Shown here in pieces: positions 1 through 64,000 of a DNA stretch of 64,000 nt. This DNA is from a virus. The position numbers and the translations under genes are program-made. Within the stretch, counting starts at the first letter, position 1. Every line of letters starts with the position of its first letter. Under the pieces are notes generated by a model, which saw only the letters and a program-made list of their open reading frames with translations, did not search any database and was not told where the DNA came from. Where the stretch lies: IMG/VR virus record IMGVR_UViG_3300012001_000006, positions 1 to 64,000 of that record; one strand, 5' to 3'.

Positions 1-499
1 TCGCCTGATACCAGGAGATGTCGCCAAGCTCTTCAAGCACGTTCACCCCGTCCAGTACAGCCTTGCCACCCTCGAACTGCTTCATCAGCGCTTCCAGCAC
101 TTCGCCCGATTCGCTGAACATGCCGAGTGCCGAATGCAGCAAGCGAATGTTCAGGTTGTCCAGGCGAACGCCAGCCTTGCCGGCGTCAATCTCGTCGCCA
201 GCCTCCGCAACCATCGCGTCAAACTGATCCTGCGGTATCGGACGATTGATCGCTTCCGGACAATCCTCCATCGTTGCGCGAATGTTATTGGCGTTACCCA
301 TCAGCTCGTCCAGAATCGGGTCGAGCGTTTCGCGGGTCAGCGGATTGCCGTAAAACAGCTTACGCTTCAATTGGTTCGCCACTTCAGCAGCCAAGATCGT
401 GATTGTGAGAAGCTGATGGAGGTCGATCTGATTGATGTCCAGGCTCGCCGGCACCGATTCGGTCTTGATGGCGTTGGCGATATAAGTTTTTGAATCCAT
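1..499 (-). CDS. MazG-like nucleoside triphosphate pyrophosphohydrolase (3' end runs off the window)
   Basis: Own translation from ATG 499 (RBS CAGGAG): MDSKTYIANAIKTES...LLHSALGMFSESGEVLEALMK...NVLEELGDISWYQA, showing the all-alpha NTP-PPase ExxE / EExGD motifs. Confidence 0.8.
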   Translation of the reverse strand, partial: MDSKTYIANAIKTESVPASLDINQIDLHQLLTITILAAEVANQLKRKLFYGNPLTRETLDPILDELMGNANNIRATMEDCPEAINRPIPQDQFDAMVAEAGDEIDAGKAGVRLDNLNIRLLHSALGMFSESGEVLEALMKQFEGGKAVLDGVNVLEELGDISWYQA

Positions 500-559
500 G
501 TGTTGTTCTCCTGTGGTGCGAATTGGAAGGTGCTGCGGCGTCTTGCCGCAGCTTGTTGT

Positions 560-763
560 TTAGCCGACCGAAGCCAGCTTTGCGACGCCGAAGTCCGCAT
601 CCACGCTGACGATCGATTCAATGCGCGAAGCAATGATCCGAGCGCGGGACGCTTCAGCGTTGCGCAACTCGGCCAAGGTCTTGTTGAAGGCGCCCATGAC
701 GTTATCGACGGTTTGAGTGCCGAAAAAGCGGACGATGAGGCGAGCGACTAATTTGTTTAACAT
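560..763 (-). CDS. hypothetical protein (67 aa)
   Basis: ATG 763 preceded by AGGAG; co-oriented in the operon. Confidence 0.6.
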   Translation of the reverse strand: MLNKLVARLIVRFFGTQTVDNVMGAFNKTLAELRNAEASRARIIASRIESIVSVDADFGVAKLASVG

Positions 764-794
764 GGATATCTCCTGGTGAAATTCAAAAAACGGG

Positions 795-1655
795 TTAGTG
801 AAACGATACTTCGACGGTTTCGCGGAACTGCCGCCAGCCGACAAAATTGTTTGAGCGTTGCGTTGCCAGTGGCAGCGGATACGCTTGATGCTCGATCGGG
901 CTGGCGTGAATCGGCTTGCCGCCCACCAGACGCATATACAGATCCAAATCCTTATCAGGGTCAGGGCTGGCGCCGTCGTGCGTCAGGTACGAAACACGCG
1001 CACAGCGGGCCGCAGAGAGCTTCGCCAGGTATTCGGGACTGTCGAACCATCGAACGCGCTCAGCCTGCGTCACGTACGGCAGATGCCAGCTTGACGAAAT
1101 CATGCGGTTACGCTTGCGAATCACCGGCGCCGACGTGTACATCGCCAGTTTCATCTGCTTCGCCAGCTCGCGAATCTCAGGCTGTGCGTCGGGATGGTCG
1201 CGCAGCGAAAAGAAGTTGCTCCACTCGGTCGCCGTGACGACGACGTGGATGTGCTGGAACGGCTCAAGGACGCGATTAACGACCTGTTTGTGGTAGCCAG
1301 CCTCGCTCATTGCTTCGGCGATGTATGCGGCGGCGTGCGCAGCTTCGCGCCAGGCTTCCTGCACAGAACACAGACCAACCACCGACTCATGCAGCGGCAC
1401 AAGCGCGTTATGCTCTTCATTCGCCTGCATACCGGCTTGGTTCTTGCCCCAATGAATCGGCATCGCCGGTTCGCGGCGCACCGCGTCGAGCATCTTGGCG
1501 ACAGGGATAGCGCGGCTGCTCGACGCGTTGCGGCTGAATACCCGATGCGTCATGAACTCGGCGTGAATGAACCGCGGATAAGTCAGTTGCATCGTGACCA
1601 GGCGCTTGCCTTCGACGCTGATTGAATCCTCGATTACCTTTGCTGAAATTGTCAT
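795..1655 (-). CDS. thyX: FAD-dependent thymidylate synthase
   Basis: ThyX motif THRVFSRNASSSR, FFSLRDHPDAQPEIR and HASPIEH; RBS AAGGAG. Confidence 0.93.
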   Translation of the reverse strand: MTISAKVIEDSISVEGKRLVTMQLTYPRFIHAEFMTHRVFSRNASSSRAIPVAKMLDAVRREPAMPIHWGKNQAGMQANEEHNALVPLHESVVGLCSVQEAWREAAHAAAYIAEAMSEAGYHKQVVNRVLEPFQHIHVVVTATEWSNFFSLRDHPDAQPEIRELAKQMKLAMYTSAPVIRKRNRMISSSWHLPYVTQAERVRWFDSPEYLAKLSAARCARVSYLTHDGASPDPDKDLDLYMRLVGGKPIHASPIEHQAYPLPLATQRSNNFVGWRQFRETVEVSFH

Positions 1656-1696
1656 ACGTTCTCCTTAATTCCGTGTTTCTGTAAATGCGTGGCGAT

Positions 1697-1939
1697 TTAC
1701 GCCGCGTCGTTCGAGTTGATGACCGTTCTCATGCCCAACAGCGCCTTCTTCGCTTTCGCGCCACCGTCCCAACCCTGGCGGGCATAGAACAGAAGCGTCT
1801 CCACGACCTGCCCTGCGGCGGTCTCGTTGATCGGATACGCGACAGGTTGAGCTGGCTCTTCGGTCGGCGACTGCACTTCAACGACGGGCGGTGACGGTGG
1901 AGTCACGGCGCGCGGTTTGAATTGAATAATGTTGCTCAT
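1697..1939 (-). CDS. hypothetical protein
   Basis: 80-aa ORF with AGGAG RBS, just downstream of the TATAAT/operator at about 1987-2008. Confidence 0.65.
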   Translation of the reverse strand: MSNIIQFKPRAVTPPSPPVVEVQSPTEEPAQPVAYPINETAAGQVVETLLFYARQGWDGGAKAKKALLGMRTVINSNDAA

Positions 1940-1956
1940 CGAATCTCCTGTGAAGC

Positions 1957-1976
1957 GCGGGGTACGAATACCCCGC
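1957..1976 (-). terminator. hairpin (possible terminator or leader stem)
   Basis: GCGGGGTA-CGAA-TACCCCGC perfect 8-bp stem; U-tail is weak. Confidence 0.35.
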
Positions 1977-1990
1977 TGACTTATACATTA

Positions 1991-2008
1991 TAGCTCAGTA
2001 TTGACTGA
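1991..2008. promoter_or_regulatory. palindromic box abutting a minus-strand TATAAT
   Basis: TAGCTCA-GTAT-TGACTGA; 1984-2010 is identical to 40484-40510. Confidence 0.7.
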
Positions 2009-2032
2009 CTTTCGCAGGCAATACTGAACCGT

Positions 2033-2710
2033 TTATGCTGCGCAATCGAACTCCACTTTCCACTCAAGATAGAGCTTGGCTGTACGGCTCGCTCTAGCCA
2101 TCATGGCGTACGAAAGATTATTGGTTCGACAAAACTCACGCAGTCCTTTAATTCTGAACACTTCTCCTTCAGGTGACGTGAGAATATATTTTTTCGATCT
2201 TGCATTCACCTCTCCTCTAACGCCACTCATAGGATGGTTTGTCGTCATAATCTCCTTGATTTTGGCGTGCCACTCTGGCGACTGCTTTCTGCCAAAAAAC
2301 GACGCTTTTTCGCCGGTATATTGGCGTAATTTTTCCTTCGTTTCTTCAGAAGTGACATGACCCATGTGCGCCTTTGAAATTGCTAAATTGTGGGCTTCCG
2401 ACCGAGCCAGACCACGAAAACCATCTCCACCTACCGTCATGTTGTAACCATGCGGCGAAAGCGTGGCGCAATCCTTTATAAGTCGAATCTCTTCATTCTT
2501 GGCGAGCGTCTCATCATCAAAGAATGCCAACTCTTCGATATTCCAGGCATCAATGCCATACTTTTGAATGGCTCGGTGAAGGGCAAATGTGGAGCCGCGA
2601 CGAGCGGCTCCACAATGCTCTACAAAACGAATTCGCACAGAAGGCTTGTTCGTGTAGCCAATATAAGATTTGTGGCTTGGTGATGTTAATTTGTAAACAA
2701 GATATGCCAT
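2033..2710 (-). CDS. free-standing GIY-YIG homing endonuclease with NUMOD3-type repeats
   Basis: LVYKL...YIGY N-terminus, GYNMTVGG, and H..SEETKEKL NUMOD3 repeats; AT-richer than its neighbours; ATG 2710 with AAAGG RBS. Confidence 0.88.
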   Translation of the reverse strand: MAYLVYKLTSPSHKSYIGYTNKPSVRIRFVEHCGAARRGSTFALHRAIQKYGIDAWNIEELAFFDDETLAKNEEIRLIKDCATLSPHGYNMTVGGDGFRGLARSEAHNLAISKAHMGHVTSEETKEKLRQYTGEKASFFGRKQSPEWHAKIKEIMTTNHPMSGVRGEVNARSKKYILTSPEGEVFRIKGLREFCRTNNLSYAMMARASRTAKLYLEWKVEFDCAA

Positions 2711-2769
2711 ATTTACCTTTGAATAAGTCACCGATGACTGTAGCACATCGGCAACTTATTGTCGGGGCT

Positions 2770-5283
2770 TTATGCTGTTGCCACGTTTTCGCCAAACGAA
2801 ATCGGGCAGCTTCCGGTAGAACAGTCAACGTGTTCTAAGCCAATATCCTCCTGTATAGATCCTTCACTTTTGAGAGCGTTGACGATCAGTTCATATTGAG
2901 CTTTCGTCGTTGGCTCCTCCGGTTGGTACTCGTAGGCGGAGTCGTCGGTTTGCGGCATCACCGAACAGCAGCGGATCGTCGATTGACCAGCAAGCAAGGT
3001 GCGCTTGAAGTCCTCGAAGCTCACGACTTTAGGGTCATACTTCAGCGTGTAGGACACCTGATTGCCCGATTCGCGCAGCGGTGTGACGCCATCTTCAGCG
3101 ACACCGGTGATCCAATACTTCTCCAACAGGCGAAGGTAGTGGTACTGCTCTTCTGGCGTGGCTTCGGCGGCCGTCACCAGCTTGTCGCCCATGCCAAGCG
3201 AACAGATCGTCGGTTGGGTCGGGAAGCCGACAATCGTGGTGCCAGCGTACGTTTGCAGCTTGCGAACCGGATAGCCTTTCGCGCGATACGCGTCAATCAG
3301 CGGGTCATCGTTGCGGAACTGTACCCACCGCAGGAACTCGCGCATCGAAGGCAAGTGCGCGCCCTCGGTCAGCCCGAACAGCTTGGAGATTGTGCCGGCA
3401 GGCACCATAGTCGTGTCGCTATGCGGCACCACTACGCCAAGCAGGCGCGCATAAACCTCTGCCTCGTCCTGTACCGCGCGCTTGAAGCGCGACAGCGTTT
3501 GCCAGAAGTCTGCCGACTTGGCTTCGTCAATCAGATCCTTCCAGCCGTACCCGAATCGCGCCCATGCGTACTCATGCAAGCCAACCAAGGCCACCCCGAT
3601 GCGGTTCGTGCGCTTGACTTCCTTGCTGTACAAGCTGTCCATCAGGTTGGTGCGGATCAGCGCGCGGGTCGCCACACGGAAAGCGTCTTCTGCATCGTCA
3701 TCCGACAGCCTCTGGACTTCAGCCCGCGCTTCGTCCTGTGAAAGTAGCGGGTTGATACGCCAGCTCGGGCCGTCAAGACCCGCCACCGCATGAAACGGCA
3801 CCACGCTGGCGAGTACGCAGTAACCACCAATCGCCGACAGTACGATTTCGCCGCAAGGATTGGTGATGACCTTGTACCTGCACGACTGCCAGGCTTTTGC
3901 CAGCTCGGCGGTCAATGAAAGCGTTTCGGTGTCCAGCTTGTAGCGGGCCGACTCAGCGAAGTTGCCATCGAACAGAACATCAGTACCCTCGTCCACCCAT
4001 GTCAGTTTGTCCACCGTAATCAAGCCAGGCTCGCCGGTGCCGTCTTTGTATGACGCCTCGCAGATCGCGTCGAAGACTGCTTTGGCGTGTGCGGCCAGCT
4101 CCGGTATCTCTCCGAACGTGTCGGTGTAGTCAGTCTTGACCAAATCCCAGAACTCCTGATCCACCGTCACCGAATTGTTCGATGTCCACAGGAAGCCGCC
4201 ACGTTTGACCGCAATGAATTCCAGCACGCTCTTGTCGCGCCAGGTCTTTGTGGACATACGCGCAGCACGTCGGGCGCCACCCACCAGCACACACTCAGCC
4301 GCGTAGTGATCAGCGTACATCGCGCCGCGCCAGGCAGACATGCCTGCTTCACGCAGTCGGGCGATATTGGCGATCGCAGCCATCAATGGTGCGGGGCCAG
4401 ACGCGGGACGGTTCTGCATTCCCTTGATTGGGGTGCCTTTAGCGCGCACGCCGGAGAAGTCCAGCAGCAGCACGTCTTCGCGGTAAATCTTCTGGAACGC
4501 CATCAACTCCATCTTTTCGAGCGCCTTTGCCCACCCTTCGCGCGAGTCCGGCACTTCAAAAACGTGAATCTTGCGGCTTGAGTACAGGTGTTCGGCGGTG
4601 CGACGATCATGTACGGCGAACAGACCGCTTTGAATATCCTTGTGTGATTGGTCGCAGACGCAGGTGACGATTGGCAGGTTCTTGAAATCCATTCGCATCA
4701 TGGCGTCATCGTACGAGCGACCGACGCCGGAGCCGTTCAGCATCAGGTAGAACGACAGGAAGTTGGCTGCCGCGGTGCTGCAATTCGTGAACACTTCCAT
4801 CGGGCGGGTCGGCTGTGTGTCGTCGCCGTGTTGCAGGTGGCGGCCCGACATCAGGATCGACGCTTGGCGCAGGTGGTGGTGCATTCGCGTGAATTCGAGG
4901 TATTGCTCGGTCGCGTGGATCAAGGTCGTCTTGCCAAGTTGGCGACTGGTGTCGGTCAGCGGGTGCAGCATGGCGTTGCCTTCAGCGACACGCTTCGCCA
5001 CGTCTTCCCACTTTTCGATTTCGATTACGCCAACAACGCTCAGAATCACTTCAACAATCACGTCGTCGCCATACGGCACGTCGTAGTGGTCGATGACCAG
5101 ATTGTTGGACAGACACCACTCAGCGACCTCTTTGTCGAGTGCCATATCGTCGCGGCGTGGAATACTGATGCGCTTGAAGTACAGCGGAACCGGCCGTGTG
5201 ATCTTGCGGTTGATGGTGCGATTTGCGACCGCCTCACCCATGCCTGGCGCATAGACTCTTGCGGGTGTTTCTTGATAGCTCAT
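2770..5283 (-). CDS. nrdJ: class II (adenosylcobalamin-dependent) ribonucleotide reductase
   Basis: FTNCS, GSGVG, GGARRAARM, TNPCGEI, TTMVPAGTISKL and C-terminal CSTGSC motifs; no adjacent beta subunit. Confidence 0.88.
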   Translation of the reverse strand: MSYQETPARVYAPGMGEAVANRTINRKITRPVPLYFKRISIPRRDDMALDKEVAEWCLSNNLVIDHYDVPYGDDVIVEVILSVVGVIEIEKWEDVAKRVAEGNAMLHPLTDTSRQLGKTTLIHATEQYLEFTRMHHHLRQASILMSGRHLQHGDDTQPTRPMEVFTNCSTAAANFLSFYLMLNGSGVGRSYDDAMMRMDFKNLPIVTCVCDQSHKDIQSGLFAVHDRRTAEHLYSSRKIHVFEVPDSREGWAKALEKMELMAFQKIYREDVLLLDFSGVRAKGTPIKGMQNRPASGPAPLMAAIANIARLREAGMSAWRGAMYADHYAAECVLVGGARRAARMSTKTWRDKSVLEFIAVKRGGFLWTSNNSVTVDQEFWDLVKTDYTDTFGEIPELAAHAKAVFDAICEASYKDGTGEPGLITVDKLTWVDEGTDVLFDGNFAESARYKLDTETLSLTAELAKAWQSCRYKVITNPCGEIVLSAIGGYCVLASVVPFHAVAGLDGPSWRINPLLSQDEARAEVQRLSDDDAEDAFRVATRALIRTNLMDSLYSKEVKRTNRIGVALVGLHEYAWARFGYGWKDLIDEAKSADFWQTLSRFKRAVQDEAEVYARLLGVVVPHSDTTMVPAGTISKLFGLTEGAHLPSMREFLRWVQFRNDDPLIDAYRAKGYPVRKLQTYAGTTIVGFPTQPTICSLGMGDKLVTAAEATPEEQYHYLRLLEKYWITGVAEDGVTPLRESGNQVSYTLKYDPKVVSFEDFKRTLLAGQSTIRCCSVMPQTDDSAYEYQPEEPTTKAQYELIVNALKSEGSIQEDIGLEHVDCSTGSCPISFGENVATA

Positions 5284-5328
5284 GTATATCCTTATAGTTG
5301 CAAAAATTAGTTGGGGATGAATTATAAC

Positions 5329-5346
5329 GAAGTCACTCCTGACTTA
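5329..5346. promoter_or_regulatory. palindromic box upstream of nrdJ
   Basis: GAAGTCA-CTCC-TGACTTA next to ATTATA (TATAAT on the minus strand). Confidence 0.75.
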
Positions 5347-5419
5347 GTATATGAATCCAGAAATTACCACGCGTCCGCAGTTGTCAGCGGTAAGTCTTTT
5401 GGCAACGGTTTTATCTTTC

Positions 5420-5908
5420 TTACCGGCAGCACTTCCCTTCGATGCTGTTCCAATTCTGTTCGTAGTCTCGCGCGAACGCCTCTGGACTCCCCGCGTCGAG
5501 CGTGTCCGTCATTCTCGAACCGCAGGCTCGAAAGTCGCACTTCGCCGTCAACTGCGTCACCGTATTCATAGTGGCCGACTCCGTGATTGTCTCCACATGC
5601 AGCTTCGTGTGAGCGCAATCGACGCAAGCCGGCATCTCCTTCGTTATCGAGTGCATGAGCTTCTTGACGCCATCGTCAATCAGATGCGCCTTGTAGTCGC
5701 GGTCGCGACTGGCTAACAAAAAACGGTCATGCGTCAACCGCATAGACAGTTGCTTGCGATCGAGGCGCACGTCGTCGGCGAAGACGCGCTTAATCTCGGC
5801 AGGCCCGTCCGGTGTGTAGACGGGCCAGAGCAGCGGTTTAGGACGTGTGGGCGGTTTTGATGTCGCCCACAGCGATCCGACGAACGACTCCGGCGTTGAG
5901 GTAGCCAC
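5420..5908 (-). CDS. hypothetical protein
   Basis: 162-aa ORF starting 2 nt after the resolvase stop codon. Confidence 0.55.
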   Translation of the reverse strand: MATSTPESFVGSLWATSKPPTRPKPLLWPVYTPDGPAEIKRVFADDVRLDRKQLSMRLTHDRFLLASRDRDYKAHLIDDGVKKLMHSITKEMPACVDCAHTKLHVETITESATMNTVTQLTAKCDFRACGSRMTDTLDAGSPEAFARDYEQNWNSIEGKCCR

Positions 5909-5910
5909 AG

Positions 5911-6525
5911 TTAAGCCAGGTCGCGCGCCATTGCGTTATGGAACATTGGCGTCGACTTATACATGGCGATCATCTGCCGAAACTCGTCGGTCGCCATACC
6001 CGCTTCGATAGCTGCAACCGCGTCCGCCATGTGTTCGCACTGGCTGGCGATCGGTGTGCGTACGCCCTTGACGACCTTGGTGGGCCACGGTGCGTTGGGG
6101 TGCTTCTTCATCATCGCCTCGATCATTTCGTCCTTGGTCGCCGTCTTGGTGCCGCAGGCGATCATCTTGACCTCGTTTGGCGTGACCTGGATCATCGGGA
6201 TAGCCCGACCGACCGCAGCCAGCACACCGATGCAGATGCCGTAGCTCGCCATTGCGCGGGCTGACTGACTACCGACCGGCACTTCGATAAAAGCCAGCCA
6301 GTGACCTTCGATCGCCTCCATTGCGCCCTTGTGGAGTAGCTTGGCCCGCTCTAGGTCTTCGCTGTTCTTGCGAACAACCTTTTTCAGCTTCCTATCTTGC
6401 TCGTTCACGGTTTGAATGAGCGACAAACCATCCACGACTATCGTCATGGTGTCAGTGTCAAGCGTCGCTTTGGCGACACCAAAGTTGCTCAATGACGGGT
6501 CGAACCCCAGGATCTTAAATTTCAT
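5911..6525 (-). CDS. RuvC-like Holliday junction resolvase
   Basis: ILGFDPSLSNFG, AFIEVP, TPNEVK..ATKDEM and EHMADAVA acidic motifs; TAATG coupling to the upstream gene. Confidence 0.85.
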   Translation of the reverse strand: MKFKILGFDPSLSNFGVAKATLDTDTMTIVVDGLSLIQTVNEQDRKLKKVVRKNSEDLERAKLLHKGAMEAIEGHWLAFIEVPVGSQSARAMASYGICIGVLAAVGRAIPMIQVTPNEVKMIACGTKTATKDEMIEAMMKKHPNAPWPTKVVKGVRTPIASQCEHMADAVAAIEAGMATDEFRQMIAMYKSTPMFHNAMARDLA

Positions 6526-6866
6526 TACCAAACCTCCTCAACTGTTGATGGAACATCCGTTACTACTGCTTTTGCTCTCCTAAATTTGGGCCAGCTCTCG
6601 CCATGTTCGTCACACGCTTCTGCTTCCAGCGATACGGCGCTAGTGCCTGGCGGGATTAGCGTTCGTCTGCGCAGCACCACTTCCAGGTCGCTCTGGTCTT
6701 TCAGCAACTCGGTCAACTCCTTCCCCGAAGCCATTGGCGCCAGGCAGCTCAGTTCAATCGTTACGGTCGTTTTTCCCGCCACCATATGATCGCCAGTCAT
6801 TGTCGAAACGTGGCGCGTGTCGGTCTTCGAGTTGATGTCCATCTTCAGTACCGATAGCGTCACCAT
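6525..6866 (-). CDS. hypothetical protein
   Basis: ORF overlapping both neighbours at start and stop. Confidence 0.6.
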   Translation of the reverse strand: MVTLSVLKMDINSKTDTRHVSTMTGDHMVAGKTTVTIELSCLAPMASGKELTELLKDQSDLEVVLRRRTLIPPGTSAVSLEAEACDEHGESWPKFRRAKAVVTDVPSTVEEVW

Positions 6867-7156
6867 ACGGCCGCCGTCAATGGTCGGTCGCGTTCCTGCA
6901 AGAGAAACGTGTCCAAGCGCGTGATCAGCGCGTTCACGTTCGACTCCAATGAAACGACGCGCATCTGCAAGGCGATAACGTCCACCGGCGGCCCTGACAT
7001 GCCTGGCGTTTTCCCCTCGATCATCGTCACGCGGTTATTCATCAAGGACAGGTTGTGCGTCCAGGGCGTAAAGGCAGTACCCTTAACTCCGATCAGATCA
7101 GTCTCAACTATCCGAAGACGCGCATCGATTGCCGCGCACAACGCTTCGTCTACCAT
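6860..7156 (-). CDS. hypothetical protein
   Basis: ORF overlapping both neighbours. Confidence 0.55.
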   Translation of the reverse strand: MVDEALCAAIDARLRIVETDLIGVKGTAFTPWTHNLSLMNNRVTMIEGKTPGMSGPPVDVIALQMRVVSLESNVNALITRLDTFLLQERDRPLTAAVW

Positions 7157-8079
7157 GATCCGAAGCCGATCTCTTCGTACTCGACAAACTTGTCCTTGTT
7201 CGCCTCTGCTTCGCGAATCTTGGACTGCGCGGTGTGAATCGCCTTGATCGCGTTGTCGATACCGCCGAACACCGCGTCACCCATCAGGTCGGTGAAGCCA
7301 GTCAGGGTTGCACCCGCCTCGGTCGTGTTCATTTCCATGACGGTGTAGGCGCTGGCGCTGGTTGGTGCGAACTTGACGAGAATCTTGTCGCGCTTGCCAA
7401 AGTAGACGCTCTGCACGACGAACTCTTCGCCACCGATATGCGACGCCTTCGAGTAGCTGCCCGCCTTCATCACCGTCAACGATGCAGGGCCAGTCAGCGA
7501 GACAGGATTCGCCGTAACCTGGCTCTGGTTCGCTGCGATCCAGTCGTTGATACTTTTCGTCAAGGCTTCCATTTCGGCCTTTACGTCGTCTGCGTTTATG
7601 CTCATACCGTCCTTTGCTATGTTGTCCCAATCTTCTGGTGAAATTTCTGCCGCCTCCTCGTACCACGCGCTGTCGTCCTTTGTTAGCGGCGTAAACAGCG
7701 TTGTCACTTTTGGCGTCAAAGCTGCCATCGCCGCCTTCATCGCCGCCGTCGCAGTCGTTAGCGTCGAGCCGGTCGAGCCGGTCGAGGCTGATGTGCTGAC
7801 GGTGCCTGTCAAATCCATGTAGTCGCCAAGTACGATGTGCTGCTCGGCAGCATCATCCTTTGCCGCTTTGATCATGTCGGCGTACGCGGTACTCTTGCCG
7901 GCGCGACGAGGCATGATCAGCGTCTTCATGAACGCCGGATCGTCCGTGCTTGCGCCAGGCGTATCCATCAGCACTCGCATCGACTCGATAAAGCTAGGTC
8001 TGCGCGGAGGCGCTAAAATGACGCCTCCCTTGATCGCATCCAGAAAGCTCTTCGATGGCGGGGTTAGATCAAAAGCCAC
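7150..8079 (-). CDS. hypothetical protein
   Basis: 309-aa ORF coupled to the Rad50-like gene; contains PRRAGKST and ends GFGSW. Confidence 0.65.
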   Translation of the reverse strand: MAFDLTPPSKSFLDAIKGGVILAPPRRPSFIESMRVLMDTPGASTDDPAFMKTLIMPRRAGKSTAYADMIKAAKDDAAEQHIVLGDYMDLTGTVSTSASTGSTGSTLTTATAAMKAAMAALTPKVTTLFTPLTKDDSAWYEEAAEISPEDWDNIAKDGMSINADDVKAEMEALTKSINDWIAANQSQVTANPVSLTGPASLTVMKAGSYSKASHIGGEEFVVQSVYFGKRDKILVKFAPTSASAYTVMEMNTTEAGATLTGFTDLMGDAVFGGIDNAIKAIHTAQSKIREAEANKDKFVEYEEIGFGSW

Positions 8080-10015
8080 GTTGGGTCGCCCCCGTTACGC
8101 TTGAGACGCCACCGCTTTTCTTGACCAGAATCACGTTGTCGATCCAATCAGAAAGGCTGTTGTGGCTGACGACCAGTACCGTGCCGCGTTCTTTCGCCTT
8201 CTTGTCGAGTACGGTCATCAGGCGCTCAAGACCTGGCTCATCCAGTGCGTGATCGATTTCATCAGCCATGAACAAGTTGATCGGCTTGGTCGCGCGGGTC
8301 GCTACCATGTCTTGCAGCGCCATCGCGGTGGCGATTCGCACCTTGCGCTTCTCACCGCCGGAGATCGCCTTGAAGGTCTTGCCACCCTTGTCGTTGGTGA
8401 CTTCGATGTTGAATTTCTCCTTCAGGTCGCCCTTGGCCGTCTTCGACAGCGTTGACCAGACCGCATGGATATTCCCGTCAGACAGCGCGCCGAGATATTC
8501 ACCTGTCTTTTCGTTCAAGAATGGCGTGACGGTATCGAGAATGTGCGCCCGTACGCCGGCAGGCCCGAACACCTTGACCGCGTTCGCGTACAGTTCAGCT
8601 TGTGTCTCCAGCGTGCCGCAGGTGACTTCAGCGACCAGGATTGCGGACTCGGCGCCGGTGATTTCAACCTGCTTGCCCTCGACCGCCTTCGTCCAGGTAT
8701 TCGCTTCGGTCAGGCACCCTTTCGCCTTCACCTTGACCGCCTCGATGTCGCGCAGGTTCGCTTCCACGCCTTTGCGCAGCGTGGCGATGGTAGACAGGTT
8801 GCTGCGGATCGCGGTCATTTCAGCGACCGCTGCCGACACATCGGTCAGCCCTGCCGTGAAGGTGTCGATTTCGACCTGTATCGCCGCTTGCGCAGCCAGT
8901 GCCTCTTTGTAGGAGCGCGCCATCGTCAGCAGTTCGTCTTTGGTCGTGCCGATCTGCTTTTGACGGGTCTCTTTGACCGACTCCAAGTCGTGCGCGCAGT
9001 ACGCCTTGCCACATTCGGCGCAGGGTTGGCCCACTTGCGAGTCGATCGCTTCCAGCGCCTTGACCTGGCTGGCGTGCGTGTCCTTCTTGCCGCTGGTCTG
9101 CGTGTGCAGTCGTGTGACCGCCGTCGATGCCGCGTGTAGGCGCTCGGCCAATTTGCGCTGCGCCGCCTTCTGCTCGTCGTTTTTGGCGAGGCTCGCTTCG
9201 AGTTCAGCTTGCCGCGCGATCAGTTGAGGCTCGTCAAACGTGGCGATGTCCGCTTCGGTCGCGGCAACCTGCTCTTGCAGCGGTTTGATCTTCGCCAGTT
9301 CGTCCTTCGCCCGAACCTTGCGCTCACCTTCAAAGACTGCGTGGCTCGTTTGGTACGCTGTCAGTTCCGCGTTTAGCAGCCCCAGGCGCTCGCCGAGCGC
9401 CTTTAAGGTAGTCTGCGCGGCAATGTGCTGTTTCTCGACCACCAGCGACCGTTTGGCGGCTTCCTTGTATGCTTCAGCAAGCTCTTCGACGCCGGCGGCC
9501 TCCTCGATCAGCAGTTTCAACTGCTTGTCGGTCATGCCTGGCAGATCGGGCATCTTTTCCTGCCCTGCGTAGATCGCGCCGATGAATACGTCGAGGCTGC
9601 AACCCATGATCTTGTTGACCACTTCCTGCGTTTCCTTGTCGGTTCCCTTTGACAGATCGACCACCGTGCCGGTGGCGGGAACCTCATGCACGATTAGCTG
9701 ATTCTTGCGCGTGGCGTGCTTGCGGTAGCGTGAAATCAGGTAGGCGGTGGCGCCATCGACCAGCGTGACGCCCACTTCGCAATCCTTCTTGGCGGTCTCG
9801 TTGACCACATCGTCACCCGACACTTCACGCGCCGTCGTGCCGTACAAGACCCAACAGAGCGCGTCAACGATGGATGACTTGCCGGCGCCGTTCGACTTGG
9901 CGCTGGTGTCGTCTTCATTCTCACCCTGAATCAGCAGCAGACCGCGGCCGTCCAGTTCGAGTTCGGCCCGACCGATGGTCAGGAAATTGGTAATGCTCAG
10001 TTTTGGGATATCCAT
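8069..10015 (-). CDS. SbcC/Rad50/gp46-like recombination ATPase
   Basis: Walker A NGAGKSS, coiled coil with CAEC zinc hook, ISGGE signature, MADE Walker B, VSH. Confidence 0.93.
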   Translation of the reverse strand: MDIPKLSITNFLTIGRAELELDGRGLLLIQGENEDDTSAKSNGAGKSSIVDALCWVLYGTTAREVSGDDVVNETAKKDCEVGVTLVDGATAYLISRYRKHATRKNQLIVHEVPATGTVVDLSKGTDKETQEVVNKIMGCSLDVFIGAIYAGQEKMPDLPGMTDKQLKLLIEEAAGVEELAEAYKEAAKRSLVVEKQHIAAQTTLKALGERLGLLNAELTAYQTSHAVFEGERKVRAKDELAKIKPLQEQVAATEADIATFDEPQLIARQAELEASLAKNDEQKAAQRKLAERLHAASTAVTRLHTQTSGKKDTHASQVKALEAIDSQVGQPCAECGKAYCAHDLESVKETRQKQIGTTKDELLTMARSYKEALAAQAAIQVEIDTFTAGLTDVSAAVAEMTAIRSNLSTIATLRKGVEANLRDIEAVKVKAKGCLTEANTWTKAVEGKQVEITGAESAILVAEVTCGTLETQAELYANAVKVFGPAGVRAHILDTVTPFLNEKTGEYLGALSDGNIHAVWSTLSKTAKGDLKEKFNIEVTNDKGGKTFKAISGGEKRKVRIATAMALQDMVATRATKPINLFMADEIDHALDEPGLERLMTVLDKKAKERGTVLVVSHNSLSDWIDNVILVKKSGGVSSVTGATQRGF

Positions 10016-10431
10016 CAGAACGACCCTCCTTCTTTGTAGGCGTCGACGCCATGCGCCGTCACCGTGACGTTGTTGTGTATGTACGCTTGCGCCAGGCGGG
10101 CCGCTTCCTTCTCGATCTGGCCCTTGACCATTCCGGCGACCGTATCGTTGTTCGGCAGCGTCTTCTGCACCGCCTTAATTGCTTCGGCGACCATCCGACC
10201 GACCGCCTCGTTGACGATCGTCTGGATATTTTTGTCCGACAAAATCTTGTTCACCGCCGTCTGCGTCATGTTCTTCGCCGCATCATTGAGGTCTGCCGGC
10301 GTGATACCGCCCTCCTTCATGCAGAACCGAATGGCGTTGCGCAACTCTTCACGCGCCTTGCGGTTCGCTTGACCGCGCTCGATGCGTTCATGGCGGGTCA
10401 GCGCCACGGTTGGGATATTGCTGTTGCTCAC
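10015..10431 (-). CDS. hypothetical protein inserted between the Mre11- and Rad50-like genes
   Basis: GTG 10431 overlaps the upstream stop (GTGA); TGATG overlap downstream. Confidence 0.65.
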   Translation of the reverse strand: MSNSNIPTVALTRHERIERGQANRKAREELRNAIRFCMKEGGITPADLNDAAKNMTQTAVNKILSDKNIQTIVNEAVGRMVAEAIKAVQKTLPNNDTVAGMVKGQIEKEAARLAQAYIHNNVTVTAHGVDAYKEGGSF

Positions 10432-11486
10432 GTCACGCTCCTTACTGTGGTGAGAATGTCCTGGCACAGCGCGGCAACCATGCCCGCCTCTTTGTAGCTC
10501 TGCGCGTTGATGTAATCGTTGATGCTGGATTCGAGCGTCGAGCCAGCCTTGAGGGTGGAACCGGTACGGGCGACCGTCGCCACCTTCACGTCGGGCAGTA
10601 CGACGACGCCCTTTGCGCCAACACTCATGAGGTAGGCACGCATCGCTTCCACATCGGACAACTTCGCACTGTTGATCTTGACGCGAACGTAGTTGCCGTC
10701 CACGATCAGCGGCACTTCGTCCTCTTTGGTCGAGGCGTCGATTTCAACGAACGACGGTGCATGAGTGGCGTGCCACTTCACCCCTTCGTCGGTGACGACC
10801 AGGAACCCCGCTTTGGCGTCGATGTCGCTCCAGGTCTGGTGCGTCAGGGAGCCGATCGAATAGACGCTGCCGCCTAAGTCTTTGTGGTTGTGATAGTGAC
10901 CTGCGAACACGCGTCGGTAGCCGAGCGCCGCAAGGTAGCCAGCGTCGAGACCGTGATCGGGCAACCCTGGAATCACGCCATCGATCGGCGCATGAATCAG
11001 CAAGTCCAGATCGGCGCGCTCAGCTTCCGGCGTCGTTTCGATCGCCGCCTTCAACTCTGCAATGTTCGGTATCCAGGGGATGACCATCATGTCGGAACCG
11101 GCGCCGACGTAATGAATGGTCGGCTTGTTGATGACGGTGCAGCCGATGCCTTCGAGAGCGGTGATCGCGCTCGACATGCGGGACGCCTCTTTGCCTTCGA
11201 GGTCGTGGTTGCCGGCATTGATGACGATCTTCATGCCGCCATTGATCAGCGCCCGATAGGTGTCCAGCGTCGGGTTCAGCACCGATGGCGCAATCGAGCC
11301 GCGCACATGAAACAGGTCGCCGCCGTGATAGATCGTGTCGCCGCCGGCCGCTACTACCGCCCCCGCGCAGCGCACCGTCTCGTCCAGTGTTGCGCGCAAG
11401 CGGCTGTTGACGCCCTCCGGCGTGGTCGTCGCAAAGGCAGACCAGTTGTGATTGTGCGTGTCAGACATTACGCCATACGGTTTCAT
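10428..11486 (-). CDS. SbcD/Mre11/gp47-like metallophosphoesterase nuclease
   Basis: SDTH, GDLFH, GNHD, H and GHYH motifs; next to the Rad50-like gene. Confidence 0.92.
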   Translation of the reverse strand: MKPYGVMSDTHNHNWSAFATTTPEGVNSRLRATLDETVRCAGAVVAAGGDTIYHGGDLFHVRGSIAPSVLNPTLDTYRALINGGMKIVINAGNHDLEGKEASRMSSAITALEGIGCTVINKPTIHYVGAGSDMMVIPWIPNIAELKAAIETTPEAERADLDLLIHAPIDGVIPGLPDHGLDAGYLAALGYRRVFAGHYHNHKDLGGSVYSIGSLTHQTWSDIDAKAGFLVVTDEGVKWHATHAPSFVEIDASTKEDEVPLIVDGNYVRVKINSAKLSDVEAMRAYLMSVGAKGVVVLPDVKVATVARTGSTLKAGSTLESSINDYINAQSYKEAGMVAALCQDILTTVRSVT

Positions 11487-11500
11487 AATTCACTCTCCTT

Positions 11501-11518
11501 TAAGTCACTATTGACTTA
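11501..11518. promoter_or_regulatory. perfect palindromic box
   Basis: TAAGTCA-CTAT-TGACTTA directly upstream of the nuclease RBS. Confidence 0.8.
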
Positions 11519-11923
11519 TGCCAAACGATAAAAAACATGCTGTCCAATTACCTTCGTCCGCGTCATCGCGAGACGCCACGCTGGATGCACTCTCAACTCA
11601 TGGTAGAAGGTCGCCCCGCCGGTGAAGTCGCTGACCCGACCGGTGAGGATTTCCCGCGCTATCACGACCGCCACACCGTACGCGGTCATGTCCTTTGGTA
11701 CTGCCCGCGCCTTCAGTGAATACTTGCCATTCACGAAGCGCACATTCCTGTTCGTCCACGAAAACTGCTTTCGTTTCAGCACGACAGGACAAACTTGATC
11801 GATGTCGTTCTTGGCGCGATTCATTGTGACCAGCGCTACGGCATACTGCCCCGCTACGTTTTGGCCCCTCGCTTCATGGTAAATGTTCAGTGCGAGGCAT
11901 GTTGCCGCGATGGTTAGAAGCAT
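11516..11923 (-). CDS. SleB-like cell wall hydrolase (Hydrolase_2)
   Basis: CLALNIYHEARG, AVALVTMNR, QFSW, TGGATFYH and IGQHVFY motifs. Confidence 0.9.
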   Translation of the reverse strand: MLLTIAATCLALNIYHEARGQNVAGQYAVALVTMNRAKNDIDQVCPVVLKRKQFSWTNRNVRFVNGKYSLKARAVPKDMTAYGVAVVIAREILTGRVSDFTGGATFYHELRVHPAWRLAMTRTKVIGQHVFYRLA

Positions 11924-11964
11924 GTTTCTCTCTCAGTAATCTATAAGAACCCATTATAGTGTAG

Positions 11965-11982
11965 TAAGTCAGGAATGACTAC
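11965..11982. promoter_or_regulatory. palindromic box near a minus-strand TATAAT
   Basis: TAAGTCA-GGAA-TGACTAC. Confidence 0.7.
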
Positions 11983-11983
11983 C

Positions 11984-12511
11984 TTATAAAGACGAAATTC
12001 TGCGATTGCCTTTGTTGATACGCGACACGTAGGACTTGTCGATTCCAAACTTTACCGCGATATCCTTATGGAATATGCCATCTTCTATGTCTGCTCGGAT
12101 TTGCCGAATCTGCACGTCCGACAACTTGGCTCGATAGTGCTTTTCGCCCTTCGGTATGGTTCCGTGAAGCTCCTTATCTTTTGTATTCGACACCTTGGTT
12201 CCCCAATAAAGGTTGCCAAGGTTGTTGCAGTCGCGAACGCCATTTCGATGACAGGTCTCCATTCCAACAGGACACTCGCCAACAAACGTCTGCAAAACCA
12301 ACCTATGTACCGACTCCCGCTTCTCCTCGCCAATCTTTTTCAAGGTTACGAAAACATAACCATCTTGAAAGTCAGGCTTCAGAATCTTTTCTGGAATAGT
12401 TTGCGCTGCGCCATTTGACTTTACGATGACCCTTCGCAGGCTCTTAATAACGCCCGTATTGGACGCCTGGTAAAAGCCTTCATAGTTTGGGATATCTTTC
12501 CACTCAATCAT
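11984..12511 (-). CDS. NUMOD4-HNH homing endonuclease
   Basis: EWKDIPNYEGFYQASNTG (NUMOD4), VHRLV...CHRNG..CN.LGNL (HNH) and a C-terminal HTH; AT-rich. Confidence 0.92.
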   Translation of the reverse strand: MIEWKDIPNYEGFYQASNTGVIKSLRRVIVKSNGAAQTIPEKILKPDFQDGYVFVTLKKIGEEKRESVHRLVLQTFVGECPVGMETCHRNGVRDCNNLGNLYWGTKVSNTKDKELHGTIPKGEKHYRAKLSDVQIRQIRADIEDGIFHKDIAVKFGIDKSYVSRINKGNRRISSL

Positions 12512-12514
12512 TTT

Positions 12515-12883
12515 TCACCTCATTTTGACGGCAGATTCGATAAAAGCAGCGCTTTTGGTCGGATCGATTCGAAACTTGTTGAGCGGCAGACCACGCTGCC
12601 GGCAGGTCGTGAAGTAGGGAAACGAATTCACCGTGTCGAAGAAGTCCTCGACGTGCGTCATCCACACCAGCTTCTTCTTGCCTTCCCGTCGCACCACACC
12701 GACAGCGGTGATGCCTTGCGCGCGGCACTTCTCCAGAATCGCCAGGTCGATACACCAGGCATTGCGTACGCGGTGCAATTGCTTGTTGACGCGGTGCGCA
12801 AGGTAGAAGCGATGCCCGCTGGCGGTCTCACACCACACGCCTTGCAGCTTGCCATTGACCGAATGCGGTTCGCGTTTCGACAT
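12515..12883 (-). CDS. hypothetical protein
   Basis: ATG 12883 in TAATG overlap with the upstream stop; basic 122-aa protein. Confidence 0.65.
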   Translation of the reverse strand: MSKREPHSVNGKLQGVWCETASGHRFYLAHRVNKQLHRVRNAWCIDLAILEKCRAQGITAVGVVRREGKKKLVWMTHVEDFFDTVNSFPYFTTCRQRGLPLNKFRIDPTKSAAFIESAVKMR

Positions 12884-13233
12884 TAGAACGCGCCCCAGGC
12901 GCCGGAGTATTCTGATTGAGGCACGGCGGCCGCGACAGCGGGTTGAGCGGTCGTCGCATCCATGCCGTCTTGCTGGACATTCCACAGCGGGTACTTGCCG
13001 CGCAGGGACTTGCTCTCCGTGATCGTCATATCCAGCAAACAGTGAACCTCGTACGCGAAGAACGCCGTTTCAGCCCTCCTCGCGTCGCGCATCCACACCA
13101 GATAGCCGGAGTCTTCCAGGTAGGTCTCCTGAACTGTCTTGCCTTTGTGCTTTCCAAAAGGCACCTTGTCTTCTAGCCGCAGCGGCGGCTGTTGACTGAA
13201 CGTTCTTTTCGTTGGAAGTGATATGCTGCTCAC
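12883..13233 (-). CDS. small protein with PFGKHKG motif (exonuclease X C-terminal-like / DUF3820-like)
   Basis: VPFGKHKGKT...DSGYLVWM; ends WGAF. Confidence 0.65.
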   Translation of the reverse strand: MSSISLPTKRTFSQQPPLRLEDKVPFGKHKGKTVQETYLEDSGYLVWMRDARRAETAFFAYEVHCLLDMTITESKSLRGKYPLWNVQQDGMDATTAQPAVAAAVPQSEYSGAWGAF

Positions 13234-13586
13234 TCTAACCTCCTCATCGATATGACCACACTTTTCTTAGTCGCTACGGCGATATGTGGCCCATAAATCT
13301 TTTGAATATATTTGAACAGTCGTGCCGGTGCCTGTGTCGGATCTTCGCAGCCAACTTCCCGATGGTTGGTCGCCGCGTGTGTCTGACATAGCTCACCAAG
13401 CAATCCTGTTTCAACCTTTGTAACCTCTGCCTTGCCGAAGACTGTCTTCGTTTTTTCATTCATCAAGAATACGGTGTCACCTGCGGATAGTCTCTTGGCA
13501 AGTGCTTGGCCGAGACGGAAGGTGTTGAACTCTCCGTCTACGCCTGTGATTGGTGGAATGAAGCCGATTACTTGAGTCTCAACCAT
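13230..13586 (-). CDS. hypothetical protein, possibly ASCH/PUA-like
   Basis: NTFRLG...GDTVFL...GKAEVTKVE pattern. Confidence 0.55.
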   Translation of the reverse strand: MVETQVIGFIPPITGVDGEFNTFRLGQALAKRLSAGDTVFLMNEKTKTVFGKAEVTKVETGLLGELCQTHAATNHREVGCEDPTQAPARLFKYIQKIYGPHIAVATKKSVVISMRRLE

Positions 13587-13651
13587 GTGTGCCGCCCTTT
13601 TCTATACATGACCATTTGTCAGATTTATTATAGTCAGGGCGGCACTTGGGG

Positions 13652-14731
13652 CTAAGGAGTGATGTCTTCCAACATCACGTTCAATTTCGGCACCAGACCT
13701 TCAGCGTTGATGTAATCGGCCAGCGCGCGCTTGCTGTACCGCTTGCCATCCCATGTGACGTACCCGTTTGCCGGCGCGACCAGTTTCTTCTGATCCAGGA
13801 GCAGGTCGATCAGCGAGTAAGTCGTATCGAATCGGGCCACACCATCCTCGTCAAAGGACATGCGGATTTCGCACTTCTTGAACGGCTTGGTCAGCTTCGA
13901 CTTGATGACTTCCATCTTGATGTTCTGCCCGATGAATTCCTTGCCGCCGGCGACCGTCTGCATGATCTTCTCGCGACCGAGCATGATGCGGTTGGTGGCG
14001 TAGAACTCCATCGCCTTGCCGCCAGGTGTGGTGCGAGGATCACCGAACACGACGCCGATCTTGAGGCGAATCTGGTTCAGGTACAGGAAGGTCGCGTTGA
14101 ACTCTTCGCAGTATTGCGCCATAACCTTCAGGGTCGTGGAGGTGACGCGGGACAGCGCCGACGTGTCGTTCATGGTGAAGGACTCGATTTCGCGCTTGTT
14201 GCCCTTGCTGTCATACAGCATCGACATCGGGATAGCGGACGCGATGGAGTCGAACACGAACAGAATCGGTGCATCGTCAGGGATTGCCTTCGAGGCGCGG
14301 ATCGCGCGGCAGGCTTTAGCGGCCCATGTGTTACCGCTTTCCCACGTTTCGGCCTTGTGATAGAGCCAGTACGGACGCTCGTCGTTCAGCCCGAACCCTT
14401 TTGCCAGGCCCACGTCAAACGAGCGCTCCCAATCGACGAAGCCGGCGACGCCGCCCATCTTCTGCGCTGCGACCATCCATTCGGTTGCCAGTGCGGTCTT
14501 CCCGCTTGACGATTCACCCATCATTTCGACCATGCGGCCGAAAGGCAGACCGCCGTCGTAGCGACCGGACAGCGCTTCGTTCAGTGGCGCGTAGCCTGTG
14601 TCGATGAAGTTGACGACGGCTGCATTGTCGTCGTTGGCGCCAACGGCGCTGTCGAGCGCACTAATCAGGTCGTCGATCGATCCGCCGGCTTTGGCTGCGG
14701 GGCGTTTTACTGCTGGTGTGGCTGCTGTCAT
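13652..14731 (-). CDS. recA: RecA/UvsX-like recombinase
   Basis: GGLPFGRMVEMMGESSSGKT, FDSIA, NQIRLKIGVVFGDPRTTPGGKAMEFYA. Confidence 0.93.
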   Translation of the reverse strand: MTAATPAVKRPAAKAGGSIDDLISALDSAVGANDDNAAVVNFIDTGYAPLNEALSGRYDGGLPFGRMVEMMGESSSGKTALATEWMVAAQKMGGVAGFVDWERSFDVGLAKGFGLNDERPYWLYHKAETWESGNTWAAKACRAIRASKAIPDDAPILFVFDSIASAIPMSMLYDSKGNKREIESFTMNDTSALSRVTSTTLKVMAQYCEEFNATFLYLNQIRLKIGVVFGDPRTTPGGKAMEFYATNRIMLGREKIMQTVAGGKEFIGQNIKMEVIKSKLTKPFKKCEIRMSFDEDGVARFDTTYSLIDLLLDQKKLVAPANGYVTWDGKRYSKRALADYINAEGLVPKLNVMLEDITP

Positions 14732-14740
14732 GGTGATTCC

Positions 14741-15775
14741 TTATTGAAAGTACGACACGAACTCGTTCATGTTCCTCAAGAGCGAGATAAAGTTCAATTC
14801 CTCACAGATATTCGCGAAAGCGTCCTTGTCGAACTTGCCGGTGTCGAGCCGTACATCAGCCTTCTCCGGTGGTTCAACTTTCAGCAATTGCATCAGTTGG
14901 AAATTGCGTTTGTAGATGGAGCGTCCCTGACCAGGCCACGCATCCACCCATTGCTTCTTCAGCTTCGCTTCTTCCTTTTCAGTCCGAACCTCCGCTGTAA
15001 GAACCTGCTGCGCCACCCACTCCTCTTTCGTGAATGGCGATGTACCCTTCCAAAGACGCTGGTGCGCCTTCAGCTTTGGCACGTACTCACCGCTGTCGCA
15101 GCGACGCCAAAACTCGCGAACGCTCCCGAACTCTGCGATGAACTCTGGCGCGCCCTTGTCACCGATACCGCCCACGCCTGAGATCACGTCAGACGTATCG
15201 CCCGTCAGAATCTTTGTTTCGAGGTAGGCGAACGGCGTCAGGCAGCCGGTCTTGGCGTAGAAGTTCTTGGAGTCGATGAAGCGGCTATCGTCGCGCATGT
15301 CGCGCCACCACACTTCGCCGGAGGTCGCTGTGGCACCGCGAACGAGTTGCACCCAATCGCCGTCACCGGTGATCAAGCCAACCTTCGAGCCTGGCGCGGC
15401 AGACAGCTTGCGCGCGAATAAACCGCCCAAGTCATCAGCCTCATGCTTCAGACCGGTCAACTGGCGCACGCCGAGCGTGTTGAGCATCTTCGCGATGTAC
15501 GGGCGCATTGCCTTATAGGCTTCGCGGTTTCTAACCTTCTCGGCGTCAGCGTTGCGATTTGATTTGTAGTCGGGATGCAGCTTGTAGCGCCAGTCGGCTT
15601 TGCCGTCCCATAAGACCATCGGGGTGTAGCGTGGATACGTCTTGCGGATCGCCAGCATGGTGCGAATGAAACCGAACGCTGATTGCGTCTCCATGCCGTT
15701 TGCGGTCAACCGCGTTGTTGCCTGTGCCGCGAAGCCAATCGAGTTCGCGTCAATCAGTAATGTGCTGTTGCTCAT
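14741..15775 (-). CDS. 5'-3' exonuclease / flap endonuclease (T4 RNase H, T5 D15-like)
   Basis: LLIDAN, YKSNR, EADD, TGDGD and GDTSD.I.GVGGIG.K motifs. Confidence 0.92.
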   Translation of the reverse strand: MSNSTLLIDANSIGFAAQATTRLTANGMETQSAFGFIRTMLAIRKTYPRYTPMVLWDGKADWRYKLHPDYKSNRNADAEKVRNREAYKAMRPYIAKMLNTLGVRQLTGLKHEADDLGGLFARKLSAAPGSKVGLITGDGDWVQLVRGATATSGEVWWRDMRDDSRFIDSKNFYAKTGCLTPFAYLETKILTGDTSDVISGVGGIGDKGAPEFIAEFGSVREFWRRCDSGEYVPKLKAHQRLWKGTSPFTKEEWVAQQVLTAEVRTEKEEAKLKKQWVDAWPGQGRSIYKRNFQLMQLLKVEPPEKADVRLDTGKFDKDAFANICEELNFISLLRNMNEFVSYFQ

Positions 15776-15796
15776 GGAACAATCTCCTCAGATGGA

Positions 15797-15827
15797 AAGG
15801 GCCAACACCCGAAGGTGCTGGCCCCTA
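15797..15827 (-). terminator. intrinsic terminator after ssb
   Basis: GGGCCAGCACC-TTCG-GGTGTTGGCCC-TTT on the minus strand. Confidence 0.65.
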
Positions 15828-15840
15828 TGTAGCTTGCTGG

Positions 15841-16701
15841 TTACAGTTCGCCGAGAAGATCATCCAACTCTGTGTCGAGCGCTACGTCAGCGCGGACGGC
15901 TGCTTTTACTTCCAGGTCAGGCACGTCCTCGATGCCATCCGAAGCACCTGCTGGCCCCGCGAGACGCGCAGCGCTGGTTGCTGGCTTGTCACCGCCGGCG
16001 CCTGGTGCTGGCAACAGACCGACGATGTTGTTCACCGCGGCGATTGCACGACGTTGCTGCTCGTCGCTTTCCTGCTTGACGTACTCGTCCAGATTATGAA
16101 TCTTGGCGAGCGATGCTTGCGGCACCTTGTAGGTCTTGAGGCTGACCTGCGCGTCATACTTCGTCAACTTGCCGACGCCTTCGCGGGTCATGATGATGAT
16201 TTGACCGGCTTCTGGATCGAGCGGAGAGCCTTCGCACTCTTCGATGATGGAGACCACCTTGCTGAACACGCCGTACTTCAGGTCGAGGATGACCGGTGTG
16301 TTTGGCTCGGACGAATCCAACATCAACGCGTTGACCAGCGTCGAGCGGTTCGCTTTGGCTTCGCTCAAGACCTTTTGGGTCTCGTCGTCGCTGGCGCTAC
16401 GGCCGGCAACTGCCAGTGCGGCGCACACTTCACAAGGGCGGTCATAAGTCGCCTGAGTGCAGAGGTACACGGCTTGCAGCGTGTCGGTGGCATCTTTAAC
16501 GAAGTGCTGGCCGTATTCGTGCCAGAAGGTCTCGTCGCCGCCGGCGATCGGTTTGCCGTCTTTGTCAATCGAGCGCCAGCCTGGCAAAATGCGGACGCGG
16601 TTAGCACCAGCCTTGAGCTTGACTGTCTTTTCGATCTTTTTGAGGGAGGCTTTCTTGGTAGCGAGGAGCTGCATGAGGGTTGGTTTTGCTGCTGCGGTCA
16701 T
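15841..16701 (-). CDS. gp32-like single-stranded DNA-binding protein
   Basis: RVRILP, H..C...CEVC zinc ligands and acidic tail ELDDLLGEL. Confidence 0.8.
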   Translation of the reverse strand: MTAAAKPTLMQLLATKKASLKKIEKTVKLKAGANRVRILPGWRSIDKDGKPIAGGDETFWHEYGQHFVKDATDTLQAVYLCTQATYDRPCEVCAALAVAGRSASDDETQKVLSEAKANRSTLVNALMLDSSEPNTPVILDLKYGVFSKVVSIIEECEGSPLDPEAGQIIIMTREGVGKLTKYDAQVSLKTYKVPQASLAKIHNLDEYVKQESDEQQRRAIAAVNNIVGLLPAPGAGGDKPATSAARLAGPAGASDGIEDVPDLEVKAAVRADVALDTELDDLLGEL

Positions 16702-16781
16702 GATTGTTCCTTTTGTTTAGATTTGAGGGTTAATGCCTTTGGACTCAGCGGTTACACCTTATCGTTTCAGCATCTACATTA

Positions 16782-16799
16782 TAGCTCACTGTTGACTTA
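16782..16799. promoter_or_regulatory. palindromic box abutting TATAAT upstream of ssb
   Basis: TAGCTCA-CTGT-TGACTTA. Confidence 0.75.
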
Positions 16800-16830
16800 C
16801 TTTCGTAAGCCAACATGAGGCAATTCGAAC

Positions 16831-17658
16831 TTATTTACCTACCAGTGCGGCTGCGCGCCCGAAGACTTCCTTACGACCCTCTTCCAGTGCCGTGATGCGC
16901 GCCTGGCCCTTGAACTCGTCGCGGCGATCGGCACCCAATTGGATGATCATGTCGCGGCGCGTTTTGATCGCGTCGTAGCAATGACGGCGCACCGAAGCGA
17001 TGGTGTCTGCCTCGATCAACCGGTTGTGCATCGAGGCGTAGCGCGGATCGAGGCGAACGGCGTTTTCGACCATCTTCTCCGTGACCTTCTCGCCGGCCAA
17101 CGCCAGACTCTTACGGGCGTCGTTGTACAGCTTCGCTTCGGCGATCTCCACTTGCAGCTTGATGCGGTCAGCCTGGGCCACCGCGTTCGCAGCTTGGGAG
17201 CCGTGAAACGCTTGAATGCCGGACTGCTGCATGAGGCAATCGTCCAGGTTCGTGTCCGAGACGCGAATCTCCGCCTTGAACTCGTCCATGTCGATGTAGA
17301 AGTTGAGCGCTGGCGGCCCTTTCTTCGGTGCGGGGTTCGGCTCCGCTTCAGTCGCGGCTGCTGCTACCGTCGCCTTGTGATCAGCCTCGATCTGTTTGAG
17401 CTTCGCGGCCAACGCTTCCTTCTTGTCAGCTTCGGCTGCTGCCGCCTTCAACTGCTCGGCGGCCTCGTCCGGCTCATCAGCCAGCGTCGGCTTAACGACC
17501 GGCTCCGGCTCTGGTGTTGGCTCCGGTTCGGGGTCAGGCACCACTACCGCCGCCACGATCGCCGGCTTCACCACCATGTCTGCGGTTTCTGCGTCCAGTT
17601 CTGCCATCAGTGCGTCGAGTTCATCGTCGCCAATCAATACTTCTTTTGCTGCTGCCAT
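16831..17658 (-). CDS. UvsY-like recombination mediator with acidic/Pro-rich N-terminal extension
   Basis: C-terminal helical region (KVTEKMVENAVRLDPRY...AIKTRRDMI) and position between polymerase and ssb; RBS AGGGAG. Confidence 0.55.
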   Translation of the reverse strand: MAAAKEVLIGDDELDALMAELDAETADMVVKPAIVAAVVVPDPEPEPTPEPEPVVKPTLADEPDEAAEQLKAAAAEADKKEALAAKLKQIEADHKATVAAAATEAEPNPAPKKGPPALNFYIDMDEFKAEIRVSDTNLDDCLMQQSGIQAFHGSQAANAVAQADRIKLQVEIAEAKLYNDARKSLALAGEKVTEKMVENAVRLDPRYASMHNRLIEADTIASVRRHCYDAIKTRRDMIIQLGADRRDEFKGQARITALEEGRKEVFGRAAALVGK

Positions 17659-17738
17659 TTCGTTCTCCCTGTTTGTGTACTTCAATCGATATGATGCTGC
17701 TTAATGCTTGGATTTGCTACTCAATACTGACTGACTTG

Positions 17739-20700
17739 TCAGCTCAAAATCTCACTAACTTTTTCGAACACCGCCATCAACACCTCACCCTTCGTTGGAT
17801 CGAACGTAATCTGCTGCGCGTTCAAGCCGCACACGATCGAGGCGTCGAGCTTCGGGTCGTAGATGACCTTGCCCGCCAACTCGGCCGTGCCGCCCTTCAA
17901 CCCTGGCACGAAATGCTTGATTGCGGCCGAGCCAAGCGCGACGATGATTGCCGGCTTGATCAGTTCAATCTCGCGCTCAAGGTACTTCGCGCAGCCATTG
18001 ATCTGTGCGTTGGTCAGAAACTTCTCAGACTTTTTGGCCTTGACCAGCGTCGTGTAATAACCGTCTGCCGGTAGCAGGCCCGCGTCTTTGATCGCTTGCT
18101 TGATGTAACCCGCAGCGTCGCCCTCCAACAGCTTGCCGACCTTCTCTTCCTGCCACGACGGACAGTCCGAGACAACCATGAATTTGACCGTACTCTTCAT
18201 CCTCACGGTCGGGTGTGGCTGATCGTGCAGGTCGCAGCCGGTGCAGGTTCGATAGTCCTGAACGACGTGAATGATCTTGGCGCGCAAGAACTTCTCCGTC
18301 ACGTCGGTCTGGCGATCTGCTTTCACCGAGTCCACGATCAGACCAGGCAGAAGCTCCATCTGGTCTTTGCGGCGGTCAGGGTGACGCGCAGCCTTCTCTG
18401 TCGAATCGATCGCCGCGTATGCGCCAACCAGCCCTAAGTTATCGACCACCCGCGCATTGACCTTGGAACCCTTTTGCGCTGCCGACGTTCTGAACTCCTC
18501 GATAGTATCGAAGCGACCCTTGACGGCACCCCATACCGGCTTGCCTTTTGCGTCAAAAGTCAGTTCCCGCGCAGCCTCGCGCAGTTCGACGATGCGCTTG
18601 GCGGCGTTGTCCGAGCAGCCTTTCATCTTCGAGAATGGCATCAGCAGGTGCTTGTTGTCCGGTATCGTGAAATACTCGGTGGACTTGTTGATGTCAGGCG
18701 GCAGCAACTCGATGCCGTAGCCCCTGGCGTCATTGACCAAGCTCGTCAGTTTGTCGTCGCCAACCACCGACAGACAAGCGGCGAAGTATTCAGCGGGATA
18801 GCGCACCCGCACCCACATCGTCCAATAGCTGATGACCGAGTATTCAACGGCGTGCGACTTGTTGAAGCCGTAACCGGCGAAGGCTTCGATCTTATCGAAT
18901 AGCTCACCCGACTCGTATGCCGCCATGCCCGACTTGCTCAAGCACCCGTCGATCCATTGTTGACGCATCGACGCCATCTTGTCTTTGTCCTTCTTACCCA
19001 TCGCCTTACGCAAGTGATCTGCTTCGGTGCGGGTAAAGCCGGCAAGGTCGACCGCCAGTTGCATGACCTGTTCCTGGTACACGATGACGCTGTACGTTGG
19101 ACTCAGCGACGCCTCCATGTTCGGATGCTCGTAATACGGCACCTTCGTACCCTGCTTGATCTGCACGAAGTCAGCCATCAGGCCCGACTCCATTGGCCCT
19201 GGACGGTACAGTGCGGTCGCCGCGGTGATGTCCTCGAACGTCAGCAAGCCACCCATCGCGAGGTCGCGCAGCAACTTTTTCATGCCTGGCGATTCGAACT
19301 GAAACACGCCCGTCGTGTCGCCACGCCCGAACGATTCCATGATGTCGGTCTCTTCGAGCGGCAGATCGATGTAGCTGAACGCGTAACCGTGCCGGTCTTT
19401 GATGTAGCGGCGGGCCAGCTCAAGCACATCGAGCGTGGACAGGCCCAAGATATCCATCTTGACCAGCCCGAAGTCCTCGACGACGCGCTTGTCCCAACAG
19501 ACCACCGGCACGCCATCATCGCTCTCGCGGGTCTCGACAACGGCACGGTTGATCAGCGGCTCACCGGCGACCACGACACCTGCGGCGTGCTTACCGAACG
19601 AGCGCATGACCCCTTCCAGCTTCAGGGCGTGGCCCCAAATGTCTTCGTGCGTATTCTTGAACTTCTCCAGCTCCGGTACGGCTCTGGCTGCGTCGGTCAA
19701 CGAGCAGGACTGACCGTGTTCTTTCGGCACCAGCTTGGTCGCCATCAGATCCAGGTTCGACAAGTCATGCACCCGACCGGCGTCACGCAGGGCAGATGCC
19801 GACGCCAACGTCGAGAAGTTGCTGATACCCGCTACGCGATCGGCGCCATACTTGCCCGCCAGATAGCCGACGACCATGTGGCGCTTCGAACTCATGAAGT
19901 CAAGATCGGCGTCAGGTAAGTCGAGGCGGTCAGGGTTGATGAACCGCTCGAACAGGAGGTTGAAGCGGATTGGATCGACATCGGTGATGCCGAGCAGGTA
20001 CGCAACCAGTGAGCCGCCGACCGAACCGCGTCCAGGGCCGACGATGATTTCGTTCTGCTTGGCCCAGACGACCAGATCCTCAACCAGCAAGAAGTAGCCG
20101 GCGAATCCCATCTTTTTCAGGACGCTTAGTTCGAACGCCAGACGTGCGCGGTATGCTGGCAACTCTGTCGCGGTCGGCATGTGACCGAGTACCGGCTGCA
20201 CGAAGCGGCGCTTCCAACCCTCGATGCATTTCTTACCGAGCGTTTCGAACTCGTTGACCGCCATGACCGGCAGCGAGACGGGCATTTTCTTGAACTCGTA
20301 CTCGCACAGGTTCGCCAGCTTTTCGATGCCGCCCATCGCTGTGCGCCACATCATTGGCTCGTTGACGCCGTTCCATTGCTTGACGCGGGCCGCAGCGCCG
20401 GTGACTCGACGCGCCAGATCAATCGGCGGACGAAAGCCAAAATCCTTGACGTGCTGCTTGACGCGGAACGTGGTGGACATCTTCGATTGCGACGTGATGA
20501 CACCGAGAACGTCCAAGGTGGACGCATCAGCGTCGTCGCGGTACAGGAATGGGTAAGTGGCGACTGTCGCATAGCCACCCTTCGCCGCCTCGATCGCTTT
20601 CGCATTCAGGGTGTCAAACAGCGGCGTGTCGATCGGCACCAGCTCCACGAAGGTCGGGAATTTCTCCGCCAGGTCTTCGAGAATCCCTTTTGCCTCTTTG

Positions 20701-21152
20701 TGGTGAAACAACCCGTTAAAGTCGCCGGTCGATACCGCAACGCCCTCCAGCCCCATTACGTCCTGCCAGCCGCAGCGCGAATGGTAATAGAAGTATTCCT
20801 TCGAGTTCGCTTTCGACAGCAGCTTCAACAAGGATGAAATGCCGGCGTCGTTGATGGCGTAGACCTTGATCGTCACCATCTGATTCGGCACTTCCTTGAT
20901 GCCGCTTGCCTTCGCCGGCTTGTGATAGGTCGGGTCGTCATAGACGCGCAGCCGGCAGCCGATGATCGACTTCAGGCCCGCCTTCTTGGCGCGGCTGGCG
21001 AAGTCAACCATGTTGTGAATGGACATCGAGTCGCACAGCGCGACCGATTCGTAGCCATGCTTTTTGGCCTCCTCAATTATGTGATCGACTTGCAGTAGTG
21101 ATTGACCGATGGAAAAATCAGACATCACATTGAGCGCATGATTGATATTCAT
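17739..21152 (-). CDS. dnaE: DNA polymerase III alpha subunit with C-terminal UDG family-4-like domain
   Basis: PHP N-terminus, GPGRGSVGGSLVAY, PDADLDF, HAAGVV, KMDILGL and YGFNKSH motifs; the last ~180 aa resemble family 4 UDG. Confidence 0.93.
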   Translation of the reverse strand: MNINHALNVMSDFSIGQSLLQVDHIIEEAKKHGYESVALCDSMSIHNMVDFASRAKKAGLKSIIGCRLRVYDDPTYHKPAKASGIKEVPNQMVTIKVYAINDAGISSLLKLLSKANSKEYFYYHSRCGWQDVMGLEGVAVSTGDFNGLFHHKEAKGILEDLAEKFPTFVELVPIDTPLFDTLNAKAIEAAKGGYATVATYPFLYRDDADASTLDVLGVITSQSKMSTTFRVKQHVKDFGFRPPIDLARRVTGAAARVKQWNGVNEPMMWRTAMGGIEKLANLCEYEFKKMPVSLPVMAVNEFETLGKKCIEGWKRRFVQPVLGHMPTATELPAYRARLAFELSVLKKMGFAGYFLLVEDLVVWAKQNEIIVGPGRGSVGGSLVAYLLGITDVDPIRFNLLFERFINPDRLDLPDADLDFMSSKRHMVVGYLAGKYGADRVAGISNFSTLASASALRDAGRVHDLSNLDLMATKLVPKEHGQSCSLTDAARAVPELEKFKNTHEDIWGHALKLEGVMRSFGKHAAGVVVAGEPLINRAVVETRESDDGVPVVCWDKRVVEDFGLVKMDILGLSTLDVLELARRYIKDRHGYAFSYIDLPLEETDIMESFGRGDTTGVFQFESPGMKKLLRDLAMGGLLTFEDITAATALYRPGPMESGLMADFVQIKQGTKVPYYEHPNMEASLSPTYSVIVYQEQVMQLAVDLAGFTRTEADHLRKAMGKKDKDKMASMRQQWIDGCLSKSGMAAYESGELFDKIEAFAGYGFNKSHAVEYSVISYWTMWVRVRYPAEYFAACLSVVGDDKLTSLVNDARGYGIELLPPDINKSTEYFTIPDNKHLLMPFSKMKGCSDNAAKRIVELREAARELTFDAKGKPVWGAVKGRFDTIEEFRTSAAQKGSKVNARVVDNLGLVGAYAAIDSTEKAARHPDRRKDQMELLPGLIVDSVKADRQTDVTEKFLRAKIIHVVQDYRTCTGCDLHDQPHPTVRMKSTVKFMVVSDCPSWQEEKVGKLLEGDAAGYIKQAIKDAGLLPADGYYTTLVKAKKSEKFLTNAQINGCAKYLEREIELIKPAIIVALGSAAIKHFVPGLKGGTAELAGKVIYDPKLDASIVCGLNAQQITFDPTKGEVLMAVFEKVSEILS

Positions 21153-21634
21153 ATCGCAGAACTCCTTCTATTATTAGCCTGCTCTTTGTACGTAGCCCAC
21201 TTGCAATTACCTGGCCCGTACCCTTTGTCGTTGTTTTCACGCTCGATCGTTAAGCCATCCGGCTGCTCACCCATATCGGCAAGAAAATTGTCAAATGTCG
21301 TCCAGCGTTCGCAAACAGTAATGCCGCGACCTCCGTAGTCCGCATATTTTGGATACTTAGGATTCCCGCAGCGTTGCCTCATATTTGTCCAGCAGATATG
21401 GGTTGGCGTGCGTGTCAATCCGTGCTTCTTCTTTGCTCGACTTACCATCTCCTTATTGACGCAGCCGCACGACGTAGTGTTGCCGCGACGAAGATTTGAT
21501 CCGACCGCTGTGGCGATTCCACCGCAGTCACAAACGCACTTCCATTTGACATTGCCGCACTTCGCAGAATCGGCGCGCTCAACCACTGTCAAGCGTCCAA
21601 ATCTTTGTCCCGTAATGTCTGATAGCGCGCTCAT
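21149..21634 (-). CDS. HNH-type homing endonuclease-like protein
   Basis: GQRFGRLTV..WKCVCDCG..SCGC, YGGRGITVCERW and TIERENNDKGY..NCKWAT..EQANN motifs. Confidence 0.85.
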   Translation of the reverse strand: MSALSDITGQRFGRLTVVERADSAKCGNVKWKCVCDCGGIATAVGSNLRRGNTTSCGCVNKEMVSRAKKKHGLTRTPTHICWTNMRQRCGNPKYPKYADYGGRGITVCERWTTFDNFLADMGEQPDGLTIERENNDKGYGPGNCKWATYKEQANNRRSSAI

Positions 21635-21666
21635 TTTTTCCCTTCGTTAATTCAGTACGTATTATT

Positions 21667-22380
21667 TCAACCGAGGGCAGGATTTAAAACAAACATTTCG
21701 CCCTGGCTCACCATGATTCCAAAGTAGAAAAGCAGCGACGACATCGCCACATGGGAGCCTGCGGTGTTGTCTGTCCAACCGAACTCAGCCACGAACCGCG
21801 CTTTCAGTGTCGCTTTCGTGAAGCCGCCATTCATGAGCAGGTCACACGCGACCCGCAGAAAAGCTGGCCCTGTCTCAGCGAACGGGTTGACGCCCTTCGC
21901 GAGTCCTTCGCGACATTCGGTGATCTTGTTCTGTCTGCACAATATGACTGCCTGATCGTACGTTTTCACGTTGCCGATTCTGGCGAGTGCCGCCTGGTGT
22001 TCGGCGCTGATTTCAAACGTCACCTGCTCCACCGTCGTCTTGCGCTTGACCGGCTGCGTGATCGCGGCCGGCTGCGTGATCGCGGGAGTCTTCGCCTTCT
22101 CAACCGCGGCGGCCGCCTTCGCGAACTTGACCGGCGGCACCGATGCCGCTTGCCTGATGCGGTCAGCTTCCGCCTTCGCTTGCGCTTGCTGTCTGGCCCG
22201 AACATGCTTCGCCAGGATGTCCTTGACGTTGATGGTCGACTGAATCGCCTCAAGCGTCTTCATCGACTCTGCGTTGCACGCCTCAAACGCCACGCATCCC
22301 TGACAGACCTTGCTGTCCATGCTGAATACGCTGGCCGCGCCGAAGCAGCCTGGCGCCTGTGATCGCTGTAGTTCTGTCAT
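21667..22380 (-). CDS. hypothetical protein (Cys-cluster N-terminus, possible winged-helix C-terminus)
   Basis: CFG...CQGC...C N-terminus; coupled to the sigma-like gene. Confidence 0.65.
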   Translation of the reverse strand: MTELQRSQAPGCFGAASVFSMDSKVCQGCVAFEACNAESMKTLEAIQSTINVKDILAKHVRARQQAQAKAEADRIRQAASVPPVKFAKAAAAVEKAKTPAITQPAAITQPVKRKTTVEQVTFEISAEHQAALARIGNVKTYDQAVILCRQNKITECREGLAKGVNPFAETGPAFLRVACDLLMNGGFTKATLKARFVAEFGWTDNTAGSHVAMSSLLFYFGIMVSQGEMFVLNPALG

Positions 22381-23144
22381 GCCATTGCCTTTCTTTCTTT
22401 GCGCAGGGCCGATTCGTACTTGCGGCGAATCGATGTCAGTTCCGAATCCACCTTCACGATGTCCGCATCGCTCAGATCGTCCGATATCAGCTTCAGGAAC
22501 CGGCCAATGCTCTGCACCGTCACATCACCACCACAAGGCACCTCGTTCGTGCCAAGCACGTCATGGGACGCCTGACCCATCAATTCCTTCAGCAGCGCCT
22601 CTGGCGGGTCTTGCAGCCACTCCACGACCAGTTGCGACAGCGGCGACAGTCTGCGTAGCGCGACCTGCCGCTCTTGCGCTTCTTCCAGGATCTCTTCGGG
22701 TGTCGGTTCGTCCGACGCGATCCTCGCCTCGAAGCTCTCGCCGCCCTCCTCGCCCATCAGGGTCAGTTCCGAGAATCGCATCGGTTTCAAGCCATAGTTG
22801 TAGTCTGGTCGCGACTGCAATCCGGCCGCAGTCAGCGTCTTGTTTTCTTCCTTGCGGTCGGTGATCTCCTGACGTTGGTGCCTGTTCAGGTTCTTGACGC
22901 CACTCATGACGCCAATCGTCTTTCGAAACTGCGAGAACGCCGCCATCGTGAAGTACGCCGAGAATTTGATGCCCTTATCGGGATCGAAGCCGGCAGCGGC
23001 CTGCACGAACGCGACCGACGCTTCCTGAAACATATCGTCGTAGTCCATCGCAAGACCGACACCATGCGCCCACCGCAAGCCAAACTTCGCTTGCATGTGG
23101 ACGATGCCCTTGTGATCCTCGAACCGAATAGGTATCTGGTTCAT
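22377..23144 (-). CDS. sigma70-family-like factor
   Basis: Region 2 motif YDDMFQEASVAFVQAAAGFDPDKGIKFSAYF; TPEEILE...LRRLSP. Confidence 0.7.
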   Translation of the reverse strand: MNQIPIRFEDHKGIVHMQAKFGLRWAHGVGLAMDYDDMFQEASVAFVQAAAGFDPDKGIKFSAYFTMAAFSQFRKTIGVMSGVKNLNRHQRQEITDRKEENKTLTAAGLQSRPDYNYGLKPMRFSELTLMGEEGGESFEARIASDEPTPEEILEEAQERQVALRRLSPLSQLVVEWLQDPPEALLKELMGQASHDVLGTNEVPCGGDVTVQSIGRFLKLISDDLSDADIVKVDSELTSIRRKYESALRKERKAMA

Positions 23145-23146
23145 GA

Positions 23147-24325
23147 TCAGCCAAAGATGCGCTGAGCAAGGCCGTCACAGACTTCACGGTCGATCCTGGA
23201 CAGCTTGTTGATGAACGACAAGGTAAGACCCTGGCGGAACGACCCGCGCATCACGCCGATGGTGGACGCGAAGATCAAGGTGCGTGGCGAAATCGTGTCG
23301 CTGATCTTGGCGCCGTCGTACGCTTGACGCACCAGACTGGCGAATTCGATCATCTTGTCGGCGTCTTCCTTCACCAGCTTGCAATGGTTCTGGAGAATCT
23401 GCGACTCTGCCTTCTTGTCCATATACTTCTTGTTGATGACCATGCCGAAGCGGTCGTAGTTGGCGCTGTTCTGAATCATGGTTCCCTGATACAGACCAGT
23501 TTCGTCGCCACTACCGTTCGTGTTACCGGTGCAGCAGAAGCGGAAGTTCGCATGTGGCTTGATGATGCGCAGATGACGCGGCGCTTCCTTGATCACCAGC
23601 GACTTGCCTTCCAACACAGCCTGGTAATTCGCCAGCACTGACGGCAGACCGAAGTCGTATTCGTCGGCGATGTACGTCCAGCCGTTCATCATCGCCAAGG
23701 GAAGTGGCCCAAGCTCGAATTCGGTTTGACCGCCCTTGACCGTCCACTGACCGTTGATGTGGCTCTCTTCGGTGTTGACTGTGTGCTGAATGCGAATCGC
23801 AGGGCGGTTCGTCCGAGCGCAGATTTGCGACAGCAGTTCGGACTTGCCGGAACCTTTGTGGCCCCAGACGTAGCAGGGAATGTTGCGCTCGAAGGCGAGG
23901 ATGACGTTCTTCAACTCGTCGATGTCATACACGTAGTTGTCGGACACGTCCGGCACCATGTCTTGCTGGTCGTGCGGCGACATCACCGAGATTGGAATTG
24001 GTTCACCGCGCGCAGACATTGCAGCCTTGACCTTGCCAAGCTCGAACACTTCATGAAGCATTTGCTTGACCATGTGGCCCTTCGGTATCAGCGTGGTCAC
24101 GCTGGCGGCGGTGCCGGACATCTCCATCGTCGTACCGGAGGCTGCGGCAGCAGCGGCTTCGTCGCGCTTCTTGATCGCGGCGATTGCCGGATTCGACAGC
24201 AGAGGCGCGTCGGGAAACTTGGCGACGTACTCTTCGACCGTCATTTCCGGATGCATCTTCTGCAAGTGGAGTTTGATTGAATGCTCTTGCGCGCCGCACA
24301 CTGCACAGGTAATTTTTCCGCTCAT
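23147..24325 (-). CDS. CobS/MoxR-like AAA+ ATPase with N-terminal C2H2 zinc finger
   Basis: CAVC..H...H finger, GHKGSGKS, IADEYD, TGNTNGSGD and NSANYDRF motifs. Confidence 0.88.
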   Translation of the reverse strand: MSGKITCAVCGAQEHSIKLHLQKMHPEMTVEEYVAKFPDAPLLSNPAIAAIKKRDEAAAAAASGTTMEMSGTAASVTTLIPKGHMVKQMLHEVFELGKVKAAMSARGEPIPISVMSPHDQQDMVPDVSDNYVYDIDELKNVILAFERNIPCYVWGHKGSGKSELLSQICARTNRPAIRIQHTVNTEESHINGQWTVKGGQTEFELGPLPLAMMNGWTYIADEYDFGLPSVLANYQAVLEGKSLVIKEAPRHLRIIKPHANFRFCCTGNTNGSGDETGLYQGTMIQNSANYDRFGMVINKKYMDKKAESQILQNHCKLVKEDADKMIEFASLVRQAYDGAKISDTISPRTLIFASTIGVMRGSFRQGLTLSFINKLSRIDREVCDGLAQRIFG

Positions 24326-24384
24326 TGTTCTCTCCAATGGTCATACGACCGTAAGTAAATAATTTGTTTTCGCAACAGAACCAA

Positions 24385-24444
24385 TGTTACTCACTATTGA
24401 CTGGATTCGCAAGTCAGTAGTGACTTATCCTGTCAGGTTGCCTA
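24385..24444 (-). promoter_or_regulatory. sigma70-type promoter overlapped by two palindromic boxes
   Basis: Minus strand TTGCGA-17 bp-TAACAT; boxes at 24387-24404 and 24410-24427. Confidence 0.7.
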
Positions 24445-24445
24445 A

Positions 24446-26596
24446 CTACTTCAAGATCAGGGCGCGAAGTTCCTTCATGACGACGCCAGGCAGGTCTTCC
24501 ACGTTGTTCAACGTCAAGTGTTTCGGGTAGAAACGCCGCACTTCGTCGGACTGGATGCCGATACCGATCACGTTGACACCGGCCCTTGTGATGTCCGCGA
24601 TCGTTTTCTTCAGGTGCGGCGCCAGGGTATGTGTTTCGCCGGCCGCGTGTGGGGCGCCATCCGACAGCACCATCATGATCTTGCCTGTCTCGCGACGATT
24701 CATCAGGCGGCGGGCCGCAATCTCGACGCACTCGCCATCGACGTTGTTGTGCAAGATGTTCGAGTTGGGCAGCCAACCGAACCGCGCCTTCACGTCCGTC
24801 GTCATGCGCTCGTCGAAACCTTTCAGAATTGGCATATAGAGCGCTTCGACGCGGCTGAATCTGCGACCGAGTTTGGCGGTCTCGGCCGACAGCGTGGCGT
24901 GATCAGCGCAGCCTTCGCCGGTCGTGAAGCAAATCACTTCGCACTTGATGCCAATCCGCTCCAGTACGCTGGCTAACGCGTACGCCGCCTGGGTCGCGGT
25001 GTCGATCTTTTGACCATCCATCGAGCCGGACGCATCGACCACTAACTCGACCGCCACGTCCTTGCTGGTCGCTTCATGCTTGCGGCGAAACACCCGATCG
25101 TCACCGACTGCAAGGCGTGACAGGTTTGCAGCATGGATGCGACCGCTGCGATGCCCTGCCGAGTACATCGACAGCGAACGGGCCGCGATGGCGCGCTCCA
25201 GGTCTTTCTGAAGTGGCGCAACCATGTGATCGACTTTCGACTGCAAGCGCGTCAGCATGGCAGAGTCGTATTCGCGACCGACCTTCAACGGCTCAACGAC
25301 ATCCTTGTCCTTCGTGTAAATCAGGTAGTCGGATTCTTTCGCCGCATCGCAAGCGGCAGACGAAATCAACGTGGACATGGTTTCGTCAAAGTCGCGCTTA
25401 GTCTCCTTGTCGATCGCCGACCAGTTGATGCCGGCAGCTTTCGTGATGTCCGTTTCTGACTCGGCAGGCTTGCTGGCGCCGTCAGACGCTTCAGGCATAC
25501 CGTCACCTTCTTCATCACCTTCGTCGTCACCGCCACCGCCAGACAGGTCGCCATCTTCTTCGTCAGGCATTGGTTCGTCGTCGCCTTCTTCACCCTCACC
25601 CTCTTCCTCTTCTTCGCCCTCTTCCTCATCGGCTTCAGGGTCAGCTTCGGGGTCAGCTTCATCCTCTTCAGGGTCGGCCGCTGGATCAGCTTCAGGGTCT
25701 TCCTCGTCGGTTGGTGCCGGCGTTGGGTCTGCCTCTGGATCTTCTTCGGGCGGTTCGGTTGCGGCAGGGTCTTTTTCGCCTGGTGTCGGTTCGCCCTCTT
25801 CTTCCTCTTCGTCGTCTTTAGGCTTCGGTTCGGCTTTCGCTTTCTTTGGCTTGGGCGACTTGGCGGGCTTCTCTTTCGACTTCTCACCCTTGCCACCGCC
25901 TTCACCTGCGTCACCCGATGGTGACGGCGGTGTCGGGGCCGGCGGTGCCGGTGGGGCTGGCTTAGCAGCCTTCAGGCGCTTCGTAACCTCTTCGGCGATC
26001 TCAAGGCAGTCACGCGTTGATGTCGCGCCCTCGATGCGATCCGCCAGGTCTTTGATTTGGTCATAGACTGGCGCGATGATGTGCATCTTGTCCTTCATGT
26101 ATTCTTTGAACACTTGCTGACCCGCCATTGCGCGAATCAGCGGCACCATCAAGGCGCCGATCACCGTGTCGGTGTCGCCTTTAGCGACCGCTTCCGCAAC
26201 GCGTGGCGTGGTGTATTTGTCGAGGAAGAACTTCCCCGTATTGGCAAGGTTCAGACCAGAACCTTGAAACCGCTGCGCCATGCAACGCTCGATGCGGCTG
26301 TCTTCAATCAGGTTGAGCATTTGGCCCGAACCCGATTTGATCGCTGCATCCATCACGTTGAATTCGGTGAAGAGTATGTGAGCAACTTCGTGATCCAAGA
26401 AACCTTGAATGGCGTCGATCAGTTCGTCGGTAGCGTTATCGGGTAGATACGGCAGGTTGACCAAGAAAGGACGACCAGCGCTGTCAGCTTTCACAAAGGC
26501 GCTTACTCCGCGCTGAGTGACTTGGATTCCCTTACCGGCGAGCATCTGCGTCAATTTGACGACTGATTCACGCATTACATATACACGTTCGTTCAT
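24446..26596 (-). CDS. CobT-like vWA domain protein with HExxH N-terminal domain and long acidic linker
   Basis: DHEVAH, NLIEDSRIE, MIDAS DASGSM and LSDGAP motifs; RBS AGGAG before ATG 26596. Confidence 0.88.
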   Translation of the reverse strand: MNERVYVMRESVVKLTQMLAGKGIQVTQRGVSAFVKADSAGRPFLVNLPYLPDNATDELIDAIQGFLDHEVAHILFTEFNVMDAAIKSGSGQMLNLIEDSRIERCMAQRFQGSGLNLANTGKFFLDKYTTPRVAEAVAKGDTDTVIGALMVPLIRAMAGQQVFKEYMKDKMHIIAPVYDQIKDLADRIEGATSTRDCLEIAEEVTKRLKAAKPAPPAPPAPTPPSPSGDAGEGGGKGEKSKEKPAKSPKPKKAKAEPKPKDDEEEEEGEPTPGEKDPAATEPPEEDPEADPTPAPTDEEDPEADPAADPEEDEADPEADPEADEEEGEEEEEGEGEEGDDEPMPDEEDGDLSGGGGDDEGDEEGDGMPEASDGASKPAESETDITKAAGINWSAIDKETKRDFDETMSTLISSAACDAAKESDYLIYTKDKDVVEPLKVGREYDSAMLTRLQSKVDHMVAPLQKDLERAIAARSLSMYSAGHRSGRIHAANLSRLAVGDDRVFRRKHEATSKDVAVELVVDASGSMDGQKIDTATQAAYALASVLERIGIKCEVICFTTGEGCADHATLSAETAKLGRRFSRVEALYMPILKGFDERMTTDVKARFGWLPNSNILHNNVDGECVEIAARRLMNRRETGKIMMVLSDGAPHAAGETHTLAPHLKKTIADITRAGVNVIGIGIQSDEVRRFYPKHLTLNNVEDLPGVVMKELRALILK

Positions 26597-26700
26597 AGCT
26601 TCTATCTCCTCGTTCATCACTCAGCATTGAGTGAACATTTACAATGATAGAGAAGCTCGTCAGGAAGCGCAACGACTATCTGAAAGAATCCTGAACGTAA

Positions 26701-26727
26701 AAAAAGCGGACGTTTATGTCCGCTTTG
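26701..26727 (-). terminator. intrinsic terminator
   Basis: AAAGCGGAC-ATAAAC-GTCCGC-TTTTTT on the minus strand, after the 61-aa ORF. Confidence 0.7.
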
Positions 26728-26745
26728 TCGTTGGCGCTGACGCCC

Positions 26746-26931
26746 TCAAAGCCGGAGCAGCCCATGTTTCGTTCCGGTCGTATTGACCAGGATGATGTTG
26801 CCTAATTTCGGATGATTAGCTCTATATACGAGGGACTCCCCCAAGTCTAACTGATCTTGAACTGTCGACTCCTCCAACGTGTCGACAAATGATTGCAGGC
26901 TAAGAACGGACGTTTTTGCTGAATGTGGCAT
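26746..26931 (-). CDS. small hypothetical protein divergent from the repressor
   Basis: 61 aa with GGAGAG RBS, its own TATAAT plus box (26974-26995) and a terminator. Confidence 0.65.
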   Translation of the reverse strand: MPHSAKTSVLSLQSFVDTLEESTVQDQLDLGESLVYRANHPKLGNIILVNTTGTKHGLLRL

Positions 26932-27184
26932 TTATTCTCTCCGAGTTGATTACTGTTATGTGCGCTACACCACATTATAGCTCACCGCTAACTTACTTTT
27001 ATTGTGGAAATTGTTAATCTTCGTTTCTTCTTTACTGCATAAATCGGGACTGAATTGGGGCTGCTTTTTAAATCTTATTAAAACGATAACGGTAAGTCAC
27101 TAAGAAGTAATAGTTTATGAACTATAATATAAACGTGAGATGAATCACTTACCTGCCGGTCGTCCGGCGCTGAATGGAGAAAAC

Positions 27185-27625
27185 ATGACTAAAGAACCCA
27201 AAGCCTCAAAGGCGACGAAGAGTCCGACCGTTGCCCAGTATCTTGAAATGCAATTCAATCTCTGCGGCAAGTCGCAGATAGAGATCGCCACCGAATGCGG
27301 CTTTCCAAAGCCAAACATTCTCTCGATGATCAAGCAGGGCAAAACAAAACTACCCATCTCGAAGATCGCCGTAATGGCGAAATCGCTCGGTGTTGATCCG
27401 CTGCATCTGTTCAAATTATGTATGCAGGAATACGAGCCGGCGAATTGGGAGGCAATCCAAGAAACAATCTTGAAGCAGCCCGTCATCACCGCTAACGAGA
27501 TGGAGATCATTCGGGTGATTCGTAAATCAAACGTGATCAATCCGAAGCTGCGCACGAATGAGGAACGCATTCGTTTGCTCGACGTGATTGCGACGTTGAA
27601 GCCTGAAAACGCCACCAACGACTGA
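27185..27625 (+). CDS. XRE/CI-like HTH repressor
   Basis: KSQIEIATECGFPKPNILSMIKQGKTKLP...MAKSLGVDP HTH; GGAG RBS; divergent from the early operon. Confidence 0.85.
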   Translation: MTKEPKASKATKSPTVAQYLEMQFNLCGKSQIEIATECGFPKPNILSMIKQGKTKLPISKIAVMAKSLGVDPLHLFKLCMQEYEPANWEAIQETILKQPVITANEMEIIRVIRKSNVINPKLRTNEERIRLLDVIATLKPENATND

Positions 27626-27640
27626 TCCATTCTCACCCTC

Positions 27641-27670
27641 AAAAAAGGCACCTTCGGGTGCCTTTTTATT
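27641..27670. terminator. bidirectional intrinsic terminator after the repressor
   Basis: AAAAAAGGCACC-TTCG-GGTGCCTTTTT. Confidence 0.85.
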
Positions 27671-27833
27671 GTCGTTTTATTGGACGAGAACAACTATGCT
27701 CTTGTGTAACATTGTGCGCAAGTGTATAAAAATACACTTGACAGATTAAGTGCGAAGTGATTCGACTACCTGTAATATATGACTTCATGCTGTCGCTACA
27801 TGGTGAAAATGATATTTTGTACACTATGCGGCT

Positions 27834-28082
27834 ATGAAAAGTCCAAAGTCCGTGCGCCGGCAGGTTACAAATATCATTCCATTTGGCTTGCGTATGCAGC
27901 CCGATCTGAGAAAGTTGATTGAAAAGGCGAGTGAGGATACGGGTCGGTCGCTCAATGCGGAAATTTGCATCCGACTCCACCAAACCTTTATGGCAGACAA
28001 CAAGGCCGATGAATTGCTGGCGGTGGCAAGGGCAATTCATGCGGATATCCAGACCCTAAAGACCGTGCGCGCGCCAAAGTAA
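27834..28082 (+). CDS. Arc/Mnt-family ribbon-helix-helix DNA-binding protein
   Basis: PFGLRMQPDLRKLIEKASEDTGRSLNAEICIRL. Confidence 0.88.
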   Translation: MKSPKSVRRQVTNIIPFGLRMQPDLRKLIEKASEDTGRSLNAEICIRLHQTFMADNKADELLAVARAIHADIQTLKTVRAPK

Positions 28083-28154
28083 TCCGCTGAGCCTGGCGAG
28101 ACACTCTCAAAACTGCTATTCTCTCGACGACTTCACCATGAAGCTATCGATGGA

Positions 28155-29276
28155 GTGAATCGCATCGCGCGCGTCTCAAAAATAGCAGTAAGCAAAGACG
28201 GCTATATCCGAATGCGGAAAGCTGCATTCAAGAAGTTGGCATTTCAACAGTTGGTGGCGAATGCTGATCCGGAATTGCTTAGTGAATTGATCGGTCAGGC
28301 GATCCCGTCCCGCATTGCAGGTTTTTGCGAATGGGTGAGCGACACAGCGCCGGTGGTCAGCGTCGGTTTTGATTGGCACATCAATGACGAACCAAACCGC
28401 GTCGCCATCTTGTCTAATGCGCCTCGCACCAATCTGATGATGGTCAACGCGAAGGGCTACGATTACGGGCCGCAGCGCACGTCGCGGTTCCTACTAACTT
28501 GGATTAATACCTTTCTCCGCCCGCGATTATCGCCTCTCGCGCGGCAAGATATTGTGTCGAACAGTAGCGGATGGCGCGGCGGCTACCTGTCCATTCTGGA
28601 CAACTTGACGACAGAAATGGCGCTCTACAAACAGGTTGAGCGGCGGGTGCGCGCGCTTGGCTTTGACTACACCGCGTACGGCATTCGGATGGCCTTCCCT
28701 ATCATCCGGCCAACTGTGTGGACGCACAACAATTACCCCGAAGAGTGGCAGCGGCGTTACGCAGAAAAGGATTACGTCGATATCGACCCTACCGTTCAGC
28801 GCGCGATCGAGTCGCCGCTGCCGATGGTTTGGTCAGACGCATTATTTGAGGATCAGCCAGAATTCTGGCGTGATGCGCAAAGGCACGGCTTGCGCTTTGG
28901 GTGGGCGCAGTCGTCAAGGGATGCCACCGGCTCGGTCGGTCTTCTCAGCGTGGCGCGACGCGATGGACCGATCACGGACGCCGAACTGCAAGAAAAGCAG
29001 CACAAGTTGTCGATGCTCGTCCAAATCACACACGCCGGCATGTCCAGGATTATGGCGCCCGCACTTGCGCCAGGGCTGCGCGCGACCGTAACCTCTGGAG
29101 AGCGCGAGATTTTACGCTGGACGGCCGAGGGGAAAACATCAGCCGAGATTGCGAGCATTTTGGAATTACCGGAGCGCACCGTCACGTTTCGACGCACCGC
29201 CGTAATTAGAAAGTTAGGCGCCGTGAATATCACCCAAGCGACGGTGATGGCGTTCTCTCTCGGGATGATTTGCTAG
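28155..29276 (+). CDS. RsaM(DUF4902)-like domain fused to an AHL-binding LuxR-family regulator (SolR/CepR-like)
   Basis: N-terminal SKDGYIRM..DPELLSEL..AGFCEW..VSVGFDW..RTNLM; C-terminal NYPEEWQRRY..DIDPTV..MVWS..GLRFG plus HTH EREILRWTAEGKTSAEIA. Confidence 0.88.
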   Translation: MNRIARVSKIAVSKDGYIRMRKAAFKKLAFQQLVANADPELLSELIGQAIPSRIAGFCEWVSDTAPVVSVGFDWHINDEPNRVAILSNAPRTNLMMVNAKGYDYGPQRTSRFLLTWINTFLRPRLSPLARQDIVSNSSGWRGGYLSILDNLTTEMALYKQVERRVRALGFDYTAYGIRMAFPIIRPTVWTHNNYPEEWQRRYAEKDYVDIDPTVQRAIESPLPMVWSDALFEDQPEFWRDAQRHGLRFGWAQSSRDATGSVGLLSVARRDGPITDAELQEKQHKLSMLVQITHAGMSRIMAPALAPGLRATVTSGEREILRWTAEGKTSAEIASILELPERTVTFRRTAVIRKLGAVNITQATVMAFSLGMIC

Positions 29277-29284
29277 AAAAATAA

Positions 29285-29302
29285 TAAGTCATTGATGACT
29301 AT
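29285..29302. promoter_or_regulatory. palindromic box upstream of the excisionase
   Basis: TAAGTCA-TTGA-TGACTAT. Confidence 0.75.
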
Positions 29303-29360
29303 CATTTGCGCCAATTATTGTATAAGATAATGCCATTACTTACCGAGTGGCGAGATAGCT

Positions 29361-29705
29361 GTGAGAACCCTAGACATTGATGAATGCGCCGAATTCCTGA
29401 AGGTTGATCGCTCGACCGCATTGCGACTGGCCGGCGGTGGCGAGCTACCTGGCGCCAAGATCGGACGCGCGTGGGTGTTCCTGCTGGACGACTTGGTGGA
29501 GTATCTGCGCACACAGGTGCGCTCTCAGGCGCGGCAGCGTCAAGCGGAAGCCGACACCGATGGCGCGCTGAACAAGGCGGTCGTCAATAACGCCTCGTTC
29601 GTGATGTCACCCATGCGCCGGCGGCCGAAGAATGCGGCCCCCGACCTGTCAGGCTACCCTGACCTTACCAGAGCTTCCCCGCCAAATTTGAGCCGCGCAG
29701 GTTAG
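29361..29705 (+). CDS. excisionase-like HTH_17 protein
   Basis: TLDIDECAEFLKVDRSTALRLAGGGELPGAKIGRAWVF; convergent with and overlapping the integrase 3' end. Confidence 0.85.
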   Translation: MRTLDIDECAEFLKVDRSTALRLAGGGELPGAKIGRAWVFLLDDLVEYLRTQVRSQARQRQAEADTDGALNKAVVNNASFVMSPMRRRPKNAAPDLSGYPDLTRASPPNLSRAG

Positions 29706-30828
29706 CGTAACGCGCCAACATTCTGGTCGAACTGTGGCCGGTGATCTTCATAATCTCTGTGTCCGACAATGTGGTGCGTTCGAAGAAGCGGGATGTCGCC
29801 TCATGACGCAGATCGTGGAAGGTTAGATCGGGACAGCCCGCCGTCTCGAAGACGCGCGAATACTGCTGCGACATCGCCGCGCTCAATCGCTCCAACGTCT
29901 GCCGCTCCACGCCCCCATCCCACCAAGGGAACAGCCTCTCTTTGTTGAACTTGAAGTCTTCCATGCCGCGCGTGCCGGCGCCCACATGCTCCAGGTACTC
30001 GCGCAGTTTGGCAACCGCGACCGTCGACAACGGCACCTGTCGTTTGCTGCCGTTCTTTGTTTTCTCCAGGAAGATCGTACACAATTCAAAGTTCAGTTGA
30101 TCGAGCGTGAGCGTGTACATTTCCCGCATTCTCATCGCCGTCTCCAGCGCCAGGTCAAACAGCATCTCGATGGCCGCCTGGTAGCGCATCTCAAGCGCCC
30201 TCTGCTTGTCGGCCGACTTCGCGCCCGCCATCACCGCGCGAATCGCCGGCTCTTCCAGCACACCTACGCGGCGATCGCGCGACACGTCTTCGCGCCTGGT
30301 GTGATGTGGGTTGTTCTTGGCCGCCTCGAACGATTCCTTGTCGGTGTATTGCGCGTAGCGTTTTGGCAGTTGACGAATTGGATTGAGCGCGAGCGCGACG
30401 ATGTTTTTATTGGACGCCCAATCGAAGCATCGAGCGAGCGCGCCGACGTGATGTCGAATCGTTGATGGCGCGATATTCAACTCGATCTTCATACTGCGAA
30501 TCCACTTCTCAACCCACACGTAGTTGATCAACTTGATCGGCGTCGCGCCGATTCTGGCATACGCCACGTTGAGCAGGTTCACGTCCGATTGCGGTATCGT
30601 GTTGTGCGCGAGATAGCCGCGAATCACTTCGGCCAAGATGGTGTAGACGGCGGTTCGGGTGTCCAGCTCCGGCGGCACGATGCCGTTATCGAGCAGCGCT
30701 TCGATCTTCGCGATGTAGGCGTCGCCTTCTTCTTCGTTGTTGGTGTAGTAGCGCCACGGCCGCGGCAGCAATTTTGCGCGCTTGACGACGTACTCCCACG
30801 AGTCGCCTTTCTTCCGTTTCATAGCCAT
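29665..30828 (-). CDS. int: tyrosine integrase
   Basis: Complete catalytic set: ETAMR, KTKNG, FHDLRHE, TGH, RYANL; adjacent to the tRNA fragment. Confidence 0.93.
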   Translation of the reverse strand: MAMKRKKGDSWEYVVKRAKLLPRPWRYYTNNEEEGDAYIAKIEALLDNGIVPPELDTRTAVYTILAEVIRGYLAHNTIPQSDVNLLNVAYARIGATPIKLINYVWVEKWIRSMKIELNIAPSTIRHHVGALARCFDWASNKNIVALALNPIRQLPKRYAQYTDKESFEAAKNNPHHTRREDVSRDRRVGVLEEPAIRAVMAGAKSADKQRALEMRYQAAIEMLFDLALETAMRMREMYTLTLDQLNFELCTIFLEKTKNGSKRQVPLSTVAVAKLREYLEHVGAGTRGMEDFKFNKERLFPWWDGGVERQTLERLSAAMSQQYSRVFETAGCPDLTFHDLRHEATSRFFERTTLSDTEIMKITGHSSTRMLARYANLRGSNLAGKLW

Positions 30829-30945
30829 CTTTTTCCTCCCGTTGACGGCCAACAGGCCGAAGTGCGGGTGGACTGTCCACCCGCGATGGGTGGAATCATA
30901 CCCTTTTAGGCACTTTTAGGCGACTCTACGTTGGCGACGGGCAAG

Positions 30946-30969
30946 AAAAAGCCCACTAGGAAGTGGGCT
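30946..30969 (-). terminator. terminator downstream of the tRNA-Cys 3' fragment
   Basis: AGCCCACT-TCCT-AGTGGGCT-TTTT on the minus strand. Confidence 0.7.
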
Positions 30970-30996
30970 AAGTCTTTGATTCTATTACCTAAAAAC

Positions 30997-31047
30997 TGGA
31001 GGCGGGGGTCGGGATCGAACCGGCGTAAACGGCTTTGCAGGCCGCTG
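30997..31047 (-). other. attP core: 3' portion of tRNA-Cys(GCA)
   Basis: Minus strand CAGCGGCCTGCAAAGCCGTTTACGCCGGTTCGATCCCGACCCCCGCCTCCA gives anticodon arm, T-arm and CCA. The 5' acceptor strand and D-arm are absent. Flanked by a perfect 15-bp inverted repeat. Confidence 0.88.
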
Positions 31048-31115
31048 TCGTTTGTTTAGAATCAAAGACTTGCGTGAGTCGTCCACCTTATCGTCCACCC
31101 GACACTTTTTCAACT

Positions 31116-31763
31116 TCAGCGCGACAGGTAGGTCTCGATGGACTTGCGATCCGCCTCTTCGTCGATGCGAATCAGGTTCGCGTAGCCATTTTCCAGTTCG
31201 GCCCACACCATCCCGAACGCCTCGAAGATTGTGAAGTCGAGGCCGGTCAGTCGGGCCAGACGCCCACCTTCGTTTTGCCAGAACACGTACGGGAAGCGAA
31301 GCTGCTGCGGACAGGCCAGGATGCACTTCTTAGCCAGCGCTGAGAGCGCCTTGGTGCGCTCCATGCGGGAGACCATCGTCCAGGTCACGCTGGCGACCTC
31401 TGACGCGTCCATGCCGGTCTCCAGGGCGAACAGAATCGCCGCAGCTTTCGGTTGCTGCGCGTGTCGCAGTCCATTACGCAGCTCACCCGCTGTCAGGTAG
31501 ACGCGCGATGGCGAGCGGTAGGTCAGCATGGGAGGGCTGGCAAATTCGTTGCGCGCGACCGCCGCTTGTACTTCTCGCATTGCGAGGTCGATGGCTGATT
31601 CTGCTTGATCGCGCTGGCCGGCTTCTGACATGCGGGCCACGAACGCGTAGATGGATGCGGTGCTGATCTTGTCGGCCGGTCGAGACCAGAGCGGCGACTG
31701 TGAGAGCGGCGATACGCCGAGAATTGTGGAAATCTTACCGATGTCCTTGAGCGCTGGTGTCAT
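31116..31763 (-). CDS. degenerate tyrosine-recombinase-fold protein
   Basis: YLTAGEL...AILFALETGMDASEVASVTW resembles box I with Asp at the catalytic Arg; no HxxR. Confidence 0.6.
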   Translation of the reverse strand: MTPALKDIGKISTILGVSPLSQSPLWSRPADKISTASIYAFVARMSEAGQRDQAESAIDLAMREVQAAVARNEFASPPMLTYRSPSRVYLTAGELRNGLRHAQQPKAAAILFALETGMDASEVASVTWTMVSRMERTKALSALAKKCILACPQQLRFPYVFWQNEGGRLARLTGLDFTIFEAFGMVWAELENGYANLIRIDEEADRKSIETYLSR

Positions 31764-31799
31764 GTTCCCTCCAACGCTCAAGGATACCGCATTGCTAAA

Positions 31800-32423
31800 T
31801 TACGCGATAGCGAAATCCAGCGCCAGCATATCGGCGATTTCGACGCAATTCGTTATGTCGATCCGCTGCAAATCCAGATCGTACGCATGCGCCTCAAGTC
31901 GCCAAGCCTGCTCGGTCGTCATCATCACTTCCATGCGCTTCGCTGCCGTCTTGATAACTCTGTTGTGACTGTTGCTCCCTATCGCCGCCGCTGCCGTCGC
32001 ATCATTGATCGTACGCTGTAAAAATCGCTCATTGATGACTGACTGCGGATTGTCGACGAAAACCTGGCGCAACTGAATTTCGTCGCGGTGGCTTTTGCAC
32101 CACAACGCGATCTGTTTCGCGCCGACCGGCTCACACACCAGAACGATATGGTCGCCATGCATGAACAGTCGATTCAGTTCCGCCGTTGACAGTCCGTAGA
32201 AGTTGTCGCCGAACTGGATGCACTCGATGAACATGCCGCAGTCTTTCATCGTCTTGAACTTGTCTGCGCCGATGAAATAGTAATCGACGCCATCGACTTC
32301 GCCGGCGCGTGGCAGCCGCGTGGTGGTTGATACCGCTTTCATGCAGCCGCGTTCGACCATCATACTTTCGAGCGTGGATTTACCGGCGCAGGATGGGCCG
32401 GTCAGTGTGGTGAGTTGTTTCAC
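31800..32423 (-). CDS. guanylate kinase-like NMP kinase
   Basis: GPSCAGKST, STTTRLPRAGEVDGVDYYF and NFYG motifs. Confidence 0.88.
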   Translation of the reverse strand: MKQLTTLTGPSCAGKSTLESMMVERGCMKAVSTTTRLPRAGEVDGVDYYFIGADKFKTMKDCGMFIECIQFGDNFYGLSTAELNRLFMHGDHIVLVCEPVGAKQIALWCKSHRDEIQLRQVFVDNPQSVINERFLQRTINDATAAAAIGSNSHNRVIKTAAKRMEVMMTTEQAWRLEAHAYDLDLQRIDITNCVEIADMLALDFAIA

Positions 32424-33130
32424 AGAATGATCTCCAAAGGGGGTAGAGTTTGTTGAGTCAGCCCGATTGCCGCAGCGGCGTCCAGACCGAGCTTTCGGAC
32501 TTGATGGTTGATGTACGCCTCGACATCGATCTTGGCGGCTGTGGTGGCCTTTGCAAGCGCCTCTTCCGCCTGCCCCACGACGAAGCTGACTGAGCCTGGC
32601 AGGTACTCGGCTTCGCGACCCAAGTTCTTGTGGATCTCGCGCAATTCACCCTTCGGCAGTTTGCCCGACTCAATCAGGTCGCCGAGCTTGCGGATTTCAG
32701 CTTGCATAGCTTCCATGCGCCTTCTTCCAGACGCTTCGATTTCGCGCTTGAAGATTTCCATCTTCGACTCGTTCATGACGATGTACGGCATCGGCTCGCC
32801 GTTCACGTATGCGAGAGTGCATGGAACGCCGTCGCCACGTCCAGGCGATGTGATGAATTCGGCAAACTGCGAATGGCTCATTTCGAACTCAACGAGCGTC
32901 GTGCCAACGCTGTGATTCCAGTCATTCGACAGGTTGCGCGCCAGCTCTGCGCGCTTGACCCGAATGCAAATCCGATGGTCGTGCTTAACGTCCGAGCCAA
33001 AGAGCGTCTTGTCGCCGCCCGTCACGACCGACATCGTGACGACGCCAAAAGCGGGATGGTCGAAGACTTCGTGCGGCTCGCACTTTCCCGTTCTCTCCTC
33101 GCGCTTAGTTGGCCGCTGATGCTTTCTCAT
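32420..33130 (-). CDS. hypothetical phage protein
   Basis: 236-aa coupled ORF (HPAFG...LFGSD...EMSHSQFAEFITS..GDGVPCT). Confidence 0.7.
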   Translation of the reverse strand: MRKHQRPTKREERTGKCEPHEVFDHPAFGVVTMSVVTGGDKTLFGSDVKHDHRICIRVKRAELARNLSNDWNHSVGTTLVEFEMSHSQFAEFITSPGRGDGVPCTLAYVNGEPMPYIVMNESKMEIFKREIEASGRRRMEAMQAEIRKLGDLIESGKLPKGELREIHKNLGREAEYLPGSVSFVVGQAEEALAKATTAAKIDVEAYINHQVRKLGLDAAAAIGLTQQTLPPLEIIL

Positions 33131-33326
33131 TTTCCGGCTCCTTTTCTGTTGCGGCTCCGCGAGCCAGTTTGTCGGTGATCATCACAAGGAAACGCGTCAT
33201 GGTGAAGATCGGTACTTCGTTGCCGGCGTTGTCGATGATCTGGACGAGACCGCCTTTGTTCGTGTTGAACACGCGTTCCGTCCAGGGCATCGTCGCCTTC
33301 AGCGCTTTGAATTCTTGCTCGTTCAC
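33105..33326 (-). CDS. hypothetical protein
   Basis: 73-aa ORF with GTGA overlap. Confidence 0.6.
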   Translation of the reverse strand: MNEQEFKALKATMPWTERVFNTNKGGLVQIIDNAGNEVPIFTMTRFLVMITDKLARGAATEKEPENEKASAAN

Positions 33327-33643
33327 GACGCACCTACCTTTCGTTTGCCAACTTCCTTCTTCAAGAGGATCTTCATCATCAGCACCGAGCCTTCAGTGGT
33401 GGCGAAAATGTAGATGATGCCGACCGCGACGATGTTCCACCAGTTGCCGGTCTTGATCGCTTGCCATACCTGCAAGGTGATCAGAATGTTCGTGGCGAAC
33501 CAGACGCCGTTGGAGCAGAGCGCAGCCCAACGGTGATAGTTTGGATCGCCGCTGTTGCGGCTGCGGCTGACCCATGTGAATGCCATGTTCTGTACGAAGG
33601 CGATCAGCGCGAGCGTGGCGAGGTCGAGAATTGAAATGTTCAT
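33323..33643 (-). CDS. small membrane protein (about 3 TM segments)
   Basis: ATG 33643 with AGGGG RBS; three hydrophobic segments. Confidence 0.7.
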   Translation of the reverse strand: MNISILDLATLALIAFVQNMAFTWVSRSRNSGDPNYHRWAALCSNGVWFATNILITLQVWQAIKTGNWWNIVAVGIIYIFATTEGSVLMMKILLKKEVGKRKVGAS

Positions 33644-33651
33644 GAAGCCCC

Positions 33652-34032
33652 TTAAAAGGTTGAGTGTTGTTGCGGTTGATCGGGTGAAAATGTCGGCATT
33701 GGAGGGAACGCGATCCTCCGCAGGTCGGCGATGTGTTCTTTCATCAGCGAGACGACTTGTTCGCCGGCGCCAGTTACCTGCTGCCCCGAACTCGGCCGAA
33801 TGCCGGCCTCCCACAGCGCATCGAGCAACGCCTGGGCCGACTGTTCGTCGAGTTGAAATGCCGGATTGGGCGCGCTGTAGACGCCATACGCGCTCGTTGA
33901 CACGGCCAGTGGCGGGAAAGGCATGAGCGTCTCCACTCCAGTCGGCGTCTGGCGGGCAAGCACATGCACGTCGTACGCGTTGCACGCCAGGTTGCGCTCA
34001 AGCCGCGCTTTGCAGATCGGTATCAGGTTCAC
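33652..34032 (-). CDS. hypothetical protein
   Basis: GTG 34032 with AAGGAG RBS; AQALLDALWEAGIRPS...HIADLRRI. Confidence 0.65.
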   Translation of the reverse strand: MNLIPICKARLERNLACNAYDVHVLARQTPTGVETLMPFPPLAVSTSAYGVYSAPNPAFQLDEQSAQALLDALWEAGIRPSSGQQVTGAGEQVVSLMKEHIADLRRIAFPPMPTFSPDQPQQHSTF

Positions 34033-34334
34033 GTAGTCTCCTTCGGAATCCACACCCAAGCGGCGACCCACGTTCCGCGCTCAGTTTTCGCCAGCATCGG
34101 CTTGTCGTCGATTTCGATGTCGTCGTCGGACGGCAATGCGTACTGTTCGCGCGCCAGGGCGACAATCGCGCCCTCCTCGCCAGACAGCTCCGGCTCCAGC
34201 ACCGTATTGACCGCATTGACGATCTTTTCCAGATCGATGCTGCCGATCGTTGTGATCGGGTGCGGAGGGAACTGCTGCATCCCAAGCCTGGCCCGTCTGA
34301 AGTCGGCCTTCAGGTCGTCGATGTCGATTTTCAC
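34029..34334 (-). CDS. hypothetical protein
   Basis: Coupled ORF; DDIEIDD...GTWVAAWVWI. Confidence 0.65.
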   Translation of the reverse strand: MKIDIDDLKADFRRARLGMQQFPPHPITTIGSIDLEKIVNAVNTVLEPELSGEEGAIVALAREQYALPSDDDIEIDDKPMLAKTERGTWVAAWVWIPKETT

Positions 34335-34492
34335 GCCGCCTCCTCCACGTCGCCAACCATCACGTCGGTCGTGCTGTCAAACACATTCGAGTCGCGCGCA
34401 TCCTCAAGACTTTGCGCCATCTCGTCACGCGCTTTCTCAGCCTCCCCCTGGCTCTTTGCGCAGATCGTCACCAGAATCGTGAAGTTCTTCAT
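34331..34492 (-). CDS. 53-aa hypothetical protein (below the ORF track cutoff)
   Basis: MKNFTILVTICAKSQGEAEKARDEMAQSLEDARDSNVFDSTTDVMVGDVEEAA, with ATGA and GTGA overlaps at its two ends. Confidence 0.65.
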   Translation of the reverse strand: MKNFTILVTICAKSQGEAEKARDEMAQSLEDARDSNVFDSTTDVMVGDVEEAA

Positions 34493-35883
34493 GCTGCCGC
34501 CTTCAGGATTGCCGCGCCCCGCTTTGCAGCCTCTTCTTGAGCGAAGACTTGCGCCAGTGTGTCCGCGACCGTTTTATCCTTGCGCAATTCAACGTAGCGC
34601 GGAAGGAAGAGCGAGTGCAGATCGCCTTCTTTCGACGGCCGCATGACACCGGTCGCCTTGACAGCCATGATGGTGCCGAGCAGCGCTGCGCGGTTGTCAC
34701 TTATCTCCTTACGCTTCGCATCCTTGAAGCCGGACACGGACACGCGCAGTTGACCGCAGGACGTTTCAGTGATGACCGACCCGAAGGTGGCCGCGTTCTT
34801 GCCGTTGCCTGGTTCGAAGCCGACGATTTTCAGATCGACGACGAACTCCAGCTTCAGCTTGACCTGATCCTTTGATGTCGCGTCGCGCCAAATCGCCGTC
34901 ATCTTTTTAAGGACGACGCCCTCTTTGCCGAGCGCCAGCAGTTCGGCATAGTATTCGTACGCCGCAGCCAGGCTCTTGACGATGCGCGTCGGGATGAGGC
35001 GTACCAGCGACGCAGGGCCGATCGCCGCTTCGCGTATTTGCGTGATGAGGCCCGTCAGGCGATTCTTGTACGGATCGAGGTACTGGCCCTTCGGTTTGAC
35101 CGATGTCAGCGGAATCTGATCCCACACCAGCAGCACCGGCTTTTCGCCAGGGCCGAAGTCGCCGCCCTTGAGGACGCTGTTCAGAATGCCGTTGCCGATT
35201 TCACGCGCCAGGACAACGCCGTCGCGCTCGACGACCACTTCGCCATGACTTTGCGTGGAGCGTGGGAAGGTGAGCTGAATGTCGCCAATCATTTCGTCGA
35301 ACTTTTCAGTCGGGAACTGGCTGCCTGCGCGCGACGACAGAAACACTTCGCCGTCGTCTTCGTGATCGACGTTGAAGAACATGCCGTCCGCCTTCTCTTG
35401 CGCGATAACGCCGCCAGCAAAATCCCACTTGCTCAGATCGGTGTCGGTCGGCAGGCAGCAGCGCATGTACGGGAAGTCCGGCACCAGGCCAGGAAACGCC
35501 TTGTTCGTGGTGTTCTCGCCAAAGCCGGCGCGCAAGTCTTTCAACAGGATGCGCTTGAACAGCTCCGCAGACTCTTCGCCGAGACGGTTGATTTCGTCCA
35601 GAATCGCCGCCTGCATTGCGGTGCCGGTCAGGGCGCGGACACGCATCTGGTCAAGGATCTCCCACGTCTTCGCGTCGAACTGACCGGCGCCAGGTGCGGT
35701 GCGTTCCGGTATCTTCTTGACGCCGTAGGTGATCGTCGTGTCGCAGGCGGCCTTCAGCACTTTGCGCAGGAGGTCGCTGGTGTCGCACTTCTTGAGCATC
35801 GCCTCTTTGTCGTTCTTGCCAGGTGTGGCGGCGATCGATTCAATTAAGCCAAAAACCTCGTCGCTATTCATAAGTAAGATCAT
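34489..35883 (-). CDS. ATP-dependent DNA ligase
   Basis: QEKADG (motif I), HGE, WD, EGVVLK, KLK and LFLPRY..LRKDK motifs. Confidence 0.93.
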   Translation of the reverse strand: MILLMNSDEVFGLIESIAATPGKNDKEAMLKKCDTSDLLRKVLKAACDTTITYGVKKIPERTAPGAGQFDAKTWEILDQMRVRALTGTAMQAAILDEINRLGEESAELFKRILLKDLRAGFGENTTNKAFPGLVPDFPYMRCCLPTDTDLSKWDFAGGVIAQEKADGMFFNVDHEDDGEVFLSSRAGSQFPTEKFDEMIGDIQLTFPRSTQSHGEVVVERDGVVLAREIGNGILNSVLKGGDFGPGEKPVLLVWDQIPLTSVKPKGQYLDPYKNRLTGLITQIREAAIGPASLVRLIPTRIVKSLAAAYEYYAELLALGKEGVVLKKMTAIWRDATSKDQVKLKLEFVVDLKIVGFEPGNGKNAATFGSVITETSCGQLRVSVSGFKDAKRKEISDNRAALLGTIMAVKATGVMRPSKEGDLHSLFLPRYVELRKDKTVADTLAQVFAQEEAAKRGAAILKAAA

Positions 35884-35894
35884 GTTTCCTCCGG

Positions 35895-36584
35895 TTATCG
35901 TGATGCGGCAACACGCCGCGCGTACTGCAATGGGGATTCGTTCGGCAGCATCATTACTACCGGACGTGACGCGATGAGCGTCTTCAATTCGGGTGGCGTC
36001 GCGTTGACGGCCAGCGCAGCGACAACCTTCGGCGCTGGTGCCGGTGCGACAACCTTCGGTGCCAGTGCGGCGGGCGTCTCCGCCAGCTTCTTCATTTCGG
36101 CGTTGATCGCTGCGGCGTAGCTGTCTTCTTCCGGCGCCGGCGTGTCGAACTCGCGATCAGCCGCGGTCGGCGCTTCCTTCGGGGCCGACTTCGTGACGAC
36201 ATCGATCACGCGCCGCTTGCCTGGCATACGCGGGATTTCATCCGGCAGCGTCAAGTTCGTGATGATTTGGTTCTGAATGAACTGGCGCGGAAAGTAGAAC
36301 AGCGCCTCGCCCTTCAACAGCTCCTCGTTACGCATATGAATCGCCGCACAAGTCTTGTTGGCGATCGAAGGGATGCAATCGGCGTGCAGCGGGTGCGTAC
36401 GGCCCGCCTCATGCTCTGAAATCTTCCAGAGACACGACGAGTACGACGGACTGCGCTGCACGATGTCGCAGCCACGCAGATAGAACGCGTTGTCGCCGCC
36501 GGCCGAAGCCGATGGTGGGTAAATTTTCTTCGGCACTTCTGCCGGCTTCACTTCTTCAACTTTTGTTTCATCGGTCATCATCAT
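35895..36584 (-). CDS. hypothetical protein (Cys-rich N-terminal half)
   Basis: 229-aa ORF with GGAG RBS; ends ESPLQYARR. Confidence 0.65.
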   Translation of the reverse strand: MMMTDETKVEEVKPAEVPKKIYPPSASAGGDNAFYLRGCDIVQRSPSYSSCLWKISEHEAGRTHPLHADCIPSIANKTCAAIHMRNEELLKGEALFYFPRQFIQNQIITNLTLPDEIPRMPGKRRVIDVVTKSAPKEAPTAADREFDTPAPEEDSYAAAINAEMKKLAETPAALAPKVVAPAPAPKVVAALAVNATPPELKTLIASRPVVMMLPNESPLQYARRVAASR

Positions 36585-36590
36585 CTCCAG

Positions 36591-37064
36591 TTACCAGCTA
36601 CCCCAATTGCCATCGCGAACGATCGGCGGCTCTTCAATTTTTGTCGTGTCAACTATGTCAACCGCCGGCACGCCAGGCGTCATCGCAAAGTAGTCAAAAT
36701 ACTCAGAGACAGCCTCGCGATCCGTTGTCTCGTTGTAATGCTTCATCGTCGTCTCGCGCAGGCCCGTTTGGCTCAGTGACTTAGGGCCGACGATGTGGAA
36801 GCCAAACTTCGCCTCCGCGAATTTGTACACGCCCTTGCCAGGTCGCGGCGCCGACTTTTGGTTCAGAATTTCGCGCTGTGCCGACTTGGCCGCCCCTTCG
36901 CTTGCGTAGTATTCGATCTTCGTTTGGCCGCCACCGAGCCTCTTGCCGATCGGGCCGTATCGCTTGATCAAGATCGACTTACCACCGTCGCCGACGATCC
37001 GCACCGTTTCGTAGAACTTGGTGCCTCCGTCATGCTCCAGATATTTTGCCTCGACTTGATACAT
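36591..37064 (-). CDS. WGR-domain-like protein
   Basis: GTKFYE...KRYGPIG...GQTK...A....NQK..KG.Y pattern; ends WGSW. Confidence 0.6.
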   Translation of the reverse strand: MYQVEAKYLEHDGGTKFYETVRIVGDGGKSILIKRYGPIGKRLGGGQTKIEYYASEGAAKSAQREILNQKSAPRPGKGVYKFAEAKFGFHIVGPKSLSQTGLRETTMKHYNETTDREAVSEYFDYFAMTPGVPAVDIVDTTKIEEPPIVRDGNWGSW

Positions 37065-37099
37065 ATTCAGCTCTCCCGCGCATTTGACGCTTCACTCGA

Positions 37100-37168
37100 T
37101 AAGTCATATGTTACTTATCTATCTCAGGATTCACAAGTCATTAATGACTTATCCGTACAGGTTGCCTA
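37100..37168 (-). promoter_or_regulatory. sigma70-type promoter flanked by two palindromic boxes
   Basis: Minus strand TTGTGA-17 bp-TAACAT; boxes at 37100-37117 and 37134-37151. Confidence 0.7.
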
Positions 37169-37381
37169 TGGCATCACTTTGAAGTTTTCATCGAACAGCG
37201 AATGGATCCAACGTGAGGTCTCGCTCTCTTGTGGCAAGTCCGCCGGCACCACTAGAAGCCAGGGGCCGCGCTTATCCGAAAACAACACGCTGTCTCGCTT
37301 CGTCAGCACACGCCAGCGCGCGCCACGCTCTTTGATAACCTGTCTCCCGCGCTTCGAGAGTCCGGCCAGTTCTATGTTCAC
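37166..37381 (-). CDS. hypothetical protein
   Basis: GTG 37381 immediately after the primase stop. Confidence 0.55.
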   Translation of the reverse strand: MNIELAGLSKRGRQVIKERGARWRVLTKRDSVLFSDKRGPWLLVVPADLPQESETSRWIHSLFDENFKVMP

Positions 37382-37382
37382 G

Positions 37383-38468
37383 TCACGCCCTCTTGCGCAG
37401 TCGCAGCCGCGTCGCCACACCCGCGTTGATCACTTCCGCTTTCCAGAATGCAGCGCAGACTTCGGACGCGGGGATTTCGTTCGGGTCTTTGTCCTTCGGC
37501 AGTATCGCGATGCGCGCCTGGATGCCGCAGCCGTTCAGCATCAGCCCCGCCTCGATCGCATCGTCGATGGCGCGATCCTCGCCGTCCCACATGAAGGTTG
37601 CCTGTTTCAGCCCCTTCTCCTTCAAGCGCATGACCTTGGCGAGCTGGCTATGCTCGTCGCCGCGCGACAGGTGCTTGCCGAACGTACCAATCGGCACCAC
37701 GTCACGCAGGGCCATATCGCCGTCCAGAGCGATTTTCATGGCAGCCACGTCGAATACCCCCTCACCGATGGCGATACGCGCAGCACCGACCGCATTGTGG
37801 CCGTTGTACAGGTGTGTACCGGTCGAGGAAAAGCCAGGCGGGAATAGATATTTCTTATCTGCCGTGTCAGTGATGTCTCGCCCCTGGAAGCTGACCAGTT
37901 CGCCTTCCAGATCGAATACAGGAATGATGATCCGGTTGGTGTAATCCTGAAACAAAGGTCGCCCACGCTCGTCCTCATAATTGAACTTCCCTCTCTGTGA
38001 AAAGCGCAGCGAGAAATACTTGGCGATGTCCGCGGTGATGTTGCGGCTGTCCAGGTACTTCAGGTTGCGCCCGTTGTGCGGCAGCGCGATCGATGCCGGC
38101 AGCTTCAGTTCCTCGCCGGTTAGACTGACCGCCACGCTGATCTTGCGCGCCGGCCGCCAGCCCTGATCACGCGCGAACGTCTTGATGTGGTCAACCGTCG
38201 CCTTGTTCGTTCCGCCGATCGATGCGTGGATGAAGCTCCACTTGTTGTATTTCGTTTCGCAGTCGCCGGCGAAGCAGTTGCCGAGACCGCTGTCGGCGTT
38301 CAGAAACACCTTCCAGTTCGAGTTACCGCAGCAAGGGCATTCCTTGACGTTAAGCTGCTGGCCGGATGCGCCGCGCGCCCGTTTGTAGCGGACACCTTCC
38401 TGATCCAGCCAGGACTCGATGTCGAGCGTATCGATGGCCTCGCGCAGCTCCTCGTTGCGGTCGGTCAT
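37383..38468 (-). CDS. DNA primase (zinc finger + TOPRIM)
   Basis: CPCC..CF..C, RIIIP, FQGR, KY, GEGVFD, WDGE and KDPNE motifs. Confidence 0.92.
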   Translation of the reverse strand: MTDRNEELREAIDTLDIESWLDQEGVRYKRARGASGQQLNVKECPCCGNSNWKVFLNADSGLGNCFAGDCETKYNKWSFIHASIGGTNKATVDHIKTFARDQGWRPARKISVAVSLTGEELKLPASIALPHNGRNLKYLDSRNITADIAKYFSLRFSQRGKFNYEDERGRPLFQDYTNRIIIPVFDLEGELVSFQGRDITDTADKKYLFPPGFSSTGTHLYNGHNAVGAARIAIGEGVFDVAAMKIALDGDMALRDVVPIGTFGKHLSRGDEHSQLAKVMRLKEKGLKQATFMWDGEDRAIDDAIEAGLMLNGCGIQARIAILPKDKDPNEIPASEVCAAFWKAEVINAGVATRLRLRKRA

Positions 38469-38564
38469 TTAGGCATCCAGCCAGAGGCACAAGAAGCCGA
38501 TAACGAACGCATACCACGGTGCGTCATAGTGAATACAGGCGAAAAAAGCGAAGATAGCAGTCAT
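38469..38564 (-). CDS. 31-aa hydrophobic microprotein
   Basis: MTAIFAFFACIHYDAPWYAFVIGFLCLWLDA; TAATG overlap with the helicase stop and TAA-ATG junction with primase. Confidence 0.55.
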   Translation of the reverse strand: MTAIFAFFACIHYDAPWYAFVIGFLCLWLDA

Positions 38565-40015
38565 TATTCGATCTTTATGATGGAACTTATGAATTTCATC
38601 TTCGCCAATTCTTGCTTGATGAAAATCGTAAAGCCGGATTCTTGGTTTCGGGATGCGGCAAAGAATAGTCGCGCCTCATTAGCCGCTCGCTCCTCGTCGG
38701 TGACGTTGATCGATATCATCAAGTCAACCGTCCGCACCTTGTTGAAGTCGTCCGCGACGTGTTCCGCTTTCGCTACGGCCGCCTGGTATCCCACGCGGTT
38801 CGTCTGCGTTGCGGTGAGCATGGCGACGTTCTCTTCGAACGCAATGGCGCGCAGTCCGAGCCAGATGTTCTTGGAGTTCTCAATCGCGTCGTTGCAGCGG
38901 TGATCCGGCGCCATGATGTCGCCGTAATCGACCACCACCAAGTCGAAAATGATGGCCGGTCGGACGGTGCCGTCCGACTTCAACTTTGGCGTCTTGTAGC
39001 GCTGAATCAGCGCACTCAGCATGGATGGCGTCAGGGTGCCGCTTGGGTATTCGTGAATCATCAACGCGCCGGTGTTCTTTTGCAGCGCCTCGACCTTCGC
39101 ACGGACATCGTGGATCTTGATACCTAGCTCCTTGACATAGGTGTCGGTGATCGACGCATCCAGGCGCTCGGCGAGAATCCGACCCGCAACCTCGCATGTC
39201 ACGTACAGCACATTCTTTTTTGCCAGCGATGCGAACTTGGCGAAGTTGATCAGCGCCGTTGTTTTGCCCGCCTTCGCGCCGCCCACGATGCAAGACAGCT
39301 CCTTCTTGCCCCACCCCCTGTGGTAGAGCAGGTTATCCATCTGCAACAAACCGGTCGTGACGCCGGTTGGCGGCATCAACCCTGCCGCGCGATCCGTGCG
39401 CTCGTTGGTGCGCTCGGTGATCCGATCGTAATAGTCGTATTCGTCGCCATCGGTATTGACGCCGACCTCGACCGCCATCTTGATTGCCGTCTCGATCTTA
39501 TCGAACTGCTTTTTCTCCAGCAGATCGACCGACTTGAGGATCGCGGCCGAGACCGCCTGGTGGCGCGCAAAGACCGCAACGTCTTCCGCCATCGCATCGC
39601 TGTTGCTCAGATCGGCGGTCGATTTGAAGATCGCGCCGAATGCTTCTTTCGCCACATCGAGGATGTCGCTACGAATTGTCTTTTCTTCTTTGGCGGTCTT
39701 GAACAGCTTGATCGCCACGGTCAAGCCTGGCAGGTCGTTGTACTTCTCGTAGAAGCGCAACGCCATGTTGACGATCGCCGCCTCGCCCACGTTGTCGAAA
39801 TACTCCGGCTTGATCAGGTGGCCGACCTTGCGCATGAAGCTGATATCACGCATGGCGTGAGTGGCGATCTTGGTTTGAAAGGCGGGGTCATCTTCAAACT
39901 TCGACACTTCAGCCGTATCGATCGTTACGTCGGCGGCCGACACTGGTGTAGCAATGCCCGAATACGCTTTGCCGACCATTGCAGCGACGGACTCTTCTGC
40001 GGTTGCAACGGTCAT
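38564..40015 (-). CDS. DnaB-like replicative helicase
   Basis: TTGLLQMD, GGAKAGKT, YVTCE, VVDYGD, TATQTNR and ASRN motifs. Confidence 0.92.
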   Translation of the reverse strand: MTVATAEESVAAMVGKAYSGIATPVSAADVTIDTAEVSKFEDDPAFQTKIATHAMRDISFMRKVGHLIKPEYFDNVGEAAIVNMALRFYEKYNDLPGLTVAIKLFKTAKEEKTIRSDILDVAKEAFGAIFKSTADLSNSDAMAEDVAVFARHQAVSAAILKSVDLLEKKQFDKIETAIKMAVEVGVNTDGDEYDYYDRITERTNERTDRAAGLMPPTGVTTGLLQMDNLLYHRGWGKKELSCIVGGAKAGKTTALINFAKFASLAKKNVLYVTCEVAGRILAERLDASITDTYVKELGIKIHDVRAKVEALQKNTGALMIHEYPSGTLTPSMLSALIQRYKTPKLKSDGTVRPAIIFDLVVVDYGDIMAPDHRCNDAIENSKNIWLGLRAIAFEENVAMLTATQTNRVGYQAAVAKAEHVADDFNKVRTVDLMISINVTDEERAANEARLFFAASRNQESGFTIFIKQELAKMKFISSIIKIE

Positions 40016-40017
40016 GC

Positions 40018-40437
40018 TTATACCTGCTCGGCTGGCGCGGCCGACTCAACAGGGCGCGGGGTGATGGCTGAGAACTCGCTGATATCGTGTTTGAATATCA
40101 CACGGTCGCGGAATGTTTCGCCGGCCCCTTCAGAAAAGGAAGCGACGCGAACCGAAACGGTGAATTTGTCGGAATGCTTGATGGTGCCAACGACAATCGT
40201 CCCGTCGCGCTTTTGAATCGTGACCATTGCGCCCGATGTCTCCAGCGCCTTCAGGAAGAGTTCGTGACCCTTCAAGACTTCCTTCTTTGGCGCCGCCGCT
40301 GTGGTGCGCGCCGTGTATGGCCGAGTTGCTTTGATGATTGGGCGACGAATTGAACCGTCTTCGCGAGCTAAGCGGGCGCCTTCTTCGATTTGCTGTGTAC
40401 GTTCTTTGGCGTCGAATGCCTGCTGTGCGTGTAACAT
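40018..40437 (-). CDS. Hfq/Sm-like protein with N-terminal extension
   Basis: FLKALETSGAMVTIQKRDGTIVVGTIKHSDKFTV (Sm1) and VIFKHDISEF (Sm2, compare Hfq YKHAIS). Confidence 0.75.
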   Translation of the reverse strand: MLHAQQAFDAKERTQQIEEGARLAREDGSIRRPIIKATRPYTARTTAAAPKKEVLKGHELFLKALETSGAMVTIQKRDGTIVVGTIKHSDKFTVSVRVASFSEGAGETFRDRVIFKHDISEFSAITPRPVESAAPAEQV

Positions 40438-40490
40438 TGAATCTCCTGTAGGTTGATGAAAAATGCTGATTCACTCGAATGACTACATTA

Positions 40491-40508
40491 TAGCTCAGTA
40501 TTGACTGA
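40491..40508. promoter_or_regulatory. palindromic box abutting TATAAT upstream of the Hfq-like/helicase/primase operon
   Basis: TAGCTCA-GTAT-TGACTGA; TTGCAA lies 19 bp upstream of TATAAT on the minus strand. Confidence 0.7.
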
Positions 40509-41231
40509 CTATTGCAAGCCGGCGATCAGGCAATGATCAATTGCGTCGGCAACATTTTGACCAGAGAAGCGCCGCAACACGGTCTCGATGCGAATCGCGT
40601 CATGTACATATAGCGATGCGTGAATCCCGAAACGTGGATGGGGGCGCTGCGCGATTTCACCGACCAGATAGTCTTCATAGGCGAGCTGGTCAGGGCCACC
40701 GACGAACGCTGACGTGACGTATCGCGGCGACTTCGCGTATTGAATCTTGGCCTTGCGTTCGAGCGCCCACGCGTTTGCAATCTCCACCAGCATGTCGCTA
40801 TTGGTCGTGATGTGGCAAGGGCGTGGCGGCTGTCTCCAGCCGGCCGTAATGCACCAATCCATCGCCTTGCGCATGAAGAAGTCGTACCGCACTCCCATTT
40901 CGTCGATCTTCTGCCGCAACAGCCAGAACGAGCGCTTCTCCCGCGCATTCATCACGTCCTTGCCGGTGAAGCCCGCCATGAAGCCGCCGCCCTTTCCATA
41001 CGCTGTCAGCATGAAGGTGCCGTAAGCGCGGTTGAAGTGATGGGCAAACAGGTACGTCGCCTGGGTTGGATGCAGTGGACGGTAATCGAACCATTTGTCC
41101 TGGTACAGCTTTGCCTCGCCGGCCAGGACTTTACGATCGATGTTCGCAATCGCCAGTATTTCGCATTCGTTGAATGTCAGCGCCGACCCAAAATAGGGGC
41201 CGTGTGTTTCGCTTGGGGATACTTCGCTCAT
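40509..41231 (-). CDS. hypothetical phage protein upstream of the helicase operon
   Basis: 240-aa ORF (KWFDYRPLHPTQATYLF...WRQPPRP). Confidence 0.7.
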   Translation of the reverse strand: MSEVSPSETHGPYFGSALTFNECEILAIANIDRKVLAGEAKLYQDKWFDYRPLHPTQATYLFAHHFNRAYGTFMLTAYGKGGGFMAGFTGKDVMNAREKRSFWLLRQKIDEMGVRYDFFMRKAMDWCITAGWRQPPRPCHITTNSDMLVEIANAWALERKAKIQYAKSPRYVTSAFVGGPDQLAYEDYLVGEIAQRPHPRFGIHASLYVHDAIRIETVLRRFSGQNVADAIDHCLIAGLQ

Positions 41232-41394
41232 CTTGGGTACGCCTCTCTCCGCGGTTAATCTTCAATTCTGTATTTCTGCATTTCAGTATTATAGTAAGTC
41301 TTTACCTAAGACCGTGGCGGCCCCAAGCAACCTGCCCCCAACTGGATCTGAGATTCAAGAAGGCGAGGCACCGGCCCCACCTTCCCGTTGTTCC

Positions 41395-42171
41395 TTATCG
41401 CTGTAGTGCCGGATTGATGCGACTCGGTGCCGGTGATTCGTACGCTTCCACGACCTCCTGACAGAACCCTGACCGCACGATGTCCTTCTTCTCGAACATC
41501 ACGACTTTCACGGACGAAATGTGCATCAGACGGTTCGCGGCGTCGACAAAACCGCTTTGCCCTTTGATATCGACCTGCGACTCGTCGCCATTGATGACCA
41601 CGGTAGCGTTCTCACCGACGCGCGTCAGGAACAGCTTGAACTGGTCGGCGGTCGCGTTCTGACCTTCATCCAGGATCACGAAGCAATTCTTAAATGTCTT
41701 GCCGCGCATGTAGGCGAACGGCTCGCACTTGATGCGGCCTTCCTTGATCAGATACTCGACGAAGGACTTGCCCAAGCGCTCCTCGAATACGTCGCGCACT
41801 GGATCGAAGTAGGCGTCGAATTTCTCGTCTGCCGTGCCAGGTAGAAAGCCCAAGTTCTCACCGCCCGCCTCGACTGCCGGCCGCGTCAGAATGATCTTCT
41901 CGACCCGCTTGTCCATCAGCGCTTCGCACGCCATAGTGCCGGCGATATAAGTCTTGCCTGTACCTGCCGGCCCCAGACCAAACACAACCCCGCCATCATT
42001 GCGCATGGCACTGGCGTATTTGCGTTGCTTGTCGTTCTTGGGTTCGAAGGCTGCGGCGCGCACCGGTTTGGCCGGCGGCATGTGTTCTGCGTACTGCTGT
42101 TCTGGGAGTGAGCCTGCTCGTTTCGATTGGCGCTTGTTACTTCTGTCCGACTGCTTGCTGCTTCGCGGCAT
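41395..42171 (-). CDS. phoH: PhoH-family ATPase
   Basis: GPAGTGKT, TRPAVEA, LGFLPG, YMRGKT, LDEGQN and GD.SQ.D motifs. Confidence 0.93.
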   Translation of the reverse strand: MPRSSKQSDRSNKRQSKRAGSLPEQQYAEHMPPAKPVRAAAFEPKNDKQRKYASAMRNDGGVVFGLGPAGTGKTYIAGTMACEALMDKRVEKIILTRPAVEAGGENLGFLPGTADEKFDAYFDPVRDVFEERLGKSFVEYLIKEGRIKCEPFAYMRGKTFKNCFVILDEGQNATADQFKLFLTRVGENATVVINGDESQVDIKGQSGFVDAANRLMHISSVKVVMFEKKDIVRSGFCQEVVEAYESPAPSRINPALQR

Positions 42172-42262
42172 GAGTGTCCCTCTTCCAGATTGGTTGGTTG
42201 GTCAAGTCCTTACTATACCTCACTGGTGACTGACTAAACAATATGAAAGAGGGAATATATTT

Positions 42263-43594
42263 TCAGTGCATGAGTAGCGGTTTGATAACGTGATGATCAA
42301 CCTCGATCGGCTCGCGTACGTACATCTTGCCGCCCGCCACGCAGAAGTCCGTGATCGACACGTAGTCATGCACCGTGGAGCGCGTGTGCGTGTCGATGTG
42401 GGCGATATCGAACCCGTTGTGCCACTTCTCACCCTCGCAGTACGATGCGCTGCGCTTGTGGCCGCTGCCGAGCTGATGCCACTCAAACGCGCCGTAGATC
42501 GGCGTGAAGTCCGACCAGACGACGTGCTTGTGGTGATGTCCGTTCACGCCAGGCATTTTCCAATCGCGTGCGAATGGGAAGTGATGGCAGACGAAGGTGT
42601 CGTAATAGATTTTGTAGTTCTGGGCCAGCTCCTTCTCGAAGTCGCGCTTGGTGAAGGCGGCCAGGTCGGCTTTCGCGATGTAGTTGATTTCGAACTTGTC
42701 CAGGCCCAACAGCTTGGCGATCGTCCAGCCGTGGAGGTCTGCCAGCACCGCCCTGATCGCTGGTGATTCGTCCGCCAGGTGCCGCAGCATCCGTGCTTCG
42801 TGGTTGCCTTCAATGAAGTCGATCTGCGCGTCCGGTGCGGCAGCGCGTGTCGGCCCGAGGATGCGTTCGTGGGCAAACTTGATGCGCTGCACGACCCCCC
42901 ACTCCCGCGGATCGACGCCGTAGCGCCCGAATTCCGGCAAATCAAAAATGTCTCCATTGAAAACGATGATGTCTGGCTGCACGCGGGCCACCGTATCGAG
43001 CCATACGCGCAGGTAGAATTCATCGACCTCGACATCGTGGAGATCCGAACAGATCATGATCGTCTTGAAGCGGCCGGTGCCGTCCTTTAGGTACTTGGTC
43101 GCATAGTCCATACGATCGACGGTCATCTGCCGATAGTGGTCTACCGATGCGTGCTTGGCGATGTGGCGCTCAAGTTGGTGCTGCTGGCGCGAGAGTTTGA
43201 GACCGGCCTGGCGCTTGAACTCTTCGAACGTGCCAAAGAAGCGGTTCCAGGTCGATTCCGAGATGGCGCTGTGATTGCGGAAGTAGTTGCGGCTGATGAC
43301 TTGCTCGGTGTCGATCTTGGCGATGCGGCGCAGTTCCTCGATACAGTCTTCTGCCGTCCAGTCCGCCATGAACTTCGATGTGTCTTCCGACATCGGCACT
43401 TCTGATGTCGGAGCGCGCAAGATCATTTTCTGCGCTGCCGGATCACTCTTGGCTAAATTGCGCAGGAATCCCGCCTTGTTGCGCACCGTCTTGATTGAGA
43501 TGTCCAGCTCGTTCGATACGTCTGCGAGTGTGTGGAAGGATTCGAGGTCGTTGTAGACTTCGACAAAGCGCTGTAAGTCGGTCAATTTGGGCAT
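42263..43594 (-). CDS. calcineurin-like metallophosphoesterase with N-terminal DNA-binding-like domains
   Basis: SDLH, NGDIFD, GNHE and GHHH motifs; N-terminal HTH plus RFFGTF..F..AGL repeat-like unit. Confidence 0.82.
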   Translation of the reverse strand: MPKLTDLQRFVEVYNDLESFHTLADVSNELDISIKTVRNKAGFLRNLAKSDPAAQKMILRAPTSEVPMSEDTSKFMADWTAEDCIEELRRIAKIDTEQVISRNYFRNHSAISESTWNRFFGTFEEFKRQAGLKLSRQQHQLERHIAKHASVDHYRQMTVDRMDYATKYLKDGTGRFKTIMICSDLHDVEVDEFYLRVWLDTVARVQPDIIVFNGDIFDLPEFGRYGVDPREWGVVQRIKFAHERILGPTRAAAPDAQIDFIEGNHEARMLRHLADESPAIRAVLADLHGWTIAKLLGLDKFEINYIAKADLAAFTKRDFEKELAQNYKIYYDTFVCHHFPFARDWKMPGVNGHHHKHVVWSDFTPIYGAFEWHQLGSGHKRSASYCEGEKWHNGFDIAHIDTHTRSTVHDYVSITDFCVAGGKMYVREPIEVDHHVIKPLLMH

Positions 43595-43616
43595 ATTCGG
43601 GCGAGTAAGAGGATGA

Positions 43617-43643
43617 AAAAAGCAGGCCGTTTCGGGCCTGCTT
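43617..43643 (-). terminator. intrinsic terminator at the end of the lysis genes
   Basis: AAGCAGGCC-CGAAAC-GGCCTGC-TTTTT on the minus strand. Confidence 0.75.
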
Positions 43644-43671
43644 GTTTAGTACGTCACGTATGACTTACGCA

Positions 43672-43971
43672 TTAGACCGCGGCAGGAATCGCTTCGGGTG
43701 CAAAGAGCGCCGCAGCAGCCGCTATGCCTCCGTCTTTCTGATACGCCGCGAGCATGGCGGCAATGTGCGGCCAGACGTGTTCGAAGGCGACTTCGGCCGA
43801 ACCGAATGCTGAGTAGAACGAAGTCAGACCAGCCTTAACCATTTCCATCTTTGCTTCTGCCGGAGCAGACGCGCCAACAGAGCCTTCCACCGCACCGATC
43901 AGCTTGACCGCGACAGGAATCAGGCCAGCTACGCCCTCGACGATTTGAACAGCTTGGAGTACGTTGAACAT
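43672..43971 (-). CDS. lysis-cassette small hydrophobic protein
   Basis: ATG 43971 with AAAGGA RBS; lies after the holin-like gene. Confidence 0.55.
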   Translation of the reverse strand: MFNVLQAVQIVEGVAGLIPVAVKLIGAVEGSVGASAPAEAKMEMVKAGLTSFYSAFGSAEVAFEHVWPHIAAMLAAYQKDGGIAAAAALFAPEAIPAAV

Positions 43972-44067
43972 GCAATTTCCTTTCAGTTGATACATTTGAC
44001 TTCAAAAATGACCCCATCAATCGAGGCCAGGTAATTCTCTAAAGACCGCTGCGCCGACAGCGATTCG

Positions 44068-44487
44068 TCAGCCGAAATATGGCGGGAGACCTGCGTCTGC
44101 GGCCGAGCTGAAAGGCCGCACTTCGCTTTTGGGGTTAGGAGCTTCGTTAGCGACGGTAGGCTCAGCAGTTTCGGCTGACACTCGGTTGCTGACTGACGAA
44201 TCAATTGCTCCAGGCGCGACGACGACTTTTGCCGGCAATAGCCCGCCGCGTTTGCTCGTAATGTTGTTGAGTACAAAATGAACAAGAGCAACAATGCCAG
44301 CAGCGATTGCAGCGGCGGTGGTGGTGTCCAATGTGATGCCAATGCCATAATCCCCCGCTACTTTGACCGCCATCATGATTGCCGGAACCAAGACCGTTGC
44401 CGCGTTGCCGCCATCCTTCCAGGCTTCTGGGTTGGCGACCTCGTTACCCTTTCGGAATAACGAGAGTAAATCCATCAACTTTTCCAT
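44068..44487 (-). CDS. putative holin (2 TM segments)
   Basis: Two hydrophobic segments, directly downstream of the endolysin. Confidence 0.6.
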   Translation of the reverse strand: MEKLMDLLSLFRKGNEVANPEAWKDGGNAATVLVPAIMMAVKVAGDYGIGITLDTTTAAAIAAGIVALVHFVLNNITSKRGGLLPAKVVVAPGAIDSSVSNRVSAETAEPTVANEAPNPKSEVRPFSSAADAGLPPYFG

Positions 44488-44542
44488 ACGTACCTCGATA
44501 AATGTTTGCCACCTTCGCCATTATAGCTCACTCAATACTGAC

Positions 44543-45061
44543 TTATGAATCCTGTGCGCCAAAACGCAGATCGGCAGCGATACGCCGCGCCCATCCCTTG
44601 CCGGCAAACTCCCAATTCTTGCAGCCCGTCATGAAGATCAGGCGCTCAGCCAGAAACCTCATAATCAGGTCGTGGGCCGCCATCGCCGCGATCGCCGCGA
44701 CCGTTACAGGGCCAACGTGTCCGTCGTCTGCGCAGCTCACCGCGCGCTGGATGGCGCGAATCGCCGGGCTGATACCGGAGTTGACCGCAAAGTCCAGCAT
44801 TTGATATGCGACGCCGAACGCTTGGCCGTCCAGGTGTGCCGCATCCCAGAAGTCGCGCTTGTACAGGGCGATCGCCTGGTCGCGCGTCAGCTCCTTGATG
44901 TTGACGGTTGGGTAGCTGCGCTTGCTGATACCCCAATTGGTTTCACCGCCTGGATCTTGAGGGTCGTTAACATAGCCGCCCTCATTGCCGAGCAAGCGGC
45001 CGATGGCAACGTAAAAGTCTGGCCGCTCTGCCGATACTACGTGTGTGGTTCCGAAGAACAT
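44543..45061 (-). CDS. endolysin, glycoside hydrolase family 108
   Basis: EGGYVNDPQDPGGETNWGIS, DFAVNSG, DGHVGPVT and FAGKGWARR motifs. Confidence 0.93.
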   Translation of the reverse strand: MFFGTTHVVSAERPDFYVAIGRLLGNEGGYVNDPQDPGGETNWGISKRSYPTVNIKELTRDQAIALYKRDFWDAAHLDGQAFGVAYQMLDFAVNSGISPAIRAIQRAVSCADDGHVGPVTVAAIAAMAAHDLIMRFLAERLIFMTGCKNWEFAGKGWARRIAADLRFGAQDS

Positions 45062-45073
45062 AAATGCTCCGTG

Positions 45074-45481
45074 TTAATGTAAGAGGCGAACGACGGGCGG
45101 AACGACGACCGATGCGACGTAGGTAAGAACGCCCCCAACTACCGTCCAGACGATCTTCATGGTTTTTTGCGCACCCACCTCCTTACCGTTGCTTGCCGCC
45201 TGCTTCAGCTCCGTGGTGCGCAGCTTGGTGTCTATCAAATCAACCCGCCCCTGCAAGTGCGCGATTGACTCACCTGACACGTTTTGGGCGCGTTCGCGCT
45301 CTTCCAAGCGGTCGACCCTCTCACCGTAGTTACGAACGGTTGTGGCGGTATTCTGGTGTCTTTCTTCGAGAACCGCGAGACGAGTAATTGCCTCCGCGAT
45401 CAGTTTCATGCTGCCGCGCATCTCACGCATGTCTTCCTGCATTTGCCCCATTTGCTGTTCCAGGGAGTGACTGAGAGGCAT
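45074..45481 (-). CDS. coiled-coil protein with C-terminal TM segment (lysis accessory)
   Basis: Heptad-rich N-terminus and hydrophobic C-terminus; upstream of the endolysin. Confidence 0.6.
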   Translation of the reverse strand: MPLSHSLEQQMGQMQEDMREMRGSMKLIAEAITRLAVLEERHQNTATTVRNYGERVDRLEERERAQNVSGESIAHLQGRVDLIDTKLRTTELKQAASNGKEVGAQKTMKIVWTVVGGVLTYVASVVVPPVVRLLH

Positions 45482-45586
45482 TTTGATTCCTTCGAATTAA
45501 GGTAGTCCATGTCAATCCTTCGTCGCTCGCTTGCAAAGGGATAAGTGTGACTGGATTCTATCGCCTTTCAGCCATTTTGTAAATCA

Positions 45587-46114
45587 TTACTGACTTATTT
45601 CTTTGTCCGGCAAAATCTTACACAATTCGTGTCCAGCGTCCAGTACCGCCGCAACCACCGCGGCCGGCGTCGCTTTTGGGCCGAAGTCGAGACCGGACAG
45701 CCTGCGGGCGAGGATGAACAGTTCGGCGCATTCGAGCTTGCTACTGGCGCCAAGCGTCAGCAGGTTCAGTTGCGCCATCACGGCGTCGATCTTGGAGTAC
45801 TCGGCTACCCCGATCACGGACTTCAGGTAAGCCGTCTCGGCAGGGGAAAAGTCGGTCTTGAGTGGCGCCCAATAGCAGCCGTGCGCGCTCAGAACCGCCG
45901 ATAGCGGCACGCGGCGAACAACCGGCACAACCGACTCAATCACCCACACCACGCCATCCTGGTCGACTTGCGCCAGGGCGACGTGGCAGTATTCCGACTC
46001 GGTGCCGATGCGTACCGCTTGAACTTGCAGGTCGTACCAAGTAGACCAGTCGTAATGAGACCAGGCGAGCATGTCGCCTGTCTGGATCTTCCTCTTTGCT
46101 TCGGAGAAATTCAT
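45587..46114 (-). CDS. permuted papain-like NlpC/P60 protein (YiiX/YebB-like)
   Basis: IQTGDML..HVAL..VIES..Y..CAEL, with His before Cys (permuted order). Confidence 0.72.
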   Translation of the reverse strand: MNFSEAKRKIQTGDMLAWSHYDWSTWYDLQVQAVRIGTESEYCHVALAQVDQDGVVWVIESVVPVVRRVPLSAVLSAHGCYWAPLKTDFSPAETAYLKSVIGVAEYSKIDAVMAQLNLLTLGASSKLECAELFILARRLSGLDFGPKATPAAVVAAVLDAGHELCKILPDKEISQ

Positions 46115-46149
46115 CGCGTTCCTTGATTGACGTTGGCCGGCAGTGTCGT

Positions 46150-46662
46150 CTATTCGTACACCGTCAATTCGAACGGCACAGGCAGCGCGATATGCAATGG
46201 AAGATCACGGCTGTTGATACCCGCCTCGGTGACTTGGTAGTAGCCAGAGCGGTCGAATGTGATGCTGACATTCGCCACACCATTGACGAAGTTGACACCC
46301 TTGATACGCGACACGGCACCATTGCTTTCAATTGGCACCGCGAACGTCTGCGTGAGCGGTATGACCACCCCATGCCCGTCCTTCAGCGTGGCTGAAAAGT
46401 TGACAGGCGCGCCAATGGCAGCGGTAAGAGAAGGTGCGGTAATCTCCAGGTGCGTCTCGGCGGAGAGTTTGTCGTGTTCAGCTTGTGCGGCCGCAGCATC
46501 ACTGGCGGTTTGCGCGGCCGTGATCGCGGCAAGATAATTATCCTGCCAGGTCTGGGCAAGGGCTGCGGTAGTAAATGCCGAACCATCTGCCGGATCAATG
46601 TCCTGATACAGAAAGTGGTCCGGCAGACTTACGACGTAATTTCCATTTTTTTCGATAATCAT
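46150..46662 (-). CDS. tail fibre-associated protein with Ig-like C-terminus
   Basis: Follows the fibre gene; beta-rich C-terminus (FVNGVANVSITF..SGYY). Confidence 0.55.
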   Translation of the reverse strand: MIIEKNGNYVVSLPDHFLYQDIDPADGSAFTTAALAQTWQDNYLAAITAAQTASDAAAAQAEHDKLSAETHLEITAPSLTAAIGAPVNFSATLKDGHGVVIPLTQTFAVPIESNGAVSRIKGVNFVNGVANVSITFDRSGYYQVTEAGINSRDLPLHIALPVPFELTVYE

Positions 46663-46671
46663 TTTTATTCC

Positions 46672-48156
46672 TTAGAATGTGAGATTCAGGGTCAGGGATT
46701 TCTTAAACAGGCCGTAGTAGTCTGTACTTATTGTTCCAGTGGTAGTACCCGTACCCTGTGCGATCCAGAGATCCAAGACGCCAGCTACCATGCGTGCGCC
46801 TACTACTTGCCCCCATTGCGTTGACGCGGCTGTAGCTGAAATTCCCTGTGCGCTATTACCTGTTAAGTAAAGACTGCCGATGTATCTGCTAACTCCTGTC
46901 GTCTTGTTAAGGATCGCCATTGCAATCTTTCGCGACCCCGCGTCAGGTCGCCGTACAGTGGATGCTTGCCCATTTATCTGCATGGAGATGGTATGCAGCA
47001 TGTAGGTGCTGTCTAGCCGATGGAATTTATGACTGCCGTTACCCAATTGCTGAATATCGGAGTTTTGATTAAAACCATTACCTTGTGTGCATTCTGCAAG
47101 TAGATCCCAATTTATGTCACCGAGAGGTGCAATCTTCGTTCCACCCCCATTCGACATAGCAAATGGAGGCCAGTAACGCGTACCTGTTTGTTCGGGGGAA
47201 CTAGCACCATACCCAGCTACCGCAGGGAGAATGCCAAAGTTTGTCCAGTAACCTGGAGAGGCCAGTAACGCGTAATTACCAACATTGTCATTATTACGGC
47301 AATAATTAGAGCTATACATCCAACCATAGCTAGAGGGATATGGGTCAGCAGTAGTTGTTGCTGTGCCTCCTGAAAGAATGTACCAACTTGCCCCATAAGT
47401 ACGGTAGTAAATAACATCGTCCGAGCCGCGTGCAATCATCCCCTGATTAGTGTCCACAATTACTTGCGTCCATGCTGCCGTGCCGGTACGCTTCCAAAGA
47501 CCGTAGTAACCGGCACTTGCACAGTTTGCCCAGACGGTGCCGCTGGCATCTTCGGTAATATAGATAAAACATTTGGATTGAGAATCTACCGTACCGACCC
47601 CTGTTGTAAGGTCTACCGCCTGAACAGTGTATGGGTTGGCTTGCATGGCGATGAAGAGCAAGTTCTTCGAATCACTCCGCCAAGAACAGGAATATTGGGC
47701 GTATTGCGCCGCATACGCGTATGTTGAAACAGGCTCTGCGTTCGCTATATCACGGTGCAAACAGGTCATCGGAGTAGACGCAATGATCAAATCCCTCTTA
47801 TTCGAGAGATCAGACCGTTCAGACATCAGGATATTGGTGCTGGCAGTAAATCCGGCGGCAGTATTCGTCATAGCCGTGCTGGCCGCGTTGACCGCCGTAA
47901 CGGAATTAGTTTGCGCCGTCTGCAAAGCCGTGACCGCTGCCGCTTCCGACGCGGAATTCGCTGTCGTGGCGGCATTCAACGCCGTCACACTGTCACTCAT
48001 CATCCCTGCTGCAACCGCCTGGAAGTCCGTACCGGCCTGAAGCAGTTGCAGACCTTTCGTGTAGATTGCAATCTGCTCAGTGGTGGCCGTACCTGCCGTG
48101 ATTAAATCGGCCAGTGCGTTGATAAGTTGTGCGCTGAGTTGAACTGAAGTCGTCAT
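46672..48156 (-). CDS. putative receptor-binding / secondary tail fibre protein
   Basis: Helical N-terminus, then a Gly/Tyr/Trp-rich beta region with visibly lower GC. Confidence 0.6.
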   Translation of the reverse strand: MTTSVQLSAQLINALADLITAGTATTEQIAIYTKGLQLLQAGTDFQAVAAGMMSDSVTALNAATTANSASEAAAVTALQTAQTNSVTAVNAASTAMTNTAAGFTASTNILMSERSDLSNKRDLIIASTPMTCLHRDIANAEPVSTYAYAAQYAQYSCSWRSDSKNLLFIAMQANPYTVQAVDLTTGVGTVDSQSKCFIYITEDASGTVWANCASAGYYGLWKRTGTAAWTQVIVDTNQGMIARGSDDVIYYRTYGASWYILSGGTATTTADPYPSSYGWMYSSNYCRNNDNVGNYALLASPGYWTNFGILPAVAGYGASSPEQTGTRYWPPFAMSNGGGTKIAPLGDINWDLLAECTQGNGFNQNSDIQQLGNGSHKFHRLDSTYMLHTISMQINGQASTVRRPDAGSRKIAMAILNKTTGVSRYIGSLYLTGNSAQGISATAASTQWGQVVGARMVAGVLDLWIAQGTGTTTGTISTDYYGLFKKSLTLNLTF

Positions 48157-48157
48157 G

Positions 48158-50266
48158 TTAGTAGCCTCTTGTCATAATTAAAATATCCTTTATGTCGCCC
48201 ATATCCAGAAATCGATAGAGGGCGGCACTCTGTTCGCTTGCGAGTAATGAACTTGCGGTGACACTGTTTGCGGTGATGGCGGTAATTGCAGCCTGCGTTG
48301 CGGTCGATACCGGCTTGTTGAGGTCGCTGGTGTTGTCCACATTGTCGAGGCCCACATCGCCCTTTACCAGCACCACTACGCCACCCTTGCCGGCGACCGA
48401 ATCCACTGCACCGCTGGTGATGTAGATGTAGGCGGAACCCGACCAGCGGTAAGCCTTGTTGGTGTCCAGCGCCACGTAAATCTTGCCCGCCTCACCGATA
48501 GCCGGCATCGAGGCGAGGTTGGCGAATTCCAGTACGTCATCGACGTAACTTGGTAGGTAGGCCGCTGCGATCTTGCTGTCGGAACCGAGCGGCGCTACAC
48601 CGCTTGCGGCGCCCTTTTGTGCTGCGTCGAGCGGCGTGAATGTCAGCGCCGTCGTAACGTTTAATGCCGTCAGCTCGCTGCGAATCGTGGCCGAGGTTTT
48701 GTTCTCGACGTTGCCCAATCCAATCGCTGCCGCGGTGATGGTGGGCTTGTTTAGTATTTGCGCAACGCCTGTTGTTGCGTTCCAGTCGGCGTTAATTTGC
48801 CCCGACGCCGCCTGGGCCGCCGACGCTGCTGACGCTGCTGCGCTGGCTGCGGCCGCCTCTGCTTGAGTAGTTGAGACGCCAGCCTGGGTTGTCGCCGTGG
48901 TTGCGCTACTTACTGCCGCCGCTGCCTGTGTAGTTGCGGCAGTTGCGCTGTCGGATGCTGATGTTGCGCTGGTGGCGGCGCTGGCGGCGCTGGTTGAGGC
49001 GGCCAAAGCACTTGCTGACGCGTCTGCCGCTTTAGTCGTTGCTGTCGTCACGCTGGTTGCCGCCGCAGCAGCACTACCCGCTGCTGCCGCTGCACTGCTT
49101 GCCGAACCTGTAGCTGAAGCAGACGCCGCTGTGGCACTGGATGCGGCCGTCGCGACAGAGCTGGCGGCGCTGGCGGCACTTGCTGCGGCGTCAGTCGCCT
49201 GCGCCGTTGCGAGCGTTACCTGGGCGGCGCCGTTTGTTGTCGCCGCGGTAGCTTGAGTCGTTGCAGTCACGGCGGAGTCTGCGGCGGAAGTAGCGCTAAT
49301 TGAAGCTGCTGTGGCGCTTGCGGCCGATTCTGTGACGTGATCGCCAGCGGTGATTGCGGAAGCTGCTGATGCGGTTGCAGAAGCTGCGGAGTTGCCCGCC
49401 TGCGCGGTCGAGATACCCGCCTGCGCGGTCGAGATACCCGCCTGCGTGGTTGCTGTAGCAGCGCTGTCTGACGATGCTGTTGCGCTGGTGGCTGAAGCTG
49501 TCGCGCTTGTGGCGGCGCCGGATGCTGATCCTGCGGCTGCTGCGGCCGACAGGGCCGCGTTGACCGTTTCAATCTGAGCGTCAGCGTCGTAGTCGCCCCA
49601 TGCGGTGCCGCTATAGACGCGCAGCTTGTGTTCTGTGGTGTTGAAGTACTCGGTGCCGGCGGTCAGTGCGGCGCCGTTGCCGTCAAGTGCTGGATCGGTA
49701 GCGAACGAGCCTAAATACTTTTCGCGAAATGATGCGAGTTGCGCTGCCAGGGCTGATGCGGAGCTGGCGGCGGCGGTCGCTTGCGTGGTTGCGGTAATTG
49801 CACTGTCCGCGGCGGCAGTAGCGTTAGTCGCCACACCGGCAGCCGTCGAGACCACGACGGCGGTGTCGGCAACGACGGTGTTGTATTGGGCCGCAACGAC
49901 CGCAAAGCCAGACGGTGACGCTGCCGTCATCATCTCTTGCAATTTATACATTGTCGCCGTCCAGATCGCTGCCGTACCAACGTCGCCTTGAGCGATCGTT
50001 GGCAGCATGTCTGGGTAGGTGTAATCCGCAACGAAAACGCCAGGCGCGGAAGAATTTGTGTCGCCGACATAGTTGCCGGTCAGCGTGACGTGGGTGTTGG
50101 TGCCGTCGAATGTAGCATCAGCGGCGACGGTATAAGGCACAAGCAGTGAGTCCACCATGAAGATGGAGTTCCGCTTGATTCGCAAGGTCAAGTCGATGCC
50201 CGCAAGGACAACCGCCTGGCTACCGTTCGTTACGCTGCACGTCTGTTTAACTTGTGACATTTTCAT
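48158..50266 (-). CDS. tail fibre protein with Ala/Ser/Thr-rich stalk
   Basis: SVTNGS N-terminus, long A/S/T repeats, NADWNATTG..ILNKP, GLGNVEN and VGLDNVDNTSDLNKPVS fibre motifs. Confidence 0.82.
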   Translation of the reverse strand: MKMSQVKQTCSVTNGSQAVVLAGIDLTLRIKRNSIFMVDSLLVPYTVAADATFDGTNTHVTLTGNYVGDTNSSAPGVFVADYTYPDMLPTIAQGDVGTAAIWTATMYKLQEMMTAASPSGFAVVAAQYNTVVADTAVVVSTAAGVATNATAAADSAITATTQATAAASSASALAAQLASFREKYLGSFATDPALDGNGAALTAGTEYFNTTEHKLRVYSGTAWGDYDADAQIETVNAALSAAAAAGSASGAATSATASATSATASSDSAATATTQAGISTAQAGISTAQAGNSAASATASAASAITAGDHVTESAASATAASISATSAADSAVTATTQATAATTNGAAQVTLATAQATDAAASAASAASSVATAASSATAASASATGSASSAAAAAGSAAAAATSVTTATTKAADASASALAASTSAASAATSATSASDSATAATTQAAAAVSSATTATTQAGVSTTQAEAAAASAAASAASAAQAASGQINADWNATTGVAQILNKPTITAAAIGLGNVENKTSATIRSELTALNVTTALTFTPLDAAQKGAASGVAPLGSDSKIAAAYLPSYVDDVLEFANLASMPAIGEAGKIYVALDTNKAYRWSGSAYIYITSGAVDSVAGKGGVVVLVKGDVGLDNVDNTSDLNKPVSTATQAAITAITANSVTASSLLASEQSAALYRFLDMGDIKDILIMTRGY

Positions 50267-50296
50267 CCACCGATTCGACTTCTGGCGATTCTATCA

Positions 50297-50314
50297 TAAG
50301 TCATGACTGACTTA
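50297..50314. promoter_or_regulatory. perfect palindromic box
   Basis: TAAGTCA-TGAC-TGACTTA in the gap before the fibre gene. Confidence 0.8.
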
Positions 50315-50323
50315 TGCGAGAAA

Positions 50324-50734
50324 TTAAAAATTATTCAGCTTTGCAGTTACGGCGGCAACATGGGAGACGATCGTCGGCACCGTACTGATGCTCGTTAGAG
50401 TGTCCTTGCCGGCTATTCTGGCACCCTCAATGTTCGGCCCGATCACGTTATTCCAGGTGTCGCCGATGGTCTTAATCCGGTCGGCGGTATCTTTGGGCGA
50501 CATGCCGGTCTCTGTTGATTCAGCCCGAACCCACGGAAAGCCCGTCACGTCTTGCGGGTAGCCCGCCGTCACGTAGGCGCGCGCATCGTCGTACTTGGCC
50601 TTATAGGTGGCGTCCTGCCCCTGGACGGTCGTGATGTACCGCGCGCGGGCCTCGCCGGCGGCTGTATCGATCTTGTCGCGACCCCAGACGCGAGCCTCCT
50701 CGTCGGTCTTGAACGGGTGAATGTCAAATCGCAT
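50324..50734 (-). CDS. tail-associated protein
   Basis: IDTAAGEARARYIT...GQDATY..K..DA..Y pattern; tail context. Confidence 0.65.
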   Translation of the reverse strand: MRFDIHPFKTDEEARVWGRDKIDTAAGEARARYITTVQGQDATYKAKYDDARAYVTAGYPQDVTGFPWVRAESTETGMSPKDTADRIKTIGDTWNNVIGPNIEGARIAGKDTLTSISTVPTIVSHVAAVTAKLNNF

Positions 50735-51119
50735 GGATGGTTACTCGCTTGTCTTGATAGGGAAAGAGCGTCAGCAGCACCGTGTAGGTGCCGGCCAGCG
50801 CAAACGTCATCGTCACATCGACAGCCGCGTCGGTGACGCCAGACATCGCTGTCGGGCCAGTCACGTCGATCTTGGCGCCGACCGGTACGCCGCTAATCAC
50901 CAGCTCGTCGGTGGAGTCGGCCGTCACGGTCATCTTCGAGAACATAGCGGGGCTTTCCGGTCGCGCCACCTTCTCCCCGCCGACGATATACTCGGTTTGC
51001 GGGTTAGCCTCATCGCCCATCCAGAGGTTGTCGCCTTGTAGTTCAATCATCCCCTCCGGCACGCTCCCCATGAAAAGGATTCGGCCGGCAGCATCGTACT
51101 TCGCATACTTCACATTCAT
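50724..51119 (-). CDS. tail-associated protein
   Basis: ATGA-coupled to the tip protein; YDAAGRI N-terminus. Confidence 0.65.
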   Translation of the reverse strand: MNVKYAKYDAAGRILFMGSVPEGMIELQGDNLWMGDEANPQTEYIVGGEKVARPESPAMFSKMTVTADSTDELVISGVPVGAKIDVTGPTAMSGVTDAAVDVTMTFALAGTYTVLLTLFPYQDKRVTIHAI

Positions 51120-54100
51120 CGCATCACTCCAAGAAAAGTCACACCCCATGCCGCCAAGTCCCACGTACCGTCCGTCCAGTTATTGCCGACCCACATCGTA
51201 AAGGTATGAGTGCCGGCGCCAAGGAAGACTTTCGCGCTCGCGATGTGCGACTGCGTGACGCCACCGTATGCGGTGTCCGCCCAATCTAGGTAGGTGTTGC
51301 CATCTACCTTCACCATAAAGCGCGTGTTGCCGCCGGTGAACCCGCTGCCAGTCTGGCTGGCTTGCCAGTTGGCGACGGTCAGCACATTCACGGCGTCATT
51401 GAAGCTCAGCGTCAGCGATGCGATCTGCACCAGCGACCCCGCGACGAGACCGGACGCAGAATAGGCGCCGCTAACGTACGACGGCACAGTTACCGCGTTG
51501 CCTGCAATCTTTAAGGTGTTGATTTGCGCATCACCAATCTTGGCGGTGGCAATTGATGCGTCACCAATCAAGGCGGTGCTGATGATTACAGCCGGCGTGC
51601 CGCCGACCGCACCAATCGTGAACGGGTACACGTTTGGATAGCCTGGCATAACCACCGAGAAGCTGTCGGCCCGCACCATAAATTCAGAGACCGGCACGCC
51701 GTTGATGGTAGTGCTGGCGAGTCCATAGCCAGAGACGTAGCCGTTGTTGTCGATCTTGACGGTGTACTGCGCCGCCAACCCGTTGATTGATGTCGCCTGA
51801 ACGCCGATCGCCGTTGTGTGGTCTGCAACCGTGCTGGAGATGGTTGATATTGCCGCGGCACTCGCTGAGTCTGCGTTGGCACGTACCGTCGTTTCTGTAG
51901 CGATGGACGCCGTGTTGTCGTCAACCGTCGCCATCAACGCACTGATCGTTGTTGCGAGCGCTGAGTCCGCGGTCGTGCGTGCGGTCGTTTCCGTAACGAT
52001 TGCCGCCGTGTTGGTGTCAGTACTCGCTGCCACAGCGTCGATGCGCGCACTGAGGGCGCTGTCCGCGGTGGTGCGCGCGGTTATTTCGGTGGAGATAACC
52101 GCCGTGTTGTTGTTTGTCACTGCCGACACCGAACTCAGTGTCGAAGAAATGGCATCAGTTGTCGTGTTGACGGAGTTGGCAAGATTGGTGATGGCCGTAC
52201 CGCGCTCGGTCGCTTCGGCCAACACTCGCGCCGCCACGCTACCCAGCAGCCCGACAGGGCCGTCAACAAGGTTGATGCGATCCTGCAAGGTCGTGATAAG
52301 TTGTGAGTCCTTCAGTACGCCACCCGCAATCGCGTCCACATCCATATAGGGCGTCTTGAAGTGCGTCACGGCGGAAGGCAGCAACTCGGTCTTGCCGAAC
52401 GCGTCATAGGCGGCAATGCGGTAATAATAATCCGCATTGAACATCAGCTTCGACAGGGTGATCGCCTTGTCGGGGCCGTCAAATACCACGAATGTATCGC
52501 CGTAGGTGGCTATACCGGCGTCAGAAAGATCGTTGGCGTTTTGCGACAGCCAGATCGTCGCGCCGGCGAAGTCGGGGTCTTCTGAGTGGGCGTACGAAAT
52601 CGCAGCGGAGTTATAGGTCGCTGTGGAATCTGTGCCAAGCACTATCGGCGGCGGATTGTACGCATCGAGCGTGGTGATAGGCCCGAGATTGTTGGACTTA
52701 TCGCGCATCCTGATCTGAAACTGAAGGTGACGTTCGATGCCATCTTCGAAGTTGTGTTCGTACGAGTAGGTGTAGTTGCTGGCGGTCACGTACTCGGTTC
52801 TACGCAGCGTCACGCCCGCTTTGTCGAATATCTTGATCTCGTAATCTTTGAATTGCGGGTCAAGCGCACCGGCATCAGCGCCGACCGGCTCAGATCCGAA
52901 CTCGTACGAGTGCGTCAGCGAGTTGTAGCGCCAACTGATCTTGCAGTTCTTGCCAGACCAGATGAATTCAGCGCCGGTGACGCTGCCAACATTCACCTTT
53001 GGCAGTTCGCCAATGACTGTGTAGGTGATGGATGGCGATATGGCGAGCGCGCAGCGTTTGCCGAACGCGTCATAGGCGACGACCGTTACGGTCAGCACGT
53101 CGCCCTTGGCGGTGTCGATCGCGGTGTCGGTGCGATGCGGTACGGAGCCGATCTTGATTTGCGGGCCGTCATTCTTCTTCACATAGATGTCGGCGCCATC
53201 ATACATACCGGTTTGCGGCAGCGCCCAGGAGGCAACCGCTTTGCTAACGATATTGCTGCCGGAGACGTATGTCTCCTCGTACATGACCAGATCCATTACC
53301 GGCCCGATGATGGAATCTTCTGGGTGAATGACGGGCGGCGTGGTGGTGCCATACCGTCCGAAGTCATAGACCAGCGGGTCATACTGAAGCGCCGTAATGT
53401 CGCGACGATACTCGTGCGAGCCGATGATTGAAGTGACGCGGAAAGCCTGTTTCACCTTACCGACTTCGCCGAACATCCAGTTGCCGTACAGGGCGGCAGT
53501 CTGGATCATTGGCGTCTGAAGTGTGATGACGGAGGTATCGCCAGGTACGTTGACGACGTTGACCTCCTCGACAACATCAGTATCCCAAAGTGTGTAGGCT
53601 GCGCCAACCACCAAGCCGGCCGGATCGTCAACGATGACGCCGTAGCTTCCACCGCCCTGATCAAAGGTGGCCGACGCGCGCACGTCGATCGTGCCGACCT
53701 TGAGACGCTTGACCGTCTTCATGCCGTTGTAACCGGTGAGGAAGATCGAGTCACCTGCGATGTTGTAGATGGCGCCGGCCGCTTGCTGTTGTGTGTCATG
53801 CAGCGCCAGCAGCATGTACTGCTTGCCGGCCTCCATCGTGACTGGCCGGTCGAGCTGAACAACGGATGCGGTATTGTCGTCGTTAAACCGTCCCGCCTGC
53901 GCCCAATTCGGCATGTCGTGCTGAACGTAGATCAGACTACCTACCGTGCAGCTAATCGCTTCGAGCGGCGCGGAAAAGCTGACAGTTTTCAGAATATAGC
54001 GATTCAAGTTCATCATGAACTGCGCTTCCTTGAACGCTGTCTCCGCATTGTCCACGCCATACATCGTGATCGCCGAGTTGCGTGTTGGCGTGCCGTTCAC

Positions 54101-56134
54101 CAGTACCGCCGGATCGTAAACCTTGACCGTCTTTTGCTTGTAACTGTCCGTCTTGTCGAAGTAGGTAACGTCAATACTATTGGCGCGATCGGCGGTGCCG
54201 AGCCAGGTTTCCTTGTATGTGTTTTCGATCATATTGGCGACCGAGAACATCATTACCGGCGTAGCGGGCGCCTCCGTGATGATTGAATACTTGGTGCCGA
54301 TATTGACCATCTGCGCGTGACCGACGCGCAAAACAAGCTGCGCGGCGTCCCAGACGTTCGACACCGTGTCAAATGGGCCGTGCCAGGTGAGACCTTCGTC
54401 GTCGCAATAGACGGCCCAAGTTTTGAACGCTGAAAAATCGAGGCGGGCAGAGTTGACGCCGGCGCCATACCGCTTGTTCGTCAACATATCCCACAAGATC
54501 CATGCGGGGTTGCTGCTGGCGCTTGGATACCAATTCTCTATCGTCGCCCAACTGCCAGGCAAGCCGTAGGCGTTAATGATGCGGCCGCCGTTCATGAATG
54601 TCACGTTTGGAACGCCGCTAATTGTGTCATCCAGAACGATGCGCAGACCGAGCAGCGCTGTGTTTGGGTAGGACAGCGTATCGTTGACAATCTCATTAAC
54701 GTCCGTAAGGTAGACGGTATCCATCACCGATGCGTCGGTCGACTTGGCGTTGGCACGCGAGACGCGAATGTCGTACTTTCCTTTTTCCAGAGGGCCGGTC
54801 TGATATGACCGGCGCACTGCCGACCGCATATTTGCCGTCATATCTGGCGTGTTGCCGTATAGTGGAACCGTCCCCGTTAAAACACTGCTGCCGCCGCCGT
54901 CATTACTGAAAGACGTGACAAGGGCGTTCGCGCTCAGGTACGTAAGCTCCGTTTGGTCGGTAATAGTTAAGCCAGTGTCGTCATAAGTCCACACATATGT
55001 TGGCGTAAGCAAACTGAATGCGCCTGTAACAGCATCCTGCACATAAATTTGACCGTCCTGGCCGGTCTGAATTACTTGGTCTGGGCCTGGCGCATTGGTG
55101 AGTGTAGCGGTGCAGTGGCGTTGACCGATAATGTGTGAGCCGATCGGGACGGGAGTCCAGCTTGACGCGCCAACCAGGCGGTAGTCCATATTCAACACGA
55201 CCGTCTGTTCCGAGGTCGATCCGTCGTTCAAGTCAGTCCTGCTCAAACCATACGGTGCGGTGAAGTCGAGGCGAAACGCATCCACGATCGCTTGAGTCGT
55301 GTAGTGGATATAGTCCTGTGATGTTTCCAGCCCCAAGCTGTGTGAGGTTGTAACGCCGCTAAACCAAGGTATTGGCGTTTGGTTCTGGTTGCCGAGTCGG
55401 ATGTCTGTTTGAACTTGCTTATAGTCCGTGATTGGGTTGTTGTTGATTTGAATGTCGGTAATGCCCGCGATCGGGCCTTCGCCGGCATTGATCAGCATGT
55501 ACAGGTCTTGCGTATCACCGTCGTTCACGACGAACATATCAATTACGTTCCCGGCGGTACGAAACTTGCCGTATGAAACTGGCACCGGCGCCCCCTCAAC
55601 GGAGGTAAGTTTTGCGCCATCAATGCCGTACGTTGTCGAGCTGGTGCTTGAATTGGTTGGCTTGCTTGGCGCGAGGATGCCTTGAATCAGCATCGATCCC
55701 GCCACCATAACGATGCCTTGGGCTAATCCAACACTCACGCCCATATCACCGGCAAAGGCGGCAAAGCCAGCGCCGCCCGTCATGACGCCAAGCGCGATAA
55801 TCGCAATGATCGCCACAATTTGCTTCGCGCCGTTACTGCCTGCCGGTACAGGGCAGACAACCAAATTGTCCGTCCTGTCCAAATACGTTACCGCAAACTT
55901 GTCGCTTTCAACAATCTTCCCATTGACCGACACGACGACCAGATCAGCAACGATTGGGAAGTAGTCTTGAAGGGTTTTTTTAGCGCCCCAAAGCACTGTC
56001 TCGCGCACGAACTCACGCGGGTTGAATGGATTGGTAACGCGAATGACGGGAATCTCGACAGGCTGAGCAAGCTCGCTCGTCTTGGATCTGCGTACGCGTT
56101 TTTTAAGCGATTTTTTAGTGACCGACGTATTCAT
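51116..56134 (-). CDS. tail tip / host specificity protein J-like (gpI-like N-terminus, FnIII region, DUF1983-like C-terminus)
   Basis: GAPVPVSYG, AGEGPI, SYPNTAL, SSNPAWILWDMLTNKRYG and AQYTVKIDNNGYVSGYGL motifs. Confidence 0.9.
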   Translation of the reverse strand: MNTSVTKKSLKKRVRRSKTSELAQPVEIPVIRVTNPFNPREFVRETVLWGAKKTLQDYFPIVADLVVVSVNGKIVESDKFAVTYLDRTDNLVVCPVPAGSNGAKQIVAIIAIIALGVMTGGAGFAAFAGDMGVSVGLAQGIVMVAGSMLIQGILAPSKPTNSSTSSTTYGIDGAKLTSVEGAPVPVSYGKFRTAGNVIDMFVVNDGDTQDLYMLINAGEGPIAGITDIQINNNPITDYKQVQTDIRLGNQNQTPIPWFSGVTTSHSLGLETSQDYIHYTTQAIVDAFRLDFTAPYGLSRTDLNDGSTSEQTVVLNMDYRLVGASSWTPVPIGSHIIGQRHCTATLTNAPGPDQVIQTGQDGQIYVQDAVTGAFSLLTPTYVWTYDDTGLTITDQTELTYLSANALVTSFSNDGGGSSVLTGTVPLYGNTPDMTANMRSAVRRSYQTGPLEKGKYDIRVSRANAKSTDASVMDTVYLTDVNEIVNDTLSYPNTALLGLRIVLDDTISGVPNVTFMNGGRIINAYGLPGSWATIENWYPSASSNPAWILWDMLTNKRYGAGVNSARLDFSAFKTWAVYCDDEGLTWHGPFDTVSNVWDAAQLVLRVGHAQMVNIGTKYSIITEAPATPVMMFSVANMIENTYKETWLGTADRANSIDVTYFDKTDSYKQKTVKVYDPAVLVNGTPTRNSAITMYGVDNAETAFKEAQFMMNLNRYILKTVSFSAPLEAISCTVGSLIYVQHDMPNWAQAGRFNDDNTASVVQLDRPVTMEAGKQYMLLALHDTQQQAAGAIYNIAGDSIFLTGYNGMKTVKRLKVGTIDVRASATFDQGGGSYGVIVDDPAGLVVGAAYTLWDTDVVEEVNVVNVPGDTSVITLQTPMIQTAALYGNWMFGEVGKVKQAFRVTSIIGSHEYRRDITALQYDPLVYDFGRYGTTTPPVIHPEDSIIGPVMDLVMYEETYVSGSNIVSKAVASWALPQTGMYDGADIYVKKNDGPQIKIGSVPHRTDTAIDTAKGDVLTVTVVAYDAFGKRCALAISPSITYTVIGELPKVNVGSVTGAEFIWSGKNCKISWRYNSLTHSYEFGSEPVGADAGALDPQFKDYEIKIFDKAGVTLRRTEYVTASNYTYSYEHNFEDGIERHLQFQIRMRDKSNNLGPITTLDAYNPPPIVLGTDSTATYNSAAISYAHSEDPDFAGATIWLSQNANDLSDAGIATYGDTFVVFDGPDKAITLSKLMFNADYYYRIAAYDAFGKTELLPSAVTHFKTPYMDVDAIAGGVLKDSQLITTLQDRINLVDGPVGLLGSVAARVLAEATERGTAITNLANSVNTTTDAISSTLSSVSAVTNNNTAVISTEITARTTADSALSARIDAVAASTDTNTAAIVTETTARTTADSALATTISALMATVDDNTASIATETTVRANADSASAAAISTISSTVADHTTAIGVQATSINGLAAQYTVKIDNNGYVSGYGLASTTINGVPVSEFMVRADSFSVVMPGYPNVYPFTIGAVGGTPAVIISTALIGDASIATAKIGDAQINTLKIAGNAVTVPSYVSGAYSASGLVAGSLVQIASLTLSFNDAVNVLTVANWQASQTGSGFTGGNTRFMVKVDGNTYLDWADTAYGGVTQSHIASAKVFLGAGTHTFTMWVGNNWTDGTWDLAAWGVTFLGVMR

Positions 56135-56507
56135 AGAATCCCACAATTCTTTGCTTCCAACTTTCAACTTGAACAATCGACACGCCGCCTGAGTGTTCCC
56201 ACGTATGAATCATTTGGTACTGGTTAATCATGTAGCCGACATGTGCGACGTACCGCCCTACCCGAATCAGCACCACGGCGCCTGGCCGCTGCTTAACTTC
56301 TTTCCATTGCGGCAGGGTCGCGCCCATCATTGCCGCGACAAGTGCTTGGTCGCTGGCGAATCCGAAGTCAGGTAATGACTTACCTTGGCGCCGATGCAAA
56401 TCCATGATCAAGCCGTAGCAGTCGAACCTTGCAGGGCCGCGGCCGCCGTATTGGAATGGGACACCAATCAGGTCTGCGAAGTCGATCGGCACTTCCTGAT
56501 TAGCCAT
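56115..56507 (-). CDS. NlpC/P60 tail assembly protein (gpK-like)
   Basis: LIGVPFQYGGR...FDCYGL..HVG..MIH. Confidence 0.88.
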   Translation of the reverse strand: MANQEVPIDFADLIGVPFQYGGRGPARFDCYGLIMDLHRRQGKSLPDFGFASDQALVAAMMGATLPQWKEVKQRPGAVVLIRVGRYVAHVGYMINQYQMIHTWEHSGGVSIVQVESWKQRIVGFYEYVGH

Positions 56508-57132
56508 ACGACACGTTCTGGTTGCTGATGCCGGGGAATGCGCCGAAGTTCGCCTGGTTGCCGTGCGCCTCGCAGCCATTGATGCCACGCAACGACAGGT
56601 CGCAGGAAGTCATCGCTCCCTGATACCCGCACTCGACCCCCTTGAAACGAAACTGACAGTAATCGCGCGTCTGGATACGCAACGGGAAGGTTTTTGTGAT
56701 GATGTTTTCGGCGCCGAGCGTGAATGTGCAGGTGTAATTTGTTGAGGTCGCGCCGATCACGACGAAGTATTCGACGACTTCTGGCGGCTGTGCTAGGTTG
56801 CCGGCGTTCACAACCGAGATCGCCACATTGAAGCCGACACCGCCCCCGTAAAGCTGCATTTGAGATTGCACCGCCAGCGAGTGGTCGTTCATCGTGAGAT
56901 TCACAGACGACTGCTTGCCAGACTCCTCCCGCAGCTCGATATCGAAGCTGGCCGGCAGGTAGGTATGACCGTTAAAGACGATCTCTTCCGTGTTGCGGAC
57001 TAGGTTCATCGTCTGCACGACGGCGCCTGTGATCGGATTGACGACATCGATATCCAGGCAGATTAGCCAGGGAACGTCGGAAGAAAGCCGGTTCTTCTCA
57101 ATAATGCTGGCGACGGAAAGTGATTTACTCAT
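56500..57132 (-). CDS. minor tail protein L-like (hub)
   Basis: C-terminal CQFRFKGVECGY...CD...C..H...NFGAFPG Cys cluster. Confidence 0.88.
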   Translation of the reverse strand: MSKSLSVASIIEKNRLSSDVPWLICLDIDVVNPITGAVVQTMNLVRNTEEIVFNGHTYLPASFDIELREESGKQSSVNLTMNDHSLAVQSQMQLYGGGVGFNVAISVVNAGNLAQPPEVVEYFVVIGATSTNYTCTFTLGAENIITKTFPLRIQTRDYCQFRFKGVECGYQGAMTSCDLSLRGINGCEAHGNQANFGAFPGISNQNVSYG

Positions 57133-57172
57133 GCCGGCATTATATATCAGTCAGTTGTGACTTATCAAGTGA

Positions 57173-57538
57173 TTACGCCTGTTGCAAGGAAAACTGAACA
57201 TCCCAACGCTGCGCGGTGCCGATGCCGGTGTACTTAAAGTTTAGCTTCTTATCCATAAATCGCACCTGAAAGACCGCCTTGTCGATCGGATCAGTCCAGG
57301 CAAAAATCACCGAGCCGCCCTTCACGGTGTCGTAAAACGCCTGAAGTGCGCCGCGATCCGCGTTCGACAGGTTCGTGAAGCCGGACGTGAAGGAGCGGCG
57401 TGGCGCGCGGGTCGTCTTGGCGCGCGAGACAACGTAGCCGCCATCCATCTTCGACTGCATCGATACGTCTTCCTGCTCGACGGAGTAGAATTTGGAATCC
57501 TGACCTGTTGAAAGCGTTGGGAAGATAGGGGTGGTCAT
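57173..57538 (-). CDS. distal tail protein (gpM-like)
   Basis: MDGGY..R...FY..KGG..FAWTDP; follows the tape measure gene. Confidence 0.8.
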   Translation of the reverse strand: MTTPIFPTLSTGQDSKFYSVEQEDVSMQSKMDGGYVVSRAKTTRAPRRSFTSGFTNLSNADRGALQAFYDTVKGGSVIFAWTDPIDKAVFQVRFMDKKLNFKYTGIGTAQRWDVQFSLQQA

Positions 57539-57548
57539 TTACATATCC

Positions 57549-60500
57549 TTATTTTAGCGCCGACTTCATACCGGAGCGGAAGCCGCCGGCCTGGTTCGCC
57601 GCGGTTAGAACGACATCTAAAATCATTTGGGCGCCATCCATGCGCGGCTGACCCTGCTGAGCGCTAACAGGCTGGCCGCTTTGGTTAATAACGTTGACGG
57701 TTACGTTTGGCGCCGAATTTCCCTGCTGGCTGCCCTTCATTGTTACAGGGATGCTGCGACCGTCTGGAAGCGGCACGTATGCTTCGGGGCCAGCCTCGCC
57801 GTAGATCGCGACCTGCGGGCTGTTCGCGATGCCGCCGGAGGCGTATTTGCGCAACTCCATCGACCCCATGCTTGTCATGACGCCGCCGTTCGCAAAGGCG
57901 GTCGCGTAATCTGCGTACGTTAAGCCGTCGATGTTCTGGCCGTAAAAGTTCGAGCCGCCTAATCCACCGCCTAATCCACCGCCTAATCCACCGCCAGAGG
58001 CGCCTGCGCGAAGATTATTCATAAACGTGGTCAAGGCGGCGTTAGTGCTGCCAACCGTAGTCGTCATACTCGCTAGAGCCGTTGTATTTGCGGTGGTCGC
58101 TGATGTCTCGGCGGACTTGCTTGCCGTCTTTGTCACGCCGCCACCCAATGACGAACCACCACCGAACAGACCGCTAAGAAAGTTCGTGCCGGCGCTGACG
58201 ACGCTCTTCAATGAATCACCAATCGCCTTTTTAATCGCCACGTCCGCTATGCTTGTCAAAACCGACTGCATGTAGCCGAGGATGTTATCCTTGAACTGCT
58301 TCATGCGGCTTTCGCCTTTCGTCATCGACTTTTCAAGCAGCGAAACGAAGCCTGATGCCCATTGATCTTGCAGGCTATTAAGCTGTTGCGTCGTATCTTG
58401 CCATTGACGATTTAAGCTAACAATAGGCTGTTCCAGAGCGTGCGCAAGCTCCTGGGCCTGCCTCGTCATGGTCAAGTTGTGCTGCGCCTGTTCTTTCTCA
58501 ATCAGCGCGTCGGATTTAGCATTGATGCCGACAATTTCGTCCGCGGTTGAGGAGGCGATTTCCGTTTCGCGCCGCTTGTTAAACTCGAATACGCGTTGCG
58601 CCGTTTCGTCATTTTCCTTCTTGTTTGCCTCGCTGAACTGCTGACGGATCGCGTCATCGTGGGTTATATCCCACTTCGGAATCTTGTTCTTCTGCGTGAC
58701 ATCGGCGGTATTGTTCGCCAAGTCTGCGCCGGCCTGATTGAAGAGCGCCTTATTCTTCGCCCTCTCCCATTCTGCAAACCCCACCGTGCCGGCTTTCAGA
58801 CTCTCCCCCGTACGGGCGAACTCCCTGTCCAGCGCGCGAAGTGCGTCCGACTGCTTGGTCAAGCTGCCGCCGTTCATACGCTCCATCGCGGCGTCAAACT
58901 CGCCCGACGTTGCGGCCGCGCGCTCATTTGCGTAGACGACCGCCTTGGTCTGCGCAGCCAGCAGCATTTCTTGTGCTGTTTTCGCTTTTAGCCTATTGAT
59001 TTCGTCGGAGTCGGCGGCGGGTCGTACCTTGATTGGCTTGCCGTTCTTGTCTTTCGCATCCTTGTCGTACTTTCCGGCGGCCCGATTGCCCTCGATGATC
59101 GACGCAGCTTCATCTTTCAAGGTTGCGAGCTTTTCGCCACCCGAGATGAGCGCCTTGAGCTTTGCTTCCTGTGCGCCAAGTTTGCCGTCAGCTTCCGCGA
59201 GCGCAGCCGTCAGTGGATCTTCGCGATTAGCGCGACCACCATGTCCGCCAGTGACGTTTGCGGCGTCAATGACCCGCTGCGCGGCTGCGTCAGCGCCCGT
59301 TTTCGCAACCGGCTTCGCCACTACTGGCGCGACCGGCGGCAACCCTAGCCCTGCCGCTTCGCGATCAGCTTGACGCTGCGCCGCCTGACGCTCCTCCCAT
59401 GTGCCTTTTTTACGATCTGCCTTCTCTTTTTCCGTCAGCGTGCCGGACGCAAGGCGTCCGTTGTATGACTCGCCGTTCCGATCGTCTCTTTCGGCCGCCA
59501 GGCGCATCTTGCCGGCTTCGTCGGTGAAGAATGCGCGCGTCTTGGATACCGCGTCCGCGATTGTGTCGTAAAACCGCGCGCCGAACGAAATAGCCCAATC
59601 GATCACCTTCGCACCACCAACCTCCAGGTTGGCAACCCAATCGGTCAACTGGTACAGCATCGCCAGTTCGCCGATGATCGGAATCATCTTGAGGAATGCG
59701 GAGCCAATCTTACCGGCGATACCGATCATCTTGGCGCCGGCGCCCAATACCATTTCGCCGGCACTTACCGCACCCGCGCCGAACTTACCGAGCGACGGAA
59801 CTGCCGTTGCGATCTTCTCGCCGACGCCGCCGATCGCGTTACCCATCCCTGCGTAACCTGGAATGGAGGCGGCGACCTTGCTGGCTGATTCACCGATATT
59901 CACGTTCCACTTCGCGCTTTCAACATTCCCCAGGCCGAACATGCGCGTCAAGAGCGAGCCGGAGTTGGTGACTGTGCCAAATGCGCTGGATGCCGCGGTT
60001 GCGCCGCCGGCCATGTTGCGCAAGATACTCACGAACGAGCCGGCCATACCGAACATACTGGCGAAGCCTTTGAACGCCAGTACCGCACCACCAATTGACG
60101 CTGCGATCGCGCCAAACTGAACCACCATCGGGTTCGCTGTTGCAAACTCTTTGGCTTTCTGCACGATGCTTGAAAACGCAGTCAAAAGCTCTTTCAAGAC
60201 CGGCAATAGCTGCGTACCGACCAGCATCGCAACGTCGGTCGCTTGCGCCTTGAAGTCCTTCATCTGGCGGTCGTACGTTTGCTGCAAATCCTTGTCAACC
60301 CCGTCAATTCCCTTCGAGCCTGTAATCGTCTTGCTCTGCTCGGCCAAACGCTTCTGTGAGCGTGGGTCGCCGGCGGTCATCAGCGCTTGCGCGGCGGTCG
60401 TGGTGATCCCCAGATGGGCCAGGTACATCGACACGGCAGTCATCTGGTTCTCGGCAGAGTTGACATCCTTGCCTTGGTAGAACTTCGCGACGTTGCCTTG

Positions 60501-62357
60501 CTTCTGCGTGTACGCGATGATGTCCGGCATGATCGACTGCACCGCGGCGACCGGATTTTTCAGCCACAGGTCGGCATTCTTGAAGCCGCCATGCTTGGCA
60601 TCCTTCAAGACGCCGGCGTTGTCTTTCGACATATCGAGACCGGAGGTATTCATCACGCCGGCGCCCGCGAATTCCTTAACTGCTTCGCTGCTCAAGCCTT
60701 TACCGAGCGCGTAGGACTGCATCATCTTGAACGCGGTGCCGACCGTAGACACGCCGCCGGCCGAACCACCGCCGTCGCCGCCGCCTGCAACCTTGAATTG
60801 ATCAACCACGCCTGCAAGGTTGATCAGGCCCGCGTCGCTCAACTGACCGGCGCCGACACCCAGGCGTCGCAGCACCGTTTCAATGTCTTGCGTCTGCACC
60901 TTGCCGGCCGTGCCGATCGAAATCTTCTGCAAGGTCTCGAACGTGCGCTTTGTGGCTTCAGGATCAGCCGTTTGTTGCCGCATTTCGGCCACGCCGTACA
61001 TATTGCGAATGGTCGATTGCGTGTCGCCATGCACCAAATCGAGCGACTTCAGATTGTTCGAAGCCTTGACCGCGGACTCAAGCGTCTTGTTGATGATGTC
61101 CGCGTTGTTCGAGCCGATCGAGGCGATCGCCGACATGCGCGACTTGATCGCGTCCAGTGTCGAGAGGAACTTCAGATTGTTGCTCATCGCTTCCGAATCG
61201 GCATAGATGCCGGCTTCTTCCGCTTTTGGCAGGTTCAACGCGCCGACGATCACCTTCTGGCGCTGCATCTCGTCAGCCGCGCCGATCGATGCGCCGATAC
61301 CCTTTTCAATCTTGGCGCCGGCGTACATCTGCGCCATGCCCTTCCACATCTGGCCCATCGAGGCGACTTGCGCGCGCTGCTCCTCGAAGCGCTGCCGTTC
61401 GGACAGTTGGAAGTTGCGAATTTGTGCGGCCGACTCATCGGCGTTCGCGCGACGTTCAGCGAAGGCGGCCTTGTCAGCCTCGCGACGCATCTTGGTCAGG
61501 CGAATGATCTCTTCCGCGTTTGACTGCTCAACGTGAGCTAGAACGCCTGCCGCGCCTGCCTGTTGCGTGGTGAGCTGGATCGACTTCTCGATCTCGGCAT
61601 TCTTCCACTTCATCTCATTGATGGTGGCCTGAACGTGAGCGGCTTCAGCCTGTGCCTCTGCTGCGCCGGCCGCGAACGGTGCGGCGTCCTTTCGAATCTG
61701 CGCGCCGGTGGCGGCATTCTTGCCGAAGTAATTCTTTGCCGGCGCGACGTTCGCGTCGTACAGGTGATCCAGCTTGCGCTGAAGCGCGGTTAGTTCCGCA
61801 ACCGCCCTCTCGCGCTCGGCGATGATTTTGACGTTACCCTGGCGCTCTACCTCCAGCGCCTTGATCTTGTTTGCCGCTGTGCCTTCGATCGCGCGCTTGC
61901 CGCTGGCGACGCTGTTCGTGTTGGCCTCATCGAGCTGGAGAATACTGGCAACCGTCTTGCGAATAGCGGGGCCGAGCGAGTCGAGACTTTCGCTATACAG
62001 CTTTGTCCACTTGTCGGCGCCGGTCGAGGTCGCTCGTTTGTTTGCGTCCGCAAGCGCATCAACGCCCTGCGCGGCAGCTTTTGATTTGGAGCCGATCGCG
62101 TCGAGCTTCGTGACGGTCTCTGCCATTTGGCTGACCATCGCCTGAAGCGTCTTGCCGACTGCGCCGAAGCCGCCAGCAAAGGCGGCGATCTCTTTGGTGA
62201 GGCCGGAGACTGAACCCTCGATCGAGTCGGCCACCTTGCCGAAGCTCTTCAGCCCTGCCTCGAATACCTTGACGACCTCGCCGGCACTTTTGGTCTTGAC
62301 GCTGAATCCAGCGTCTTCGAGAGTTAATACGACCTTGATGTCTTTGCTAATCGTCAT
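57549..62357 (-). CDS. tail tape measure protein
   Basis: 1602-aa Ala/Gly-rich helical protein; C-terminal FANGG..YASGGIANSP..GEAGPEAYVPLPDGRSIPV; follows the chaperones. Confidence 0.93.
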   Translation of the reverse strand: MTISKDIKVVLTLEDAGFSVKTKSAGEVVKVFEAGLKSFGKVADSIEGSVSGLTKEIAAFAGGFGAVGKTLQAMVSQMAETVTKLDAIGSKSKAAAQGVDALADANKRATSTGADKWTKLYSESLDSLGPAIRKTVASILQLDEANTNSVASGKRAIEGTAANKIKALEVERQGNVKIIAERERAVAELTALQRKLDHLYDANVAPAKNYFGKNAATGAQIRKDAAPFAAGAAEAQAEAAHVQATINEMKWKNAEIEKSIQLTTQQAGAAGVLAHVEQSNAEEIIRLTKMRREADKAAFAERRANADESAAQIRNFQLSERQRFEEQRAQVASMGQMWKGMAQMYAGAKIEKGIGASIGAADEMQRQKVIVGALNLPKAEEAGIYADSEAMSNNLKFLSTLDAIKSRMSAIASIGSNNADIINKTLESAVKASNNLKSLDLVHGDTQSTIRNMYGVAEMRQQTADPEATKRTFETLQKISIGTAGKVQTQDIETVLRRLGVGAGQLSDAGLINLAGVVDQFKVAGGGDGGGSAGGVSTVGTAFKMMQSYALGKGLSSEAVKEFAGAGVMNTSGLDMSKDNAGVLKDAKHGGFKNADLWLKNPVAAVQSIMPDIIAYTQKQGNVAKFYQGKDVNSAENQMTAVSMYLAHLGITTTAAQALMTAGDPRSQKRLAEQSKTITGSKGIDGVDKDLQQTYDRQMKDFKAQATDVAMLVGTQLLPVLKELLTAFSSIVQKAKEFATANPMVVQFGAIAASIGGAVLAFKGFASMFGMAGSFVSILRNMAGGATAASSAFGTVTNSGSLLTRMFGLGNVESAKWNVNIGESASKVAASIPGYAGMGNAIGGVGEKIATAVPSLGKFGAGAVSAGEMVLGAGAKMIGIAGKIGSAFLKMIPIIGELAMLYQLTDWVANLEVGGAKVIDWAISFGARFYDTIADAVSKTRAFFTDEAGKMRLAAERDDRNGESYNGRLASGTLTEKEKADRKKGTWEERQAAQRQADREAAGLGLPPVAPVVAKPVAKTGADAAAQRVIDAANVTGGHGGRANREDPLTAALAEADGKLGAQEAKLKALISGGEKLATLKDEAASIIEGNRAAGKYDKDAKDKNGKPIKVRPAADSDEINRLKAKTAQEMLLAAQTKAVVYANERAAATSGEFDAAMERMNGGSLTKQSDALRALDREFARTGESLKAGTVGFAEWERAKNKALFNQAGADLANNTADVTQKNKIPKWDITHDDAIRQQFSEANKKENDETAQRVFEFNKRRETEIASSTADEIVGINAKSDALIEKEQAQHNLTMTRQAQELAHALEQPIVSLNRQWQDTTQQLNSLQDQWASGFVSLLEKSMTKGESRMKQFKDNILGYMQSVLTSIADVAIKKAIGDSLKSVVSAGTNFLSGLFGGGSSLGGGVTKTASKSAETSATTANTTALASMTTTVGSTNAALTTFMNNLRAGASGGGLGGGLGGGLGGSNFYGQNIDGLTYADYATAFANGGVMTSMGSMELRKYASGGIANSPQVAIYGEAGPEAYVPLPDGRSIPVTMKGSQQGNSAPNVTVNVINQSGQPVSAQQGQPRMDGAQMILDVVLTAANQAGGFRSGMKSALK

Positions 62358-62386
62358 GCTGCCCTCAAGCTATTAAATTTCAGTAA

Positions 62387-62722
62387 TTACGAAAGCCCCT
62401 TCAATTCTGCGAAGCCCACCTCGTCTCTTTCATCTATCAACTGCGCCGGTGGCTGGTCTTCCAACTTAACCAAGGTGCCTGCCTCGACGACCAAACGCTG
62501 TCTGTATGTGGCGGCTCCTTCAGCGCTCTCGCTGCAAACCGCAACCGTCAGCGAGCGCATATCCTTTTGGGCTTGAATTCGATCGACGTTTCTGCTCATT
62601 AGCCAGAACGTCTTCAATGGAAGCGTCATCACTTCCGCGTAGCTCTGGGCGTAAAAGTGCATGACTCGACAGAAGAAGAAACCGAAATCGATCTCCTCTA
62701 TCTGTGCGCCTTTTAGTTTCCC
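62387..62722 (-). CDS. tail assembly chaperone GT (-1 frameshift extension)
   Basis: The -1 frame is open from the slippery site: GKLKGAQIEEIDFGFFFCRVMHFYAQS... Confidence 0.85.
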   Translation of the reverse strand, partial: GKLKGAQIEEIDFGFFFCRVMHFYAQSYAEVMTLPLKTFWLMSRNVDRIQAQKDMRSLTVAVCSESAEGAATYRQRLVVEAGTLVKLEDQPPAQLIDERDEVGFAELKGLS

Positions 62723-63054
62723 GCTGGTGTGCCGTCCTCTGCTTTGTCGGCTGGAACGGTGTCGGCCTGCTCGTTATCGCCGCGTACGAATGCGGTAATC
62801 GAGCGCAGCTTTTCCAGCGTGAGACCGCCGAGCGCTTCGCGCGGCAGCGTTGGGACACAGCGAATGATCATGTCGATGGTTGCTTCGATCTGGTCAACGA
62901 TGCTGGCAGCGTCCGAGAGCTTTTCAGCAGCGCGGGTTGTTTCGATGAAGTTGGCAACACTCATCTCGATCACCGGATAGGTGACGCCTTTGATTACCAA
63001 TTCGCGTGCTTCTTCGTTGGCGCTCAAAGCGTCCAGGTTCAGGATTTTTGCCAT
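62713..63054 (-). CDS. tail assembly chaperone G
   Basis: Between the major tail and tape measure genes; ends GCG GGA AAC TAA. Confidence 0.88.
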   Translation of the reverse strand: MAKILNLDALSANEEARELVIKGVTYPVIEMSVANFIETTRAAEKLSDAASIVDQIEATIDMIIRCVPTLPREALGGLTLEKLRSITAFVRGDNEQADTVPADKAEDGTPAGN

Positions 63055-63073
63055 TTCAGTATTTCCTTGTAAG

Positions 63074-63100
63074 GAAGCCCCACCGTATAGGTGGGGCTTC
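63074..63100 (-). terminator. hairpin terminator after the major tail gene
   Basis: GAAGCCCCACC-GTATA-GGTGGGGCTTC. Confidence 0.65.
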
Positions 63101-63113
63101 GTTGGTTGGTGAA

Positions 63114-63131
63114 TAAGTCAGGTCTGACTTA
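63114..63131. promoter_or_regulatory. perfect palindromic box
   Basis: TAAGTCA-GGTC-TGACTTA just past the major tail stop codon. Confidence 0.8.
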
Positions 63132-63132
63132 G

Positions 63133-63975
63133 TTAGCTGCCGACAGAAAAGAGCTTGCCGGTGTTTGGGTCTGGATAGCCGGTGAAATCACAGTTGTACA
63201 CGCGCTCATTTTCGAGCTTGTATGCAAAGGTCAATCCACCTGCTGTGCCGGCCAGCGGGATCACGAAATCTTCCGACTGGTCGTTGTCGGGCCGCGACTT
63301 CGGATGCAGACGAAGTTCCTTGGCTGTCGACAACAGATCGACACCAACGCCGTTGGTCACATCGACGCGAGCGACAGTTCCGTCAACACCGCCGGTCAGG
63401 GTTGCGCCGGACACGGTAACGGAGGCGCCGGCAGTGCCGCTCGCCAGCGTGAAGGCGTTGCCGATGACGCCGCGCATACCGTACGCGACGTTCACAATCG
63501 CGCCGACAGCCGAGTAGGATGCGACGTTGAGGGCGGGAGCGACCGAGCTGTTCAGCACGGCAGCCAAAGCTGCGGCCGAAGCGGCAGCGGTGGCGCCGAT
63601 GGTAACTTCATTCACTGCGGCGGCCAGCGTCTTGAAGGTCAGAGTTTGACCATTCACGACGACCGTTTGACCGGTGGTTGGCTGAACGGCGACAGTCATC
63701 TGGCCGGCTGCGGCAACGGCATCCGTTACCAGCGTTGCGCCTGGCATAACCTTCACCAGATTGTCCAGCGTGGTTTCGGCCATAGGCACCTTGACCGTCA
63801 CTTCGCGGCCCATGATGTATTCGTTGATGGAGGTTTTGCCGAATTGATCGACTGTGACCTTGTGGGTGTCCGTCTTTACGGCCACTTCAACGCCGCCTTG
63901 GGTGTAACCCAAGTCACCGCCGCCGAAGAAGACCTTACAAACGCCCAACTTGACGTTTCTTGTATCACTTGCCAT
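63133..63975 (-). CDS. major tail tube protein with an internal inserted beta domain
   Basis: NVKLG.C.V.FGG.DLGYTQGGVEV...VDQFG; position upstream of the chaperones; AGGAG RBS. Confidence 0.85.
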   Translation of the reverse strand: MASDTRNVKLGVCKVFFGGGDLGYTQGGVEVAVKTDTHKVTVDQFGKTSINEYIMGREVTVKVPMAETTLDNLVKVMPGATLVTDAVAAAGQMTVAVQPTTGQTVVVNGQTLTFKTLAAAVNEVTIGATAAASAAALAAVLNSSVAPALNVASYSAVGAIVNVAYGMRGVIGNAFTLASGTAGASVTVSGATLTGGVDGTVARVDVTNGVGVDLLSTAKELRLHPKSRPDNDQSEDFVIPLAGTAGGLTFAYKLENERVYNCDFTGYPDPNTGKLFSVGS

Positions 63976-64000
63976 TTTAAAACTCCTTTGCAAAGGAAAA

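Follow-up and report, generated by a model that had tools for sequence, protein, structure and literature searches.

A phage-borne RsaM–LuxR fusion in an accessory cassette beside the integration genes of a temperate soil phage

Introduction

Free-standing RsaM proteins regulate AHL output negatively (PMC10710839; bioRxiv 10.64898/2026.07.23.740290). A conserved feature of the family is a tryptophan quartet in the hydrophobic core (PMC10710839; bioRxiv 10.64898/2026.07.23.740290), which is absent from rare members (PMC10710839). RsaM has been reported to be dimeric, and RsaMs have been proposed as possible sensors (PMC10710839); TofM has been proposed to act on luxI mRNA (bioRxiv 10.64898/2026.07.23.740290). 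The mechanism by which RsaM restrains AHL quorum sensing was still open in 2026 (bioRxiv 10.64898/2026.07.23.740290).

Two Massilia species have been described as carrying a chimera of RsaM and LuxR, designated type 8 (Venturi et al. 2023, Microbiology 169:001417; PMC10710839). It has no luxI nearby and is termed a LuxR solo. The same review already draws the Rosetta-stone inference from it, a possible action of RsaM on LuxR through direct contact between the proteins.

LuxR proteins of phages are known to bind host AHL (Silpe & Bassler 2019, PMC6456758), and phage xre-luxR operons switch on a small ORF of opposite orientation, which inactivates cI (Silpe et al. 2023, PMC10432266). The receptors of the Aeromonas phages ARM81ld and Apop, which are linear plasmid-like phages, need an XRE partner, and their known output is activation of a small antirepressor ORF, leading to lysis. 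A phage anti-activator of LasR, Aqs1, has also been reported (PMC13043044).

Here we analyse an RsaM–LuxR fusion gene in a window of 64,000 nt, positions 1 to 64,000 of the IMG/VR virus record IMGVR_UViG_3300012001_000006. The fusion protein has the same order as type 8 of Massilia, namely N-terminal RsaM, AHL-binding domain and HTH, and likewise has no luxI nearby. The first-pass annotation of this DNA gave no earlier description of the fusion in a phage. The fusion as such has been described: the same architecture, with the same inference, is type 8 (PMC10710839). The kinship is low, with 22% identity (E = 4e-13) to the fusion on plasmid NZ_CP024609.1 of Massilia violaceinigra B2, which may be one of the two species of the review. 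The window fusion lies on an integrative tailed phage, whereas the review of type 8 never uses the word "phage" (PMC10710839); a search of the literature for a phage context of an RsaM–LuxR fusion found none in print. The fusion itself is not new; what is new is its place as an add-on cassette in the integration/lysogeny region of a phage. Since both the fusion and the Rosetta-stone inference are already published, this is an extension and not the discovery of a kind.

The locus also resembles the other two systems in part. Its RsaM domain is homologous to free-standing RsaM, TofM, AbaM and BcRsaM (PF16245; PDB 4o2h) and is linked with a SolR/CepR/AbaR-type receptor, as in chromosomal loci. 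However, those proteins are encoded by a separate gene beside luxI, while the phage protein has the domain covalently joined to the receptor; the family trait of being encoded beside luxI and/or luxR takes the form of a fusion to luxR, without luxI. Like ARM81ld and Apop, the window phage carries an AHL-receptor homologue on a temperate phage, without luxI and near an XRE-family gene. In contrast to theirs, its receptor has an RsaM domain, its upstream partner is Arc-like, and it integrates at a tRNA. Where the Aeromonas phages have a small ORF of known effect, the window has only a candidate, a 61-aa ORF that is divergent from the XRE gene and not from the fusion, as the TF–smORF module of Silpe et al. 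would have it. The Arc gene is co-oriented, not divergent as in the Aeromonas modules, and the sequence of the candidate divergent small ORF shows no conservation.

Results

The fusion gene (28155..29276, + strand) is one unbroken ORF of 373 aa with a GTG start. Pfam assigns DUF4902 (PF16245, the RsaM domain) to residues 13–120 (28191..28514, + strand; 93.3 bits, E = 1.3e-26, cut-off 25). This match spans profile positions 1–109 of 118 and scores 96 bits in a six-frame search of the record. Autoind_bind covers residues 156–294 (28620..29036, + strand; 126 bits, E = 1.1e-36, cut-off 23), and GerE, the LuxR-type HTH, covers residues 313–366 (29091..29252, + strand; 53.7 bits, E = 1.6e-14, cut-off 23.5). 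These boundaries agree with the domain assignment first made from the letters. B. glumae TofM residues 13–145 map to 28191–28562 and B. glumae TofR residues 5–236 map to 28572–29270. Because the two abut on the map, the fusion amounts to two full-length proteins joined end to end almost without a seam.

The AF2 model of the fusion protein has a mean pLDDT of 87.1 and a pTM of 0.78. Between the two parts, at about residues 121–138 (28515..28568, + strand), pLDDT falls below 50 at residues 128–132 and 134–136, while the rest of the model is confident, and alignment indels indicate that the length of this stretch varies among the homologues. The RsaM and receptor parts are joined through a flexible linker of ~15–20 residues.

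Where translation begins is uncertain. Only one canonical start, GTG 28155, precedes the conserved S13–R19 stretch; no Shine-Dalgarno sequence stands at a suitable distance from it, and in one public gene call the protein begins at M20 (354 aa). A candidate RNA hairpin around the start codon (28112–28189) was rejected, being no better than shuffles (z = −0.79).

Residues 13–114 match the solved RsaM BCAM1869 (4o2h) with E-values of 4e-15 to 7.3e-16 as a single sequence, and a profile of four fusion N-domains matches it with E = 1.9e-20. The domain is 31.6% identical to TofM (E = 3.9e-15), and residues 18–124 of the AF2 model form a β-sheet plus helices. Of the three BcRsaM tryptophans in the aligned stretch, two are kept as W60 and W74 and the third is F72 in the fusion. 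W116, outside the reliable alignment, may stand for the fourth.

Residues 142–372 match RhlR with E = 2.8e-50. The hallmarks of the AHL pocket (W57, Y61, D70, P71, W85 and G113 of TraR) are kept as W198, Y202, D211, P212, W226 and G259/G262, and those of the HTH (E178, L182 and G188 of TraR) as E316, L320 and G326; W198, Y202, D211 and W226 align to RhlR positions 68, 72, 81 and 96. The AHL pocket and HTH had been called intact, and an alignment with 63 LuxRs bears this out: the residues fall in columns conserved in 58–63 of the 63 relatives, except that of L320 (52/63). All four full-length fusion rows retain every pocket hallmark. In Foldseek, the AF2 model superposes on QscR (6cbq/3szt) with a target-normalised TM-score of 0.94 and an rmsd of 1.6–1.7 Å over 231–233 columns, and on RhlR and SdiA with TM-scores of 0.82–0.90; the protein has the overall fold and domain layout of full-length receptors. 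The best NCBIfam match is SdiA, with 151 bits against an equivalog cut-off of 350, a gap that sets the protein apart from SdiA itself. Its closest receptors are of the Noviherbaspirillum/Burkholderiales SolR type, so the host is probably a betaproteobacterium of the Burkholderiales.

The recognition helix is altered. Specifically, position 346 is R in the window protein; His occupies it in all 63 non-fusion LuxRs and in none of five fusion-family rows. R347 replaces I/V/L/M of the relatives, and A349 stands where 55 of 63 have Asn. The fusion lacks the recognition-helix motif ..TVNFH..N.., which is typical of the SolR/RhlR group and not defining for the LuxR family. The changed helix points to a DNA target other than that of ordinary LuxRs and makes jamming through occupation of host lux boxes less likely.

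No luxI was detected: PF00765 gave nothing even at E ≤ 1 across the whole 81,265-bp record, in a search whose positive control, the B. glumae tofI record, matched, and the best E-value of TofI in tblastn against the record was 0.13. The lack of luxI noted for the window therefore holds for the whole record as well.

One 2,847-nt unitig spans 28180–31026 with 0 differences at a depth of ~83. The domain junction, which the first-pass annotation had marked for a check as a possible assembly artefact, is intact inside it, and the identical protein was recovered in two assemblies (JGI contig, 81,265 bp; ENA contig, 57,307 bp). Logan unitigs do break at 28180–28209, inside the 5' end of the fusion gene, but this is a routine overlap of 30 nt between unitigs, with a short loose end that is presumably a Nextera adapter, and it lies 300 nt before the junction. 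The G+C content of the gene is 0.566, versus 0.568 for the record. A homologue that is 52% identical over 369 aligned residues, N-terminus and linker region included (P0002), and another at 35% identity with all three Pfam domains (P0121) have the same domain order and no stops; because these homologues keep it, the domain architecture is under selection. The identity, integrity and phage location of the fusion gene are close to certain.

The record is a tailed-phage contig from soil, 77% complete as an IMG/VR record. Its phage origin, as first proposed, is supported by structural and replication genes, which include a DnaE-type polymerase, tail fibre J, tape measure, DnaB, ligase, portal, large terminase, major head and scaffold proteins.

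Upstream of the fusion lies an XRE-family (HTH_3) regulator of 161 aa (27140..27625, + strand), assigned to PHROG transcriptional regulator/repressor families; its Pfam HTH_3 match (E = 0.013) is below the cut-off. Homologues occupy the same position in two related loci (56% identity in L007, 42% in L008) and also occur in Rhizobium and Klebsiella phages of ~110–120 kb, which to our knowledge are not known to be temperate. The XRE gene is presumed to be a candidate prophage repressor or partner regulator. Divergent from it, a 61-aa ORF (26746..26931, − strand) heads the leftward CobT-like, CobS-like and DnaE genes. ORFs of 63 aa occupy the same place in L007 and L008, with no sequence similarity to it, and any role for the 61-aa ORF as a counter-oriented smORF or first early gene is speculative. 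A terminator-like hairpin follows the XRE gene in a consensus scan only (27642..27667, + strand; an 11-pair stem and then a T run). Next comes an Arc/Mnt-like ribbon-helix-helix protein of 82 aa (27834..28082, + strand; Pfam Arc, E = 3e-06, 27.4 bits, cut-off 20.4; PHROG Arc-like repressor).

Downstream of the fusion are an excisionase-like HTH_17 protein of 114 aa (29361..29705, + strand; Pfam HTH_17, E = 3.6e-12; PHROG excisionase families) and, convergent with it, a tyrosine integrase of 395 aa (29665..30852, − strand; Pfam Phage_integrase, E = 1.9e-20; PHROG integrase), with homologues in L007 at 56% and 46% identity, respectively. A putative attP core of 51 nt (30997..31047, − strand) reads as the 3' part of tRNA-Cys(GCA) ending in CCA; it was identified by eye from an anticodon loop with GCA, a T-loop, the acceptor 3' strand and CCA. 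ARAGORN and Rfam make no tRNA call there, as expected because the tRNA is partial. Unitigs break exactly at 30997 and 31047, where depth climbs from 83 to 113, and one contig runs past 31047 into sequence that is not phage and that, as the reverse complement, pairs with the acceptor strand. The integrase, the xis-like gene and the tRNA-like attP core with its graph branch indicate that this is a temperate, tRNA-integrating tailed phage from soil. Pfam, PHROG, the unitigs and the putative attP core support the siting of the fusion beside Arc, xis, int and attP.

Comparison with related loci changes how this siting is read. None of the 9 related loci has Arc or the fusion. One of these, L007/G001, is a complete genome (105,979 bp, terminal repeats, 100% complete) that has XRE, xis and int, with only ~135 bp separating XRE from xis, and its whole genome gives no match to PF16245 or PF03472. 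Because the complete relative has this module without either gene, Arc and the fusion form an accessory cassette inserted between the XRE gene and xis-int-attP. The fusion had been placed between the repressor and xis; the position is right, but the relatives indicate that Arc and the fusion are together an insertion into an XRE-xis-int module. The module exists without the cassette, which makes the fusion either an added input or a moron and not one of the core components of the switch.

No convincing lux-box-like palindrome was found near the cassette. There are eight CTG-N10-CAG sites with 6–7 of 10 palindromic pairs in the record, and the only one near the cassette, at 27260, is inside the XRE gene. 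The only strong repeated motif, TAAGTCA-N4-TGACTTA, is phage-wide; a copy with 2 mismatches (29285..29302, strand not assigned) lies between the fusion stop, at a distance of 9 nt, and xis. It was rejected as the fusion's own operator because relatives without the fusion carry it too. A sigma-70 scan gave 2 sites versus 3.6 expected, and no promoter is claimed. Rfam returned only two sub-threshold sRNA matches over 26400–31400.

Protein searches recovered at least four fusion clusters, a lower bound given that word-indexed searches missed the Massilia proteins. Word-indexed searches with the RsaM part alone, or for longer proteins, returned only three clusters already known. Exact-peptide-pattern scans gave no relative in viral contigs (patterns from the window protein, P0002, P0121, P0142 and the Massilia protein) and no fusion relative in genome and metagenome contigs, which is weak evidence of absence in both cases. 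The LuxR part is matched by 9 of 50,697 GenBank phage records, none of which covers the N-terminal domain. Seven long LuxRs with N-terminal extensions (P0183, P0149, P0132, P0135, P0178, P0253 and P0122) were examined and rejected, with no hidden RsaM domain in any.

The protein P0142 (199 aa) combines DUF4902 (E = 6.4e-22) with GerE (E = 3e-10) and lacks Autoind_bind. Where it overlaps with the window protein the two are 47% identical; it shares R346 with the window clade and is known from a single sequence on one 7.6-kb contig. In a quick tree the window protein is in a clade with P0002/P0270 and probably P0142, apart from the Massilia fusion (SH-aLRT 99, long branches). The branches of P0142 and the Massilia row are very long and do not distinguish one origin of the fusion from several; the fusions may have arisen more than once.

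Discussion

The most likely role of the fusion, to which we give a probability of roughly one half, is that of a phage regulator that senses host AHL and carries a tethered RsaM modulator. As a phage-borne LuxR solo it would bind host-made AHL, fold and dimerise on ligand and, through its differing recognition helix, act on phage promoters, so that host density would feed into the lysogeny/lysis or excision decision. The RsaM domain would modulate the receptor to which it is tethered, as an attenuator that sets the threshold or as a second input that needs relief, which fits the idea that free-standing RsaMs act on LuxR by protein contact. A complex prediction of RsaM (residues 1–130) against LuxR (residues 136–373), run without controls, gave a score of 0.01 against a mark of 0.32, which speaks neither for nor against binding.

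By analogy, the closest precedent for this function would be the xre-luxR and small-ORF modules of the Aeromonas phages. The window phage adds a second, integrative lineage to the few phages listed with AHL receptors, and the comparison with the complete relative shows that a cassette with such a receptor can be plugged into an XRE-xis-int module that is already there. A natural covalent RsaM–receptor protein is the simplest system in which to test direct action of RsaM on LuxR.

Alternatively, the fusion may be a lysogenic-conversion gene, or moron, that manipulates host quorum sensing and is not part of the phage switch. RsaM could damp host AHL synthesis or a host LuxR, or the receptor could titrate AHL or form inactive heterodimers. 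The cassette is an add-on that relatives do without, and it is downstream of and co-oriented with the XRE gene, the kind of position that lambda rexAB occupy. Both the negative regulation of AHL output by free-standing RsaMs (PMC10710839; bioRxiv 10.64898/2026.07.23.740290) and the precedent of Aqs1 (PMC13043044) are also consistent with such a gene. However, a pure titrator or anti-activator would not need the full DNA-binding domain that is conserved in the fusion clade with a helix signature of its own, and the altered helix argues against competition at host lux boxes. In addition, the proposed target of TofM is luxI mRNA (bioRxiv 10.64898/2026.07.23.740290), and an effect of a tethered copy on host parts is speculative. 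We consider this alternative unlikely, though a serious one.

In another reading, RsaM plus HTH may be the core of the protein. RsaM would then provide the working input or the dimerisation, and the AHL pocket would be secondary or vestigial; RsaM may simply hold two HTH domains together or sense a non-AHL cue. P0142, with DUF4902, GerE and R346 and no ligand-binding domain, has just this composition and suggests that AHL sensing is dispensable in at least one lineage, and the reported dimer of BcRsaM and the proposal of RsaMs as sensors (PMC10710839) fit as well. On the other hand, the pocket hallmarks are complete in every full-length fusion row, the ligand-binding domain scores like that of ordinary receptors (126 bits), and P0142, as a lone sequence on a short contig, may be a deletion derivative without function. 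We consider this reading rather improbable. That the gene is an assembly chimera, or a decaying passenger without function, is barely credible and largely refuted: the metagenomic source, the unitig break in the 5' end and the weak ribosome-binding site would fit, but the intact junction, the two assemblies, the two homologues and the matching G+C content argue against it.

A wider reading is that RsaM–LuxR fusions are a phage speciality, namely that temperate phages repeatedly captured a host rsaM-luxR pair and welded it into a two-input receptor, for AHL and an RsaM cue, whose private DNA specificity times induction or excision. We put this forward tentatively and think it somewhat doubtful. 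If true, the fusion and the variant without a ligand-binding domain would be the first tractable system for RsaM acting directly on LuxR-type proteins in cis. Both of the two fusion contexts inspected are on temperate phages, of unrelated kinds, and both adjoin an XRE-type switch gene. The second is the Massilia violaceinigra "plasmid" NZ_CP024609.1 (87,120 bp, circular), which has phage structural and lysis genes and no luxI and is a phage-plasmid. It encodes a 378-aa protein with DUF4902, Autoind_bind and GerE, all above the Pfam cut-offs. This suggests that the published Massilia chimera is itself phage-borne and should be re-read as a phage gene.

Like the window fusion, which is near an XRE-type gene, the Massilia fusion adjoins an HTH_3/YdaS-like divergent pair. 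Other than that, the two differ. NZ_CP024609.1 is an unrelated, extrachromosomal phage type with an N4-gp56 family capsid and ParA/ParB. Its fusion has a divergent 82-aa ORF upstream, to which the Arc-like protein of the window shows no similarity, and a receiver-domain regulator downstream. By eye, it keeps the recognition-helix His, whereas the window protein has R346.

Identification and integrity of the RsaM-LuxR fusion

The fusion is encoded by a single open reading frame (ORF) of 373 codons with a GTG start, on the plus strand at 28155–29276 of the window. In Pfam, DUF4902 (the RsaM family) covers residues 13–120 (E 1.3e-26, 93.3 bits against a cut-off of 25), Autoind_bind residues 156–294 (E 1.1e-36), and GerE residues 313–366 (E 1.6e-14), and the domain boundaries proposed in the first-pass annotation prove to be exact. 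In a search against solved structures, residues 13–114 match the crystallised Burkholderia cenocepacia RsaM, BCAM1869 (BcRsaM; 4o2h, E 4e-15), and residues 142–372 match RhlR, QscR, and SdiA (best E 2.8e-50). The BcRsaM alignment shows three tryptophans, of which the RsaM domain retains two and has Phe in place of the third.

The B. glumae tofR-tofM-tofI record was used as a yardstick for the ends of the fusion. TofM residues 13–145 map to 28191–28562, and TofR residues 5–236 map to 28572–29270. Because TofM and TofR map end to end, the fusion is a whole RsaM joined head-to-tail, nearly seamlessly, to a whole LuxR. TofI has no match in the record (best E 0.13). PF00765 finds no luxI in the entire 81,265-bp record even at E ≤ 1, and the same search detects tofI in the control record, in agreement with the earlier claim that luxI is missing. 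A six-codon ORF (MKLSME) at 28138–28158 ends in a TGA that overlaps the fusion GTG (GTGA). As that GTG has no well-spaced ribosome-binding site, the overlap may allow translational coupling.

Reads covering the junction came from a 2014 soil metagenome run that contains the same DNA and is probably the source sample. A 2,847-nt unitig spans 28180–31026 without any difference at a depth of about 83, and the RsaM/LuxR junction (about 28515–28570) is therefore continuous inside one unitig. Another unitig, 27000–28209, shares the usual 30-nt overlap with it, and the 18-nt loose end there is presumably Nextera adapter. The identical protein is found in two assemblies, from JGI (81,265 bp, called as 373 aa) and ENA (57,307 bp, called from M20 as 354 aa). 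Of its homologues, P0002 (373 aa) aligns over 369 residues at 52% identity, an alignment that takes in S13–R19 upstream of M20 and the linker region, and P0121 (375 aa) is 35% identical; each has all three Pfam domains. The unitig, the second assembly, and the homologues at 35–52% identity exclude an assembly artefact, a possibility raised at first pass. Because architecture and signature residues are intact at such identities, the comparison indicates purifying selection on the fused form. G+C content is the same in the gene (0.566) and the record (0.568). These data establish the identity and integrity of the fusion, a real and well-observed finding.

Predicted structure of the fusion protein

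The AlphaFold2 model, built from a 68-row alignment, has a mean pLDDT of 87.1 and a pTM of 0.78, with the N-terminal domain and a receptor part modelled confidently. The pLDDT is below 50 at residues 128–132 and 134–136, and linker length differs among homologues; for these two reasons, the RsaM domain looks tethered in the model, not rigidly packed. The receptor part superposes on full-length QscR (target-normalised TM 0.94, rmsd 1.6 Å), and also on RhlR and SdiA. All four full-length fusion rows have the pocket hallmarks W198, Y202, D211, P212, W226, and G259/G262, as do 58–63 of 63 ordinary relatives, which shows an intact AHL pocket as a predicted binding site.

The recognition helix is specific to the fusion family, which is new. 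Specifically, position 346 is His in 63/63 ordinary relatives and R, R, R, S, and R in the five fusion-family rows, and positions 347 and 349 likewise depart from the ordinary relatives. Because these three positions are altered, the alignment argues for a DNA target unlike the lux-type boxes recognised by the nearest host receptors. The nearest ordinary receptors (47–52% identity) are SolR-type, one named Noviherbaspirillum and the others Burkholderiales, which points to a probable betaproteobacterial host.

Genomic context and attP of the phage

The fusion is located on a phage. The record is a linear IMG/VR virus contig, estimated as 77% complete, encoding a DnaE-type polymerase, a DnaB-like helicase, a ligase, an SbcC-like nuclease, a ribonucleotide reductase, CobS/CobT-like proteins, a tape measure protein, and a J-like tail fibre; the portal, large terminase, scaffold, and major head proteins are encoded outside the window in the same record. 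Polymerases of Rhizobium phages (RHph/RHEph10 group), Pseudomonas phage nickie, and Stenotrophomonas phages of 108–122 kb share 40–46% identity with the one encoded here.

Nearly all genes run leftward, the exception being a plus-strand block at 27140–29705. To its left are the CobT-like gene (minus strand) and a 520-bp A+T-rich gap with a 61-aa ORF (26746–26931, minus strand). The block contains an XRE-family gene (27140–27625, plus strand), a terminator-like hairpin (27642–27667), an Arc-like gene (27834–28082), the fusion, and an excisionase-like HTH_17 gene (xis; 29361–29705), and is met by a convergent tyrosine integrase gene (29665–30852, minus strand). Homologues of the XRE protein (28–34% identity) occur in Rhizobium phages, where they are similarly placed some 6 kb ahead of the polymerase gene, and likewise in Klebsiella phages of about 110 kb, which we take to be SSU5-like phage-plasmids.

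Just past the integrase gene, a putative attP core, read by eye, corresponds to the 3'-terminal 51 nt of a tRNA-Cys(GCA) gene (30997–31047, minus strand), namely the anticodon stem-loop, T arm (one mismatch), acceptor strand, and CCA. ARAGORN and Rfam make no call at 30997–31047, as expected of a tRNA fragment. In the soil metagenome run, unitigs break exactly at 30997 and 31047, and depth over the core rises from 83 to 113. One contig departs from the phage sequence past 31047 for 226 nt, and its start, reverse-complemented, pairs perfectly with the acceptor strand. Such a branch is the signature of a core probably held in common with a bacterial tRNA gene in the same sample, as attB or a prophage junction. 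Together with the HTH_17 and integrase genes, it supports the xis-int-attP order suggested in the first-pass annotation. A perfect 15-bp inverted repeat (30970–30984 and 31057–31071) flanks the core and may represent binding sites for integrase or accessory factors, or the integrase-gene terminator.

The fusion as part of an accessory cassette

Nine IMG/VR loci have a related CobT-like gene (51–68% identity), and all nine span the slot between this gene and the ligase operon. The slot is without any module gene in seven of them. In locus L008 it contains an XRE homologue, a ParA-like ATPase, and a small recombinase, and in locus L007 a guanylate kinase, an integrase (46% identity), xis (56%), and XRE (56%), with an xis-XRE gap of only about 135 bp. 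The L007 genome is complete (105,979 bp, with terminal repeats), and neither DUF4902 nor Autoind_bind has a match anywhere in it.

As slot content differs across the nine loci, this lineage carries its lysogeny module as a variable island. None of the nine loci (0/9) has Arc or the fusion, and L007 has XRE-xis-int without them; the comparison thus shows that the two form a further cassette, about 1.6 kb long, which is inserted at the XRE-xis boundary. This comparative proof of the fusion as a plug-in cassette is new. Since the slot holds no lysogeny genes (seven loci), integrase-xis-XRE (L007), or ParA/recombinase/XRE (L008), cassette swapping apparently lets one phage lineage move between virulent, integrative, and plasmid-like lifestyles.

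Relatives of the fusion and a Massilia phage-plasmid

All counts here are lower bounds, word-indexed protein searches having missed the Massilia fusion proteins: an exhaustive HMMER search of 1.84 billion cluster representatives yielded 6,078 matches, and among the best 150 the N-terminal domain is covered only by the fusion's own cluster, P0121, and P0142. DUF4902 is present in three of ten long candidates compared with Pfam (P0002, P0121, and P0142) and not in the other seven. Among 50,697 GenBank phage records, the LuxR part has nine matches and the RsaM part has none; one of 72,556 plasmid records reaches at least 80% query coverage.

P0142 (199 aa, on a 7.6-kb public contig) has DUF4902 and GerE without Autoind_bind, a natural RsaM-HTH variant. 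It shares 47% identity with the window protein and, like the rest of the clade, has Arg at the recognition-helix position. Because P0142 is without the autoinducer-binding domain, it shows that this domain can apparently be lost; such a variant is new.

The chimera itself was claimed at first pass to be undescribed, but it is already in print. The available text of a 2023 RsaM review gives eight rsaM arrangements, of which type 8 is exactly this chimera, in two Massilia species with luxI not nearby; the Rosetta-stone argument was also published there, and phages do not occur in that text (PMC10710839). Among the literature matches listed, only this review concerns the protein, the others dealing with the 'rSAM domain' of radical-SAM enzymes. 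Searches on RsaM-LuxR, DUF4902, PF16245, or RsaM with prophage and quorum sensing, partly judged by title or abstract, found no phage-borne RsaM. The accessible part of a preprint calls the mechanism of RsaM unknown as late as July 2026 (bioRxiv 10.64898/2026.07.23.740290).

The one Massilia record with DUF4902 in the plasmid collection is M. violaceinigra B2 'plasmid unnamed' (NZ_CP024609.1, 87,120 bp, circular). Its fusion (378 aa, 22% identity to the window protein) has DUF4902, Autoind_bind, and GerE, all over cut-offs. Its annotation lists a major capsid protein of the N4-gp56 family and a tail fibre, together with a DUF1983 protein, a family 19 glycoside hydrolase, ParA/ParB, and two integrases. 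Because capsid, tail fibre, lysin, and ParAB genes are annotated, the element is a phage-plasmid, and the B2 fusion is phage-borne too. An HTH_3 gene, divergent from a YdaS-like gene, lies 615 bp upstream of the fusion; relative to the fusion, an 82-aa ORF is divergent and a receiver-domain regulator is downstream. A luxI was not found in the record. Both inspectable fusion contexts are temperate phages, and the window adds a second, integrative phage lineage and a distinct fusion clade; these points are new. NZ_CP024609.1 also encodes a 5,555-aa PLxRFG protein containing pyrophosphatase and DNA methylase domains.

Possible role of the fusion

We give a probability of about 0.5 to an AHL-sensing phage regulator whose RsaM domain modulates its own receptor. 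Specifically, the protein would sense AHL made by the host and regulate phage promoters, so that host density would feed into induction or excision, and the RsaM domain would act on the receptor to which it is tethered. LuxR receptors are described for Aeromonas phages, in which, according to the available text of the reports, AHL together with an xre-luxR operon switches on a small ORF in the opposite orientation, which inactivates cI (PMC6456758, PMC10432266). The window cassette is arranged unlike these modules, which we count against an AHL-sensing switch, as we do the presence of homologues of XRE, the presumed repressor, in phages of unestablished lifestyle. No operator was found for the fusion, and P0142 shows that the ligand-binding domain can be lost; both likewise count against this reading as a whole. 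The main rival, a doubtful but serious one, is that the fusion is a conversion gene damping host quorum sensing. A second rival, that RsaM is the real input or dimerisation domain, seems still more improbable than a conversion gene.

A palindrome repeated across the phage

An 18-bp palindrome, TAAGTCA-N4-TGACTTA, has 20 sites in the window at up to three mismatches, against 0.89 expected, and none of 100 shuffles has as many. The sites include 11501–11518, 24410–24427, 26978–26995, 29285–29302, 50297–50314, and 63114–63131, and others lie at 64–81 kb of the record. Because it is also present in related phages without the fusion, the palindrome is a lineage-wide promoter or operator element. 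Nearly all copies are intergenic, and one subclass is followed by TATAAT on the minus strand.
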